A stretch of 8,412 nucleotides of DNA, from the IMG/VR virus record IMGVR_UViG_2690316148_000008. The stretch is one strand, 5' to 3'. Positions 1 through 8,412 of this stretch are shown piece after piece. The notes beneath the pieces were generated by a model. It saw only the letters and a list, made by a program, of their open reading frames with translations, searched no databases and was not told the DNA's origin. This stretch comes from a virus. Taxonomy: Duplodnaviria > Heunggongvirae > Uroviricota > Caudoviricetes. Position numbers and translations under genes: made by a program. Position 1 is the first letter of the stretch; the number at the start of each line of letters is the position of its first letter.

Positions 1-31
1 TGGTAGTGTCCGCTATTGCCAGTACACCTCA
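1..31. repeat. Left arm of 31-bp terminal inverted repeat (partner 8382-8412)
   Basis: tggtagtgtccgctattgccagtacacctca is the exact reverse complement of the last 31 bases of the window; identity stops immediately beyond. Confidence 0.9.
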
Positions 32-116
32 GGGTATAAGGGGTTATGGCCACCGGACTACCAAACGGCTGCCAGCCCTCTTTCAGTTTATGTGTCAGCT
101 TTTCCGCAAGATCTGA
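1..116 (+). CDS. Short ORF fragment beginning at the window edge (ATG completed by one base outside the window); first 10 codons identical to the N-terminus of the right-edge ORF, then diverges; stop TGA at 114-116
   Basis: Manual translation in frame 3 gives (M)VVSAIASTPQGIRGYGHRTTKRLPALFQFMCQLFRKI*; bases 1-31 are the exact reverse complement of 8382-8412. Likely a recombination or assembly remnant rather than a functional gene. Confidence 0.25.
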   Translation, partial: VVSAIASTPQGIRGYGHRTTKRLPALFQFMCQLFRKI

Positions 117-351
117 CGGCGGCGCCGCCCTGACAACATCATAGTGTTTAAATGCCATGGTTCTTTCCACCATCTGAAAAATAATTCTTTAAAATACCTG
201 ACATGTAATACAGAAAAAACACAAAACCATACCTTAAATAAAAACCTGATTATCAAGCAGATATGCATGGATAAACTACAAGACGAGATATAAACCACCC
301 TGCATTTAAATAAACAATAAACAACATCAGAAAAATAATTCTGCTCTATGG

Positions 352-380
352 TTTACATTCAAAAATATCATTTATACTTT
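352..380 (+). promoter_or_regulatory. Candidate sigma70 promoter for the 111-aa ORF (TTTACA at 352-357, 17-nt spacer, TACTTT at 375-380)
   Basis: Hexamer match by eye in AT-rich DNA upstream of ORF 419-754; SD-like AAGGA at 408-412, 6 nt before the ATG. AT-rich sequence yields many promoter-like hexamers, so this is weak. Confidence 0.3.
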
Positions 381-418
381 TCAGAACATCACCAGCAAGG
401 CATAAACAAGGAAACTAA

Positions 419-754
419 ATGAAGTGGATTGTGATTGATACAGTTATCCAGCCATCATGCGGAATATCTTTTTCAGTCATATGGAGTAAAATAAAATTAA
501 TAATCTGGTATCAATCGGATGCTTTCTTACCTCCTGAAAGTATATTTACACTGACTCACACAGGCATCATGCTCAATAACAAAGTGCTACCTGTAACCAT
601 TTACAACGTAGTACCATTCAATAAAACATTCTGGAATTTAATCAAAAACAGCCAGGAATGCCCTACAAATACAGATAACGTATTGAATGAATGCTTTAAT
701 AACCGTTGCACTCTGCAAATATGTCCTTATGGACTAAAACAACAAAGTCCATAA
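419..754 (+). CDS. Hypothetical 111-aa protein in a low-GC island; five Cys, three in the C-terminal 30 residues; no obvious signal peptide; no family recognised
   Basis: Open frame of 111 codons in very AT-rich DNA, where stop codons are frequent by chance; AAGGA Shine-Dalgarno 6 nt upstream; perfect 9-bp hairpin 35 nt downstream; convergent with the phage late operon. Confidence 0.5.
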
Positions 755-788
755 GGAGTTTACTCACATCTGACAAAATCAATATAAA

Positions 789-810
789 CAGCCCCTCCGG
801 AGAGGGGCTG
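789..810. terminator. Perfect 9-bp stem / 4-nt loop hairpin (cagcccctc-cgga-gaggggctg); on the minus strand it is followed by a U-rich tract, on the plus strand it follows the 111-aa ORF
   Basis: Inverted repeat read directly; complement of 781-788 gives UUUAUAUU after the stem on the minus strand. Possibly a bidirectional terminator between convergent units. Confidence 0.5.
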
Positions 811-1005
811 GAGAGTGGCGCTATGTGCCATTGCATGGTGCCGGGTGCCTCCCGGTGAATTCAGTACCAGCACCTGAATCCGCGATTATCCCATATACCT
901 ACTCGCTGATTGCCCCTCCGCACAGGGGGATTCACCATGCCAGTTTCTTTTAACAAACTCCCCGCAAAACAGACAACTGTCAACCGTCTGAATTGTGAGA
1001 CATTT

Positions 1006-1031
1006 AAAAAAAAGGCCCGCAAAAGCGAGCC
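1006..1031 (-). terminator. Rho-independent terminator downstream of the tRNA cluster
   Basis: Minus strand reads GGCUCGC-UUUU-GCGGGCC followed by 8 U (A-run 1006-1013 on plus); stem 1014-1031 with one mismatch; 15 nt beyond the 3' end of the last tRNA. Confidence 0.6.
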
Positions 1032-1045
1032 AGGGAAAATAAGTG

Positions 1046-1122
1046 TGGCGCGTTGTACTGGATTCGAACCAGTGACCGATTGCTTAGAAGGCAATTGCTC
1101 TGTCCGGCTGAGCTAACAACGC
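1046..1122 (-). tRNA. argO: tRNA-Arg (anticodon UCU), 77 nt, encoded CCA
   Basis: Manual cloverleaf: acceptor GCGTTGT/ACAACGC, D-stem GCTC/GAGC, anticodon stem ATTGC/GCAAT with loop CTTCTAA, T-arm ACTGG-TTCGAAT-CCAGT, discriminator G, CCA. Symbol follows the ileZ-argN-argO arrangement recalled from lambdoid/Stx phages. Confidence 0.85.
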
Positions 1123-1135
1123 ATGATGCAGATAA

Positions 1136-1212
1136 TGGACCGCCATCGGGGACTTGAACCCCGCGCAGCCAGCTTCGAAGGCTGGCGCTCTTTCCTGATG
1201 AGCTAATGGCGG
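1136..1212 (-). tRNA. argN: tRNA-Arg (anticodon UCG), 77 nt, encoded CCA
   Basis: Manual cloverleaf: acceptor CCGCCAT/ATGGCGG (unusual C1-G72), D-stem GCTC/GAGC, anticodon stem CCAGC/GCTGG with loop CTTCGAA, T-arm CGGGG-TTCAAGT-CCCCG. Exact 5' end is uncertain by 1 nt. Confidence 0.75.
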
Positions 1213-1219
1213 TATGTGA

Positions 1220-1295
1220 TGGTGGCCCTTGCTGGATTTGAACCAGCGACCTGGCGATTATGAGTCGCTCGCTCTCACCACTGAGCTAAAGGGCC
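1220..1295 (-). tRNA. ileZ: tRNA-Ile2-like (anticodon CAU, presumably lysidine-modified to read AUA; Met cannot be excluded from sequence alone), 76 nt
   Basis: Manual cloverleaf: acceptor GGCCCTT/AAGGGCC, D-arm GCTC-AGTGGTGA-GAGC, anticodon loop CTCATAA, T-arm GCTGG-TTCAAAT-CCAGC, discriminator A, CCA; overall resembles my recollection of E. coli ileX. Confidence 0.8.
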
Positions 1296-1335
1296 GGGAG
1301 CCGCATAATAACGACGCGTAATTAATTCTTCAATA

Positions 1336-2394
1336 TCATCCGTTCTGGCTGACTAAATCCTGTACTTCCCGAACCGTCTGCTCAAAACGTTCAGTCTCCA
1401 GCTCAACGCCAATTGCACGACGCCCGAGCGCCAGTGCCGCTTTCACTGTCGAACCCAACCCCATGAAAAAATCTGCAATCAGGTCACCCGGACGACTGCT
1501 AGCGCTGATTATCTGCTGCAGCATTTCTGCCGGTTTTTCGCACGGATGTTTCCCGGGATAGAACTGCACCGGTTTATGCGTCCACACATCGGTATACGGC
1601 ACCTGCACCGTCACGCCAAAATACCGCCGCAGATGTTTATATTCACTCAGCAGCTCCGCATACTGCCGGTTCAGTGAGGTATACGTATCCACCAGCTGGT
1701 GGTGGAGCTTTTCCAGTTCACCACGCCGATGCTTCTCTTCTGCCACCCGGGCAAACAGCGCCTGTAATTTCAGATAATCGCTTTCATTCGGCAACTGCCA
1801 CTGACCGGCACTGAACCAGTGCGACACCATGTTTTTCTTTCCTGTGGCATCTGCAATCTGTTTTGCCGTTATCCCCAGGGCAGCTCGCGCATCACGAAAG
1901 TAAGAAATCAGCGGGGCCATCACATGCTGTTTCAGTGCACTGCCCTTCGCCGCATACCCGGCATCTTTCGGACGATACGGCCCCTGATAATGTTCCGCGA
2001 ACAGAATGCGCTCTGTGGCGGGGAAATACGCCCGCAGGCTTTCCTTGTTGCATCCGTTCCAGCGTCCGGACGGCTTCGCCCAGATAATATGGTTCAGCAC
2101 ACTGAAGCGTTCACGCATCATGATTTCGATATCAGATGCCAGGCGATGACCACAGAACAGGTAAAGACTTCCGGCAGGTTTCAGCACCCGCCAGAACTGC
2201 GCCAGACACTGGTCCAGCCACTTCAGGTAATCATCGTCGCCCTTCCACTGGTTATCCCAGCCCTCAGGCTTCACTTTAAAGTACGGCGGGTCCGTGACTA
2301 TCAGGTCAACAGAATTTTCGGGTAACGACCGGATAAATTCCAGGCAGTCGGCGTTGATTAACTCACAACTGGATATTTTTACAGTATTAAGCAT
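1336..2394 (-). CDS. Orphan DNA methyltransferase, beta-class N6-adenine/N4-cytosine type (motif IV DPPY near the N-terminus, motif I FxGxG near the C-terminus)
   Basis: 352-aa ORF; VTDPPY early and FFMGLGST late is the motif order of beta-class amino-MTases (N6_N4_Mtase family); no restriction endonuclease partner is visible in the window. Confidence 0.85.
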   Translation of the reverse strand: MLNTVKISSCELINADCLEFIRSLPENSVDLIVTDPPYFKVKPEGWDNQWKGDDDYLKWLDQCLAQFWRVLKPAGSLYLFCGHRLASDIEIMMRERFSVLNHIIWAKPSGRWNGCNKESLRAYFPATERILFAEHYQGPYRPKDAGYAAKGSALKQHVMAPLISYFRDARAALGITAKQIADATGKKNMVSHWFSAGQWQLPNESDYLKLQALFARVAEEKHRRGELEKLHHQLVDTYTSLNRQYAELLSEYKHLRRYFGVTVQVPYTDVWTHKPVQFYPGKHPCEKPAEMLQQIISASSRPGDLIADFFMGLGSTVKAALALGRRAIGVELETERFEQTVREVQDLVSQNG

Positions 2395-2486
2395 GGATCA
2401 TTAAGCCTGTCTCTGATAGGCTCATTCTGCTTTTGCGCAAAGCAGTGGGCCTGAGGTTTGCTTGTGAACCCAACGCATGAGCAGAT

Positions 2487-2517
2487 GGCTGGTGGGTGCC
2501 CCTAACACCCACCAGCC
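2487..2517. other. Perfect 12-bp stem / 7-nt loop hairpin (ggctggtgggtg-cccctaa-cacccaccagcc) in the methyltransferase leader; each arm contains a Chi octamer
   Basis: Inverted repeat read directly; GCTGGTGG at 2488-2495 (plus) and its complement at 2509-2516. Confidence 0.6.
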
Positions 2518-2530
2518 GCCCATTTACCAC

Positions 2531-2558
2531 AAATAAAAAAGCCTTCACTGCGGAAGGC
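2531..2558 (-). terminator. Rho-independent terminator (stem gccttc/gaaggc, loop actgcg, then UUUUUUAUUU on the minus strand)
   Basis: Hairpin 2541-2558 and A-run 2531-2540 on plus; the stop codon of the 65-aa ORF (2545-2547) lies inside the stem. Confidence 0.6.
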
Positions 2559-2742
2559 GTCTGTAACAACCGAACTGATAGTCTGCCAGACCCGCCATAA
2601 CCAGCTGGGTCAGTATTAACTGGCAGCGTTCGCGTGAAAGGTAAGTATTCTGCGCTATCTCCCCGACTGTCGCCGGTTCGGTAACGCTTAATTCATTAAA
2701 CACCACTCTGGCGGTTTCTGTCATATCCTGCTGTTTTAGCAT
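2545..2742 (-). CDS. Small (65 aa) putative helix-turn-helix DNA-binding protein
   Basis: AAGGA Shine-Dalgarno 6 nt upstream of the ATG; HTH-like segment TVGEIAQNTYLSRERCQLILTQL; sits between the late promoter/terminator and the methyltransferase. The terminator overlapping its 3' end keeps the coding call uncertain. Confidence 0.45.
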   Translation of the reverse strand: MLKQQDMTETARVVFNELSVTEPATVGEIAQNTYLSRERCQLILTQLVMAGLADYQFGCYRRLPQ

Positions 2743-2860
2743 GTCTTTTCCTTTTCCGGTTAACGTGACACACCAATAACTCTTGTCGAAAAAGCCAGCA
2801 AGCTGAAAGACAGGTATTCACCGCCACCAGCGCGTTTACTGTACTGACGCGATTTCAGTC

Positions 2861-2886
2861 ATAAAAAACCCGCTCGGCGGCGGGTT
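2861..2886 (-). terminator. Candidate tR'-like rho-independent terminator about 40-65 nt downstream of the pR'-like start
   Basis: Minus strand reads AACCCGC-CGCCGA-GCGGGUU followed by UUUUAU; 7-bp stem read directly. Confidence 0.55.
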
Positions 2887-2918
2887 GTAGAAACTCTTCT
2901 AACGTCAGGCATAAAACG

Positions 2919-2961
2919 CCCATCGTTATGACGAATTTACCACAGATTCCGGAAAAATCAA
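2919..2961 (-). promoter_or_regulatory. pR'-like Q-dependent late promoter: -35 TTGATT (2956-2961), 16-nt spacer, -10 TAAATT (2934-2939), then AACGATGGG (2927-2919) matching the lambda pR' sigma-dependent pause element as I recall it
   Basis: Hexamers and pause-like element read on the minus strand immediately downstream of the Q stop codon (2967); arrangement parallels lambda pR'. Confidence 0.6.
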
Positions 2962-2966
2962 CCTTG

Positions 2967-3623
2967 TTACCTAGTTACCTTTTTTAACTGCCGCTCAGCC
3001 CATGCTTCTTCAATATCAAACCGGGTCACCAGCGCATCATAAAATTTCTTAACTGTTTTTTCCCATGACGCGCGTGTTATCTGGTTTGTCACCTCGCATA
3101 TAGCATTAAATGCCTCCGTTGATGGTAGTCTTTCATAGCCACGACCACCACAACGCTGGCAGTCTCTGATAACAGGCATACCACGTTTTACCGACTCTTC
3201 ACGATGAATGGCGACACCACGCCCACGGCAATCCTTACAGGCGGTGGAAACCTCACCCTTTCCGCCACACTCCGGACAGGCAACTTTTACCACCTCTCTG
3301 ACTTTTTTCCATTCTTCCCAGTAAGACGGATACACACCTTTCGTACACTTTGCCCATACCGGCGGCTTACCATCCGGATACTGGACCTTGTTTGTAAAAA
3401 CTACGCTTTCAATAAATTTTTCCCCATAGCAACAAGGGCACTGCTTTTTACTCGCTGCGCTGCGGGCATAATCCTCAAAAGCGTACGAAGCCATAATGCG
3501 CATCACTACCGGTTTTATTTCTGCCGGAAGTTTTCTCAACGCCGCCACACGATCGCACCGACTGAGTGCATAATCTGCCAGTAATTCTGTTGCCCGCGCC
3601 CTGTCATTCATACTGATGCCCAT
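2967..3623 (-). CDS. Q: Antitermination protein Q, lambda-Q family, copy 1: carries the true C-terminus; the frame stays open upstream to the N at 3650, so it is 5'-truncated at the junction
   Basis: 218-aa ORF with CPCC...CPECGG...CKDCRGRG...CQRCGGRG zinc-ribbon motifs and a C-terminus (YDALV...VTR) resembling lambda Q from memory; followed by a pR'-like promoter. Confidence 0.75.
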   Translation of the reverse strand: MGISMNDRARATELLADYALSRCDRVAALRKLPAEIKPVVMRIMASYAFEDYARSAASKKQCPCCYGEKFIESVVFTNKVQYPDGKPPVWAKCTKGVYPSYWEEWKKVREVVKVACPECGGKGEVSTACKDCRGRGVAIHREESVKRGMPVIRDCQRCGGRGYERLPSTEAFNAICEVTNQITRASWEKTVKKFYDALVTRFDIEEAWAERQLKKVTR

Positions 3624-4257
3624 TTTCCCCAGGAACGCAGAAAACCCCANAATTTCTTAACTGTTTTTTCCCATGACGCGCGTGTTATCTGGTTTGTCAC
3701 CTCGCATATAGCATTAAATGCCTCCGTTGATGGTAGTCTTTCATAGCCACGACCACCACAACGCTGGCAGTCTCTGATAACAGGCATACCACGTTTTACC
3801 GACTCTTCACGATGAATGGCGACACCACGCCCACGGCAATCCTTACAGGCGGTGGAAACCTCACCCTTTCCGCCACACTCCGGACAGGCAACTTTTACCA
3901 CCTCCCTGACTTTTTTCCATTCTTCCCAGTAAGACGGATACACACCTTTCGTACACTTTGCCCATACCGGCGGCTTACCATCCGGATACTGGATCTTGTT
4001 TGTAAAAACCTCGCTTTCAATAAATTTTTTTCCGTGACAGCAGGGGCACTGTTTTTTGCTCGCCGCGCTACGGGCATAATCTTCAAACGCATACGAAGCC
4101 ATAATACGCATCACTGCCGGTTTTATTTCTGCCGGGAGTTTTCTTAACGCCGCCACGCGATCACACCGACTGAGTGCATATTCTGTCAGCAATTCTGTTG
4201 CCCGCTCTCTGTCATTCATACTAATGCCCATTTTCCCAAGGAACGCAGAAACCCCCA
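3043..4257. repeat. Two diverged direct copies of a ~607-bp Q segment (3043-3649 and 3651-4257) joined at a single N (3650)
   Basis: Manual alignment: the two units are near-identical over roughly the first 300 bp (about 1 difference seen) and clearly more divergent over the rest, with substitutions and 1-nt indels. Confidence 0.85.
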
Positions 4258-4396
4258 TCTCAGCCCGATTCTGTGTCATGCCCTGCGCGGCCATCACATC
4301 AGTGATACTCAGCGCATCTTTCGACGTTGAGGCCGATGCATCAGTCAGGCCGGGGGATTTTGGGGAGTAGTATTTCGGTAAATCTTCCAGTTTCAT
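3608..4396 (-). CDS. Q: Antitermination protein Q, lambda-Q family, copy 2: carries the true N-terminus; homology-supported coding is 3651-4396, and the ORF tail 3608-3649 is a frameshifted read-through across the N at 3650
   Basis: 262-aa ORF; N-terminus MKLEDLPKYYSPKSP...DVMAAQGM resembles lambda Q; same Cys motifs as copy 1; start codon overlaps the rusA stop (ATGA). Confidence 0.75.
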   Translation of the reverse strand: MKLEDLPKYYSPKSPGLTDASASTSKDALSITDVMAAQGMTQNRAEMGVSAFLGKMGISMNDRERATELLTEYALSRCDRVAALRKLPAEIKPAVMRIMASYAFEDYARSAASKKQCPCCHGKKFIESEVFTNKIQYPDGKPPVWAKCTKGVYPSYWEEWKKVREVVKVACPECGGKGEVSTACKDCRGRGVAIHREESVKRGMPVIRDCQRCGGRGYERLPSTEAFNAICEVTNQITRASWEKTVKKXWGFLRSWGKWASV

Positions 4397-4767
4397 TTTT
4401 TGACCTGCTCTTCATGCATTATGGGGTAAATCTTCACCCCCAGACGTCCACCAGATACTGGCTGACCACGAACGATATTGATTTCATCAAACTGCTCATC
4501 GTCCATTAACACTCCCGCATGTGTCAGTGCATCCAGTGGTGCTTTCAGGATATTGTCCAGGTCACGACGGCGCTTATCCGGTGGCTCTGCAATAATCTTT
4601 ATCGCCAGTCTTCCGGACAGGCTTAATTTCAGTCGCTGCTGACGGACAATAAGCGCCACATCCCGGCGATAACGCTCACCGGCTTTTGATACAAAATATG
4701 TGTTGTCACGACGTCGCCAGTAAGTATTCACCGTCGGCGGATAAGGTAAAATAAACTCATGGCGCAT
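4393..4767 (-). CDS. rusA: Crossover junction endodeoxyribonuclease RusA (Holliday junction resolvase)
   Basis: 124-aa ORF with RusA-like pattern LPYPPTVNTYWRRR...RRRDLDN...SGGR; stop overlaps the Q start (ATGA); start overlaps the stop of the upstream 85-aa ORF. Confidence 0.85.
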   Translation of the reverse strand: MRHEFILPYPPTVNTYWRRRDNTYFVSKAGERYRRDVALIVRQQRLKLSLSGRLAIKIIAEPPDKRRRDLDNILKAPLDALTHAGVLMDDEQFDEINIVRGQPVSGGRLGVKIYPIMHEEQVKK

Positions 4768-5024
4768 CAGCGCAGCACCTCCTGCACCAGTTTTTCAAAC
4801 TTTCCGACTCTGGTTTCCAGCTCTGCCACACAGTCCACCAGCTCATCTACTGCTTTCTGTGCGCGATGCTTCGCCTGCATCAGTTCCCGAAGCGCGGGTA
4901 CCATATCTTTACGGATAGCGTCTTTTGTTATGCCCGTTTTTTCGAGTTGTTCAGCATGACGCAGCATTTCCTGCGCGTGTTTACGCAATTGTTCAGGGGT
5001 AAAAGTCATTGTCTGGTTGTTCAA
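4767..5024 (-). CDS. Hypothetical small phage protein (85 aa from a TTG start with GGAG SD 8 nt upstream; in-frame ATG at 5009 would give 80 aa); N-terminus resembles the 114-aa ORF at 7639-7983
   Basis: Open frame; MTFTPEQLRKHAQEM is similar to [16 protein letters not shown] in ORF 7639-7983; 1-nt stop/start overlap with rusA. Confidence 0.55.
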   Translation of the reverse strand: MNNQTMTFTPEQLRKHAQEMLRHAEQLEKTGITKDAIRKDMVPALRELMQAKHRAQKAVDELVDCVAELETRVGKFEKLVQEVLR

Positions 5025-5076
5025 AAGAAACGCTCCATCTTACTGCTGTCAGTTCGTTTATTACTGTATCTGCGCG

Positions 5077-5143
5077 NNNNNNNNNNNNNNNNNNNNNNNN
5101 NNNNNNNNNNNNNNNNNNNNNNNNNNNNNNNNNNNNNNNNNNN
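5077..5143. other. Assembly gap (67 N)
   Basis: Run of n characters; separates the 5' UTR of the 85-aa ORF from a truncated second rusA copy. Confidence 0.95.
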
Positions 5144-5306
5144 TTCCGGACAGGCTTAATTTCAGCCGCTGCTGGCGAACAATAAGCGCCACTGCCCGGC
5201 GATAACGCTCCCCGGCTTTTGATACAAAATATGTGCTGCCACGACGACGCCAGTAAGTGTTCACCGTCGGCGGGTAAGGTAAAACAAATTCTATGCGCTC
5301 GGTCAT
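5144..5306 (-). pseudogene. rusA: 5' fragment (about 54 codons) of a second, diverged rusA copy, truncated by the N gap
   Basis: Encodes MTERIEFVLPYPPTVNTYWRRRGSTYFVSKAGERYRRAVALIVRQQRLKLSLSG; nucleotide sequence clearly similar to 4610-4767 (roughly 90% by eye); start lies 1 nt after the DUF968 stop. Confidence 0.7.
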
Positions 5307-6365
5307 TTATGCTTTCCACTTCAGAACACCCGAATTTCTCGCGTGCATTAAAAAACGAATCAGCAACAACAGCTGACTGCCGTGTTTCTCTTCAAAATCT
5401 TTTACTCCGGCATGTAGTTCGTTACGGCATTTACGGCATAACGGAATAACAAACAAATCATCAGCCTTTGTTCCCATCCCTCCCAGTCCATGACCAATGA
5501 TGTGATGCGGATCATCTGCCTGATTGCCACACGTCATGCATTTCTGCGTTTTTACCCAGCGCGTGTATACAGGCATCTCTTCCCGTTGTGATTTCTGGCG
5601 CTGGAGATACTGAGCCGGTGACTCCGGATCAACGGCAATGCTGACCACCGTCTTTTCCTGTGGTGGGTTCTGTTGCTGGTGGACGTGAGGCAGTAACGCA
5701 ATATTTTTTGTGCGCTGCTTCAGTATGCTGGTGGCTGTCTGCTCTCCCGGTATGATGTCGCTTTCACTGTACACAGAGCGAATTTTTTCCGCACGCAACC
5801 CCAGCGAACGACGTAATACCGCTTCCGGTAGCGCGTCCGCCACCTGATTGCGGACCGCCCACCAGGATAATTCAGCCAGAGATAATTCACGCTCCTGCGT
5901 ACCGCTTATTGCGTGACCGATGACGTCAATCATCCATGCTGACAGGTTTTGATGAGCAAGTTGCTCGAGTGATTCGGATGTCTGGTCACGCAGCTGGTTG
6001 TCGCAGTGCCAGCACAACACCATTGCGCCGGTACCATAACGGTGAATGACGGTTTCGCTGTGATGATAATCGCCGTGTGGCCACTGGCAGGATTTAATAT
6101 GGCGCAACAGCCAGTCAGACAATGCACCAGCACCACCAGCAGCACGAATCACCCGTGCGTTACTGAAAAACGGCAGCAATGTTTTGTCTTCCACCAGCGG
6201 CTGGCGAGCGGCAGGAACGACCCCGGACGGCAGATTACGCATGCTTTTTGGTTCCGGCTCCACCAGTATTCTGCCGTTATGGAATGCTGACATTGATTCA
6301 CGGCCTGGCTTAACGATAACCAGACCGAGTTCCGGTACCAGAACAGGTCGAAGTAATACCCGCAC
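5307..6365 (-). CDS. DUF968-family prophage protein (YdfU-like) with a C-terminal HNH/zinc-finger-like motif
   Basis: 352-aa ORF; C-terminal CMTCGN...HHIIGHGLGG...CRKCRNELH (CxxC...HH...CxxC...H); sits immediately upstream of rusA, the position I recall for ydfU-like genes in lambdoid prophages. Confidence 0.7.
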   Translation of the reverse strand: MRVLLRPVLVPELGLVIVKPGRESMSAFHNGRILVEPEPKSMRNLPSGVVPAARQPLVEDKTLLPFFSNARVIRAAGGAGALSDWLLRHIKSCQWPHGDYHHSETVIHRYGTGAMVLCWHCDNQLRDQTSESLEQLAHQNLSAWMIDVIGHAISGTQERELSLAELSWWAVRNQVADALPEAVLRRSLGLRAEKIRSVYSESDIIPGEQTATSILKQRTKNIALLPHVHQQQNPPQEKTVVSIAVDPESPAQYLQRQKSQREEMPVYTRWVKTQKCMTCGNQADDPHHIIGHGLGGMGTKADDLFVIPLCRKCRNELHAGVKDFEEKHGSQLLLLIRFLMHARNSGVLKWKA

Positions 6366-6366
6366 A

Positions 6367-6645
6367 TTACCTCCAGATCCGTTGCTGGAATGTGCGGGAC
6401 GGACGCGTTGGCCGTTCGGAGTAAGGGAGCCTGACGGAGATTATCCAGTGACGGTAGTCGAGGCTAAGGGCTTTTTTAACCTCGCATCCGCGCCTGCGGT
6501 AACACTGAATGAGCCATTCGGCCTGTTCTTCAGTGCATGGGGGATGCTGGTACCAATCAGATTTAAATGCGTGAGAGCGCCGCCCGTGCCTGCTGGCAAA
6601 GACGGCTGAATTATCAGAATTGTGTAGTCTGGAATTTTGCGCCAT
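6367..6645 (-). CDS. Hypothetical small protein (92 aa)
   Basis: GGAG Shine-Dalgarno 7 nt upstream of the ATG; stop 1 nt before the DUF968 start. Amino-acid composition is unremarkable and no family is recognised. Confidence 0.45.
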   Translation of the reverse strand: MAQNSRLHNSDNSAVFASRHGRRSHAFKSDWYQHPPCTEEQAEWLIQCYRRRGCEVKKALSLDYRHWIISVRLPYSERPTRPSRTFQQRIWR

Positions 6646-6711
6646 CGGCTTTCTCCGGTGGCACAGTGTTACTCAACAGGGGTTCAGCCCTGCGCTGAAT
6701 TGTAGATGAAT

Positions 6712-6975
6712 TCACTCATCTTCAAAAGCAGAAAAACCAGCCTTAATCCCAGCTTCTTTCAGAGACGGCAACGATGTGACAAATTCATTTGCACGCGAAA
6801 TAAAACCATCCGTCACAAGCCCATCCACAAAATGAATTAACGCAGCTCCACTCTTCCTTTGTTGAGATTGCAAACATCTAATGCGGCAATGGCTGACAAT
6901 AGCGCCATTCTCAACGCGCACAGTATAGAGGCCATCTTCACTAAAAATTTCACGTAATTCTTCGATTTTCATCAA
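6712..6975 (-). CDS. Hypothetical small protein (87 aa)
   Basis: GGAAGGA Shine-Dalgarno 8 nt upstream; candidate promoter directly upstream; no family recognised. Confidence 0.5.
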   Translation of the reverse strand: MMKIEELREIFSEDGLYTVRVENGAIVSHCRIRCLQSQQRKSGAALIHFVDGLVTDGFISRANEFVTSLPSLKEAGIKAGFSAFEDE

Positions 6976-7053
6976 CAGAATCCTTCCAGATAAATAGCAC
7001 TCCCCTGTTCGGGGTCCATCCCTCTTCTCCCTGCGCGCTACTTAAGTGAGTCG

Positions 7054-7081
7054 ATTCTATCTGCGAAGGTGCGCGAATCAA
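7054..7081 (-). promoter_or_regulatory. Candidate sigma70 promoter for the 87-aa ORF (-35 TTGATT at 7076-7081, 16-nt spacer, -10 TAGAAT at 7054-7059)
   Basis: Hexamers read on the minus strand about 20 nt downstream of the hok terminator. Confidence 0.45.
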
Positions 7082-7100
7082 ATTCACCGGAAATAAACAA

Positions 7101-7122
7101 CAAAAAACCCGCCGAAGCGGGT
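7101..7122 (-). terminator. Rho-independent terminator of the hok transcript (stem cccgc/gcggg, loop, then UUUUUUGUUGUUUAUUU on the minus strand)
   Basis: Hairpin 7108-7121 and A-run 7102-7107 on plus; about 70-90 nt after the hok stop, matching the usual hok 3' UTR length. Confidence 0.65.
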
Positions 7123-7191
7123 TAAGTGTGGGTGCATTGAGGATGCCTGACCCATCAGAGGTGGCGAGGGATTTCTCCCCCGCCTGGTCTC

Positions 7192-7347
7192 TTACTCCTC
7201 AGGTTCGTAAGCTGTGAAGACAGCGACCTCCGTCTGGCCGGTTCGAATTCGTACCTCGCAGAGGTCTTTCCTCGTTACCAGTGCCGTCACTATGACGGTT
7301 AAACAGATGACGATCAGGGCGATTAACATCGCCTTTTGCTGCTTCAT
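7192..7347 (-). CDS. hokD: Hok/Gef-family membrane toxin (51 aa), HokD/RelF-like; the open frame extends in-frame upstream to an ATG at 7404 (70 aa), which may be a mok-like initiation region
   Basis: MKQQKAMLIALIVICLTVIVTALVTRKDLCEVRIRTGQTEVAVFTAYEPEE matches my recollection of E. coli HokD and the Hok consensus (CLT...TRK.LCE.R); AAGGAG SD 9 nt upstream of the ATG at 7347. Confidence 0.85.
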   Translation of the reverse strand: MKQQKAMLIALIVICLTVIVTALVTRKDLCEVRIRTGQTEVAVFTAYEPEE

Positions 7348-7516
7348 AGCCTGCTTCTCCTTGCCTTTCGGCACGTAAGAGGCTAACCTAGATTTGCCGT
7401 TCATAGATTGAGCCTCAGATTAATGTTAAGCGTCTTGCCGGACGCGTAATGTTAACTGGGGCTTTTCTCTATCTGCCTTTTGGTGTTCATGCCTGAGACA
7501 GATAGCCTCAAGCACC

Positions 7517-7551
7517 CGCTGCAATTCTACTTAACTCTCCTTTTCCCGCAA
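7517..7551 (-). promoter_or_regulatory. Candidate hok promoter (-35 TTGCGG at 7546-7551, 16-nt spacer, -10 TAGAAT at 7524-7529), predicted start near 7517 giving a ~170-nt leader
   Basis: Hexamers read on the minus strand; predicted 5' end coincides with a 12-nt element (7506-7517) complementary to the 3' UTR (7130-7142). Confidence 0.5.
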
Positions 7552-7638
7552 ACCGTTTTTATCCCCAGCGGCAAATCGAATACACCACCAGCGCCACCGC
7601 CATCGCAATTCCTACCGTTGTTAATGCTTCAGGCCAGG

Positions 7639-7983
7639 TCATCGTAAAATATCCTCCACGCTTATCAGTCCGTTCCGCTCCAGATAACTCATCGCCTTAT
7701 CCGGTAATTTGCAGTCTGGCTTCGCTTTCCTCAGTTGCCAGGTTAACTGCTTTACCAGCATGGTTAACTCATCGACCAGACGCTGATATCCCACTGGTTT
7801 GTATTCATGCAATTTACCGGCTGGCTCTGCTGCCAGCGATACCAGTGCGATTTCCAGAACAGCAATATCCATCTTATATGTGCGGATGATGTCATGGTCG
7901 ATTGTGCCCGGTATGCACAGTCTCTGTGCTTCAATAGTCTCCTCTGCGTGAGCTATTAACTGCTCTCTGGTAAAAGTCGTCAT
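7639..7983 (-). CDS. Hypothetical small phage protein (114 aa), translationally coupled to the upstream 55-aa ORF
   Basis: Start ATG overlaps the upstream stop (ATGA); N-terminus resembles the 85-aa ORF at 4767-5024 and its middle ([12 protein letters not shown]) resembles the 55-aa ORF ([11 protein letters not shown]). Confidence 0.55.
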
Positions 7984-8147
7984 GCCGTAGCCCCTTCTTG
8001 ATATTTTTCAAACCAGAACACAACCGGCTCTGCTTCCAGCGATGCCAGCGCAATCCGTGCCAGTTCCATTTGTTCACCACGGGTAAGCCCGTTTTCAAGC
8101 GGGTTTTTAATGAACAATTCAATACGTTCTTTGGTAATAGTGGTCAT
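7980..8147 (-). CDS. Hypothetical small protein (55 aa), absent from the supplied ORF track because it is below the length cutoff
   Basis: Manual translation: [55 protein letters not shown]; strong GGAG Shine-Dalgarno 6 nt upstream; stop overlaps the start of the 114-aa ORF. Confidence 0.5.
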
Positions 8148-8157
8148 GTGTTACTCC

Positions 8158-8412
8158 TTAACCCGCAGTGCTTTCAACTGATGAGGGGAACAAAATCTTT
8201 TCATCAAACCCTGCATTCATATCATGAACAGCAACACACCAATCCATCGACNNNNNNNNNNNNNNNNNNNTCGACGAACGATTATCAAGAGCCTCCATGA
8301 TTTCATCCATGCGGCGTAGGTCATACAGGTAAATGCTTTTATCGCCAATGGTGTAAAAGCCAATTTTTTTCGGTGATGGATGAGGTGTACTGGCAATAGC
8401 GGACACTACCAT
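8158..8412 (-). CDS. Hypothetical protein (84 codons), start ATG at the window edge (may extend beyond); interrupted by a 19-N gap at 8252-8270
   Basis: Open frame MVVSAIASTPHPSPKKIGFYTIGDKSIYLYDLRRMDEIMEALDNRSS...; stop TAA at 8158-8160 overlaps the SD of the next ORF; the first 31 nt are repeated inverted at the left window edge. Confidence 0.4.
   Translation of the reverse strand: MVVSAIASTPHPSPKKIGFYTIGDKSIYLYDLRRMDEIMEALDNRSSXXXXXXXSMDWCVAVHDMNAGFDEKILFPSSVESTAG
8382..8412. repeat. Right arm of 31-bp terminal inverted repeat (partner 1-31)
   Basis: Exact reverse complement of bases 1-31. Confidence 0.9.

Follow-up and report, generated by a model that had tools for sequence, protein, structure and literature searches.

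The perfect terminal inverted repeat of an 8.4-kb prophage scaffold is the outer tip of the insertion sequence IS600

We found that the perfect inverted repeat of 31 nt located at the extremities of the window, i.e., the whole stretch of 8,412 nucleotides analysed here, is the outer tip of IS600 at its transposase-distal end (IRR). This insertion sequence (IS), first described in Shigella sonnei, is a 1264-bp element of the IS3 family present in many copies. The same IS terminus lies at both ends of the window in opposite directions, which alone suffices to produce a perfect 31-bp terminal inverted repeat. The window is a mis-scaffolded patchwork of two prophage loci, not one 8.4-kb IS-bounded segment, and is very probably a short-read draft scaffold of the S. 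sonnei type broken at two IS600 copies, i.e., an ordinary assembly feature. The features of the window are collected in Table 1.

Table 1. Features of the window, with their coordinates, strand and supporting evidence
Feature	Position	Strand	Evidence or remark
IS600 IRR, terminal 31 nt	1..31	-	outer tip (TGA...) at base 31; element runs leftwards out of the window
DUF1737 phage gene, 5' part (start 158 or 173)	32..173	-	Pfam DUF1737, E=9e-16
Prophage iraM-like gene (PmrD fold), 111 aa	419..754	+	RefSeq 'anti-adapter protein IraM'; precomputed PF11183 hits
STnc100-type sRNA element	780..969	-	Rfam RF02076, 133.6 bits
Phage tRNA cluster: Arg(TCT), Arg(TCG), CAT-anticodon tRNA (RefSeq tRNA-Ile)	1046..1295	-	
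Phage N6/N4 DNA methyltransferase	1336..2394	-	locus-1 sequence; Pfam PF01555, E=8e-42
Q antiterminator, two partial overlapping alleles in tandem	2967..4396	-	direct repeat D1, Pfam Antiterm, mismatch map
Locus-2 segment: RusA (4393-4767, 124 aa) and 85-aa ORF (4767-5024)	4353..5076	-	Pfam RusA
67-N scaffold gap	5077..5143		joins locus-2 contig to locus-1 contig
Locus-1 nin-type region	5144..8251	-	RusA fragment, DUF968/HNH gene (5307-6365), small ORFs, hok, sok RNA
hok	7192-7404		within locus-1 nin-type region
sok RNA	7342-7517		within locus-1 nin-type region
Phage gene (native 87 aa), 3' part	8158..8380	-	first 22 codons replaced by IS600
Spurious 19-N run	8252..8270		flanking contigs overlap 5 nt, TCGAC on both sides
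IS600 IRR, terminal 32 nt	8381..8412	+	outer tip at 8381; element runs rightwards out of the window

The repeat and its identity as the IRR of IS600

The two arms of the repeat occupy positions 1-31 and 8381-8411. The sequence-only reading had recognized this perfect repeat and had placed its right arm at 8382-8412. The reverse complement of that interval begins with A while base 1 of the window is T, hence these coordinates are one off; base 8412 (T) is the 32nd base of the foreign IS600 sequence at the right end. A 31-nt inverted repeat is not expected by chance, since none of 200 shuffled sequences contained such a match, and a search allowing up to three mismatches revealed no further copy of the 31-mer within the window. 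The same reading had noted that the two sequences diverge straight after the repeat, which the comparison of the flanks confirmed, and that both arms encode MVVSAIASTP. For the right end these residues are correct, with an ATG at 8412-8410 on the minus strand; the left copy lacks the A of its ATG, which is situated outside the window.

Both termini are identical to the IRR tip (TGAGG...) of full 1264-bp IS600 copies, over 31/31 and 32/32 nt, and show the 5'-TG ... CA-3' ends of the IS3 family. The opposite terminus of the element, IRL (TGAGGTAGCCTGAGTTTAACGGACACTCC...), matches the 31-mer at only 20/31 positions and differs at 11/31, so that both window ends have to be IRR. On the same ground we rejected perfect terminal repeats of the IS, with which one window end could have been IRL and the opposite one IRR. 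The 32-mer has 4,993 occurrences among 2,666 E. coli genomes, with a maximum of 43 per genome; the genes whose 3' ends adjoin these sites are annotated 'IS3-like element IS600 family transposase'. Only the tips of the element are inside the window. In S. sonnei chromosomes, the same flanks and identical junctions run on into 1264-bp IS600 copies of 99.6-99.9% identity, and the full-length element of about 1.26 kb is thereby seen behind each tip. The copies at these junctions carry HTH_Tnp_1 and rve genes (orfA/orfB, DDE transposase with a -1 frameshift), and the transposase genes following the tip are annotated 'IS600 family transposase, programmed frameshift'.

Simple insertions of IS600 have 3-bp target duplications. 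A full 1264-bp copy (L002 2501-3764) is flanked by a duplication of GCG, and clean duplications were observed at six IS600 copies other than the two concerned here (GCG, GTT, TCC, TGC, GTG, CAA). On the contrary, neither of these two copies has one (TTT-IS-TCC at locus 1 and CCC-IS-CTA at locus 2). This absence at both copies fits later IS-by-IS recombination and is no argument against their identity as IS600. Five IS have expanded in all Shigella, IS600 among them, and the chromosomes of this genus carry 229-348 IS (PMC7373316).

Two disrupted prophage loci combined in one scaffold

At the left end, IS600 cuts the DUF1737 gene after the codons of ...AITPYTL and the ORF then reads into the IS (RCTGNSGHY...), whereas the native protein of 67 aa goes on as ...YTLMQAIAAEG. 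Intact E. coli DUF1737 genes match the window only from base 29. The resulting fusion ORF of 62 aa is catalogued on 981 contigs named S. sonnei or Shigella, and the left junction is joined to a complete IS600 in the S. sonnei loci L023-L034. An exact scan of the GTDB representative genomes with this junction (43-mer) gave no hits, S. sonnei probably not being a species representative there. At the right end, IS600 interrupts a gene of 87 aa with which the nin-type region begins, and intact E. coli homologues match this flank only up to base 8380/8381. The segment 8271-8412 is 100% identical to 10 S. sonnei chromosomes (L005-L014), in which a complete IS600 comes next. Neither junction was found in 5,426 complete E. 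coli genomes. In S. sonnei, the two IS600 insertions are real and have become fixed.

The right junction belongs to a prophage remnant adjoining ompW (locus 1) and the left one to another prophage remnant, where the DUF1737 gene lies beside iraM (locus 2). In all complete S. sonnei genomes that we examined, a distance of 0.67-0.79 Mb separates the two junctions, which lie in different prophage remnants, e.g., 676 kb in CP104423.1 (1.861 and 2.537 Mb), 788 kb in 53G (2.107 and 1.319 Mb), and about 671 kb in CBDDMI010000001.1. A single 20-kb locus may contain as many as 3 IS600 copies. Between the two loci, long stretches of late-regulatory sequence are nearly identical (RusA, Q, and the sRNA/tRNA region), and the gene content of the window is that of a lambdoid late-regulatory region. 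The mismatch map alternates between these paralogous loci, in the order locus 2, 1, 2 / N / 1, 2 / N / 1, and both alleles of the diverged stretches are placed in tandem, flanking runs of N (a single N at 3650, 67 N and 19 N). The window is therefore a patchwork of two distant loci.

The path switches from locus 2 to locus 1 at 839-968, within a stretch common to both loci in which the STnc100-type element sits; further switch points between the loci are at 3043-3385 and 4353-4408. From 839 to 3385, only one position differs from locus 1 (L005), and the exact DNA methyltransferase protein is present in S. sonnei locus 1. The two Q alleles surround the single N, 3043-3649 corresponding to 3651-4257: the segment 3386-3649 is the locus-2 allele and 3651-4352 the locus-1 allele, each with a 100% match. 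The following segment, 4353-5076, is 100% identical to locus 2 (L023 7327-6604). RusA paralogues of 90% identity then lie on either side of the 67-N gap (4611-4765 and 5144-5298), after which 5144-6634 is 100% identical to locus 1 (L005). Across the 19-N run, the native sequence reads AATCCATCGACGAACG, window positions 8251 and 8271 corresponding to L005 5534 and 5538. A few variants stand apart. The segment 1-838 has two differences (639 and 649) from each of the 19 S. sonnei locus-2 sequences examined and agrees there with the common E. coli/Shigella iraM allele, while 7048-7102 and base 3297 differ from every locus fetched; these variants need a third paralogue or strain-specific variation. 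Our own Pfam scan of the iraM-like gene gave no hit.

Origin of the scaffold and rival readings

The assembler and scaffolder would have threaded a single path through both loci via their near-identical shared sequence, and the two scaffold ends stop 31 and 32 nt into an IS600 copy, a depth of about one small k-mer. From this pattern we infer an assembler using a small k and writing negative gaps as N; the overhangs of 31 and 32 nt fit no single textbook value (k-1) for one k. IS repeats are known to fragment Shigella assemblies (PMC12795559), and de Bruijn repeat breaks, on which tools like ISMapper are based (PMC7373316), stop about one k-mer into the repeat, as here. Unlike plain repeat-broken contigs, this scaffold also merges two paralogous prophage loci, which brings both IS tips onto one record. 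The window ends thus combine a multi-copy terminus, an overhang of about one k-mer, and breaks shared with other assemblies: independent S. sonnei drafts contain a 2.3-3.9 kb locus-2 contig, and of the six retrieved, four terminate within the same IS600, 125-148 nt past the left junction. The earlier suggestion of a draft contig whose two ends terminate in the same multi-copy sequence is, in this respect, well founded.

It is very unlikely that the window is a genuine contiguous prophage segment of 8.35 kb between two inverted IS600 copies, i.e., a composite-transposon-like structure or an IS-invertible cassette whose contig simply ends at both copies. Locus 1 is truly bounded by two inverted IS600 copies with their IRR inwards in several S. 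sonnei chromosomes (L005-L008, L010-L012), the tips lying at 5398-5428 and 11794-11824, about 6.4 kb apart, and E. coli lambdoid prophages naturally have the gene order DUF1737, iraM, tRNAs, methylase, Q. However, the left flank of the window is the locus-2 junction and not the L005 11794 junction, and the internal sequence switches loci five times, with tandem alleles of Q and RusA around the N runs. Moreover, in a 250-bp indel at 6635-6884 the window is similar to the genomes of the 53G type, in which the second locus-1 IS600 is absent. The closed genomes examined do not carry both junctions on one contiguous 8.4-kb segment. The likeness to composite transposons or to switches of the Hin/Gin/Fim type is superficial and comes down to a segment with terminal inverted repeats. 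Such switches have a dedicated invertase or recombinase gene next to short inverted repeats. Here the repeats are IS tips, the segment is not contiguous in real genomes, and none of the ten window ORFs scanned against Pfam hits a recombinase family. The sequence-only reading had also proposed the ends of an invertible segment. This does not hold for the 8.4-kb window, given the distance between the junctions; it contains some truth in that the two IS600 copies are mutually inverted, with their outer flanks exchanged in LR213449.1.

A biological mosaic, produced by true homologous recombination or gene conversion between the paralogous prophage regions (deletion of the interval or patchy conversion), is highly improbable. 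Both loci have the same orientation and share stretches of 100% identity exceeding 130 nt, and the two SNPs, at 639 and 649, are reminiscent of a short conversion patch, but one crossover cannot yield five locus switches, and tandem copies of gene segments split by one N, together with a 19-N run over a 5-nt overlap, are signatures of scaffolding. A deletion would also remove 0.67-0.79 Mb of chromosome, which would presumably be lethal; we rejected a viable deletion between the two loci on this interval size and on the five-fold alternation. As for the proposal that the repeat forms the 5' end of a genuine gene occurring in both orientations, or else a technical sequence at both ends, we consider it extremely improbable, and the observations given below refute it. 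At the right end, an ATG-initiated ORF does begin within the repeat, and S. sonnei records list it as a 76-aa 'prophage protein'. Its start is a read-out of the IS600 tip, which supplies MVVSAIASTPH in frame to the 3' part of the 87-aa gene, whereas the native gene has a different N-terminus of 22 aa; the left ORF starting in the repeat runs antisense to the real DUF1737 gene, and the 31-mer is an IS600 tip found in thousands of genomes. An adapter or hairpin artefact was rejected, as the 31-mer belongs to the tip of a genomic IS and independent assemblies, both complete and draft, show these junctions again.

This case serves mainly as a warning: inverted repeats at the ends of a draft contig may be no more than the tip of a multi-copy IS, and ORFs starting in such tips are read-out artefacts, one of which has spread in databases as the 76-aa protein. 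A scaffold silently merging prophage remnants 0.7 Mb apart would mislead analyses of synteny, prophage typing, and IS sites.

A possible inversion between the two IS600 copies

The two IS600 copies form inverted repeats facing each other across the 0.67-0.79 Mb interval. In LR213449.1, a complete genome, the two copies have exchanged their outer flanks, that of one being found on the other, which fits an IS-mediated inversion. One of the two inversion junctions is documented in this genome. The reciprocal junction (ompW-side flank, IS600, DUF1737'), sought via the 62-aa fusion ORF, the DUF977 neighbour, and the S. sonnei iraM allele, was not retrieved, the DUF977-neighbour search giving only draft contigs of 0.45-1.2 kb. 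If the inversion is true, the ompW-side flank (...CCCTTTAATTTT) would be on the IRL side of the DUF1737'::IS600 copy in LR213449.1. IS-mediated large chromosomal inversions are known in Shigella (PMC8072062, PMC12795559); here likewise inverted IS copies bound a large interval, which concerns the genome rather than the 8.4-kb window.

The underlying biology, i.e., IS600 expansion, prophage decay, and IS-mediated inversions in Shigella, is already well documented. The interval, seen inverted in LR213449.1, might flip recurrently in S. sonnei populations by IS600-by-IS600 recombination, a proposal that we regard as doubtful. If true, short-read assemblies would not reveal such a flip, both junction k-mers staying the same, and the balance of the replichores or gene dosage could be affected by it.

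Identity of the terminal inverted repeat

The window starts with TGGTAGTGTCCGCTATTGCCAGTACACCTCA and ends with ...TGAGGTGTACTGGCAATAGCGGACACTACCAT; a script and a repeat finder both placed the arms of a perfect 31-nt inverted repeat at 1-31 and 8381-8411. The repeat described by the sequence-only reading is real, its right arm having been placed one base off (8382-8412); base 8412 is the 32nd base of the foreign sequence at the right end. A matching repeat arose in 0 of 200 shuffles, and the window holds no extra copy of the 31-mer, even at three mismatches.

Megablast against 5,426 complete E. coli genomes matched the left 420 nt to 2,899 records, the best matches beginning at base 29, inside the DUF1737 gene adjoining iraM. 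For the right 142 nt there were 3,339 matching records from complete E. coli genomes, none extending past 8380/8381, a point within a small hypothetical phage gene. Break points were precisely fixed by aligning the window flanks with intact prophages. Since the matches stop at these positions, the terminal 31 nt are foreign to both contexts. The 32-mer occurs at 4,993 places in 2,666 E. coli genomes (at most 43 per genome; 870 on plasmids), and the two sites viewed with annotation lie just past the 3' end of a gene annotated as IS3-like element IS600 family transposase. A full IS600 copy in one fetched locus (L002, 2501-3764; 1264 bp), bordered by the 3-bp duplication GCG, starts with TGAGGTGTAC... 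and ends with ...GGCTACCTCA. Its transposase-proximal end (IRL, TGAGGTAGCCTGAGTTTAACGGACACTCC...) equals the 31-mer at just 20 of 31 positions; by this comparison, both window ends are thus the transposase-distal end (IRR) in opposite directions, which is enough to make a perfect terminal inverted repeat.

Translated outward, both arms give (M)VVSAIASTP, the left-end ATG having its A beyond the window. This had been taken for the start of the same gene, present twice, which proved wrong: the right ORF is an in-frame read-out of the IS and the left one runs antisense to DUF1737. At the right end, the native product has 87 aa (MATLTKKERAWLNELQEVLDRY-PSPKKIGFY...). IS600 insertion replaced its first 22 codons, and an ATG located 30-32 nt into the IS tip, in frame by chance, yields MVVSAIASTPH-PSPKK..., a chimera of 76 aa that gene callers list in S. 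sonnei as "prophage protein". The true gene of the left end, on the opposite strand, is DUF1737 (Pfam E=9e-16), reading ...AITPYTL and then, from the IS, RCTGNSGHY..., where the native protein continues with MQAIAAEG.... The left-hand "MVVSAIASTPQG..." ORF was rejected as a spurious gene.

Two prophage remnants in one record

The methylase protein of the window is encoded by many Shigella sonnei chromosomes. BLAST of the window against ten S. sonnei methylase loci found 8271-8412, including the IS tip, at 100% identity in 10/10, and there the right junction runs into a full IS600. This locus 1 is a decayed lambdoid prophage adjoining ompW, and the left junction is absent from it in the same search. 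By exact look-up, the ORF fusing DUF1737' (the 5' part of the cut gene) to IS600 is present on 981 contigs that bear the name S. sonnei or Shigella. The fetched loci carrying it (L023-L034) form a second prophage remnant, locus 2, with the order IS21, 85-aa ORF, RusA, Q, DUF3927, iraM, DUF1737', IS600.

The content of the window is that of a lambdoid late-regulatory region (DUF1737' and iraM; N6/N4 DNA methylase, Q, RusA and a DUF968/HNH gene) and agrees with intact E. coli prophages, e.g., STEC388. The position of the tRNA cluster, downstream of the DNA methylase, is that known from Stx-type lambdoid prophages; in locus 2 the cluster has diverged (87% identity). The CAT-anticodon tRNA is Met per ARAGORN and tRNA-Ile per RefSeq. 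The intact hok/sok module sits within a decayed prophage.

Features of the window and locus of origin of each segment
Feature	Coordinates	Strand	Origin or evidence
Segment	1-838		locus 2; two SNPs
iraM-like gene	419-754
STnc100 sRNA, between iraM and tRNA cluster	780-969	-	Rfam, 133.6 bits, full-length match
Segment	839-3385		locus 1; one SNP
tRNA cluster (Arg-TCT, Arg-TCG, CAT anticodon)	1046-1295	-	three phage tRNAs
Q part, locus-2 allele	3043-3649		607 nt
Segment	3386-3649		locus 2; 100%
N run	3650		1 N
Segment	3651-4352		locus 1; 100%
Q part, locus-1 allele	3651-4257		607 nt
Segment	4353-5076		locus 2; 100%
RusA paralogue	4611-4765
N run	5077-5143		67 N
Segment	5144-8412		locus 1
RusA paralogue	5144-5298
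hok/sok type I toxin-antitoxin	7192-7517	-	Pfam HOK_GEF E=3e-23; Rfam sok 112 bits
N run	8252-8270		19 N

The path between loci was drawn from segment-wise matches and from mismatches mapped base by base against both loci of one genome. The first switch, from locus 2 to locus 1, falls within an identical 130-nt stretch coincident with the STnc100 element; the STnc100 stretch is near-identical in both loci, and the switch point lies inside the Rfam match. The single N separates tandem alleles of the same Q antiterminator part, whose first 300 nt are identical, and RusA paralogues (90% identical) stand on either side of the 67-N gap. TCGAC borders the 19-N run on both sides, and in native sequence the contigs overlap by these 5 nt. 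In other S. sonnei drafts, locus 2 is a separate contig of 2.3-3.9 kb, ending 125-148 nt into the same IS600 in four of the six retrieved; the sizes of marker-bearing contigs peak at 2-5 kb for locus 2 and at 2-10 kb for locus 1. Tandem alleles, split paralogues, hidden overlap and contigs alike identify this switching path as a product of scaffolding, not of biology.

Most economically, a small-k de Bruijn assembly would have threaded the paralogous prophage regions as one path, both scaffold ends halting at a collapsed IS600 node. The draft-assembly reading first given to the repeat was essentially right, as other S. sonnei drafts also break inside this IS600. The repeat is explained in full: a draft record of a Shigella sonnei-type genome was mis-scaffolded, and each of its ends carries the IRR tip of IS600.

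The tandem Q alleles make the gene look duplicated and give rise to an ORF of 262 aa across the N, both false; the 19-N gap, within window 8241-8280, is spurious and lengthens a local ORF.

Positions 639 and 649, 10 nt apart in the iraM-like gene, differ from 19/19 S. sonnei locus-2 sequences and correspond to an iraM allele common in E. coli/Shigella (L022, 100%); gene conversion, a strain-specific allele or a third paralogue whose bubble was popped are possible causes. Base 3297 differs from all loci fetched, and upstream of hok a hypervariable patch of ~55 nt (7048-7102) is unlike all fetched S. sonnei loci. All of these differences would fit strain-specific variation or the presence of a third paralogue in the source genome. 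The 250-nt stretch 6635-6884 is present in 53G-type genomes (L009, L013, L014) and missing from L005-type genomes, which have an additional IS600 copy located downstream of the tRNAs.

IS600 copies and a probable chromosomal inversion

The 8.4-kb window had also been proposed as an invertible segment. This does not hold for the window, whose junctions lie 671-788 kb apart in three complete genomes: locus 1 at ~1,860,627 and locus 2 at ~2,536,709 in CP104423.1 (676 kb), ~1,823,164 and ~2,493,844 in CBDDMI010000001.1 (~671 kb), and ~2,107,271 and ~1,318,964 in 53G (HE616528.1; 788 kb). The two IS600 copies are mutually inverted, their IRR ends toward the interval. The copies abutting the window flanks lack target duplications (TTT|IS|TCC and CCC|IS|CTA), and six other IS600 copies have clean 3-bp ones; hence, both copies took part in IS-by-IS recombination. 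In all, several copies without duplications (L005 4166-5428 and 16522-17785; L023 10128-11391 and 1882-3146) neighbor copies with them, which suggests repeated IS-by-IS recombination in the prophage-remnant regions of S. sonnei. On its ompW side, locus 1 has DUF977 and DUF4014 in inverted order by comparison with intact E. coli prophages.

In LR213449.1, 4,164 nt on the IRL side of the locus-1 IS600, once reverse-complemented, are 100% identical to the outer flank that the locus-2 IS600 has in other strains (L012 1-5428 against L024 10128-15555). Locus 1 lies there at ~2.498 Mb in reversed orientation, the place expected after a flip of the whole interval. This one junction and the position support an IS600-mediated chromosomal inversion of ~0.67 Mb; the reciprocal junction was sought in LR213449.1 and not retrieved.

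IS-flanked inversions and IS-driven assembly fragmentation are well documented in Shigella (PMC12795559, PMC8072062), where IS600 is among the five IS expanded in all members, with 229-348 IS per chromosome (PMC7373316). The idea of an invertible segment echoes a genuine, already familiar property of both IS600 copies at the scale of the chromosome.

Follow-up and report, generated by a model that had tools for sequence, protein, structure and literature searches.

The closest described relative of the gene studied here is iraL, described in 2014 in uropathogenic E. coli CFT073 as a paralogue of iraM, with a published protein identity of 58.9% (PMC4045071). [quoted passage not shown] Each of IraL and RssB pulls down the other on purification, and the iraL promoter was assigned to sigma-70 (PMC4045071). 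[quoted passage not shown] The iraL mRNA is increased by 1.6 log2 at 37 °C compared with 23 °C (PMC12890032), and IraL is increased in a fur mutant (PMC7157518).

IraM of K-12 (YcgW) is an anti-adaptor of Mg2+ starvation whose structure with RssB is available (PDB 8TWD). In the crystal, the IraM barrel covers the alpha4-beta5-alpha5 face of the RssB receiver domain (PMC10844676). Residues 79-107 were cut from the crystallized protein, this tail being termed less conserved, flexible, and proteolytically unstable, and IraM alone is insoluble (PMC10844676). A third point of comparison is PmrD (4HN7, 2JSO), which protects phospho-PmrA and shares with IraL a small β-barrel-plus-helix fold and a receiver domain as its partner. 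For genome position, the reference is the stx2AB moron of phage 933W, an accessory cassette in which the operon is followed by the STnc100 sRNA. STnc100 has been detected by RT-qPCR in STEC vesicles (PMC12370729).

Here we analyzed a stretch of 8,412 nucleotides from a virus record (IMGVR_UViG_2690316148_000008), referred to as the window. The ORF at 419-754 is almost certainly iraL, an accessory gene with its own promoter that lambdoid prophages of E. coli and Shigella carry. It is a gene already known, real and functional, and not a new one.

The AT-rich island and its prophage surroundings

The features of the window on which the comparison draws are listed by position.

1-158, minus strand: 5′ part of a DUF1737/nanS-p-type esterase gene, start codon ATG at 158-156 (Pfam PF08410, E = 9e-16)
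160-789, no strand assigned: AT-rich iraL island (moron cassette), 630 bp, 32.2% GC, with edges from BLAST
352-378, plus strand: iraL promoter of the sigma-70 type, read from the sequence, with -35 TTTACA at 352-357, a 15-nt spacer, and -10 TATACT at 373-378
386-418, plus strand: iraL transcription start site (TSS) and 33-nt 5′ UTR, from a 5′-RACE match, with Shine-Dalgarno (SD) AAGGA at 408-412
419-754, plus strand: iraL coding sequence, 111 aa and TAA, an RssB anti-adaptor of the IraM/IraL family
724-757, plus strand: hairpin spanning the last iraL codons and stop, perfect 12-bp stem and 10-nt loop
780-969, minus strand: STnc100-family prophage sRNA gene (Rfam RF02076), convergent with iraL
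789-810, minus strand: STnc100 intrinsic terminator, 9-bp G+C-rich stem and 4-nt loop (terminator scan; Rfam terminal stem)
1014-1031, minus strand: terminator-like hairpin with T8 just downstream of tRNA-Arg (terminator scan; 933W annotation)
1046-1295, minus strand: tRNA cluster of tRNA-Ile2 (CAT, ileZ-type), tRNA-Arg(TCG), and tRNA-Arg(TCT) (ARAGORN, Rfam)
1336-2394, minus strand: N6/N4 DNA methyltransferase between Q and the tRNAs (PF01555)
7192-7404, minus strand: Hok/Gef ORF of a type I toxin-antitoxin system (Pfam PF01848)
7342-7517, minus strand: sok antisense RNA (Rfam RF01794, 112 bits)

The window reads against phage transcription, with the tRNAs, DNA methylase, Q, RusA, DUF968, and hok/sok all on the minus strand. 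RefSeq names the CAT-anticodon tRNA tRNA-Ile, and the hok/sok pair at 7192-7517 is ordinary for such a prophage region. Sliding GC content across the whole window is 29-35% over ~160-790 and 48-58% on either side. The island averages 32.2%, compared with 52.8% and 52.7% in its flanks (1-159 and 790-1045) and 50.3% in the rest of the window. A preliminary description had noted an AT-rich stretch of ~650 bp downstream of the tRNAs. Such a stretch is indeed present, at 630 bp and sharply bounded, but it does not follow the tRNAs immediately, as 256 bp of normal GC content (790-1045) intervenes.

The edges of the island were set by BLAST. The backbone common to the Stx-type phages phi296, 933W, and Nil3 stops at 159 and resumes at 790, and the interior gave no BLAST match to these three phages, which places the cassette at 160-789. 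Among complete E. coli genomes (n = 5426, cut-off at least 90% identity), 1446 (27%) carry the island in one to three copies each, always at 90% identity or more, and in 1419 of the 1446 the identity is at least 95%. It is also carried by four deposited phage records. The ORF is kept in related prophages, for example in CFT073, SW070919, and TUM10008, and the island moves as one unit. Small ORFs in and around it, at 98-298 (minus), 144-290 (plus), 699-836 (minus), 706-855 (plus), 825-950 (plus), and 864-1094 (minus), have no PHROG match. On this evidence, the idea that the island holds the remains of a gene in another frame or on the opposite strand was rejected. The proposal of a moron-type accessory gene holds up: the cassette has its own mapped TSS, 32% GC against ~52%, and is missing from phi296, 933W, and Nil3, which share its flanks, while the gene occupies the intergenic region from the tRNAs to the lysis genes of a lambdoid prophage and faces against late transcription.

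The island had also been proposed to occupy the site at which Stx phages carry stxAB. BLAST against 933W pairs window positions 1005-1400 with 3412-3016 (tRNAs and terminator), 832-1002 with 4926-4745 (just after stx2B), and 51-159 with the start of the esterase. The order in 933W is argO, terminator, stx2A, stx2B, ~490 bp, and the nanS-p esterase, and the hairpin at 1014-1031 corresponds to the 933W “terminator upstream of the stx genes”. This mapping puts the stx2AB insertion at window ~1003-1005, upstream of STnc100, in agreement with the published position of STnc100 75 nt downstream of the stx2 operon/stx2B (PMC12370729; bioRxiv 10.64898/2026.05.13.724894). In the window the stx slot is empty and the iraL island (160-789) lies on the other side of STnc100, beside the start of DUF1737/nanS-p. 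Replacement of stx by iraL at the identical site is therefore rejected by the 933W mapping, and the proposed site gives way to an adjacent slot with STnc100 in between.

Both cassettes are accessory insertions into one and the same phage backbone, in its tRNA-to-nanS-p intergenic region. They differ in orientation and context: stx2AB is co-directional with late transcription and upstream of STnc100, while iraL points the other way, under a constitutive promoter of its own, and sits downstream of STnc100. Compared with the Stx phages, STnc100 here matches over the full model and in the terminal stem, but it is not preceded by an stx operon, and the iraL island directly adjoins its terminator. 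As read from these alignments, the iraL and stx slots are two neighbors in one hot-spot, on either side of STnc100. In CFT073 the stx slot (22554-23300 of the compared locus) holds an insert of ~750 bp with a 43-aa DUF3927 ORF, so the tRNA-to-nanS-p spacer holds at least two independent cargo slots flanking STnc100.

The potB lambdoid prophage of CFT073 has the arrangement Q, IS200, tRNA-Ile/Arg/Arg, the DUF3927 ORF, iraL (on the opposite strand), DUF1737, and holin. The window shares with it the IraL protein, the coding sequence, the mapped TSS sequence, and the place and orientation of iraL between the Ile/Arg/Arg tRNAs and DUF1737/holin; the two differ by four upstream SNPs, and CFT073 has in addition the DUF3927 insert at the stx slot and IS200 in the methylase position. 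The order Q, tRNA-Ile/Arg/Arg, iraL, DUF1737, and holin also occurs in SW070919 and TUM10008, with or without the methylase. DUF1737/nanS-p is the first late gene past the island, and in TUM10008 and 933W a full-length SASA esterase is found there. The spacer that holds the methylase in the window is occupied by IS200 in CFT073 and by nothing in SW070919, which makes it a further variable cargo site.

Elsewhere in the window, the genes for the Q antiterminator and RusA are duplicated in tandem: 3043-3342 equals 3651-3950 (100%), and 4611-4765 resembles 5144-5298 (90%). Runs of N at 3650, 5077-5143, and 8252-8270 flank the duplicated Q and RusA. TUM10008, a complete genome with the same arrangement, has single copies of both. 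The second copies thus have the appearance of an artefact, produced when paralogues from different prophages were mixed during scaffolding or assembly.

Identity and structure of the ORF product

The ORF at 419-754 is the sole long one in the island and runs counter to the tRNAs and phage late genes. An ATG-initiated ORF of at least 111 aa arises in 5 of 5000 shuffles of the island, and the earlier impressions of a frame improbable by chance and of a convincing opposite-strand gene were both correct. Its product matches CFT073 IraL (WP_000871291.1, c1429, C_RS06710) at 111 of 111 residues, and the coding DNA is identical. It scores 162 bits against the NCBIfam model NF007393, “anti-adapter protein IraM” (cut-off 121), with residues 1-110 aligned to profile positions 1-113 of 114, and it matches the sequence of PDB 8TWD, an IraM fragment of residues 1-78, with E = 9e-32. 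Identity to K-12 IraM is 62% overall, near the published value of 58.9%, with 51 of 78 residues in the RssB-binding domain and 15 of 29 in the tail. A local Pfam scan with E up to 10 returned no family for the product, which is uninformative beside the strong NCBIfam and PDB matches.

Under the definition of Hryckowian et al. (2014, PMC4045071), members of the iraL allele group share at least 95% of nucleotides with the CFT073 gene across the entire coding sequence and at least 96% in the promoter/upstream region, and carry the mapped mRNA 5′-end sequence ahead of the ATG. The values here are 100% and 98.5%, with 31 of 32 bases of the RACE sequence, compared with only 70.6% for the K-12 iraM coding sequence. 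By every criterion that can be tested on the sequence, the feature is an ordinary, common member of the iraL allele group. K-12 IraM shares with it NF007393, the length class, and the four cysteines of the tail. DNA homology to K-12 iraM is confined to the coding sequence, with unrelated flanks and promoter, and flanks shared between the two genes were thus rejected. IraL differs further from K-12 IraM by four additional C-terminal residues (QQSP). K-12 iraM, placed “on e14” in the literature, lies just outside the annotated e14 end, beyond the icdC pseudogene (3414-4004 of the compared locus).

The product had been described as belonging to no recognizable family and as uncharacterized moron cargo, with a role in anti-defence, in regulation, or as a small toxin-like protein. 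Such cargo would be in keeping with a moron hot-spot close to the stx slot, and phage-centred resources leave the protein unnamed: the PHROGs match is phrog_4407 (E = 3e-73), listed with “unknown function”. Against this, the identical protein binds RssB and stabilizes sigma-S (PMC4045071), and its N-terminal domain is homologous to IraM in the crystallized IraM-RssB complex. No signal peptide was seen, as the preliminary description had also noted, nor was any toxin homology. Of the suggested roles, that of a regulator is supported and those of anti-defence or toxin are not. The matches to CFT073 IraL, NF007393, and 8TWD remove the claim of an unrecognizable family, and uncharacterized cargo, by now refuted as an account of what the protein primarily does, has next to no probability. 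RefSeq labels the identical ORF in many genomes “anti-adapter protein IraM”, not IraL. The missed recognition of iraL is understandable, because Pfam is empty, PHROGs gives “unknown function”, and RefSeq says IraM.

An AF2 model built from 15 homologs predicts a β-barrel and helix over residues 1-76, with seven strands to residue 66 followed by a helix at 69-76. Confidence is moderate, with a mean pLDDT of 60 and values below 50 in a disordered tail. Foldseek with this model returns 8twd_A first (E = 5.5e-7, TMt 0.67), followed by PmrD 4HN7 and 2JSO (E ~1e-2, probability 1.00), and the IraM structure paper likewise describes a PmrD resemblance (PMC10844676). The precomputed database labels of relatives include PF11183 (PmrD), and IraM, like PmrD, raises the net phosphorylation of its partner (PMC10844676). 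These points would suit a PmrD-like connector acting on another response regulator such as PmrA, instead of or besides RssB. However, PmrD is only 15% identical, has another partner, and is without the four-Cys tail in the aligned region, while binding of IraL to RssB has been shown directly (PMC4045071) and the RssB-interface residues are conserved. IraL retains 10 of the 14 IraM-RssB interface residues (clusters I-III, PMC10844676), cluster I in full, and has conservative replacements at the other four (T13S, L75I, H63N, and I64V). We consider action on a regulator other than RssB very improbable, and retain RssB as the partner of IraL. By homology, the IraL barrel would occupy the same face of the RssB receiver as that of IraM.

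The tail is the less familiar part of the protein. IraL has cysteines at residues 14, 81, 92, 97, and 102; the preliminary description was right to count five, but four rather than three of them cluster near the C-terminus. C81, C92, C97, and C102 are invariant among 16 Escherichia-type relatives, while C14 varies. In a profile search reduced to 52 representatives (50%-identity clusters), each tail cysteine is kept in 44-49, and the exceptions look truncated or frameshifted. The IraM/IraL tail thus has the nearly invariant motif C-P-x-N-x7-C-x4/5-C-x4-C-P-[YF]-G (IraL residues 81-105, window 659-733). A profile of the tail alone found no match among PDB sequences with E up to 10, and no discussion of the tail cysteines was found in the IraM/IraL literature searched. 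One possibility is that the tail binds Zn or responds to redox state, and in this way controls the stability or activity of the anti-adaptor. This proposal, combined secondarily with iraL/STnc100 interference and a Q-driven shut-off of iraL (see below), is a tentative one to which we give well under an even chance.

Expression signals and the convergent sRNA

The published CFT073 5′-RACE sequence (32 nt) matches window 386-417 at 31 of 32 bases, and none of 200 shuffles gave a match. The TSS is accordingly placed 7 nt after TATACT, and the AAGGA is 6 nt ahead of the iraL ATG. The Shine-Dalgarno and plausible promoter of the preliminary description are both borne out, the promoter sitting at the experimentally mapped iraL TSS. 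A consensus promoter scan did not flag it, because its spacer is 15 nt. The promoters that the scan did flag, at 311-339 and 470-497, were rejected as lying away from the mapped TSS. A PhoP box, as expected of an IraM-like gene, was also rejected: an 11/12 match at 307-323 on the minus strand has counterparts in 97 of 2000 dinucleotide shuffles.

Upstream of iraL (160-418), four of 259 nt differ from CFT073, at 171, 228, 385, and 416 (98.5% identity). The change at 385 (G to A) is at position -1 and that at 416 (C to T) is between the SD and the ATG; these two could alter iraL output. Low-GC xenogeneic DNA is often silenced, and the island has 32% GC. Together with the two SNPs near the TSS and start codon, this would fit a gene that is iraL by sequence but a silent or irrelevant passenger here, through H-NS-type silencing, the SNPs, or an unresponsive host RssB/RpoS. 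The thermoregulation of iraL mRNA also fits some low-temperature repression (PMC12890032). Yet in CFT073 and S. sonnei an identical coding sequence, behind a near-identical promoter, shows log-phase activity, and it also functions after transfer to K-12 (PMC4045071), and the identity of at least 95% in 1419 of 1446 carrier genomes argues that selection has favored the cassette. A silent copy is thus unlikely, if less so than the other alternatives above, and we infer that iraL here would be expressed at the CFT073 level despite the -1 and 5′-UTR SNPs.

Downstream, iraL converges with STnc100. The RF02076 match runs from 969 to 780 on the minus strand at 133.6 bits (gathering threshold 47) and covers the full model (1-206), and the two published STnc_100 qPCR primers each have a perfect match, at 920-939 (minus) and 847-866 (plus) (PMC12370729). 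A “hypothetical protein” pseudogene annotated by RefSeq at 825-950 overlaps STnc100 and is probably spurious. The perfect 9-bp hairpin reported after the ORF stop does exist: the stem at 789-810 starts 35 nt past the iraL stop. It is, however, the terminator of the convergent STnc100 (RF02076), with its T-rich tail on the minus strand; on the plus strand the stem is followed by GAGAGTGGCG, which is without a U-tract. The STnc100 terminator may also end iraL transcripts.

A second inverted repeat, at 724-757, covers the last four iraL codons (QQSP, the residues missing in K-12 IraM) and the stop. The RNA fold of 700-830 has an MFE of -47.4 kcal/mol (z = -5.4). The hairpin is possibly a 3′-end or stability element of the iraL mRNA. 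Convergent iraL and STnc100, sharing one hairpin, could be coupled via transcriptional interference.

Proposed action and significance

In a lysogen, iraL would be transcribed from its own sigma-70 promoter (TSS 386), against phage late transcription. The IraM/PmrD-like β-barrel of IraL (residues 1-76) is predicted to bind RssB, a response-regulator-like adaptor, which would then no longer deliver sigma-S (RpoS) to ClpXP. Sigma-S would be longer-lived and build up in exponential growth, so that some of the general stress regulon is switched on in unstressed cells. The outcome would be lysogenic conversion through a rewired host proteolysis pathway. After induction, Q-dependent late transcription would presumably run antisense through iraL, and could turn it off.

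As a discovery the locus adds little, with iraL described in 2014 and the ORF already labeled in RefSeq with the family name IraM. It does illustrate how what looks like a textbook “orphan moron” can prove to regulate host proteolysis, while phage-centred resources still say unknown function (PHROG 4407). The cassette now has exact boundaries and a defined place with respect to the stx slot and STnc100. A conserved four-Cys tail, omitted from structural work so far, is also flagged; if it acts as proposed above, it would make sigma-S proteolysis responsive to metal or oxidative signals. Stress tolerance and niche are linked to the basal RpoS level, and since prophage-borne iraL is present in about one quarter of complete E. 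coli genomes, lysogeny by these phages is a common way for strains to diverge in that level.

Follow-up and report, generated by a model that had tools for sequence, protein, structure and literature searches.

A conserved leader RNA with two predicted alternative folds upstream of an M.EcoGII-family methyltransferase gene in a putative phage late operon

M.EcoGII finds wide use as a tool enzyme and is regarded as a model ancestral beta-class methyltransferase. To our knowledge, only guesses have been offered so far as to what keeps M.EcoGII silent in lysogens and how a phage safely deploys such a toxic activity. According to Murray et al. (2018, PMC5778455), M.EcoGI and M.EcoGII are non-specific beta-class N6-adenine methyltransferases from E. 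coli O104:H4 C227-11 and, like their orthologues, are unexpressed in lysogens and deleterious or toxic when expressed. The same paper states that M.EcoGII is highly active on its own and methylates RNA in addition to DNA, and names phage 1720a-02 as the bearer of a very similar enzyme. It covers the protein only, and the passages searched mention no winged-helix gene, leader RNA or silencing mechanism.

The com-mom locus of phage Mu features a late, host-toxic, broad anti-restriction DNA-modification gene that is controlled post-transcriptionally through mRNA structure around the start (2012, PMC3299994), and Com-like genes beside non-specific methyltransferases have been described in Mu-like prophages. 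In phiPA8, the methyltransferase M.EcoPA8orf6770P is accompanied by PNB-2, a small winged-HTH protein that is encoded upstream, is co-transcribed and serves as a stoichiometric subunit setting substrate choice (Gong, Chakraborty and Koudelka 2023, PMC10810198). Late control of the lambda type features the promoter pR', a short transcript (6S RNA; StxS in Stx phages) terminated at tR', and antitermination by Q (Sy et al. 2020, PMC7547250).

The window described here is 8,412 nucleotides of DNA from a virus of the Caudoviricetes (IMG/VR record IMGVR_UViG_2690316148_000008). All of the features that a sequence-only reading of this DNA had named are present, and the strand is the minus strand. The genes and transcription signals are the following.

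2967..3623, minus strand: Q antiterminator gene, module-proximal copy (Pfam Antiterm, E=2.3e-41; PHROG_127)
2934..2961, minus strand: putative late-promoter (pR')-like site, TTGATT, 16 nt, TGg-TAAATT (extended -10), spotted by eye
2860..2886, minus strand: first intrinsic terminator, tR'-like, AACCCGC-CGCCGA-GCGGGTT followed by T7 (stem 2886-2867), from a terminator scan
2545..2742, minus strand: gene of the 65-aa winged-helix protein (PHROG_331), with a Shine-Dalgarno AAGGA at 2753-2749, 6 nt before the AUG
2531..2558, minus strand: second terminator hairpin (P0), GCCTTC-CGCAGT-GAAGGC (2558-2541) followed by TTTTTTATTT, T6AT3, from a terminator scan
1336..2394, minus strand: gene of the M.EcoGII-family beta-class N6-adenine methyltransferase, 352 aa (PF01555, N6_N4_Mtase, E=7.9e-42, residues 29-340)
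1333-1305, minus strand: promoter-like site near the tRNAs, from a promoter scan
1046..1295, minus strand: three tRNA genes downstream of the methyltransferase, CAT (tRNA-Ile in the annotation of RefSeq relatives), Arg-TCG and Arg-TCT

The gene order is Q, late-promoter-like site, terminator 1, 65-aa ORF, terminator 2, a 153-nt spacer, methyltransferase and three tRNAs. The two ORFs, 65-aa and 352-aa with DPPY...FxGxG, lie at 2742-2545 and 2394-1336, between the late-promoter-like site and the tRNAs as had been described. A second, upstream Q copy at 3608-4396 belongs to a tandem duplication of 608 nt. The pR'-like site is located directly after Q, the same position as the annotated 'putative late promoter' in N15 and phiKO2, and the annotation of these two phages reveals the same order of promoter, terminator, leader motif and methylase. 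A consensus promoter scanner gave no call at the site at 2934..2961. The block 2861-2966 is a separate mosaic module, because it is found alone in other E. coli genomes with 97-99% identity. At both terminator sites a G+C-rich hairpin is directly followed by a U-tract (2886-2867 with T7 and 2558-2541 with T6). The claim that a terminator overlaps the stop of the small ORF was confirmed, and the stop codon (2547-2545) is contained in the loop of P0. A P0-like hairpin with the stop codon in or beside the loop recurs in most genera compared; its arm sequences differ, and its U-tract is strong in some genera only and weak or absent in several.

This arrangement resembles lambda-type late control, in that Q is followed by a promoter-like site and, ~65 nt on, by an intrinsic terminator with the late genes beyond it; however, the window adds a second terminator and a structured leader. 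In the Sakai prophage Sp5, Q and the tRNAs have no methyltransferase module between them, and StxS is a different sequence block. Homology to the StxS and tR' of the Sakai Stx phages was rejected, since Sp5 features neither the methyltransferase module nor the leader motif. The best explanation of the module as a whole, favoured with moderate confidence, is that it opens a lambdoid late operon of the Stx-phage type as the first block of cistrons. The Q-dependent late transcript of Stx phages carries the module just upstream of stx, and as a consequence the terminators and the leader may matter for toxin expression too.

The methyltransferase features DPPY at residues 35-38 (codons 2292-2281) and F-M-G-L-G at residues 310-314 (codons 1467-1453), as read from the translation. 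This is the beta-class order, with motif IV (DPPY) N-terminal to motif I (FxGxG) and the target-recognition region between them. It shares 324 of 349 residues (93%) with M.EcoGII, a value whose true level is possibly slightly higher, as the reference sequence was machine-read from the supplement of PMC11551740. Like M.EcoGI and M.EcoGII it is a prophage-borne orphan with DPPY followed by FxGxG; it differs from M.EcoGII by a Leu in FxGxG (FMGLG) where M.EcoGII has a Ser, and is otherwise without important difference. The enzyme is an M.EcoGII orthologue and, from the 93% identity, would methylate adenine without sequence specificity. The methyltransferase of phage 1720a-02 is 95% identical at the protein level, and the whole module is 94.7% identical at the DNA level. 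No restriction endonuclease gene is present in the ORF list of the window or in the annotated relatives, which feature only Q, methyltransferase, tRNAs and lysis genes, and PADLOC on the window returned methyltransferase models only, in agreement with the claim that the enzyme has no restriction partner. M.EcoGII as cloned is without the leader and is uninformative on leader function.

The 65-aa ORF is a real gene under purifying selection, with a dN of 0.08-0.2 and saturated dS, and the protein is represented by 334 protein clusters. The AF2 model (pLDDT 92) features helices at 9-16, 26-33 and 37-49 and strands at 53-56 and 59-62, the three helices followed by a beta-hairpin wing that define a winged helix. 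Conservation of this ORF, a point on which the sequence-only reading had staked its proposal, is borne out by the selection and by the model. The Foldseek neighbours are the winged helices of MarR, OhrR and IclR, with a TM score of 0.8 to the domains of OhrR and MarR. In Pfam and NCBIfam nothing matches the protein above threshold, and only weak winged-helix matches were obtained (TrmB 0.0026, MarR_2 and DprA_WH). Among 24 species-representative genomes ranging from Escherichia to Plesiomonas, 23 have the small ORF 147-194 nt (mostly ~155) ahead of the methyltransferase, and this near-constant spacing bears out the suggestion that the two genes are a real pair. The small ORF is also seen with no methyltransferase (locus L003), and the methyltransferase is widespread with no small ORF. 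The enterobacterial version comes with the 65-aa protein as a conserved accessory, and this protein could be a regulator or a partner of the methyltransferase.

The pair had been likened to the controller-protein/methylase pairs of restriction-modification systems, in which case the small HTH protein would bind the leader or upstream palindromic DNA and control transcription of the methyltransferase. In both cases a small protein with a helix-turn-helix-type, DNA-binding fold is encoded just upstream of a methyltransferase; the two genes are tightly linked here, and a palindrome is located 33-51 bp before the methyltransferase AUG. However, controller (C) proteins are of the five-helix Xre type, whereas the protein described here is a winged helix, encoded in a phage late operon with no C-box and no endonuclease. 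A homology search of the 65-aa protein against C proteins gave no HTH_3 match and no match to a solved controller protein, and its Pfam matches were all below their cut-offs. Additionally, there is no inverted repeat upstream of the 65-aa gene. The arms of the palindrome before the AUG are variable and covary with G-U pairs around a conserved centre, which is the signature of an RNA hairpin and not of a dimer operator, and the same hairpin occurs in phages that do not encode the 65-aa protein. The likeness to controller-protein pairs did not hold up, and the model is largely refuted and very improbable.

A second explanation is that the methyltransferase has the 65-aa protein as its partner or specificity subunit, and not as a gene regulator, in a holoenzyme with another target or with restrained activity. 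Near-obligate synteny and fixed spacing across genera are consistent with this explanation, and among the best Foldseek matches are winged-helix domains at the N-terminus of SAM-dependent methyltransferases. Residues counted by hand from the sequence reveal that the protein is not basic. The phiPA8 pair provides a precedent, in which an MT-A70 methyltransferase binds PNB-2 in a 1:1 complex and is redirected to 16S rRNA, and both loci feature a prophage methyltransferase with a small winged-HTH gene immediately upstream. However, the phiPA8 enzyme is a 208 aa MT-A70 protein with DPPW whose gene is located at the phage left end. BLASTP between the phiPA8 pair and the window proteins gave E=0.14 and E=0.03 over short segments only, which falls short of homology, and the leader motif has no match in the phiPA8 locus. 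Identity with the published methyltransferase/PNB-2 pair was rejected, as these are different genes. Further points against a partner subunit are that M.EcoGII alone is highly active (PMC5778455), that identical small proteins occur alongside methyltransferases of only 84-100% identity, a loose co-variation, and that each gene occurs without the other. This explanation is judged rather unlikely. A partner subunit would be compatible with the leader RNA as a separate control element.

The spacer contains a conserved leader RNA, which consists of the following parts.

2392..2527, minus strand: conserved leader RNA motif, 135 model positions, ending at the methyltransferase AUG (covariance model R1, 118.7 bits, E=1.3e-33)
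2518..2523, minus strand: segment a (AUGGGC), which pairs with d (= P1) or alternatively with b
2487..2517, minus strand: P2 hairpin, inverted repeat 2487-2498 / 2506-2517 with a 7-nt loop
2457..2485, minus strand: P3 hairpin, segment b (UCUGCUCAUG, 2485-2476) paired with segment c (CACAAGCAAA, 2466-2457)
2446..2450, minus strand: segment d (GCCCA), the 3' arm of P1, which closes the three-way junction
2427..2445, minus strand: P5 hairpin, CUGCUUU-GCGCA-AAAGCAG, from sequence and covariation
2402..2424, minus strand: P6 hairpin, UGAGCCU...AGGCUUA, whose 5' arm is segment f and can pair with d in the alternative fold
2396..2406, minus strand: segment e (GCUUAAUGAUC), -12 to -2 before the AUG, which pairs with GGUUCACAAGC (2470-2460) to form P4 in the 'closed' fold

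The perfect 12-bp hairpin reported at 2487-2517 was confirmed and is P2, and the TTGCGCAA near-palindrome was found as CTGCTTT-GCGCA-AAAGCAG at 2445-2427 and is P5. The leader had been called heavily structured; its folding z is -3.9 against dinucleotide shuffles, and its helices covary across related loci. No Shine-Dalgarno precedes the methyltransferase AUG (...GGCUUAAUGAUCC-AUG), as had been noted, and this absence is conserved. P2 and the terminator are the only inverted repeats of at least 8 nt in 2380-2970, and none of P2, P3, P5 and P6 is followed by a U-tract.

Of 5426 complete E. coli genomes, 2703 carry the motif, as do phages N15 and phiKO2, and its association is exclusively with the methyltransferase family. 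In an unbiased pattern scan, 119 of 120 instances immediately preceded a methyltransferase homologue of the M.EcoGII family, 110-139 nt away, and the covariance model gave one match per locus and no others at E<=0.001 (0.9 Mb). The motif is a covarying conserved structure 5' of one gene family. Two other types of leader were seen in front of related methyltransferases. It occurs in unrelated phage backbones (N15, phiKO2 and Mu-like types) at a constant distance to the AUG, and in N15, phiKO2 and many IMG/VR phages it is located upstream of the methyltransferase with no small ORF. The 65-aa protein is not needed for the RNA motif, because the motif occurs without the small ORF. In the relatives L152, L163 and L176, the motif and the methyltransferase are separated by a Com-like zinc-ribbon ORF, which matches Pfam Zn_ribbon_Com with 34.3 bits in L176 and stays below the cut-off in L152 and L163. 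A Com zinc-ribbon gene is absent from the ORF list of the window. The comparison with Mu com-mom rests on the same kind of gene and proposed control, and on the Com-like ORF directly upstream of the methyltransferase in these relatives. However, Mom is not a methyltransferase, the leader, with its several helices over ~135 nt, has no relation to the translation-inhibition stem of Mu, and in Com-type loci the motif precedes the com-like ORF. The Com-like neighbours may, by analogy, be taken as a precedent for translational control of such enzymes.

At the nucleotide level the leader is 72-84% identical, the small ORF 54-76% and the methyltransferase 60-77%, with saturation of the synonymous sites in the methyltransferase. 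The leader motif is more conserved than either flanking gene and is under purifying selection. Alignments A5 and A6 were fitted to the model, and the registers of P5 and P6 differ between clades. With the junction model 78.9% of cells are paired, compared to 28-42% in slid controls, and double-sided changes occur in 28 of 40 pairs; a structure-agnostic MAFFT alignment gave 87% paired cells, compared to at most 42% in slid controls. P1 (a:d) is paired in 90% of cells. P2 features double-sided changes in 12/12 pairs, and in 11/12 in an independent set of 71 sequences. The G-U wobble pairs indicate that P2 acts as sense-strand RNA. P3 covaries in 6/10 pairs and in 7/10 in the independent set, and its position 119:143 appears as C-G, U-A, A-U and U-G in the MAFFT-only alignment. 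The P5 and P6 statistics were poor in the register of the window and were re-registered to the majority, in which 5/7 pairs of P5 covary around a conserved loop centre, GCGC; in P6, whose register is clade-dependent, 3/5 pairs covary. The covariation supports a three-way junction (P1 = a:d, P2, and P3 = b:c) together with hairpins P5 and P6.

Other readings of the leader were compared with these data. A DNA-operator reading of the palindromes was rejected on the basis of the G-U wobbles, the covarying arms and the sense-strand-only model matches. A 12-codon leader ORF (AUG 2425-2423, with a stop overlapping the methyltransferase start) was rejected because its 'start' varies between AUG, GUG, UUG, GGG, AAG and GAG, and both it and a 60-aa ORF at 2569-2387 were rejected because the leader indels are not multiples of three and the ORFs have no family matches. 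A leader with no regulatory role has also been considered, in which the hairpins are terminators or RNA-stability elements and the conservation reflects a recombination 'linker' between mosaic modules. Mosaic junctions do occur around the leader, identical small ORFs are found in combination with more than one Q type and methyltransferase variant, and two of the hairpins are terminator-like. However, the leader is conserved between genera with saturated synonymous sites, compensatory changes occur in five helices, the motif keeps the same AUG distance in the unrelated N15, phiKO2 and Mu-like backbones, and P2, P3, P5 and P6 have no U-tracts after them, which makes a mere linker highly improbable.

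Two mutually exclusive folds are predicted for the leader, and the pairings of both are conserved. RNAalifold on the raw MAFFT alignment gave an alternative fold and not the junction, and both folds were then tested explicitly. The single-sequence MFE of the window is likewise the alternative 'closed' fold (a:b, d:f and c:e). The a:b pairing is formed in 96.9% of cells (60 distinct sequences) with compensatory changes, d:f in 85.9% with compensatory changes, and c:e in ~75% with AU-to-GC double changes. Part of this 'conservation' of the alternative pairing could be a by-product, because a has complementarity to b as well as to d. The closed fold is the predicted MFE in the window, Salmonella L087, L114 and L155, and predicted energies favour it over the junction fold by 9 (window), 7 (Salmonella L087) and 3 kcal/mol (L114). 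In the enterobacterial copies it is predicted to mask -12 to -2 of an AUG that has no Shine-Dalgarno. In the N15/phiKO2-type clade (L116 and L118) the MFE structure is the junction fold, with a start region predicted to be open. Masking of the start site is hence not shared by all copies, and the conserved core may serve some purpose other than blocking the ribosome.

One such possibility is that the junction core is a ligand aptamer (riboswitch) or a platform for a protein or the ribosome, with a conserved function that is not simple start-site occlusion. Its variants include ribosome recruitment with no Shine-Dalgarno, sensing of SAM or a nucleotide, and autoregulation by an RNA-methylating enzyme. 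The junction nucleotides (AAUGGGCG ... AACCAAGGCCCA) are invariant while the stems covary freely, the two conserved folds are mutually exclusive, the N15-type clade retains the core despite its predicted open start region, and RNA as well as DNA is methylated by M.EcoGII (PMC5778455). The motif resembles three-way-junction translational riboswitches, such as the purine class, in its P1-P2-P3 layout with conserved joining nucleotides and covarying stems, and in the alternative pairing of the P1 strand and the ribosome-binding region. However, this resemblance is architectural only; there is no sequence or model similarity to an Rfam riboswitch or other family, the target is a phage DNA methyltransferase, and the gene context, one regulated gene family that is not metabolic, suggests no ligand. 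An aptamer or platform is considered unlikely. No Rfam 15 family matched the leader at threshold in a scan of the window; with the leader alone, no sense-strand match came to even half of a gathering score at E<=10, and 17 diverse loci gave no leader match. A full-text literature search with the characteristic sequences of the motif found no paper, and no RNA feature is annotated under the motif in RefSeq genomes, N15 or phiKO2.

Regulated, possibly translationally controlled, expression had been suggested from the sequence, and this idea stands in part. The conserved covarying leader, the start-masking alternative pairing and the missing Shine-Dalgarno fit post-transcriptional control. The leader motif is independent of the small protein. 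The reading that we favour, with moderate confidence, is that the methyltransferase serves anti-restriction from a late operon and that its expression is gated at two levels, by Q antitermination and by a switch in the leader RNA. The enzyme would most likely methylate progeny phage DNA, giving broad anti-restriction protection while being harmful to the host, and the leader probably helps to hold this toxic enzyme off until lytic growth. At the level of transcription, the gene is located behind two intrinsic terminators, and only Q-modified RNA polymerase should get there efficiently; this step follows from the established biology of lambda Q and the gene order. We infer translational gating, its direction and its trigger as follows. 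Read-through transcripts would stay untranslated through the leader, in which the closed form (a:b, d:f and c:e), predicted to be the more stable, would cover -12 to -2 in the enterobacterial copies. A lytic-phase condition would move the leader to the open form, with the three-way junction, P5 and P6 formed and the start region free. Candidate triggers are a phage protein, the 65-aa winged-helix protein, altered co-transcriptional folding behind the Q-modified polymerase, or a small ligand. A further and more tentative proposal, somewhat doubtful as it stands, is that the leader, found in phages of the N15, lambda and Mu types, represents a new class of RNA switch whose junction senses a lytic-phase signal (a ligand, the winged-helix protein, the methyltransferase or the folding path set by the Q-polymerase) and licenses translation. 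As a corollary, the enzyme of the enterobacterial phages would be a methyltransferase-winged-helix complex with an activity unlike that of isolated M.EcoGII.

For the M.EcoGII-type enzymes, a concrete and mutable candidate control element has been located, and reporter fusions or structure probing can address how the enzyme is switched on. The conserved winged-helix partner gene may alter the behaviour of the enzyme in vivo. The leader motif is a candidate addition to the short list of phage-encoded cis-regulatory RNAs, and it is carried by about half of the complete E. coli genomes, by Stx-converting phages and by N15 and phiKO2, which are model phages.

The window is a lambdoid prophage; along the minus strand its gene order is hok/sok, DUF968, RusA, Q, the studied module, three tRNAs and an STnc100-type sRNA. 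The closest annotated relative is an E. coli O121 chromosome, which is 97.5% identical across 1296-2966 and keeps this gene order, followed by holin and lysis genes. The sequence-only reading had described a 65-aa HTH ORF, a methyltransferase ORF, a 12-bp hairpin, a near-palindrome, a terminator overlapping the HTH ORF stop and a weak initiation signal, and all of these elements sit where that reading placed them; an additional terminator was also recovered.

419-754, plus strand: 111-aa ORF, end-to-end PHROG_4407 match
780-969, minus strand: STnc100 sRNA, full-length Rfam match (133.6 bits, E=4.6e-30), closely following the tRNAs
1305-1333, minus strand: promoter-like TTGAAG-17-TATTAT, 3' of the methyltransferase stop and 5' of the first tRNA
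2394-1336, minus strand: 352-aa methyltransferase ORF with DPPY (residues 35-38) and FMGLG (residues 310-314) in its translation; no Shine-Dalgarno sequence precedes its AUG
2445-2427, minus strand: near-palindrome CTGCTTT-GCGCA-AAAGCAG
2487-2498 / 2506-2517, minus strand: perfect 12-nt inverted repeat
2558-2541, minus strand: terminator followed by a T-run, with the stop codon of the 65-aa ORF within the loop
2742-2545, minus strand: 65-aa ORF
2886-2860, minus strand: additional terminator, between Q and the 65-aa ORF
2961-2934, minus strand: putative late promoter TTGATT-16-TGgTAAATT, read by eye and not called by the promoter scanner
7102-7183, minus strand: weak isrK-like match scoring 31 bits, below the gathering score of 50
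7342-7517 and 7192-7404, minus strand: sok antisense RNA (112 bits) and hok-type toxin ORF, a type I toxin-antitoxin pair

The module is found in 254 phage records, mostly Stx2-converting phages, and at least 80% of it is present in 2007 of 5426 complete E. coli genomes. In a Stx2c phage and in phage 1720a-02, stx lies beyond the tRNAs. The module is missing from Sakai Sp5 and is not universal among Stx phages. Some E. coli genomes that lack the rest of the module still have the block 2861-2966, with the promoter-like site and the first terminator, at 97-99% identity; the block is an independently mobile mosaic unit. The promoter-like site at 1305-1333 fits the tRNA promoter mapped in Sp5 by Sy et al. 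2020 (PMC7547250). The RefSeq annotation of the O121 relative includes hokD, and the isrK-like element may be a diverged Hfq-binding sRNA adjoining hok/sok. The gene at the position equivalent to the 111-aa ORF in the related prophage L003 (E. coli EC190329) is annotated as the anti-adapter protein IraM. Q contains a 608-nt tandem duplication with 100% identical copies (3043-3342 = 3651-3950), and a second RusA copy (90%; 4611-4765 and 5144-5298) flanks a run of N; runs of N lie near 5080-5150 and 8260-8280. The Q and RusA duplications are probably not biology but an artefact introduced when repeated prophage sequence was assembled or scaffolded.

The methyltransferase matches Pfam N6_N4_Mtase (E=7.9e-42) and is 95% identical to the enzyme of phage 1720a-02, for which excerpts of Murray et al. 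(PMC5778455) report a strong similarity to M.EcoGII. Its identity to M.EcoGII itself is 93% (reference sequence printed in the supplement of PMC11551740), and by sequence identity it is an M.EcoGII orthologue. The same excerpts of PMC5778455 state that M.EcoGII methylates adenine whatever the surrounding sequence, in DNA and RNA alike, and that its expression is deleterious. Excerpts of several sources, PMC5778455 among them, report that M.EcoGII is silent in the lysogen, as are the orthologues of other STEC strains; no mechanism for this silence is described in the excerpts of the literature searched. A central region of the methyltransferase (window 1810-1896, minus strand; residues 167-195, LGITAKQIADATGKKNMVSHWFS) gives a weak Xre-type HTH_3 match (E=0.036).

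The leader had been called heavily structured, and it proves to be a covarying RNA motif that is widespread and has two exclusive folds. Nucleotide identity is higher in the leader (72-84%) than in the small ORF (54-76%) or the methyltransferase (60-77%), in a comparison where the synonymous sites of the methyltransferase are saturated. A scan with the Plesiomonas-type methyltransferase revealed the ~135-nt element also in phages without the small ORF, where it lies directly 3' of a strong terminator. The junction fold features the following helices, in which P1 joins segments a and d and P3 joins b and c.

P1, minus strand: AUGGGC with GCCCA
P2, 2487-2517, minus strand: the 12-bp hairpin
P3, 2485-2476 with 2466-2457, minus strand
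P5, 2445-2427, minus strand: the near-palindrome
P6, 2424-2418 with 2408-2402, minus strand

A covariance model built from 40 sequences gave a single full-length match per locus (60-136 bits), always on the sense strand and with the AUG at its end belonging either to the methyltransferase or to a small zinc-ribbon ORF preceding it, and nothing else of note across the 0.45 Mb searched. In the model-fitted alignment (A5), 78.9% of cells are paired versus 28-42% in slid controls, double-sided change occurs at 28/40 pairs, and covariation is 0.234 versus 0.10 in shuffles (0/500), with 12/12 P2 pairs and 6/10 P3 pairs covarying. In the alignment made with MAFFT only (A2), 87% of cells are paired versus at most 42% in slid controls. 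Since G-U pairs occur in the sense orientation, and the stems vary while junction and loop-centre nucleotides are fixed, the motif is better explained as a functional RNA than as a DNA operator. Two copies of the decamer TGTGGTAAAT occur on the minus strand, one at 2935-2944, within the -10 region of the late-promoter-like site, the other at 2522-2531, at the motif's 5' edge, where other genera carry UGUGAAAAU or UGUGGAAAU instead. The decamer may act as an extended -10 or as a pause-like element, unless its recurrence is coincidental.

A pattern scan of IMG/VR, in which only the P1 arms and AGCCTA were fixed, found at least 120 motif instances. Among the matches listed, 119 of 120 have the start of a methyltransferase homologue 110-139 nt from the motif start; the one listed without a methyltransferase is a chance match with no covariance-model hit. 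An independent set of 71 distinct sequences from the matches listed shows covariation at 11/12 P2 pairs and 7/10 P3 pairs. The motif alone is present in 2703/5426 complete E. coli genomes at 4372 places, the maximum for one genome being 8. N15 and phiKO2 carry the motif too, exactly in the interval that separates the annotated 'putative late promoter plus terminator' from gp52, the adenine methylase gene that comes first before the lysis cassette. The motif is tied exclusively to the M.EcoGII-type methyltransferase family. Rfam 15 holds no family matching this widespread motif, no annotated RNA feature was found under it in complete E. coli genomes, and a full-text literature search on its characteristic sequences found no paper. 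In phiKO2 the annotated gp52 start coincides with the motif end. In N15 (AF064539, L300) the motif lies at 1570-1700 and the AUG at its end is 232 nt upstream of the annotated gp52 start (1932); the probable reason is a mis-annotated start or a truncated gene.

Other leader types precede related methyltransferase genes. A second conserved type, GAUGCCUUGAGUACCUGAGACCCAG...GGAGAGGAAGCA...GUAUUCAAGGCUC, goes with M.EcoGII-family genes that are more distant. In L158, L160, L161, L171, L175 and L177 it precedes the methyltransferase by ~130 nt, and in L152, L156, L163 and L172 it is found on the 5' side of the main motif; it has no Rfam match. A third, G+C-rich type follows a strong terminator about 110 nt before the methyltransferase in L146-L151; like the window, these loci have a tRNA gene beyond the methyltransferase. 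L152 encodes a ~40-aa CxxC...CxxC ORF (1358-1483) whose best Pfam match is Zn_ribbon_Com. Similar ORFs occur in L154, L156, L157, L163, L172, L173 and L176. L176 is without the motif; in all the other loci the ORF has the RNA motif on its 5' side and the methyltransferase on its 3' side. Downstream of the ORF, a hairpin read in L152 covers the GGAGG and UUG/AUG start of the methyltransferase, and this is the arrangement of Mu com-mom.

Structure prediction, which had been proposed for the leader, returned an alternative fold and not the junction; RNAalifold and the single-sequence MFE of enterobacterial copies agree on this. Its pairings are mutually exclusive with P1, P3 and P6.

a:b, minus strand: AUGGGC with GCUCAU
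c:e, minus strand: GGUCA.AAGC with GCUUA.UGAUC, covering -12 to -2 before the AUG
d:f, minus strand: AGGCCCAC with GUGAGCCU

These helices are conserved too: a:b is paired in 96.9% of cells in all clades, d:f in 85.9% with a CG/UA exchange, and c:e in about 75% with two AU-to-GC double changes. In the Plesiomonas copy, the alignments show an AA-to-GG change in segment c that is compensated in both its partners. The predicted advantage of the closed fold over the junction is 9 kcal/mol in the window, 7 kcal/mol in the Salmonella copy and about 3 kcal/mol in L107 and L114. The N15/phiKO2-type copy (L116) has no such advantage; its MFE is the junction, with the start region predicted open. Five partner-swapping segments adjoin a conserved AUG without a Shine-Dalgarno sequence. 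The predicted folds give the leader the architecture of a translational RNA switch, and we infer that it acts as one.

The 65-aa ORF has a good Shine-Dalgarno sequence (AAGGA, 2753-2749) and belongs to PHROG_331, a family of unknown function. Its 334 homologue clusters come from Escherichia, Salmonella, Klebsiella, Citrobacter and Buttiauxella and are often labelled 'TrmB family' by NCBI. The ORF is under purifying selection (dN 0.08-0.2 at saturated dS; dN = 0 and dS = 0.33 in one E. coli variant). Lack of conservation or of linkage would have spoken against a pair; the ORF is both conserved and linked, with a methyltransferase homologue at near-constant spacing (mostly ~155 nt) 3' of it in 23/24 species-representative genomes and the pairing present in nearly all IMG/VR loci. 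The pair is kept even in Plesiomonas, where the small protein is 41% and the methyltransferase 59% identical to those of the window, and it is already known and annotated. In L003, a 94%-identical small ORF (3041-3238) directly follows Q and precedes a DUF3927 gene, and the methyltransferase, tRNAs and a leader-motif match are all absent; the small gene can therefore persist alone. L014 and L101 carry shortened or degenerate module remnants.

The proposed likeness to controller proteins of restriction-modification systems fails because the 65-aa protein is not Xre-type, no inverted repeat (the expected C-box) lies 5' of its gene, and, as the sequence-only reading had itself stated, no endonuclease gene was found. 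The confident AlphaFold model (pLDDT 92) is a classic winged helix; in structure it resembles MarR, OhrR and IclR domains, and also the N-terminal winged-helix domains of SAM-dependent O-methyltransferases. A serious rival is that the protein may be a partner subunit of the methyltransferase rather than a regulator. An MT-A70-type Stx-phage methyltransferase forms a 1:1 holoenzyme with a small winged-HTH protein that is encoded just upstream and sets its substrate (PMC10810198), which offers a precedent; however, the genes of that holoenzyme are unrelated to the two in the window.

For the leader, the best-supported reading of the predicted folds is that it would function as a translational gate. 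At the level of transcription, terminators separate the methyltransferase from the late promoter, and gene order together with established lambda biology shows that Q-modified polymerase should be needed to transcribe it. At the level of RNA, a:b would be favoured during co-transcriptional folding because segment b emerges right after P2, and c:e and d:f would follow. The closed fold would keep lysogen read-through transcripts untranslated, and a lytic-phase factor would shift the leader to the junction fold, freeing the start region. In related phages, the methyltransferase is preceded by a Mu Com-like zinc-ribbon ORF together with a hairpin that masks the start, which matches the operons of a Com-like gene and a non-specific methyltransferase already described in Mu-like prophages. 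By this analogy, translational licensing therefore seems to be a recurring solution for this class of methyltransferase.

Follow-up and report, generated by a model that had tools for sequence, protein, structure and literature searches.

The question raised by this locus is why so many Chi octamers lie within so short a stretch of phage DNA. In the 8,412-nucleotide stretch analysed here (the window), an exact search of both strands for GCTGGTGG returned 11 octamers at nine places. Four are on the plus strand (starting at 1695, 2488, 5675 and 5727) and seven on the minus strand (1689, 2509, 2824, 4835, 6133, 6191 and 7585), giving a density of 1.3 per kb. The initial annotation had noted the enrichment, with figures that were too low: it counted nine octamers at seven loci, placed one at 5685-5692 that in truth lies at 5675-5682 (the other eight coordinates were correct) and overlooked the sites at 5727-5734 (plus strand) and 4835-4842 (minus strand). 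It expected fewer than one site in random sequence and about two at E. coli density. Dinucleotide shuffles of the window gave a mean of 0.35 Chi (maximum 3), Markov models of order 1-3 predicted 0.3-1.2, and the host density of 0.2-0.26 per kb corresponds to about 1.7-2.1. The proposed check against the host leaves the excess standing, with a Poisson P of 1.5e-6 for the 11 octamers and 6e-5 for the nine places. The window is 5-6 times denser than the host, where the richest 8.4-kb segment in 93 kb sampled from the E. coli chromosome held 5 Chi. Chi is also the top-ranked 8-mer by frequency in the window, where none of its 24 one-mismatch variants is enriched, each occurring at most twice. The excess of Chi is real and larger than first claimed.

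Such a count might be inflated by a poor scaffold with duplicated segments, and the window does contain N-runs (at 3650, 5077-5143 and 8252-8270), a second copy of Q in tandem, a repeat of the 5' part of rusA and a 29-nt terminal inverted repeat. However, the duplicated or N-interrupted parts carry no Chi, and a finished E. coli chromosome (L001) has Chi at the positions corresponding to 10 of the 11, as do many independent contigs. We reject an assembly artefact for these ten sites and consider its chance of explaining the count to be practically nil; only the Chi at 4835 lies in a segment without counterpart elsewhere.

The window represents the nin stretch (ydfU-rusA-Q-methylase-tRNA) of an E. 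coli lambdoid prophage, lying after the replication genes and before the lysis/cos end on the phage map, which confirms its first description as a prophage segment. Judged by synteny with the complete prophage of L001, it has the terminase and lysis genes on its left and the replication genes on its right. Its minus strand encodes an N6/N4 DNA methyltransferase (1336-2394; Pfam), a group of Chi-free genes (2967-4767) comprising the antiterminator Q, in two tandem copies joined at the N at 3650, and the Holliday-junction resolvase rusA (4393-4767), and ydfU (5307-6365), a DUF968 gene with a putative HNH nuclease motif (Pfam). P1 PdcB is a 25% homologue of YdfU. Q and rusA set the orientation of the phage map, so that rightward, late transcription corresponds to the minus strand of the window.

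Eight of the Chi are coding and three intergenic. Five of the eight coding sites are read in the frame G-CTG-GTG-G, that is, in the commonest Leu and Val codons, and Subramaniam and Smith (bioRxiv 10.1101/2021.07.08.451572) attribute most chromosomal Chi to codon usage. Hence the octamer might itself be unselected, spelled as a by-product of Leu-Val and His-Gln dipeptides under an E. coli-like codon preference (CTG, GTG, CAG, CAC). However, the genes of the window offer only 11 peptide positions able to encode Chi, and Chi is realised at 8 of them, whereas the window's own codon usage predicts 0.83 (exact Poisson-binomial P = 2.7e-8). A codon-usage-matched control, suggested at the outset, likewise showed that coding constraint fails to explain the density: synonymous permutation within genes yielded 1.54 +/- 1.06 Chi with a maximum of 6, and 0 of 5000 permutations reached the observed 8. 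Sense sites number five against 0.67 expected and antisense sites three against 0.16, and the three intergenic Chi come in addition. Chromosomal Chi are the identical octamer, mostly in the same G-CTG-GTG-G frame, but they occur at 0.2-0.26 per kb, and in E. coli core genes (74 kb) they occupy 21 of 104 encodable positions (20%) and 6% of the antisense ones; in the window, at 1.3 per kb, 73% are realised and both orientations are equally saturated. The excess of Chi is independent of protein sequence and codon usage. With the permutation and the exact test both against it, we reject the by-product reading, which we regard as extremely improbable.

Conservation of the individual sites was followed in related loci, of which the 80 from IMG/VR are closely related and hence not independent samples. 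The local hot spot is ydfU, with four Chi, two per orientation, and an average of 3.65 per kb across 80 related viral loci. Antisense to this gene lie the plus-strand sites 5675-5682 (codons Val-His-Gln-Gln, aa 228-231), present in 81 of 82 loci, and 5727-5734 (Ala-Thr-Ser, aa 211-213), present in 77 of 82. The latter spelling has a probability of 0.009 from codon usage alone, and SfV, mEp460 and PPyecE, whose homologues are 50% identical, also have a Chi at this orthologous position. On the sense strand, the site at 6133-6140 (minus strand; Ala-Gly-Gly, aa 76-78) is found in 56 of 82 loci and has an orthologous counterpart in the homologues from SfV-type and Klebsiella phages, while the one at 6191-6198 (minus strand; Pro-Leu-Val-Glu, aa 56-59), present in only 22 of 82, is the least conserved. 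Diverged ydfU alleles carry 2-4 Chi, in part at other positions; alleles that are only 50% identical retain Chi at orthologous positions, and other alleles have new ones. Outside ydfU, the intergenic minus-strand Chi at 2824-2831, located some 30 nt beyond the terminator-like hairpin that lies 3' of Q (2867-2886, minus strand), is conserved in 33 of 39 aligned loci, and the minus-strand site at 7585-7592, on the sense strand of an unannotated hydrophobic ORF of 27 aa (7559-7642; Ala-Leu-Val-Val), in 19 of 21. The minus-strand Chi at 4835-4842 (Glu-Leu-Val-Asp) lies on the sense strand of an 85-aa ORF (4767-5024) for which no counterpart was found among 82 related loci.

The remaining four sites form the two palindromes to which the initial annotation had drawn attention, and both are present. 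Within the methyltransferase gene, CCACCAGCTGGTGG at 1689-1702 combines a minus-strand Chi (1689-1696) with an overlapping plus-strand Chi (1695-1702) and is the top-codon spelling of His-His-Gln-Leu-Val-Asp (aa 231-236). Of 118 IMG/VR matches sampled, 70 have the same 14-mer in this methylase setting, as do SfV and mEp460, but among 29 aligned related loci both halves are kept in only 13, the plus half in 22. The second palindrome is an intergenic stem-loop at 2487-2517 (arms 2487-2498 and 2506-2517) with a plus-strand Chi at 2488-2495 and a minus-strand Chi at 2509-2516, situated between a terminator-like hairpin (2541-2558, minus strand) and the start of the methylase gene. Here the minus-strand Chi is kept in 32 of 33 related loci and the plus-strand Chi in only 17 of 32. 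A hairpin with Chi in one arm automatically has Chi on the opposite strand of its other arm. The special role proposed for bidirectional palindromes is thus not supported for either structure.

For this stem-loop alone a different constraint might apply: the late mRNA may form a stem here that, for instance, governs its processing or stabilises it ahead of the methylase gene, the second Chi then being no more than the complement that comes with the first. The stem has 12 perfect pairs, or 14 with G.U pairs in RNA; the minus strand is predicted to fold into this 14-pair stem, and the 181-nt region (z = -3.4) folds better than all 200 of 200 shuffles. Among 17 distinct sequence variants, three changes fall in the arms of the core stem (C>T and CA>TG), all on the 3' arm, and they preserve G.U pairs in the minus-strand RNA while abolishing the plus-strand Chi, in line with the loss of that site from many loci. 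However, three transitions would all be of the compatible kind by chance about once in eight times, the sequences are closely related, and the 17 variants include no compensatory double changes. A search of Rfam gave no match, and the hairpin has no T-tract, so it does not resemble an intrinsic terminator. Because the 5' arm, which is the conserved one, spells an exact Chi in the orientation active in lambda, both roles may hold. We regard the RNA reading of this hairpin as a tentative possibility, somewhat short of even.

The pattern of the window recurs in other genomes. In the L001 prophage, 10 of 14 Chi fall within the same stretch. A count over the whole SfV genome places 18 of 22 Chi in the 10.7 kb from cro to cos, at 1.69 per kb compared with 0.12-0.17 elsewhere, and 10-kb segments around the ydfU homologue have 1.37 per kb in mEp460 and 1.19 in PPyecE. 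Chi is sparse in some relatives whose ydfU is 90% identical, among them the degraded resident prophage PPompW_132418 with 4 in 44 kb. The orientation active in lambda (on the sense strand of rightward transcription, met by an enzyme coming from cos) is taken by 13 of 18 Chi in SfV and by 7 of 11 in the window, a 7:4 bias that is not significant by itself.

Chi might alternatively serve the host chromosome, if a resident prophage has been shaped like its surroundings by RecBCD repair of collapsed forks passing through it. In L001, the complete genome with the closest prophage, the 30-kb locus at ompW holds 16 Chi, 11 of them on one strand, which should be the leading strand judging from the orientation of the flanking tonB-yciABC-ompW genes and their map position in MG1655. 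At this locus, though, host-type and phage-type orientation coincide and are indistinguishable. Against such a service, the raised density is confined to the stretch between origin and cos and is not spread over the prophage; both orientations are saturated, whereas fork repair in the host needs only one; the same cluster is found in records of phage genomes (the whole genome of SfV and a 10-kb segment of mEp460); and the degraded resident prophage is poor in Chi. We consider service to the host unlikely.

We infer instead that the 11 Chi are quite probably a selected cluster of RecBCD recognition sites, as in lambda-like phages that lack an inhibitor of RecBCD. The phenomenon as such is already known: Bobay, Touchon and Rocha (PLoS Genet 2013, PMC3784561) reported that Chi is over-represented from origin to cos in lambdoid phages without RecBCD inhibitors. 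The window matches this Chi pattern in being from an E. coli lambdoid phage, in its excess relative to composition and in the position of the excess, which falls in the nin region and its surroundings, with the replication genes on one side and the terminase/cos end on the other. The effect on RecBCD processing first suggested for the window would accord with what has been published on this very part of the genome. The local density is 1.3 per kb here and about 1.2-1.8 in SfV, mEp460 and PPyecE; orientation, codon-level saturation, the ydfU hot spot and the palindromes do not feature in that paper. The associated absence of Gam and Abc2 is seen here in relatives rather than in the window, which does not give the Rec/Inh class of this phage. 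No homologues of lambda Exo, Bet or Gam were found in 84 other loci, a set that covers the prophage of L001 from its integrase gene through to its terminase as well as two complete records, L083 and L084. Likewise, the early-left genes of L001 contain no recombinase, Gam or Abc2 Pfam domains, and SfV has no annotation of a Gam/Bet/Exo-type inhibitor or recombinase. The early-left region lies outside the window, so its status in this phage is inferred from these relatives, which is weak given lambdoid mosaicism.

Two other phages are informative. Lambda was said at the outset to lack Chi; none occurs in its positions 27000-48502, and the whole genome is without Chi according to Subramaniam and Smith (bioRxiv 10.1101/2021.07.08.451572), who also summarise the Chi+ mutations of lambda red gam (Lam et al. 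1974; Henderson and Weil 1975). There the same octamer, active only in the orientation towards cos, lets the RecBCD pathway form packageable concatemers without Red and Gam; those are single mutational sites in a phage naturally without Chi, whereas here 11 natural sites occupy both orientations. In P1 and its relatives Chi is dense near the packaging (pac) end on both strands and beyond codon usage, which the same authors read as selection for RecBCD-dependent recombination. Unlike the present phage, P1 packages by headful and depends on the RecBCD pathway to recombine its terminal repeats into a circle. The ends of a cos phage are cohesive, and hence the benefit proposed here is protection together with concatemer formation, although Subramaniam and Smith hold that viewing Chi as 'protection from degradation' is too simple (bioRxiv 10.1101/2021.07.08.451572).

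Upon induction, cutting at cos, rolling-circle tails and fork breakage would provide linear ends, and without Gam or Abc2 RecBCD would load on them. For an enzyme entering from the cos side the minus strand of the window would be the 3'-ended strand, and it would meet seven successive Chi (1689, 2509, 2824, 4835, 6133, 6191 and 7585); one arriving from the side of the replication origin would meet the four on the plus strand. A single Chi is recognised in a minority of encounters, roughly one third, so a run of sites would make the switch of RecBCD very likely within a few kb. In E. coli, Chi sites set the limits of the DNA from which CRISPR spacers are acquired, and since the cluster adjoins the end where RecBCD would enter, it might also be read as curbing the RecBCD products that feed Cas1-Cas2, or as mimicking 'self'. 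However, the window holds nothing that bears on CRISPR, adaptation is inactive in many E. coli strains, and such an effect would follow from the same RecBCD-Chi interaction rather than from a separate mechanism; we think it very unlikely to be what the cluster is for. The role of the cluster is more likely the taming of RecBCD that enters from cos or from broken ends. By turning the enzyme from degradation to RecA loading, the switch would preserve phage DNA and feed the RecA-dependent recombination that may give the concatemers required for packaging.

An exact search of all 8,412 bases on both strands found 11 copies of the Chi octamer GCTGGTGG in the window, four on the plus strand (first bases at 1695, 2488, 5675 and 5727) and seven on the minus strand (1689, 2509, 2824, 4835, 6133, 6191 and 7585). 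The initial annotation had proposed a Chi enrichment from nine octamers counted by eye. Eight of those coordinates are correct, the ninth site begins at 5675 and not at 5685, and the sites at 5727 and 4835 had been overlooked; the enrichment is real against every null model we applied and had been understated. Since two palindromes mechanically yield two octamers each, the 11 copies correspond to nine independent places. Dinucleotide-preserving shuffles gave an expectation of 0.35 Chi with a maximum of 3 (observed/expected, O/E, about 31), Markov models of order 1-3 gave 0.3-1.2 (O/E of 17 with the trinucleotide, order-2 model), and codon-aware null models gave O/E values of 5-10. For the host, a density of 0.2 Chi per kb is stated in a passage of Bobay et al. 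(2013, PMC3784561). The 93 kb of E. coli chromosome that we fetched carry 0.24-0.26 per kb, and any 8.4-kb window there holds at most five. At host density about 1.7-2 Chi would be expected in the window, which gives Poisson P = 1.5e-6 for the 11 octamers and 6e-5 for the nine places. Chi is also the commonest 8-mer of the window (11 copies; the next unrelated word has five) and each of its 24 one-mismatch variants is present in two copies or fewer, with no enrichment, so that the excess is confined to exact copies of the octamer. A longer motif common to the sites, or a repeat family behind them, was rejected on the same variant counts and because the flanks differ and the best 9-mer occurs four times.

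Of 5426 complete E. coli genomes, 5072 contain a match to the window, as do many phages (E. coli, Stx and Shigella); identities are 90-96%. The window belongs to DNA that is replicated in a host whose RecBCD reads this octamer (E. coli, Shigella, Salmonella). Read from right to left along the minus strand, it carries small nin-like ORFs, hok/sok, rem, ydfU (5307-6365), rusA, the antiterminator gene Q, a 65-aa ORF, an N6/N4 DNA methyltransferase gene (1336-2394) and three tRNA genes, followed at the left by the STnc100 sRNA (780-969, minus strand, Rfam) and iraM on the plus strand. The content and order of hok/sok, rem, ydfU, rusA, Q, methylase and tRNAs are those of annotated lambdoid phages and prophages. 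The sok antitoxin RNA (7342-7517, minus strand, Rfam) lies beside mok/hok (7192-7404, minus strand), and the tRNA genes (1046-1295, minus strand) are Arg-tct, Arg-tcg and one with a CAT anticodon, called Met here and Ile in a related genome. The Chi at 7585 falls in an unannotated hydrophobic ORF of 27 aa (7559-7642, minus strand), whose start overlaps the stop of an upstream 114-aa ORF (ATGA). In the closest complete prophage, integrated at ompW in a finished E. coli chromosome (L001), the region past the window's left end holds lysis genes and terminase, and that past its right end holds replication genes, the repressor region and the integrase, which places the window between the replication origin and cos. 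Phage SfV has the same layout, with replication genes on one side and terminase and cos on the other. By this gene layout the minus strand is the sense strand of rightward, late transcription.

Several features of the window concern its assembly. N-runs are present at 3650, 5077-5143 and 8252-8270, Q occurs in two tandem copies joined at a single N (2967-4396), and the 5' part of rusA occurs twice (4603-5306) around an inserted 85-aa ORF for which the related loci have no counterpart. The window is probably a scaffold merging two prophage alleles. Duplicated or scaffolded sequence might have inflated the Chi count, but the duplicated Q and rusA parts are free of Chi, and the finished chromosome has 10 of the 11 sites as well, so that the scaffold caveats leave these ten unaffected. 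The Chi at 4835 lies inside an ORF without counterpart in related loci. At the window's ends there is a 29-nt inverted repeat (1-29 and 8384-8412); the same end sequence forms a 107-nt terminal inverted repeat in one IMG/VR contig (L004, 1-107 and 6130-6236) and is present in single copy in another (L054, 3949-4055). It looks like a fold-back join from assembly or a genuine inversion junction bracketing the Chi-rich segment, and it has no effect on the Chi counts.

Eight of the Chi lie in genes and three between genes. The initial annotation had named coding constraint as a possible source of the Chi density, and codon-matched shuffling shows that coding does not explain it. When synonymous codons were permuted within genes, coding Chi numbered 1.54 ± 1.06, and the highest count among 5000 permutations was 6, against the 8 observed; resampling with the window's pooled codon usage gave 0.89. 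Given the proteins, Chi can be encoded on either strand at 11 positions only, and is realised at eight of them; a model using the codon frequencies of the remaining window predicts 0.83 coding Chi (Poisson-binomial tail 2.7e-8). The sense strand has five Chi against 0.67 expected and the antisense strand three against 0.16. In a comparison with 74 kb of E. coli core genes the encodable positions were similarly dense (1.4 per kb versus 1.8 per kb), and 21 of the 104 core-gene positions are Chi (27% sense, 6% antisense). Together, the codon tests and the host baseline locate the excess in codon choice at the few Chi-permitting places and not in protein composition. Hence codon usage or protein composition as the cause is ruled out by synonymous permutation, resampling, the exact test and the host baseline alike. 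The host chromosome differs in this respect: there codon usage explains most Chi, whereas in the window it does not. The near-saturation of Chi-capable positions in both orientations is direct evidence for selection on the octamer and not on the proteins.

Related phages show much the same pattern. Across 80 IMG/VR loci with a ydfU of at least 90% amino-acid identity, which are close relatives and not independent samples, the mean Chi density is 3.65 per kb in ydfU, 0.6-1.5 per kb over the 2-6 kb that follow it downstream (Q to methylase) and 0.05-0.37 per kb in the 10 kb on its upstream side. The Chi at 5675 is kept in 81 of 82 loci, that at 5727 in 77 of 82, that at 6133 in 56 of 82 and that at 6191 in 22 of 82 only; the site at 2509 is kept in 32 of 33 loci, 2488 in 17 of 32, 2824 in 33 of 39 and 7585 in 19 of 21. 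In diverged phages with a YdfU 47-50% identical, 10-kb segments around the ydfU homologue have 1.76 (SfV), 1.37 (mEp460) and 1.19 (PPyecE) Chi per kb. Within the whole SfV genome, the 10.7 kb between cro and cos hold 18 of the 22 Chi (1.69 per kb), and the rest has 0.12-0.17 per kb. Alleles of ydfU that are 50-79% identical hold 2-4 Chi each, in both orientations, partly at orthologous positions (Ala-Gly-Gly, (Ser/Cys)-Trp-Trp and Ala-Thr-Ser) and partly at new ones; in phage mEp460_ev081 ydfU has its Chi at other positions instead. From these alignments it looks as if the number of Chi in ydfU is maintained while the sites are partly turned over. The mEp460_ev081 homologue (L084 36885-37934, LR597641.1) carries the label 'Phage antitermination protein Q' in its database entry, evidently a mis-annotation since the real Q comes after rusA. 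The degraded prophage PPompW_132418 (L083, LC567822.1), with a ydfU about 90% identical, has four Chi in 44 kb, one of them in ydfU; Chi may be lost once a phage is non-functional. An IS insertion and frameshifts were seen in this prophage.

Two palindromic double-Chi structures had also been proposed, and both exist: CCACCAGCTGGTGG at 1689-1702 in the methylase gene, and a stem-loop with perfect 12-bp arms at 2487-2498 and 2506-2517. Nothing in the analysis points to selection of palindromy itself for RecBCD, and the special role suggested for these structures is not supported. The methylase palindrome results when His-His-Gln-Leu-Val-Asp is spelled with top codons, and of 29 aligned relatives only 13 carry both of its halves. 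As a recurrent special structure the 14-mer double Chi was rejected, as it has many unrelated contexts outside the methylase: at least 120 stretches in viral contigs contain it, and among 118 contexts sampled, this methylase accounts for 70 and the others are scattered. In the hairpin, the minus-strand Chi, which has the lambda-active orientation, is nearly invariant and the other arm varies. Among 17 distinct variants of the intergenic region the 3' arm takes every core-stem change (C>T, CA>TG), and these changes keep G.U pairing in the minus-strand transcript and destroy the second Chi. This pattern is compatible with the hairpin being additionally an RNA element, which may act as a stem-loop upstream of the methylase gene; it has no match in Rfam. 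An intrinsic (rho-independent) terminator at 2487-2517 would share the stem, but ATCTGCTCATGCG follows it and not a T-tract, and a terminator scan picked out 2541-2558 and 2867-2886 as terminator-like but not the hairpin.

Chi-rich segments of this kind have been described before. In the passages of Bobay, Touchon and Rocha (2013, PMC3784561) that bear on this point, 275 lambdoids were analysed and many were above the expected number of Chi, concentrated from gene O to cos; phages with Gam or Abc2 avoid Chi, and inhibitor-less phages over-represent it, most strongly if they are also recombinase-less. A preprint by Subramaniam and Smith (bioRxiv 10.1101/2021.07.08.451572) reports lambda relatives whose Chi sites, mostly in the lambda-active orientation, are at least as dense as those of E. 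coli. It also finds that Chi cluster close to pac in P1, which its authors read as selection for recombination. The window shares with the origin-to-cos segment of Bobay et al. the lambdoid gene order, the location from replication genes to cos and an O/E well above 1. Its Chi cluster is thus an instance of a known pattern, already described; a literature search for ydfU together with Chi gave nothing relevant, judged by titles and abstracts.

Inhibitors (Gam PF06064, Abc2 PF11043) and recombinases were assessed in relatives, as the window ends short of the early-left operon. No homologue of lambda Exo, Bet or Gam was found in 84 other loci, including the ompW prophage from integrase to terminase and the complete PPompW_132418 and mEp460_ev081. 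The early-left genes of the ompW prophage have no recombinase, Gam or Abc2 domain, and their large 'exonuclease' is an Rv2179c-like 3'-5' exonuclease; in SfV none of these is annotated. Lambda itself has zero Chi at 27000-48502. A 'phage anti-RecBCD protein' is annotated on a different prophage (NZ_CP135658.1 499883-500179; L086 1-179) in the E. coli genome that carries the window's closest relative. Chi-rich and inhibitor-bearing phages hence coexist in one cell.

RecBCD recognises 5'-GCTGGTGG-3' on the strand with its 3' end at the entry point of the enzyme, and a single Chi is recognised in a minority of passages, roughly a third. RecBCD coming in from the left of the window, its cos side, would read the minus strand and meet seven Chi; from the origin side it would read the plus strand and meet four. 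Each of the four plus-strand Chi is at most about 460 bp from a minus-strand Chi, so that the methylase palindrome, the hairpin and ydfU are recognisable from both directions. The 7:4 split, with seven of the 11 Chi facing the cos side, is not significant by itself, and orientation bias was set aside as evidence in its own right, both orientations being saturated given the peptides. With such a series of Chi, RecBCD would almost certainly switch to RecA loading before it had travelled more than a few kb. In a phage leaving RecBCD active, this switch would spare the phage DNA and favour recombination giving packageable concatemers. We infer these steps, and the action of RecBCD at the window's Chi, from sequence and orientation. 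A RecBCD-related reading is the best supported one and agrees with earlier work; of the original proposal, the link to RecBCD is supported and fits the published pattern, and the stress on palindromes is not supported.

A more specific idea is that selection acts on Chi number in connection with the adjacent recombination genes, ydfU-rusA being a self-contained recombination cassette. YdfU is a DUF968 protein with a putative HNH nuclease motif, ydfU adjoins the Holliday-junction resolvase gene rusA, and the Chi pairs in ydfU face outward from the middle of the gene. A break at or near ydfU would then have Chi in the correct orientation on either side from the start, and RusA to resolve it. This would drive module exchange in the mosaic nin region, with P1 PdcB as a parallel case. 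We consider such a cassette very improbable. PdcB (AF234172.1 88955-89875), a 25% homologue of YdfU, lies towards the end of the P1 record, near which the part of the preprint dealing with P1 reports dense Chi (Subramaniam and Smith, bioRxiv 10.1101/2021.07.08.451572).

In conclusion, the window is probably a quantified instance of the published rule that inhibitor-less lambda-like phages load the stretch from origin to cos with Chi, to which the codon-level test adds detail. Such Chi clusters would mark phage DNA that depends on host RecBCD instead of blocking it. As such they would be of use for predicting the defence and counter-defence strategies of prophages and for understanding nin-region mosaicism. 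Bobay et al. (2013, PMC3784561) suggest that the Chi pattern could explain the variability of this region.

Follow-up and report, generated by a model that had tools for sequence, protein, structure and literature searches.

A probable Q-lambda-type late-gene control cassette with a short predicted leader in a lambdoid prophage

Introduction

[quoted passage not shown] The pause of RNA polymerase at +16/+17 is set by the GC-rich discriminator together with the downstream sequence, and the role of the GGG has been described (PMC5001585). The Q-binding element (QBE) of lambda lies between the -35 and -10 hexamers (PMC4914094), and the N-terminal segment of lambda Q forms a nozzle at the RNA exit channel (PMC9388147). 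The Q-lambda family (PF03589) is distinct from the Q21 (PF06530) and Q82 (PF06323) families (PMC9388147), and the pause of phage 82 is found further downstream, at +25 (PMC5001585).

[quoted passage not shown] This late RNA begins at the first A of AACGATGGA, and the end of t late lies 59 nt downstream. Phage SfV reads TTGCAT-17-TAAGAT-6-AACGATGGG, and the ydfT (quuQ) region of the Qin prophage has the same layout; the elements of the two, TTGCAT/TTTGCA-17-TAAGAT/TAAAAT-6-AACGATGGG, are followed by leaders of 62-65 nt. The cassette past ydfT/quuQ in K-12 Qin lies on the minus strand at about 1,642,420 to 1,642,360 and bears no annotation, and literature searches on the late promoter of Qin/quuQ and on a 5' hairpin of the lambda 6S RNA yielded no account of either. 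In a study of pR' regions in STEC, the 933W-type site alone was recognised (PMC6266700).

Short terminated transcripts made from a constitutive promoter directly past a Q-like antiterminator gene are also represented by StxS and IsrK, which accumulate in lysogens and give the downstream mRNA by read-through. StxS, which is made by Stx1/Stx2a phages, belongs to a 144-aa Q type and derives from a 258-nt leader that is processed to 74 nt (PMC7547250), and IsrK of Gifsy-1 is made from a promoter just past antQ (PMC4825925).

Here, an 8,412-nucleotide stretch of viral DNA (referred to below as the window) was analysed around positions 2861-2966, for which a preliminary description had proposed a lambda-type late promoter, a sigma70-dependent pause element and a nearby terminator. 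Our comparison indicates that the minus strand of 2861-2966 is probably a Q-lambda-type late-gene control cassette of a lambdoid prophage, with a probability of roughly 0.85. Literature searches yielded no transcript, pause or read-through data for this sequence or for other members of its subfamily.

Results

Every element of the proposed arrangement, namely TTGATT, 16 nt, TAAATT, 6 nt and AACGATGGG after the Q stop codon, was located on the minus strand. The features of the cassette are as follows.

2969-2967, minus strand: Q stop codon TAA, read directly
2961-2956, minus strand: -35 hexamer TTGATT of the predicted pR', read directly and aligning with the position of lambda TTGACT
2955-2940, minus strand: 16-nt spacer TTTCCGGAATCTGTGG, the presumed Q-binding element, from its conservation and the parallel with lambda
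2942-2941, minus strand: extended -10 TG within the spacer, the last spacer bases TGG giving the form TGn
2939-2934, minus strand: -10 hexamer TAAATT, the same as in lambda and P22
2933-2928, minus strand: 6-nt gap CGTCAT
2927, minus strand: predicted +1, the first A of AACGATGGG, from homology with P22 and lambda
2927-2922 and 2921-2919, minus strand: pause element AACGATGGG, made up of the -10-like AACGAT and the discriminator-like GGG, from identity with lambda
2911-2912, minus strand: expected pause at +16/+17 (U17, then G18), from analogy with lambda (PMC5001585)
2902-2926, minus strand: possible 5'-terminal hairpin of the leader, from the RNAfold minimum free energy structure and complementarity across the family
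2861-2886, minus strand: intrinsic terminator tR' with its stem at 2886-2867 and T-run at 2868-2863, from a terminator scan and RNAfold
2531-2558, minus strand: second intrinsic terminator (stem 2558-2541), overlapping the end of a 65-aa ORF, from a terminator scan

The promoter TTGATT-16-TG.TAAATT begins 6 nt past the Q stop and agrees with the consensus at 8 of 12 positions, 4 of 6 in each hexamer. The threshold of the consensus promoter scan was 9 of 12 positions and pR' fell below this calling level; the case for a promoter therefore comes from homology and conservation instead of from the strength of the consensus match. When the region was aligned with lambda pR', the -10 hexamer TAAATT, the 6-nt gap and the pause element all coincided. 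The lambda sequence (NC_001416) reads TTGACT-17 nt-TAAATT-TGACTC-AACGATGGG, so the pause element is identical to that of lambda, as the preliminary description had stated. With the predicted start site, the element would occupy +1 to +9, 6 nt past the -10 hexamer, exactly as in lambda and as expected of a Q-lambda-type cassette. Only one copy of AACGATGGG was found in the 8.4-kb window, with 0.06 expected by chance on both strands, and a rough estimate of the chance of a copy within about 60 nt past a Q stop is 2e-4. Lambda and P22 have a -35-like TTGACT that stands 1 bp 5' of AACGAT; the present promoter region lacks it and reads CGTCAT in its place. In the Q-loading complex, such a TTGACT-like element upstream of AACGAT contributes to the repositioning of sigma region 4.

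The rho-independent terminator that had been placed within about 65 nt was recovered as the stem 2886-2867 with its T-run. The stem AACCCGC/GCGGGTT comprises 7 GC-rich base pairs and is followed by TTTTTT in the terminator scan, and RNAfold of the 67-nt leader gave the same hairpin at nt 42-61. An intrinsic terminator (2886-2863) is thus present between the expected pause site and the late genes, and the predicted leader is about 65 nt long (2927 to ~2863), compared with 194 nt in lambda (tR', 6S RNA). The second terminator, reported at 2531-2558, was also detected; the scan placed it at 2558-2541 with a T-run extending towards 2531, and it is conserved in Sakai Sp9.

The gene that ends immediately before the promoter was assigned by profile and alignment searches.

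2967-3623, minus strand: Q antiterminator gene, 3' part (218 codons), Pfam PF03589 at E 2e-41

The Pfam search of this ORF returned PF03589 alone, with no match to PF06530 (Q21) or PF06323 (Q82), and phmmer matched the ORF to the lambda Q chains 4mo1/7ubm at E 5e-22. A Q21/Q82-type cassette was accordingly ruled out, as PF03589 is the only family found and the SDPE lies at +1 to +9 as in lambda. The pause of phage 21 is at +18. The protein was aligned with the Q proteins of lambda and SfV and with the intact 273-aa homologues of E. coli TOE17 and mEp460. It shares 40% identity with lambda Q, the N-terminal segment included, and differs from it in a 66-residue insertion with an extra CxxC...CxxC (zinc-finger) motif, which lambda Q lacks. 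The insertion falls between residues 113 and 114 of lambda Q, where the 'body' of Q meets the zinc-ribbon 'arm', and for this reason the DNA contacts may differ from those of lambda Q.

As assembled, the window does not hold a complete Q gene. The intact homologue has 273 aa; the ORF beside the promoter is without the first 55 codons, and an upstream copy is without the C-terminus. The two share a direct repeat of 607 bp (3043-3649 and 3651-4257, 94.7% identical) that is joined via a single N at 3650, and a similar overlap in rusA was observed at the N-run 5077-5143. This arrangement looks like a scaffolding artefact that united two alleles or related prophages. If it were real, the prophage would have no Q of its own able to activate the present copy. 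An intact 273-aa Q stands beside the same cassette in TOE17 and in many viral contigs.

The conservation of the cassette was determined at three ranges. The scan of viral contigs returned only close relatives, 81 loci whose Q proteins are 89-99% identical and which represent 34 distinct versions of the cassette. These relatives can be used as natural mutagenesis and are too close for deep covariation analysis. In the 34 distinct versions, the -35 hexamer TTGATT was present in all, the -10 hexamer TAAATT in 32, and the spacer was nearly invariant with a single common G/C polymorphism; the 6 nt ahead of +1 (discriminator) differed freely. The pause element took the form A A [C/T/A] [G/A/T] A T G G G, with A1, A2, A5, T6 and the GGG fixed in 34 of 34 and positions 3-4 varying freely. 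The invariant bases are the ones that a -10-like element and a contact with sigma region 1.2 would call for. Past the pause element, +10 to +30 was nearly invariant and +31 to +45 variable. The sequence of the terminator stem changed among close variants as well as among lineages, and a GC hairpin with a T-run was always retained.

The wider survey covered one genome per species and yielded 77 loci encoding Q-lambda relatives, of which many, at 31% identity, proved to be lambda DNA itself inside unrelated assemblies. About 45 distinct non-lambda loci from Enterobacteriaceae mostly showed a promoter, 6 nt, a AACGATGGG-like element and a GC hairpin with a T-run. With lambda excluded, the predicted leaders measured 53-67 nt in 35 of 39 scored loci, indicating that a short leader is the norm of the family and the 194-nt lambda leader the exception. 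The terminator had been described as lying much closer than the ~194 nt of lambda; the distance is right, but it is not unusual given the range of 53-67 nt and the 59 nt of P22.

Across genera in which Q is only 54-60% identical, the spacer was kept as TTTCCSGAAWCTGTG. The family-wide comparison gave three conserved spacer types, each of which follows its Q clade.

Long-Q clade (this window): spacer TTTCCSGAAWCTGTG
SfV/Qin Q clade: spacer TTTTCAAAAAAYATGGA
Lambda/P22 Q clade: spacer TWTTGAATAAARTTGGG

The sequence just 5' of the promoter was not conserved family-wide, and neither were the 6-nt discriminator and the central part of the leader. Clade-specific spacers, with conservation lacking in these other segments, are the pattern expected if the spacer is the Q-binding element, and the 16-nt spacer is presumed, from this pattern, to be that of the cognate Q.

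At the level of E. coli, the 106-nt stretch was detected at a coverage of at least 80% in 2,439 of 5,426 complete genomes (about 45%), with at most 4 copies per genome. The carriers include K-12 (Qin), O104:H4 and ST131 strains, and none of the matches listed among these complete genomes had an annotated feature over the cassette.

The leader RNA was predicted by RNAfold to fold into three parts (z -2.5): a 5' hairpin that takes in the RNA copy of the pause element, next a small hairpin rich in A/U, and lastly the terminator with its U-tail. The candidate 5' hairpin pairs nt 2-4 with 24-26 and nt 7-12 with 16-21 in the minimum free energy structure. Across the family, nt 1-8 and ~nt 20-27 were complementary in 81.5% of cells, compared with 26-58% when the two segments were slid against each other, and the mean longest run of pairs was 4.9, compared with 4.30 +/- 0.18 in shuffles. 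Seven of the 11 lineages with a differing pause hexamer had a partner segment that fits their own hexamer better than the majority hexamer, and in some lineages the 5' end and its partner have changed together (AACG/CGUU, AAUG/CAUU, AACA/UGUU). Formal covariation counts for this hairpin in the family alignment were weak, and close relatives with AACAAT, AACTAT or AATAAT retain ACGTT uncompensated. Such a 5'-terminal stem-loop could stabilise the leader and the long late mRNA or aid escape from the pause; alternatively, the invariant +10 to +30 could mark a trans-acting small RNA like StxS or IsrK.

The borders of homology coincide with the terminator. Homology of the mEp460 type extends from Q through the T-run and stops at 2861, homology of the phiP27 type starts at 2886, and modules of the phiP27, Stx2 and Sp9 types join at or just past the terminator. 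What comes after the T-run differs among close relatives, with at least six unrelated sequences at this place. These breaks at tR' and the varied downstream sequence suggest that the block Q-pR'-tR' moves as one unit.

The genes downstream of tR' in the window are as follows.

2545-2742, minus strand: 65-aa ORF, the first gene past tR' (phrog_331), from PHROGs
1336-2394, minus strand: DNA methyltransferase, Pfam PF01555 at E 8e-42 and PHROGs
1046-1295, minus strand: three tRNA genes, CAU (Ile in RefSeq homologues), Arg-UCG and Arg-UCU
419-754, strand opposite to the cassette: iraM, from NCBIfam

The 65-aa ORF had been labelled a helix-turn-helix (HTH) protein, a label that is not backed by Pfam or NCBIfam, which gave no match, or by PHROGs, which gives no HTH family either. 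Its homologue in phiP27 is named 'TrmB family transcriptional regulator' in RefSeq. Ahead of the tRNA genes, a promoter-like TTGAAG-17-TATTAT was observed at 1333-1305, within chance expectation. Beyond tR', further minus-strand terminators were located at 2558-2541, 1031-1014 and 810-789 on the path of read-through; terminator-like hairpins numbered 4 in the region, compared with 0.9 expected.

The prophage is 98-99.7% identical to a complete one at ompW in E. coli TOE17. The order of genes there is DUF968, RusA, Q (273 aa), the cassette, the 65-aa ORF, the DNA methyltransferase, tRNA-Ile/Arg/Arg, iraM on the opposite strand, a SASA-family esterase, a holin, YdfR and a lysozyme. Lysis genes (holin, YdfR, lysozyme) are thus found downstream on the same strand in TOE17, at a place that falls outside the window here. 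According to this gene order, the cassette stands exactly where a lambdoid late promoter belongs. The proposal that the downstream cargo depends on Q held in part: the same-strand block reaches the holin and lysozyme in TOE17, whereas iraM, being on the opposite strand, is outside the late transcript. The tRNA genes have the promoter-like site of their own at 1333-1305, and three more minus-strand terminators lie en route.

Among the described systems, the cassette appears closest to P22 in architecture and to the SfV/Qin and mEp460 versions in sequence. It shares with lambda a PF03589 Q, the identical TAAATT, the 6-nt gap, the identical AACGATGGG at +1 to +9, a presumed Q-binding region between -35 and -10 and an intrinsic terminator before the late genes. 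Besides the length of the leader, it differs from lambda in having a 16-nt spacer with an extended -10 TG, compared with 17 nt, and in the tRNAs, methyltransferase and small ORF inserted between tR' and the lysis genes. The lambda spacer sequence also differs, and Q specificity is presumably different here.

With P22 it has in common a lambda-family Q, the same spacing of -10, 6 nt and AACGATGG, and the same short-leader architecture. P22 is distinguished by the lambda-type spacer TTTTGAATAAAGTTGGG, a 207-aa Q, the discriminator-like triplet GGA, the sequence of its terminator and lysis genes that follow directly. The Q proteins of SfV and Qin belong to the same family, have 250 aa with a shorter insertion and are about 40% identical to the Q of the window. 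The SfV terminator AACCCGCCGCTGAGCGGGTT, annotated as a putative rho-independent terminator, is almost identical to tR' here and is followed by the same 65-aa ORF. The spacer TTTTCAAAAAATATGGA and the -35 hexamer of SfV/Qin are different from those in the window, from which a different Q specificity may be presumed.

Several small RNAs were compared as possible homologues of the leader. StxS was rejected, as it belongs to the 144-aa Q clade with a 258-nt leader. The IsrK consensus, which is not homologous to the leader, scored 16.2 bits in Rfam against a cut-off of 50, sharing the hairpin-terminator shape only, and sub-threshold Rfam matches such as Trp_leader and STnc370 were driven by the terminator hairpin only. 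HnrS is a 66-nt prophage small RNA with Sakai Sp9 among its three hosts, and its sequence is not given in the paper (PMC13502914). It was dropped as a candidate because the 176-aa Q of Sakai Sp9 is unrelated and the leader there differs; the best candidate region for HnrS in Sp9 (~17.55-17.63 kb) has no counterpart in the window. Duplex-energy scans against the ribosome-binding site of hha gave about -20 kcal/mol for every candidate and no discrimination.

Discussion

The reading of the region as a pR' promoter with a sigma70-dependent pause and a close tR' agrees with its sequence elements and their geometry, the family of Q, the selective conservation and the gene order. From homology to lambda and P22, we infer the start site, the pause, the binding of Q to the spacer and the read-through. 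In the proposed mechanism, sigma70 RNA polymerase would start constitutively at pR', at the first A of AACGATGGG (2927). Sigma region 2 would then rebind AACGAT (+1 to +6) on the non-template strand and region 1.2 would contact the GGG, and the interactions with these two elements are proposed to cause the pause at about +16/+17. Without Q, the polymerase would resume, terminate at the hairpin and U-run 2886-2863 and free a leader of about 65 nt. After induction, Q would bind the spacer element TTTCCGGAATCTGTG, engage the paused complex and make it resistant to termination. The modified polymerase could cross tR' as well as the terminators at 2558-2541, 1031-1014 and 810-789 and so transcribe the 65-aa ORF, the methyltransferase and the tRNAs, and beyond the window the read-through would reach nanS-p, the holin and the lysozyme.

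That AACGATGGG and the hexamers occur by chance, with the hairpin serving merely as the terminator of the Q transcription unit, is extremely improbable. The hexamers are indeed weak at 4 of 6 each and escaped the scan, and terminator-like hairpins are common in the region, as the excess over expectation given above indicates. However, an element expected 0.06 times stands at the lambda/P22 distance from an identical -10 hexamer, the arrangement recurs past Q-lambda homologues in many genera with flanks that cannot be aligned, and the critical bases are fixed in the 34 close variants while their neighbours vary. Quite unlikely is the view that the cassette is a relic, its elements coming down from a functional ancestor into a defective prophage copy, in which the promoter gives a terminated leader only and the disrupted Q never turns on the late region. 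It could draw on the two Q copies flanking the N at 3650, neither of full length as assembled, on the pseudogenised early genes (exonuclease and DUF968 fragments) of the TOE17 prophage and on the retention of the same cassette by the cryptic prophage Qin of K-12. Yet the N-joined repeat of two alleles resembles overlapping contig ends, that is, an artefact of scaffolding; TOE17 and many viral contigs pair an intact 273-aa Q with the cassette, all cis elements are intact here, and another prophage could supply a Q of matching specificity in trans.

The promoter-terminator unit might instead be chiefly a small-RNA gene, whose constitutive RNA of about 65 nt acts in trans during lysogeny. We regard this as unlikely, and it would add to an antitermination cassette and not replace it, since the two are compatible. 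Terminated pR' leaders can be functional, as StxS (PMC7547250) and IsrK (PMC4825925) illustrate; the present leader folds better than its shuffles, keeps +10 to +30 nearly invariant while the discriminator and +31 to +45 vary, and belongs to a module that nearly half of the complete E. coli genomes carry in up to four copies each. On the other hand, the middle of the leader is unconserved across the wider family, no Rfam family reached its gathering score within 2861-2966, StxS, with its leader of 258 nt, belongs with an unrelated type of Q, and the conservation of +10 to +30 is equally explained by the requirements of the pause site and of escape from it. A joint proposal, that the ~65-nt leader is more than a by-product and that the 273-aa Q, whose zinc-ribbon arm is doubled, has its own QBE TTTCCSGAAWCTGTG and forms a third specificity class within the family of lambda Q, is tentative and unlikely.

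Taken as a Q-lambda-type late-gene control element, the cassette is ordinary, widespread and of the textbook Q-dependent antitermination kind. It adds nothing new to the mechanism of antitermination by Q; what the comparison does show is that the 194-nt leader of lambda is atypical for its own family. The value for annotation is that of a lambda-type cassette carried by about 45% of complete E. coli genomes. The positions of start, pause and terminator tell which prophage cargo is silent in lysogens and comes on only after induction, and the same knowledge of the cassette sites shows which prophages are open to cross-activation by a given Q allele. Relatives of this Q family were also found among Stx2c-converting phages, and at least one Stx2a-converting phage encodes one too.

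Complementarity and polymorphism at the start of the leader RNA

The late-control cassette (pR' promoter, pause element and terminator tR', just after the Q antiterminator gene) was compared at the family loci L001-L085 and in its close viral relatives, with leader nucleotides numbered from 2927 (-), the first A of the pause element.

2902-2926 (-), leader 5' complementarity, family loci L001-L085

In most Q-lambda family leaders, as in those of lambda and P22, nt 1-8, transcribed from the pause element, were complementary to about nt 20-27. Both sides of this pairing were altered in match in several lineages (AAUG/CAUU, AACA/UGUU), but uncompensated changes occurred in close relatives. No description of this complementarity was found in the searchable literature.

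Leader positions +3 and +4 varied among near-identical prophages (L086-L165), giving the pause hexamers AACGAT, AATGAT, AATAAT, AACTAT, AACAAT, and AAAGAT, among which AATAAT is nearer to the -10 consensus. The TATAAT mutant of lambda (PMC4005639) suggests, by analogy, that AATAAT should strengthen pausing. The polymorphism of the hexamer may represent natural tuning of the late switch.

Distribution of the cassette

L005 15392-15510, region compared in E. coli O157:H7 Sakai prophage Sp9
L084 6361-6470 (E. coli K-12 MG1655 about 1,642,360-1,642,469) (-), Qin cassette after ydfT/quuQ

Sp9 shares the downstream module of the window (65-aa ORF, methylase, and tRNAs), being 92% identical from window position 2832 downwards. 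Its Q (176 aa) is unrelated and its promoter-leader-terminator segment is also different. Therefore, the late-control cassette has been swapped as a unit before the same cargo.

The cryptic Qin prophage retains a complete lambda-type cassette, TTTGCA-17-TAAAAT-6-AACGATGGG, with a leader of 62 nt followed by a terminator. The RefSeq record of K-12 MG1655 carries no feature at this site.

Insertion and apparent duplication of Q

2967-3623 (-), Q gene with insertion, columns about 115-182 of alignment A1 (with lambda Q, SfV Q, and 273-aa homologues)
5077-5143 and 8252-8270, N-runs

Compared with lambda Q, the protein has 66 extra residues between lambda residues 113 and 114, exactly at the body/arm junction in the alignment. 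The insertion, which is shorter in the SfV and Qin Q proteins, adds a CxxC...CxxC pair with DnaJ-like CxxCxGxG motifs. Such a doubling of the zinc-ribbon arm might be the reason why the promoter spacer differs.

The window holds two partial Q copies because a 607-bp direct repeat (3043-3649 and 3651-4257, 94.7% identical) flanks a single N at 3650; RusA is also present twice, on either side of the 67-N run 5077-5143. Both halves map onto overlapping parts of a single Q/rusA region in E. coli TOE17. Probably, a scaffolder joined contigs from two related prophages whose ends overlapped, and a real tandem duplication is disfavoured.

Other RNAs and genes

419-754 (+), iraM anti-adaptor gene
780-969 (-), STnc100 sRNA match (Rfam, 133 bits)
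1220-1295 (-), first tRNA, Met (CAU) by ARAGORN
7192-7404 (-), 70-aa ORF with hydrophobic Hok-like segment
7342-7517 (-), sok antitoxin RNA match (Rfam, 112 bits)

Since the sok match overlaps the 5' end of the 70-aa ORF with its Hok-like segment, this part of the early region looks like a hok/sok-type toxin-antitoxin locus. On the late strand, the STnc100 match follows the tRNAs and ends at a terminator (810-789), with iraM on the opposite strand; this site is the position where Stx phages carry stx. The TOE17 and Sp9 homologues of the first tRNA are annotated in RefSeq as tRNA-Ile (ileZ type), in contrast to the ARAGORN assignment here.

Follow-up and report, generated by a model that had tools for sequence, protein, structure and literature searches.

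An apparent tandem duplication of the antiterminator gene Q in a draft lambdoid prophage scaffold is almost certainly an assembly artefact

Introduction

In lambdoid phages, the antiterminator Q modifies RNA polymerase at the late promoter, and the modified enzyme reads through the terminator. The draft prophage sequence considered here raises a simple question about this gene. A large segment of Q is written twice, head to tail, with one ambiguous base between the copies, and one may ask whether the strain carries a partially duplicated antiterminator or whether the duplication was made when the draft was put together. The DNA that was analysed, hereafter the window, is the entire 8412-nt draft WGS record CXDF01000163.1 (assembly GCA_001253095.1) in reverse orientation. 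We conclude that the tandem duplication of Q is almost certainly a draft-assembly artefact, in which two overlapping contig ends were joined by a single N.

The repeat and the reading frame of Q

Self-comparison of the window places two direct copies of a 607-nt unit at 3043-3649 and 3651-4257, in ungapped register, and the single N at 3650 is the exact boundary between them. The first-pass annotation had described a Q unit of about 607 bp in tandem with exactly one N in between, and all three sets of coordinates were verified. The features of the Q locus, which occupies the minus strand, are the following:

2867..2886, minus strand: G+C-rich intrinsic-terminator-like hairpin with a T run, 81 nt 3' of the Q stop codon
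2967..3649, minus strand: end of contig A, 3' 683 nt of Q (allele X), stop codon included; PF03589 Antiterm, E=2e-41
3043..3649, no strand assigned: repeat copy 1, final 607 nt of contig A
3650..3650, no strand assigned: single N, read as a scaffold join over a negative gap, with no sequenced base; junction found nowhere else in the searches reported below
3651..4257, no strand assigned: repeat copy 2, opening 607 nt of contig B
3651..4396, minus strand: start of contig B, 5' 746 nt of Q (allele Y), amino acids 1-248; from ORF calls and colinearity with the prophage of strain FDAARGOS_944 (L002)

In self-BLAST the two copies are identical at 575 of 607 positions (94.7%), with no gaps. The 32 differing positions are unevenly distributed, with 1 in the first 343 nt of the unit and 31 in the last 264 nt, where identity between the copies is about 88%. 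The copies are thus near-identical in one half and diverged in the other, as had been noticed at first reading. A chance or low-complexity origin of a 607-nt repeat with this level of identity, lying inside a coding gene, was rejected.

The lone mismatch within the first 343 nt falls at 3297 in copy 1 and at 3905 in copy 2. Contig A has T at 3297 and the contig B copy has C at 3905; the colinear prophage of strain O17_K12a (L001) and that of FDAARGOS_944 also differ from T. The change is synonymous (AGA vs AGG) in an otherwise identical 343-nt segment, and could be either a private substitution or a base error.

The Q gene begins with the ATG at 4396 and ends with the stop codon at 2967-2969. 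The ATG lies on the contig that carries copy 2 and the stop codon on the contig that carries copy 1, in agreement with the earlier assignment of the N-terminus to copy 2 and of the C-terminus to copy 1. Two ORFs are called in this region. The first one (3608-4396, 262 aa) crosses the N and then continues as a 13-residue out-of-frame tail, and the second one (2967-3623, 218 aa) is the largest ORF starting at an internal Met on the contig A part of Q. The period of 608 nt does not divide by 3, so that neither Q ORF is full-length if the record is taken at face value. Taking out one period yields 822 nt, i.e., 273 aa, which is the length of Q as annotated in complete genomes.

The reconstructed 273-aa protein matches the Pfam family PF03589 with E=1.6e-53 and 179 bits, and the 218-aa ORF matches it with 140 bits, the gathering cutoff being 26.7. 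The reconstructed protein also bears DnaJ-like CXXCXGXG zinc-finger-like repeats. The gene has rusA directly upstream and, in colinear prophages, holin and lysozyme/lysis genes downstream. Judged by its predicted product, the reconstructed gene belongs to the PF03589 family and encodes a lambdoid late antiterminator Q of ordinary type. By domain, repeats and gene position, it resembles the 273-aa Q that RefSeq calls 'antitermination protein' and that is known from phage mEp460 and numerous E. coli prophages; at the DNA level, the Q-rusA region of phage mEp460_ev081 has 97% identity to it. The deposited gene departs from the known PF03589 Q in being broken up into truncated ORFs, one of 262 aa and the other of 218 aa, and with the artefact taken away no biological difference remains.

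The hairpin at 2867-2886 is probably tR', the promoter-proximal terminator on which Q acts. By analogy with lambdoid phages, Q would here let polymerase read through this hairpin. A simple consensus scan called no sigma-70 promoter in 2700-3050.

Three joins with the same signature

Ns are present in the window only at 3650, 5077-5143 and 8252-8270, and divide it into four contigs. The contigs, the two longer N runs and the flanks of the second one are as follows:

1-3649: contig A
3651-5076: contig B
4611..4765, no strand assigned: second overlap, left copy, 5' part of rusA on contig B, about 90% identical to 5144-5298
5077..5143, no strand assigned: second join, run of 67 N, negative gap
5144-8251: contig C
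5144..5298, no strand assigned: second overlap, right copy, start of contig C, 5' part of a different rusA allele, followed by DUF968
8252..8270, no strand assigned: third join, run of 19 N, negative gap
8271-8412: contig D

All three joins are negative gaps, the flanking sequences overlapping by 607, about 155 and 5 nt. At the third join, TCGAC is found on both sides of the 19-N run, at 8247-8251 and at 8271-8275; the colinear reference has it once, which gives a true gap of -5 nt. The overlap at Q is one case of a pattern seen at every join in the record, and the N runs of CXDF01000163.1 do not stand for missing sequence. The first-pass annotation had proposed a scaffold join between two prophage Q alleles; the position of the N on the unit boundary and the overlaps found at the other two N gaps both sustain that proposal. 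The N runs at 5077-5143 and 8252-8270, which share the overlap signature, had been overlooked there.

The record thereby resembles the negative-gap joins known from short-read drafts, in that the N falls at the boundary of the overlap, the ends remain unmerged since they differ, and the feature recurs at every gap. Some scaffolders, SSPACE and ABySS among them, may put one n where an overlap was expected but went undetected. A negative-gap scaffold join between two alleles, over a real locus with one intact Q, is in our judgment very likely the correct explanation.

Two natural alleles of Q

The diverged part of the repeat exists in two versions, both of which are common in nature. The contig A version, allele X (3386-3649), shows 100% identity across the matches listed and reaches at least 99% identity in 1,121 genome records. 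For the contig B version, allele Y (3994-4257), identity across the matches listed is 99.6%, O157:H7 strains included, and 598 genome records carry it at an identity of at least 99%. What distinguishes X from Y is a compact mosaic patch, in which 31 substitutions fall within about 260 nt (3994-4252 vs 3386-3644) and which is bounded by identical or near-identical flanks. In the Q frame, the codons that differ comprise 21 synonymous and 9 non-synonymous changes.

Compact allelic patches of this kind are typical of recombinational mosaicism among lambdoid phages, and alleles X and Y resemble the mosaic patches of lambdoid prophage genes in that 343 near-identical nucleotides are followed by 31 substitutions. 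On the strength of these sequence comparisons, the differences between X and Y are natural allelic variation. Such mosaicism accounts for the failure of the assembler to merge the two contig ends. An origin of the 32 differences in sequencing error was rejected: each version is found, at 99.6-100% identity, in hundreds of finished genomes, and the X/Y differences are mostly synonymous.

Provenance of contig B

Contig B differs from its neighbors in the prophage that it matches. It aligns with the FDAARGOS_944 locus (L002) as one 1426-nt piece at 97.3% identity, with 0 mismatches in 3651-3993, 31 in 3994-4252 and 7 over the next 824 nt, and it shares with that locus the gene order Q-rusA-hypothetical-replicative DNA helicase (dnaB). 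Contigs A and C are colinear with the O17_K12a locus (L001), in the order Q-rusA-DUF968; A ends at L001 position 5850 and C begins at 6204, a spacing of 353 nt. No match to L001 was found for window positions 4762-5076. Conversely, the only sequence of contigs C and D that matches L002 is an IS600 end at 8381-8412. Two features of contig B are relevant here:

4258..4610, no strand assigned: segment of contig B duplicated by neither A nor C, 353 nt, the length of the A-C spacing in L001
4393..4767, minus strand: rusA, Holliday junction resolvase, on contig B; PF05866

The segment at 4258-4610 is probably sequence common to both prophages. Read at face value, the order along the scaffold is truncated Q, N, Q, rusA, a hypothetical gene, the 3' end of dnaB, a gap, a partial rusA and DUF968, and this order makes no coherent prophage. 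The most likely origin of contig B is a second prophage, and the shared sequence would have led to its placement between A and C. The end of A has only 5 nt in common with B past the last mismatch, and the start of C has 22 nt in common with B ahead of the first mismatch; such short shared tails fit contigs that halt on entry into shared sequence. The suggestion that two different prophage Q alleles are involved, also made at first reading, is well founded, given that X and Y are both common naturally and that the gene order on contig B is unlike that of its neighbors.

The same artefact could also have arisen from two strains present in a mixed or contaminated culture, each contributing one allele. 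X and Y are each widespread in E. coli, and nothing examined ties the two to one chromosome. Against this, complete genomes commonly hold several Q-family copies, with up to 7 places matching this Q region and up to 4 matching the allele-specific segment, which makes co-resident prophages the simpler source. The gene order of B compared with that of A and C fits two different prophages as well. We thus consider a mixed culture improbable, and infer that X and Y belong to two prophages of one genome.

Comparison with finished genomes and search for the junction

The junction of a genuine tandem would be expected as contiguous sequence in independent assemblies. The part of the window from 2800 to 4600 (1801 nt) is at least 80% covered in 2,482 complete E. 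coli genomes. Among the matches listed, it maps as two pieces spanning 1132-1193 nt, a full span corresponding to the query minus 608, and phage records such as mEp460_ev081 show a likewise collapsed match. At the O17_K12a locus, Q is one 822-nt CDS annotated as 'antitermination protein', followed by rusA and the DUF968 gene. That finished genomes carry a single 822-nt Q at this locus agrees with the earlier prediction of one true Q of about 273 aa.

When a 180-nt query centred on the N was used, two pieces of 100% identity were recovered at opposite ends of a 607-nt span. This permuted order is the one to be expected if the 'junction' is merely the end plus the start of one unit. An 80-nt junction query, run against 5,426 complete E. 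coli genomes at E<=1e-20, a limit that only contiguous matches pass, gave no match. Similarly, a degenerate 29-nt junction pattern was absent from metagenome contigs and from GTDB species-representative genomes.

These results weigh on the other reading of the locus, namely that part of Q is truly duplicated in tandem in the strain, with one ambiguous base at the junction. The strain would then have a Q cut short at the C-terminus (248 aa and a tail in another frame) and, behind it, a Q that lacks its N-terminus and starts at an internal Met (218 aa). The copies do stand head-to-tail in one deposited record with one N between them, and unequal recombination between prophages can generate tandem duplications between diverged alleles, which lends this reading some general plausibility. 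Yet that part of the record has a single ambiguous base, which coincides with the unit boundary, and the two other N runs with the same overlap signature mean that three coincidences would be needed. The duplication would moreover have to accommodate a 608-nt period that breaks the reading frame, an incoherent gene order in which a partial rusA recurs after dnaB past the next gap, and a junction for which neither the complete genomes (5,426) nor the metagenome contigs nor the GTDB representatives gave a contiguous match. The first-pass annotation had kept a genuine duplication as the less likely alternative; we hold it to be very improbable, and no result of the present analysis speaks for it. 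Were it true, unequal recombination between X and Y would have produced one Q without its last 25 aa and another without its first 55 aa, and late-gene antitermination in the prophage remnant could be altered or abolished.

How the scaffold may have been built

The two-allele scaffold join can be laid out as a series of steps. First, the sequenced sample would have carried the Q-rusA region on two or more lambdoid prophages, whose Q genes agree over most of the gene and differ in a patch of about 260 nt. One prophage (P1) would correspond to contig A, the 353-nt bridge, contig C and contig D, and the other (P2) would have the order Q(Y)-rusA-hypothetical-dnaB and be the source of contig B. Second, contig A stops inside Q with allele X, and contig B starts inside Q with allele Y. 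Third, a paired-read scaffolder or a gap filler would have set B between A and C, a placement owed to the presence on B of the 353-nt bridge (4258-4610). The flanks of the bridge overlap but differ, so that they would have been left unmerged and covered by placeholder Ns (1, 67 and 19) over negative gaps. Finally, the real locus would have a single 822-nt (273-aa) Q upstream of the terminator-like hairpin, the tRNAs and the lysis genes.

As to which software left the Ns, we infer a scaffolding or gap-filling step, either of which could fail to merge ends that overlap and keep some Ns between them. One aspect of the contigs bears on this point: a contig that runs through a 254-nt exact two-copy repeat is unexpected from a plain k=31 de Bruijn graph, so that repeat resolution or edge extension, e.g., by gap filling, must be assumed. 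GapFiller extends both contig edges into the gap, and closes it only if the overlap is at least 10 nt and the inserted length is within 50 nt of the estimate (PMC3446322). Both SSPACE and GapFiller are greedy and capable of false joins, according to the paper on the Sanger pipeline (PMC5320598). An explicit rule equating a single N with a negative gap was not found in a literature search and is absent from the GapFiller paper (PMC3446322), and neither CXDF nor GCA_001253095 was found in the supplement of the Sanger pipeline paper (PMC5320598) or in a wider literature search.

Truncated Q in other assemblies

Seven other contigs (L004-L010) carry the identical 218-aa truncated Q. All of them start at window-equivalent positions 3623-3642, except that for L008 it is the match to the window that starts there. 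In one of them (L008), the first 28 nt ahead of the Q match are unlike the window. The recurrent break point in Q was not used in the argument, as it is largely a selection effect of looking up the exact product. What these contigs do show is that contig ends frequently fall within Q in short-read assemblies.

Record ends and neighboring genes

The remainder of the window carries insertion sequence ends, tRNA genes and small accessory genes:

1..31, minus strand: outer end of an IS600-family element at the scaffold stop, perfect inverted copy of 8381-8411 (31 nt, 100%)
419-754, plus strand: IraM/PmrD-family ORF
1046-1295, minus strand: cluster of three tRNAs located downstream of both Q and the methyltransferase gene, called by ARAGORN as Arg(tct), Arg(tcg) and a third with the anticodon CAT
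1336-2394, minus strand: N6/N4 DNA methyltransferase, 352 aa (PF01555), with a 65-aa ORF, between Q and the tRNAs
6712-6972, minus strand: 'Rem' (PF27490) ORF
7192-7347, minus strand: Hok/Gef-family toxin ORF
8381..8412, plus strand: outer 32 nt of an IS600-family element at the scaffold stop, matching L002 9637-9668, beside an IS600 transposase CDS

The tRNA with the CAT anticodon is called Met by ARAGORN and tRNA-Ile by RefSeq in the colinear prophage of O17_K12a. The cluster at 1046-1295 presumably resembles those located downstream of Q in Stx-type lambdoid phages. The methyltransferase gene and the 65-aa ORF are present in the O17_K12a prophage and absent from that of FDAARGOS_944, a further mosaic difference.

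The same IS600 terminus is found at both scaffold ends, which points to a prophage remnant bracketed by IS600 copies in inverted orientation or by a collapsed IS node. The IS/prophage junction of the record ends was found in no complete E. coli genome, and an IS600-rich background such as Shigella would be a guess.

Significance

The value of this locus is mainly that of a quality-control point; the duplication is not a biological feature and implies no new biology. The deposited record yields two spurious truncated Q proteins (262 aa with an X, and 218 aa) and also a partial duplicate of rusA, which are now apparent variants in protein databases. Draft-based counts of Q alleles, of Q copy number or of pseudogenised antiterminators, for instance in the Q typing of Stx phages, would be misled by such records.

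Follow-up and report, generated by a model that had tools for sequence, protein, structure and literature searches.

A complete hok-family type I toxin-antitoxin locus in a lambda-like viral sequence, with counterparts in 933W and Sp5 and a truncated form in Escherichia coli K-12

Is a short gene that carries the name of the K-12 toxin hokD, found in a viral sequence, a toxin locus complete with its own leader and antisense RNA, or does it belong with the relBE-hokD arrangement known from Escherichia coli K-12? We addressed this question in the window, i.e., the whole analysed stretch of 8,412 nucleotides of viral DNA (IMGVR_UViG_2690316148_000008). The coding sequence of the cassette is named 'hokD' in NCBI annotation. 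A first-pass annotation, made from the sequence alone, had proposed a complete and stand-alone hok locus at 7101-7551 of this stretch, with pairing between the two ends of its mRNA and a possible Sok-like antisense gene. Positions 7101-7552 of the minus strand carry a full hok-family type I toxin-antitoxin locus, and we are highly confident that it is an intact hok/mok/sok cassette of the hokW/sokW (intact hokD) subtype, present as an autonomous insert in the nin (early-right) region of a lambdoid prophage. The sequence elements, their predicted folds, their covariation and their homology to known loci could all be established directly for this cassette. It is an already known and ordinary copy of the hok/mok/sok locus carried by E. 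coli lambda-like prophages; the 933W genome record already annotates the mok/hok/sok cassette, experiments in Sp5 have shown it to be a functional type I toxin-antitoxin system, and most E. coli genomes contain a copy.

The nature of the toxin is demonstrated by its peptide, which matches the Pfam Hok/Gef family over the entire profile (PF01848; positions 1-42 of 42; 81.6 bits against a cut-off of 22) and PHROG 251, 'MokW-like host killing' (E = 7.7e-33). The Rfam model RF01794, 'sok', aligns over its full length (model positions 1-157 of 157) to 7517-7342 on the hok-sense strand with 112.4 bits, the gathering score being 59, and its first position falls on G7517, the very nucleotide that had been put forward as the 5' end of the mRNA. 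The 51-aa Hok, the 170-nt leader (7517-7348), the 3' UTR of about 91 nt and a terminator-like hairpin all lie at the places claimed for them (Table 1), and the full-length leader, the Hok/Gef peptide and a conserved block with sharp edges together bear out the proposal of a complete, stand-alone locus. The in-frame upstream ATG pointed out at 7404 does open a 70-aa mok-like frame, which overlaps hok and has its own Shine-Dalgarno sequence upstream of it; coupling of the two frames is predicted. This ATG (7404-7402) is invariant among 71 distinct homologous sequences, while its flanks vary. A 12-codon mini-ORF that had also been noticed in the leader exists (7490-7452, MNTKRQIEKSPS) but is not conserved, as a 1-nt deletion breaks its frame in 933W and column 7481 is variable; we rejected it as a gene, and it is probably not one. 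Within Hok, the codon of Tyr47 is UAC followed by G (GCUUACGAAC; 7206-7209, minus strand), i.e., the editing motif is intact. According to a recent survey, the hokC, hokD and hokE mRNAs are subject to TadA A-to-I editing, by which the corresponding Tyr becomes the Cys required for a disulfide (bioRxiv 10.1101/2025.08.07.668861).

Table 1. Positions in the window of the elements of the hok/mok/sok cassette
Feature	Position	Strand	Remarks
Candidate hok promoter -35, TTTGCG / TTGCGG	~7546-7552	-	Putative; partly conserved in 71 distinct homologous loci
hok promoter -10, TAGAAT	7524-7529	-	6 nt upstream of G7517; column entropy ~0-0.6; TSS predicted
Predicted full-length hok mRNA, ~417 nt	7101-7517	-	5' end at RF01794 position 1; 3' end at hairpin and T-run
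tac (translational activator), GGGUGCUUGAGG	7506-7517	-	Partner is fbi in the full-length fold, ucb once the 3' end is removed
ucb / mok anti-SD, AAGCCCCAG	7456-7464	-	Agrees with the RF01794 consensus structure
mok Shine-Dalgarno, GAGG	7413-7416	-	Read from the sequence; 8 nt before the mok ATG
mok-like ORF, 70 aa	7192-7404	-	In frame with hok and containing it; from the ORF list
dcb (downstream complementary box), AGCCUCU	7378-7384	-	Fold-based
hok Shine-Dalgarno region, GGAGAAGC	7353-7360	-	Paired with dcb in the full-length fold; 7353-7359 unpaired in the truncated fold
hok toxin gene, 51 aa + stop	7192-7347	-	ATG at 7347; protein identical to K-12 HokD
fbi (fold-back inhibition), CCUCAAUGCACCC	7130-7142	-	Pairs with tac, U7136 bulged
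hok mRNA intrinsic terminator	7101-7123	-	Hairpin 7123-7106 of 7 pairs, 5 of them G-C, then TTTTGTTGTT
Sok promoter, TTGCCT, 17 nt, TAACCT	7361-7389	+	Single exact match in the window, 0 expected by chance
Predicted Sok antisense RNA, 71 nt	7396-7466	+	Coordinates transferred by alignment from the 933W sokW misc_RNA

The promoter proposed for hok is weak by consensus: its -10 hexamer is conserved, but its -35 is poor, and a generic consensus promoter scan did not call the hok promoter. Both the hok and the Sok promoters are poor relative to the consensus, with about 3 of 6 matches in their weaker hexamers. At the other end of the transcript, folding of the mRNA 3' end confirmed the terminator hairpin. 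In Rfam, the hok 3' UTR (7102-7183, minus strand) also resembled IsrK, an Hfq-binding sRNA of Salmonella, at a score below the threshold (31.3 bits against 50; E = 9e-4), and a match of the same UTR to rsmX was likewise under the Rfam gathering score; IsrK may be related to hok 3' ends. Two features border the cassette. Directly past the hok terminator, and upstream of a rem-like ORF (6712-6975), lies a promoter-like site (TTGATT, 16 nt, TAGAAT; 9 of 12 matches) at 7054-7081 on the minus strand. On the upstream side, a 27-aa hydrophobic ORF (7559-7642, minus strand) overlaps the stop of an upstream 114-aa ORF (ATGA) and stops 6 nt short of the hok -35; its first 16 nt (ATGACCTGGCCTGAAG) are matched by an Sp5 cloning primer of Takada et al., and a PHROG search with this ORF gave no match.

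A central claim of the first-pass annotation was that the 5' end of the mRNA (7506-7517) is complementary, with a 1-nt bulge, to a segment of its 3' UTR (7130-7142). When 7101-7517 of the minus strand was folded, the minimum-energy structure contained exactly this pairing, G7517-G7506 with C7130-C7142 base for base, i.e., 12 bases on either side with U7136 bulged; the fold reached -168.5 kcal/mol (z = -6.5), and none of 100 shuffled sequences folded as well. The complementarity might nonetheless be a chance match and the leader an ordinary 5' UTR, as only 12 bp are involved and 2 of 200 shuffled 3' UTRs reached the energy of the duplex between the 14-nt 5' end and the 3' UTR; taken from one sequence alone, the predicted tac-fbi pairing is suggestive rather than decisive. 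An RNAduplex search of the 120-nt upstream against the downstream flanks produced long spurious duplexes, and it was replaced by the comparison of the 14-nt tac with the 3' UTR and its shuffles.

We therefore compared 53 genomic hok loci from Escherichia, Shigella, Kluyvera, Citrobacter, Pseudocitrobacter, Photorhabdus, Pantoea and others, together with hokB, an intact hokC, an Atlantibacter plasmid copy and 933W. Two R1-type plasmid loci, in which the leader is IS150-disrupted or rearranged, were used for fbi only, and the Atlantibacter plasmid, hokB and the intact hokC stood in as tac references. Wherever a tac-like 5' end and an intact 3' UTR were present, the best partner lay 45-56 nt past the stop codon, and an fbi-like complement was found at this distance in the Escherichia, Kluyvera, Citrobacter, Photorhabdus and Pantoea homologues. 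Across 22 distinct 5'+3' pairs, whose fbi segments were chosen by a duplex search that is biased towards pairing (the constant position is independent of this choice), standard pairs made up 96.2% of cells, whereas sliding the partner by 1-3 columns as a control reduced pairing to 33-60%. Compensatory changes on both sides were seen at 3 of the 12 pairs (18 cells in 22 loci; matched by 0 of 500 shuffles): position 4 changes from U-A to C-G, and positions 11 and 12 change from G-C to A-U. The partners change in step: GGGCGC pairs with GCGCCC in Photorhabdus and Pantoea, where the bulge is absent, and ...GAGA is paired with UCUC... in Kluyvera, Photorhabdus and hokB. With a partner that keeps its distance from the stop in five genera, that covaries with the 5' end at positions 4, 11 and 12, and that is picked by the minimum-energy fold of the whole mRNA, a chance match is hardly credible.

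In individual copies one side of this pairing is degenerate or was not found. A K-12-like hokC copy (L022) yielded no fbi-like partner in the duplex search; in MG1655, IS186 ends 20 bp past the hokC stop. One copy of the hokD type in E. coli ECMA0423 (CP178302.1; L012) is decayed, with a degenerate 5' end (GACTGCATGTGGC vs GGGTGCTTGAGGC) and an intact fbi, and two other copies in that genome (L011 and L019) keep the tac-fbi pairing.

The predicted folds describe a switch. In the full-length fold, ucb (AGCCCCAG, 7463-7456) covers the mok Shine-Dalgarno region (7411-7418) and dcb (7383-7378) covers that of hok (7360-7353). In the minimum-energy fold of the 3'-truncated RNA (7143-7517, minus strand), tac (7517-7510) pairs with 7458-7464, the mok Shine-Dalgarno sequence forms a hairpin with dcb (7416-7411 with 7379-7384), and that of hok is unpaired. 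A rearrangement from a closed to an open form on loss of the 3' end is thus predicted on thermodynamic grounds, and the folds match the closed-to-open rearrangement of the R1 hok mRNA (PMC9841398).

By homology it is near-certain that the hok/mok/sok molecular mechanism would apply at this locus, and we infer the transcripts and their 3' processing on that basis. A weak constitutive promoter would give rise to a stable mRNA of ~417 nt, the 5' end of which (tac) would be locked on the 3' UTR element (fbi); in this closed form ucb would lie over the ribosome-binding site of mok and dcb over that of hok, permitting neither translation nor Sok binding. Slow 3' trimming would take off fbi, whereupon tac would re-pair with ucb, the mok Shine-Dalgarno sequence would be held in a hairpin with dcb, and that of hok would be free. 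The 71-nt Sok, transcribed over the mok start from the other strand, would bind the processed mRNA via its free 5' tail, block translation of mok, and so of hok, and mark the duplex for RNase III. Were Sok synthesis to stop, the unstable Sok would decay and Hok would be made, insert in the inner membrane, and kill or lyse the cell.

The antisense gene that this mechanism calls for had been proposed on the plus strand, with a promoter at 7371-7399. The hexamers quoted for it are right, but the position given was 10 too high (Table 1). This promoter is base-for-base identical to the sokW promoter of 933W/Sp5. In Sp5, the mutagenic primer for the 'pro-less' mutant rewrites exactly this -10; the mutant lost protection against HokW, and sokW given in trans partly restored it (PMC8621323). 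The predicted Sok covers the mok start, which together with the shared promoter argues for a Sok-like antisense RNA across the upstream ATG, as had been suggested. It would begin 8 nt from the mok ATG, the same as in sokW and K-12 sokC, and its predicted fold has a free 5' tail of 14 nt followed by a long hairpin and UUUU (-29.9 kcal/mol; z = -4.9).

The likeness to mokW/hokW/sokW of the Stx2 phage 933W and the Sakai prophage Sp5 (GenBank AF125520; Takada et al. 2021, PMC8621323) extends over the cassette, at ~93% nucleotide identity over 440 nt; query positions 31-471 are 93.0% identical to 933W and VT2-Sakai, and many Stx phages are alike. Promoter, tac, ucb, Sok hairpin, mok, hok and fbi are shared with 933W, mok being 70 aa and in frame, and sokW is annotated in 933W as 71 nt, equal to the Sok predicted here. 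The two differ in the C-terminus of Hok, ...VFTAYEPEE here and ...VFVDYESEK in 933W HokW (5 residues), in the allele of mok codons 2-5 and the Sok 5' tail (AACGGCAAATC here vs CTGAACACATG in 933W), and past fbi, where 933W has other sequence instead of the terminator hairpin. They also differ in location, as in 933W the cassette is found near attR, past the tail genes, whereas the one studied here is in the nin region, between ea22-like ORFs and a rem-like gene, DUF968, rusA and Q.

The Hok protein, on the other hand, is identical to that of K-12 hokD (relF), which sits in the Qin prophage behind relBE, in the arrangement relB-relE-hokD that the first-pass annotation had mentioned. At the nucleotide level K-12 hokD matches 7091-7361 only (97%), i.e., the hok Shine-Dalgarno sequence, the coding sequence, the 3' UTR with fbi and the terminator; it is without anything upstream of ~7361, i.e., the hok promoter, tac, ucb, mok start, dcb, Sok promoter and Sok, and relBE occupies the leader's place. 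Because the homology is confined to 7091-7361, with relBE upstream of it in K-12, K-12 hokD is the truncated form and that of the window the intact one. The locus studied here is not of the K-12 relBE-hokD type, as its leader is present and relBE is absent from the window. It had been considered beforehand that a relBE-type context might have been lost by a simple deletion, leaving a non-functional promoter; this does not apply, since it is K-12 that has the truncated derivative. The downstream neighbours are nevertheless common to both, i.e., rem(-like), a small ORF and the DUF968 gene ydfU. A Hok 100% identical to the one here is also encoded by a locus with a leader of the truncated K-12 type (L013), and this truncated type accounts for only 3 among 80 IMG/VR loci with identical Hok.

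The same element order and predicted switch (tac/fbi, ucb, dcb, mok, Sok) recur in R1 hok/sok and in hokC/sokC and hokB/sokB of K-12, and the RF01794 leader model is common to the R1, hokC and hokB loci and the locus here. Comparison with these three systems, which had been named as a check on the claim, shows that tac-fbi covaries between them and the window and that the Sok geometry matches sokC. The R1 tac is GGCGCUU, the R1-type fbi is AAGCGCC, and the R1 Hok query is 52 aa. Here mok is in frame with hok, as in the annotated mokC and mokW, whereas mokB is annotated in another frame. Compared with the Rfam consensus, the Sok terminator hairpin carries ~16 extra nt in the window and in 933W. 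HokW and R1 Hok are 44% identical (PMC8621323).

A copy covering at least 80% of the cassette is held by 3908 of 5426 complete E. coli genomes (~72%), with a median of 2 and a maximum of 10 places per genome, and identity to other E. coli phages and genomes reaches 97-98%. Column entropy over 71 distinct sequences delimits a conserved block (~7103-7530) that has sharp borders and is variable on both sides, and the same cassette occurs between flanks of at least 27 types upstream and 16 downstream. This variety of upstream flanks, together with a window free of relBE, sustains the earlier claim that the locus is autonomous, and the cassette behaves like a moron, as an autonomous unit. Its neighbours are all encoded on the same strand as hok and are genes typical of the early-right region of a lambdoid prophage; among them are ea22-like ORFs, a DUF968/HNH gene, RusA, a Q-like antiterminator, a DNA methyltransferase, three tRNA genes and an STnc100 match. 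The ORFs upstream of hok had no Pfam match and matched PHROGs of unknown function. Relative to its flanking genes, hok is co-oriented in all three annotated contexts; a longest-open-frame orientation test in the 480-590-nt flanks was noisy and miscalled the relE flank.

Some features of the remaining window are recorded here in their own right. The prophage tRNA genes are Met-CAT (probably of the ileZ type), Arg-TCG and Arg-TCT, a set that we take to resemble the one downstream of Q in Stx-type lambdoid phages, and immediately downstream of them the Rfam model of the sRNA STnc100 is matched over its full length (133.6 bits); STnc100 and the tRNA genes occupy 780-969 and 1046-1295 on the minus strand. 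Runs of N at 3650, 5077-5143 and 8252-8270 adjoin duplicated segments. There is an exact repeat of 300 nt (3043-3342 = 3651-3950) inside two tandem Q-antiterminator ORFs, and a rusA repeat of 155 nt, 90% identical (4611-4765 and 5144-5298). These repeats beside the N runs suggest scaffolding, or similar prophage copies joined wrongly, more than genuine tandem genes.

The one role demonstrated for the closest relative, hokW-sokW in Sp5, is to speed lysis and raise phage release ~2-fold when the prophage is induced. There, HokW arrests growth and sokW RNA neutralises it, in part through RNase III and Hfq; after mitomycin C the sokW RNA vanishes and the hokW mRNA persists, and HokW is then found in the inner membrane in a RecA-dependent manner, ~1 h before endolysin (PMC8621323). 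Deletion of hokW-sokW makes growth arrest ~40 min later and halves phage release, while normal growth is unaffected (PMC8621323). By analogy, our best guess is that the cassette would serve as an induction-coupled helper of lysis and phage release; this role, and toxicity in the present context, we infer from the Sp5 system. Given the 5 C-terminal differences in Hok and the other place in the phage genome, the Sp5 role may not transfer.

Prophage stabilisation or phage exclusion is a possible role as well, and the first-pass annotation had suggested that the locus could be an active post-segregational-killing or phage-exclusion module. On this reading its main function would be defence or addiction, by abortive infection against superinfecting phages or by killing of cells that lose the prophage, and not help with lysis. 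R1 hok/sok lowers T4 plating (cited in PMC8621323) and hok genes are ~4-fold enriched in prophages (bioRxiv 10.1101/2025.08.07.668861), but in a large survey hok was not enriched beside defence systems (bioRxiv 10.1101/2025.08.07.668861), and the effect measured in the closest relative concerns induced lysis and phage yield (PMC8621323); we consider defence or addiction as the main role to be rather doubtful. A different possibility is that the locus, for all its intact looks, is a physiologically silent passenger relic, transcribed but held in permanent repression, or else never switched on. For hokA, hokB and hokC at their native chromosomal sites, neither post-segregational killing nor a rifampicin response is reported to occur (cited in bioRxiv 10.1101/2025.08.07.668861), from which it follows that an intact-looking locus can be physiologically quiet, and degenerate copies of the cassette do exist, e.g., L012 with its mutated tac and the K-12 type without the whole leader. 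Here, however, every regulatory element is present and, in contrast to the flanks, conserved in 71 distinct sequences, an invariant mok ATG inside a hypervariable patch argues for selection, and the close homologue hokW-sokW is active. A silent relic is accordingly quite improbable.

The cassette may also be a sensor of induction or excision, placed so that N-antiterminated early transcription crosses hok sense-wise only on induction. Read-through here would come from PR through nin, and in 933W it may come from PL across attP after excision. In 933W (AF125520), the PL operon (N ... xis, int) has its end at attL, and hokW and the genes between it and attR lie on the strand of that operon. Once the excised genome has circularised, leftward antiterminated transcription could consequently pass over attP and enter hokW in the sense direction, against the sokW promoter, and may account for the reported disappearance of sokW RNA on induction. 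Sense read-through of this kind would occlude the Sok promoter and could thereby explain why sokW RNA is lost in a RecA-dependent manner.

Within the otherwise conserved cassette, 7391-7411 is hypervariable (both strands; entropy up to 1.8 bits). This patch comprises the Sok 5' tail and its target, mok codons 2-5, and it occurs as 21 alleles among 86 loci, 80 of which had been chosen for their identical Hok protein; the GAGGC/GCCUC stem that flanks it is fixed, as is the mok ATG. Alleles of the Sok tail differ in 7 of 8 within-genome pairs, but random pairs differ 91% of the time, so that the within-genome figure is no sign as yet of selection against cross-reactivity. The patch could give each prophage its own Sok-target specificity, allowing up to 10 copies per genome without cross-neutralising. 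The reading with these two features beyond the textbook picture, i.e., private antidotes through the Sok-tail patch and a sensor of induction or excision, is in our judgement unlikely.

As a discovery, the cassette matters little. Genome annotation names the coding sequence yet leaves mok, Sok and the RNA elements unmarked, and the element-by-element coordinate map given here is reusable for annotation. The comparison also provides clear documentation that K-12 hokD is a 5'-truncated form of this cassette, and the Sok-tail patch could be a modest lead on the coexistence of many hok/sok copies per cell.

Follow-up and report, generated by a model that had tools for sequence, protein, structure and literature searches.

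The overlapping 55- and 114-aa open reading frames (ORFs) upstream of hok in the IMG/VR virus record IMGVR_UViG_2690316148_000008 are probably two adjacent members of the EaA/YfdT-type modular accessory proteins of lambdoid and P22-like phages. This group is already known and heavily mosaic, and its members are ordinary mosaic phage genes. The pair is located among the accessory genes that separate the replication genes from the hok/nin region. Below, the window denotes the whole 8,412-nt stretch of DNA that was analysed, and the coordinates of the features under discussion are collected in Table 1.

Every gene in the right half of the window is on the minus strand, and the order of the genes is that of a Qin/DLP12-like lambdoid prophage. 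From the ORF list, the family matches and the annotation of near-identical loci, this order was read as an 87-aa gene, the 55-aa ORF, the 114-aa ORF, hok/mok/sok and a second 87-aa ORF, followed by a Rem-neighbour-like 92-aa ORF, a DUF968/HNHc_6 protein, rusA and Q. The first 87-aa gene, upstream of the 55-aa ORF, is interrupted by the end of the window and a run of N. The 4-nt overlap of the two small ORFs, pointed out in a first-pass annotation of the window, is evident from the ORF coordinates and the sequence: tcat on the plus strand at 7980-7983 reads ATGA on the coding strand, and the TGA stop codon of the 55-aa ORF is contained within it. The AAGGAG Shine-Dalgarno sequence of the 55-aa ORF overlaps the TAA stop codon of the upstream 87-aa gene, and the Shine-Dalgarno-like GAAGGGG of the 114-aa ORF is located 7 nt 5' of its ATG, within the tail of the 55-aa ORF. 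Both proteins are deposited in RefSeq as hypothetical proteins (WP_000207997.1 and WP_000206826.1), and the locus was found at a coverage of at least 80% in 241 of the 5426 complete E. coli genomes. The two proteins are acidic, with pI values of 4.8 and 5.9. For the most diverged alleles, pN/pS was about 0.2 for the 55-aa ORF and 0.35 for the 114-aa ORF, which argues only weakly for coding because the loci are nearly clonal and very few substitutions are present.

Table 1. Coordinates in the window of the 55-aa/114-aa pair, its modules and signals, and the other features discussed in the text.
Feature	Position	Strand	Basis or remark
55-aa ORF	8147-7980	minus	ORF list and sequence
55-aa ORF, codons 1-41: EaA-type N-terminal module (module A)	8147-8025	minus	
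55-aa ORF, codons 42-55: 14-residue tail, part of the downstream cassette	8024-7983	minus	
114-aa ORF	7983-7639	minus	PHROG 660, E = 8e-43
114-aa ORF, residues 1-54: N-module type B	7983-7822	minus	
114-aa ORF, about residues 70-114: conserved C-module	7776-7642	minus	preceded by the linker
Shine-Dalgarno AAGGAG of the 55-aa ORF	8159-8154	minus	read from the sequence
Shine-Dalgarno-like GAAGGGG of the 114-aa ORF	7997-7991	minus	read from the sequence
Hinge direct repeat, copy 1	8026-8054	.	in the 55-aa ORF
Hinge direct repeat, copy 2	7823-7851	.	in the 114-aa ORF
Mobile cassette: tail of the upstream ORF, ATGA, 114-aa gene and 81 nt downstream	7558-8038	minus	
hok/mok/sok type I toxin-antitoxin locus	7192-7517	minus	Pfam, PHROG, Rfam
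85-aa ORF, proposed third paralogue	5024-4767	minus	

Judged by their sequences, the 55-aa protein and the whole N-terminal half of the 114-aa protein are homologous. The two were aligned by BLASTP with an E value of 1e-5, and their Smith-Waterman score of 56 compares with 23 ± 4 for shuffled sequences, none of 2000 shuffles reaching 56. The pairwise alignment thus confirmed the resemblance between the two proteins that had been proposed in the first-pass annotation, although its description as a short shared motif was too narrow, because the similarity spans residues 1-54 of the 114-aa protein, which is the whole N-terminal module.

Profile searches connected both proteins to the same set of phage families. 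The 55-aa protein matched PHROG 3323 (E = 1e-19), PHROG 60 (E = 4e-18) and PHROG 660 (E = 4e-10), and the 114-aa protein matched PHROG 660 (E = 8e-43) and PHROG 5117 (E = 3e-9); the function of all these PHROGs is not annotated. Residues 66-114 of the 114-aa protein align to positions 145-193 of PHROG 660, and in the alignment of its relatives the columns of this C-module, which is absent from the 55-aa ORF, are nearly invariant. A profile search of 1.84 billion cluster representatives returned 1287 relatives at E ≤ 1e-3. In a Pfam census of 136 representatives, 125 were without a domain, and the others carried DUF551 (five), Ead_Ea22 (four), a dATP/dGTP pyrophosphohydrolase domain (one) or DUF5490 (one). 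The 55- and 114-aa proteins themselves had no match in Pfam (E ≤ 1), NCBIfam (E ≤ 0.1) or PADLOC (E ≤ 1). Likewise, a Pfam and NCBIfam scan of seven relatives including YfdT gave no credible family, with one sub-threshold FUSC-like hit for the relative P0111, and the HNH protein of the Stx phage ArgO145 (see below), scanned alongside these relatives, matched only nuclease models. A SAP/HeH-like reading of the C-module was also considered and rejected, as no Pfam model supports it.

The relatives share a modular design. An N-module of about 40-55 residues, of which several types occur, starts with M-x-x-(I/F/L)-T-(K/R)-E (also given as T-K/R-E-Q) and ends with (I/V)AL(A/V)SL(E/A)AEP. The middle is variable and may be absent or consist of DUF551, the DUF550 pyrophosphohydrolase, an Ead_Ea22 coiled coil or unmodelled domains, and many members end in the conserved 45-aa C-module. 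In these terms, the 114-aa protein is composed of an N-module of type B, a 15-residue linker and the C-module, and the 55-aa protein is module A followed by 14 residues. The same parts recur in other combinations: P0090, an 'Eaa protein', consists of module A, a middle and the C-module; in P0066 the N-module of the 114-aa protein is fused to DUF551; P0048 has a YfdT-like N-module, the rest of its sequence matching the C-terminal part of the 114-aa protein; and gp45 of phage N15 carries the C-module. Databases contain many ORFs of 55-63 aa that consist of the N-module alone, some of them being 'partial' entries at contig ends. In the window and the related loci, members are located in the early operons, that is in the ea or nin-side arrays, of lambdoid and P22-like phages and prophages. 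The PHROG matches and these homologues support, for the two ORFs of the pair, the earlier proposal of a modular family of small prophage proteins.

The structure of the 114-aa protein predicted by AF2 was all-helical, with a mean pLDDT of 74.6 and a low pTM of 0.40. Helices were placed at residues 6-26, 30-51, 64-87, 95-103 and 109-113. The first two would form a helical hairpin in the N-module, where the decile means of pLDDT were 78-91 over residues 1-50, and the T-x-x-E start and the E-A-E-P end of the module look like possible helix capping signals. The predicted hairpin is followed by a flexible linker, the long helix 64-87 and two short helices, with modest confidence for the C-module. 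A sequence search of the PDB with the 114-aa protein alone gave nothing below E = 0.4, and the best matches of the family profile in the PDB were designed helical proteins with E values of 0.039-0.085. A Foldseek search with the AF2 model found only generic helical hairpins, at best with E = 0.7 in the PDB and 0.09 in BFVD. As a proxy for a complex of the two proteins, we also modelled P0001, in which the 55- and 114-aa sequences are naturally fused; because MAFFT aligned the 55-aa homologues with the second module, the first module was left without alignment depth, and the model had a pLDDT of 54.7.

The partner of the 114-aa gene is not fixed. We surveyed 80 IMG/VR loci in which the 114-aa gene is 99-100% identical and found that the ORF overlapping its start was the 55-aa ORF in about 57 loci, an HNH endonuclease gene in about 19, and in three a 61-aa variant that carries another N-module. 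Every type of upstream ORF had the same last 15 residues and the same 4-nt ATGA overlap. Because this ending is common to all upstream ORFs, the tail, the ATGA and the 114-aa gene move as one cassette, and the ATGA overlap belongs to the cassette, not to the pair. The cassette is 98.5-99.6% identical to a segment of the early-left region of ArgO145, where it is preceded by the HNH gene and adjoined on the other strand by an unrelated annotated toxin-antitoxin pair. The gene following the 114-aa gene was hok in about 50 of the 80 loci and another gene in about 25. Diverged relatives of the 114-aa protein (102-120 aa) occupy the same slot upstream of hok, preceded by a gene for DUF7167, a zinc-ribbon protein or a 139-aa N-module protein, with intergenic gaps of 1-96 nt and no overlap. 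Tandem N-module genes recur elsewhere as well (loci L097 and L098).

The 55-aa ORF is an EaA-type gene joined to the cassette after the EAEP hinge, at codon 41/42 (8024/8025), and as such it is a stump made by recombination that contains the N-module only. Two observations speak against a mere stump: the ORF has a strong Shine-Dalgarno sequence and is intact in all of the approximately 57 loci that carry it, and it shows no excess of nonsynonymous change. The 55-aa ORF could therefore encode a functional small protein instead. Because of the near clonality of the surveyed loci (99-100% identity), the fact that the pair is conserved is little evidence for or against either view.

The DNA alignment revealed a direct repeat at the hinge (D2), whose two 29-nt copies are 86% identical, in frame and 203 nt apart. 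In a natural 101-aa hybrid, P0031, module A is followed, from the junction ASL|AAEP onwards, by the remainder of the 114-aa protein. In several genomes the P0031 gene is located between the same 87-aa gene and hok, and once it was found in an early-left array beside an integrase gene. The pair occupies 509 nt and the P0031 gene 306 nt, a difference of exactly 203 nt. Since the spacing of the hinge repeats equals the length that is missing, a deletion between them explains P0031. Truncation also gives N-module-only ORFs, for example through an IS21 insertion in E. coli B7A. We also considered fusions of 167-168 aa (P0001, P0002 and P0024) as a possible ancestral single gene and rejected them. 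They are rare, with 1-3 members each, and were present only in Logan or ENA assemblies; out-of-frame stretches in two of the three, P0002 and P0024, mark the rare fusions as frameshift variants or sequencing errors.

Next to the pair, the Hok ORF with its overlapping mok frame matched the Pfam model HOK_GEF (E = 3e-23) and PHROG 251, 'MokW-like' (E = 8e-33), and the Rfam model placed sok at 7342-7517 with 112 bits against a gathering score of 59. Because hok and sok were both confirmed, by Pfam and Rfam respectively, the neighbouring toxin already has its own RNA antitoxin, and hok/mok/sok is a self-contained locus separate from the pair. In the Qin prophage of E. coli K-12, relB-relE is located directly upstream of hokD-rem-ydfU-ydfT, which is the slot that the pair holds in the window, as the first-pass annotation had noted; the DNA homology between the window and K-12 Qin stops at window position 7361. 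The pair and relBE of Qin have in common this slot upstream of hok or hokD, two genes and a start/stop overlap. Unlike relBE, the pair has an interchangeable upstream partner and two products that are paralogous to each other, and it shows neither sequence similarity to relBE nor a RelE or RelB fold signal.

This neighbourhood bears on the function that the first-pass annotation had suggested for the pair, namely a toxin-antitoxin or a small defence/anti-defence module. As a type II system, one product would be toxic or effector-like and the other would neutralise it, both being co-translated via the ATGA. Such a reading is consistent with the tight 4-nt overlap, with two small proteins in the slot that relBE holds beside hokD in K-12 Qin, and with the annotated toxin-antitoxin pair adjoining the ArgO145 cassette, which would mark the site as a hot spot for such cargo. 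We consider it very improbable. The survey showed that the pairing is not conserved among the 80 IMG/VR loci: about 22 of them have the HNH gene or the 61-aa variant in place of the 55-aa ORF, the diverged 114-aa relatives have unrelated upstream genes, and the overlap is borne by the cassette whatever lies upstream. The N-modules of the two proteins are paralogous, unlike toxin and antitoxin partners, and both proteins are acidic. Searches of Pfam, NCBIfam and PADLOC gave no family match, and structure prediction gave no significant structural relative and no toxin or antitoxin fold. The crude scan (see below) found no promoter-like site on the coding strand, the toxin Hok is already provided with the antitoxin RNA sok, and the hybrid P0031, in which half of each gene is deleted, persists at the same locus in several genomes. 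With neither a fixed partner nor a family match, the assignment of the pair to such a module did not hold, and we prefer to regard its two genes as accessory genes of the EaA/YfdT type.

The first-pass annotation had further proposed the 85-aa ORF upstream of rusA as a third paralogue, so that the family would be present three times in 8 kb. The pair does belong to such a family, but the membership of the 85-aa ORF was not established. Its alignment with the 114-aa protein covers only about 24-33 N-terminal residues (BLASTP E = 6e-4; shuffle p of about 0.001; hhalign probability of 6.7%) and does not include the hinge motif, and no alignment with the 55-aa protein was found. The 85-aa ORF matches PHROGs 2565 and 2539, in contrast to PHROGs 660, 3323 and 60 for the pair. 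In the searched collections, the 85-aa gene is almost always 85 aa long, highly conserved and found on thousands of contigs, and in the complete genomes that hold this segment it sits between a DnaB-type helicase gene and rusA.

The window itself contains N runs at 3650 (a single N), 5077-5143 (67 N) and 8252-8270 (19 N). The run at 5077-5143 separates the 85-aa ORF from the pair; it joins the first 54 codons of one rusA to sequence that elsewhere comes after a DnaB-type helicase gene and has 89% identity with the helicase-85aa-rusA segment from a different type of prophage. Because the 67-N run joins unlike segments, the 85-aa gene may not be physically linked to the pair, and the threefold occurrence in 8 kb may be an assembly artefact. 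Q is present twice, with 94.7% identity, on either side of the single N at 3650. At 8252-8270 the reference is continuous (…CCATCGACGAACG…) and the window reads CCATCGAC-N19-TCGACGAACG, which demonstrates that this N run is a scaffold join with a duplicated 5-nt overlap.

The closest known relatives of the 55-aa ORF are EaA of the Salmonella phage P22, the first 42 residues of which are 90% identical to the N-module (module A, measured on P0090), and HkaE of the coliphage HK620, annotated with DUF551, which is about 87% identical to the same N-module over its first 42-45 residues. Both are non-essential early-left 'ea' genes of a highly mosaic region. In EaA and HkaE the module is followed by larger middle and C-terminal domains, in the 55-aa ORF by only 14 residues, and their genes are located between exo and int, whereas the pair is in the nin-side array upstream of hok. 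Our literature search on EaA function returned nothing specific; phage mosaicism is described in general statements (PMC2629481).

The N-module of YfdT from E. coli K-12 (b2363, in CPS-53, 101 aa) matched the 114-aa protein with E = 8e-6 and is 83% identical (E = 3e-23) to the N-module of P0048, which is closely related to the 114-aa protein. Like the proteins of the pair, YfdT is a small prophage protein without a Pfam model; its C-terminal half differs and lacks the C-module of the 114-aa protein. YfdT is the only family member with an experimental handle: multicopy yfdQ-yfdR together with yfdS or yfdT inhibits initiation at oriC (PMC4776307). This replication phenotype is not transferable to the pair, because yfdQ, yfdR and yfdS are absent from the window.

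A third comparison is offered by Ea22 of lambda and Stx phages, which is built on the same plan: a short segment at the N terminus, then a helical part that oligomerises, and C-terminal domains, DUF551 among them, that can be exchanged. The ea22-type genes are mosaic and early-expressed, with portable domains, and Ea22-type proteins are obligate oligomers (PMC10834534). The Ead_Ea22 domain (PF13935) was found on the four representatives counted in the census above among those with these modules, and Ead_Ea22 genes occur in the same arrays. The 55-, 114- and 85-aa proteins gave no match to PF13935 at E ≤ 1. Unlike Ea22, the proteins in the window have no long coiled coil, and the pro-lysogenic phenotype is one described for Ea22.

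How the pair might act can be outlined from its gene layout and modules. Both ORFs would be translated from the early-right (pR) transcript on induction, and ribosomes finishing the 55-aa ORF would re-initiate at the ATGA for the 114-aa ORF. A crude consensus scan of the coding strand over 7100-8412 found no sigma-70-like promoter, and because no promoter-like site was found on this strand, the pair is probably expressed on induction or infection and not in the repressed prophage. The N-module hairpin would most simply serve as a handle for oligomerisation or as an adaptor, because it is attached to many unrelated domains, because one of its faces is rich in small residues (IALASL), and because obligate oligomerisation is described for the Ea22-type proteins found in these arrays (PMC10834534). 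For the invariant C-module, we infer that it probably binds a conserved partner of host or phage origin. This binding would influence the physiology of the host or the development of the phage without being essential, as reported for YfdT-containing sets and Ea22.

Two narrower explanations concern the 55-aa ORF. It is rather unlikely that the ORF is nothing but a translated leader, the peptide having no role and ribosomes that terminate at the ATGA opening or loading the start of the 114-aa ORF. This would account for the constancy of the last 14 codons and the junction whatever gene lies upstream. In its favour, three unrelated upstream ORFs end in an identical tail and ATGA, the tail contains the Shine-Dalgarno-like sequence of the 114-aa ORF, and the prediction places a small G+C-rich hairpin immediately 5' of the tail (8040-8023). 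However, the diverged relatives start after gaps of 1-96 nt without any overlap, so that coupling is not a requirement of the family, and the conservation may reflect a recent common origin of the 480-nt cassette. Alternatively, the 55-aa product might be a functional microprotein, a free hairpin that would pair with the N-module of the 114-aa protein, or with those of paralogues encoded by co-resident prophages, and act on their assembly as a regulator or a dominant-negative inhibitor, by tuning or blocking it. We regard this explanation as unlikely. The 55-aa protein consists of the shared module only, has the strong AAGGAG Shine-Dalgarno sequence and is co-translated with an N-module protein, while tandem N-module genes occur elsewhere (L097 and L098), databases contain many N-module-only ORFs of 55-63 aa, and one diverged allele has a pN/pS of about 0.2. 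Against these points, N-module-only ORFs arise by accidents such as the IS21 insertion or contig ends, the cassette supplies the tail of the 55-aa ORF, modelling of the fusion P0001 by AF2 showed no confident joint fold (pLDDT 54.7, with the first module uncovered by the alignment), and in about a quarter of the loci the 114-aa gene persists with no 55-aa ORF before it.

Beyond the assignment of the pair to the EaA/YfdT-type proteins, we consider it a quite unlikely extension that the hairpin is a shared handle for mixed oligomers of accessory proteins from one or several co-resident lambdoid prophages, with peptides of the 55-aa type as inhibitors or regulators. If this were true, such a handle would constitute a layer of combinatorial control or interference between prophages, diversified by recombination at the hinge. 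It is also conceivable that the C-module proteins, which recur directly upstream of hok, influence hok/sok expression.

The analysis removes a false lead, as the overlapping small genes beside hok are not a new toxin-antitoxin or defence module. It also draws attention to two very common modules of enterobacterial prophages, with 1287 representatives including YfdT and EaA, which are still without a Pfam or NCBIfam model. The locus shows how such genes are rebuilt, through a 29-nt in-frame repeat at the hinge and a cassette that brings its own start/stop junction. If the handle mediates mixed assemblies of prophage proteins, the family would be of wider interest for prophage-prophage interactions.

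The 55-aa and 114-aa ORFs that overlap at ATGA upstream of hok carry an in-frame repeat at the hinge, the end of the predicted N-terminal helical hairpin (N-module) of their EaA/YfdT-type family. Genomes of Shigella sonnei and E. coli (L102-L105) have in this position a natural hybrid of 101 aa (P0031), in which a 55-aa-type N-module is joined to the rest of the 114-aa protein and whose gene is shorter than the pair by exactly 203 nt. This match to the repeat spacing fits a deletion between the repeats. The N-module is also present in YfdT of E. coli K-12 (b2363; L085 7874-8179), which had no defined motif in its 2016 description; YfdS and YfdT can reportedly stand in for each other in the replication-inhibition phenotype of yfdQRST (PMC4776307).

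The last 15 residues are common to the 55-aa ORF, a 61-aa ORF and an HNH endonuclease of Stx phages, and this shared tail looks like a gene-boundary module in which the following gene has its ribosome-binding site.

Coordinates of features in the window and in comparison loci
Feature	Position	Strand	Remark
Hinge repeat, in frame, 29 nt	7823-7851 and 8026-8054		copies 203 nt apart
Shared 15-residue tail	window 7983-8024; L003 4423-4788
STnc100 sRNA and three tRNA genes	780-969, 1049-1295	(-)	Rfam
Fic-domain gene	L091 3883-4368		one E. coli locus
Annotated toxin-antitoxin pair	L003 3366-3877		Stx phage ArgO145

Elsewhere in the window, STnc100 (133 bits) and the three tRNA genes lie downstream of a DNA methyltransferase gene (1336-2394), and form the tRNA cluster usual ahead of the lysis genes in such prophages. 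In its C-terminal part, the DUF968 (YdfU-like) protein (5307-6365, minus strand) has a further match, to the model of the putative nuclease HNHc_6 (E 2e-6). The N runs at 8252-8270, 5077-5143 and 3650 are scaffold joins. At 8252-8270 the window has N19 and TCGAC twice, where the reference is unbroken; at the 67-N run, a rusA fragment of 54 codons abuts helicase-85aa-rusA sequence (85aa, an 85-aa ORF) from another prophage type; and the single N is flanked by two tandem Q alleles, 94.7% identical. Positions 3651-5076, the middle of the window, may originate from a different prophage.

In Qin-like prophages, 'ea-type' genes (Ead_Ea22, DUF4406, DUF4014, DUF7167 and N-module proteins) fill the interval from the replication genes to hok; in lambda and P22 such genes lie in the early-left operon. 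The same cassettes were found at both positions. Among these Qin-like loci (L087-L101, L104), the last gene before hok is repeatedly one encoding the family's 45-aa C-terminal part. Around hok and the 114-aa cassette lies a hot spot of cargo of the addiction or defence type, with the Fic-domain gene, the annotated toxin-antitoxin pair of ArgO145 and, in K-12, relBE as examples.
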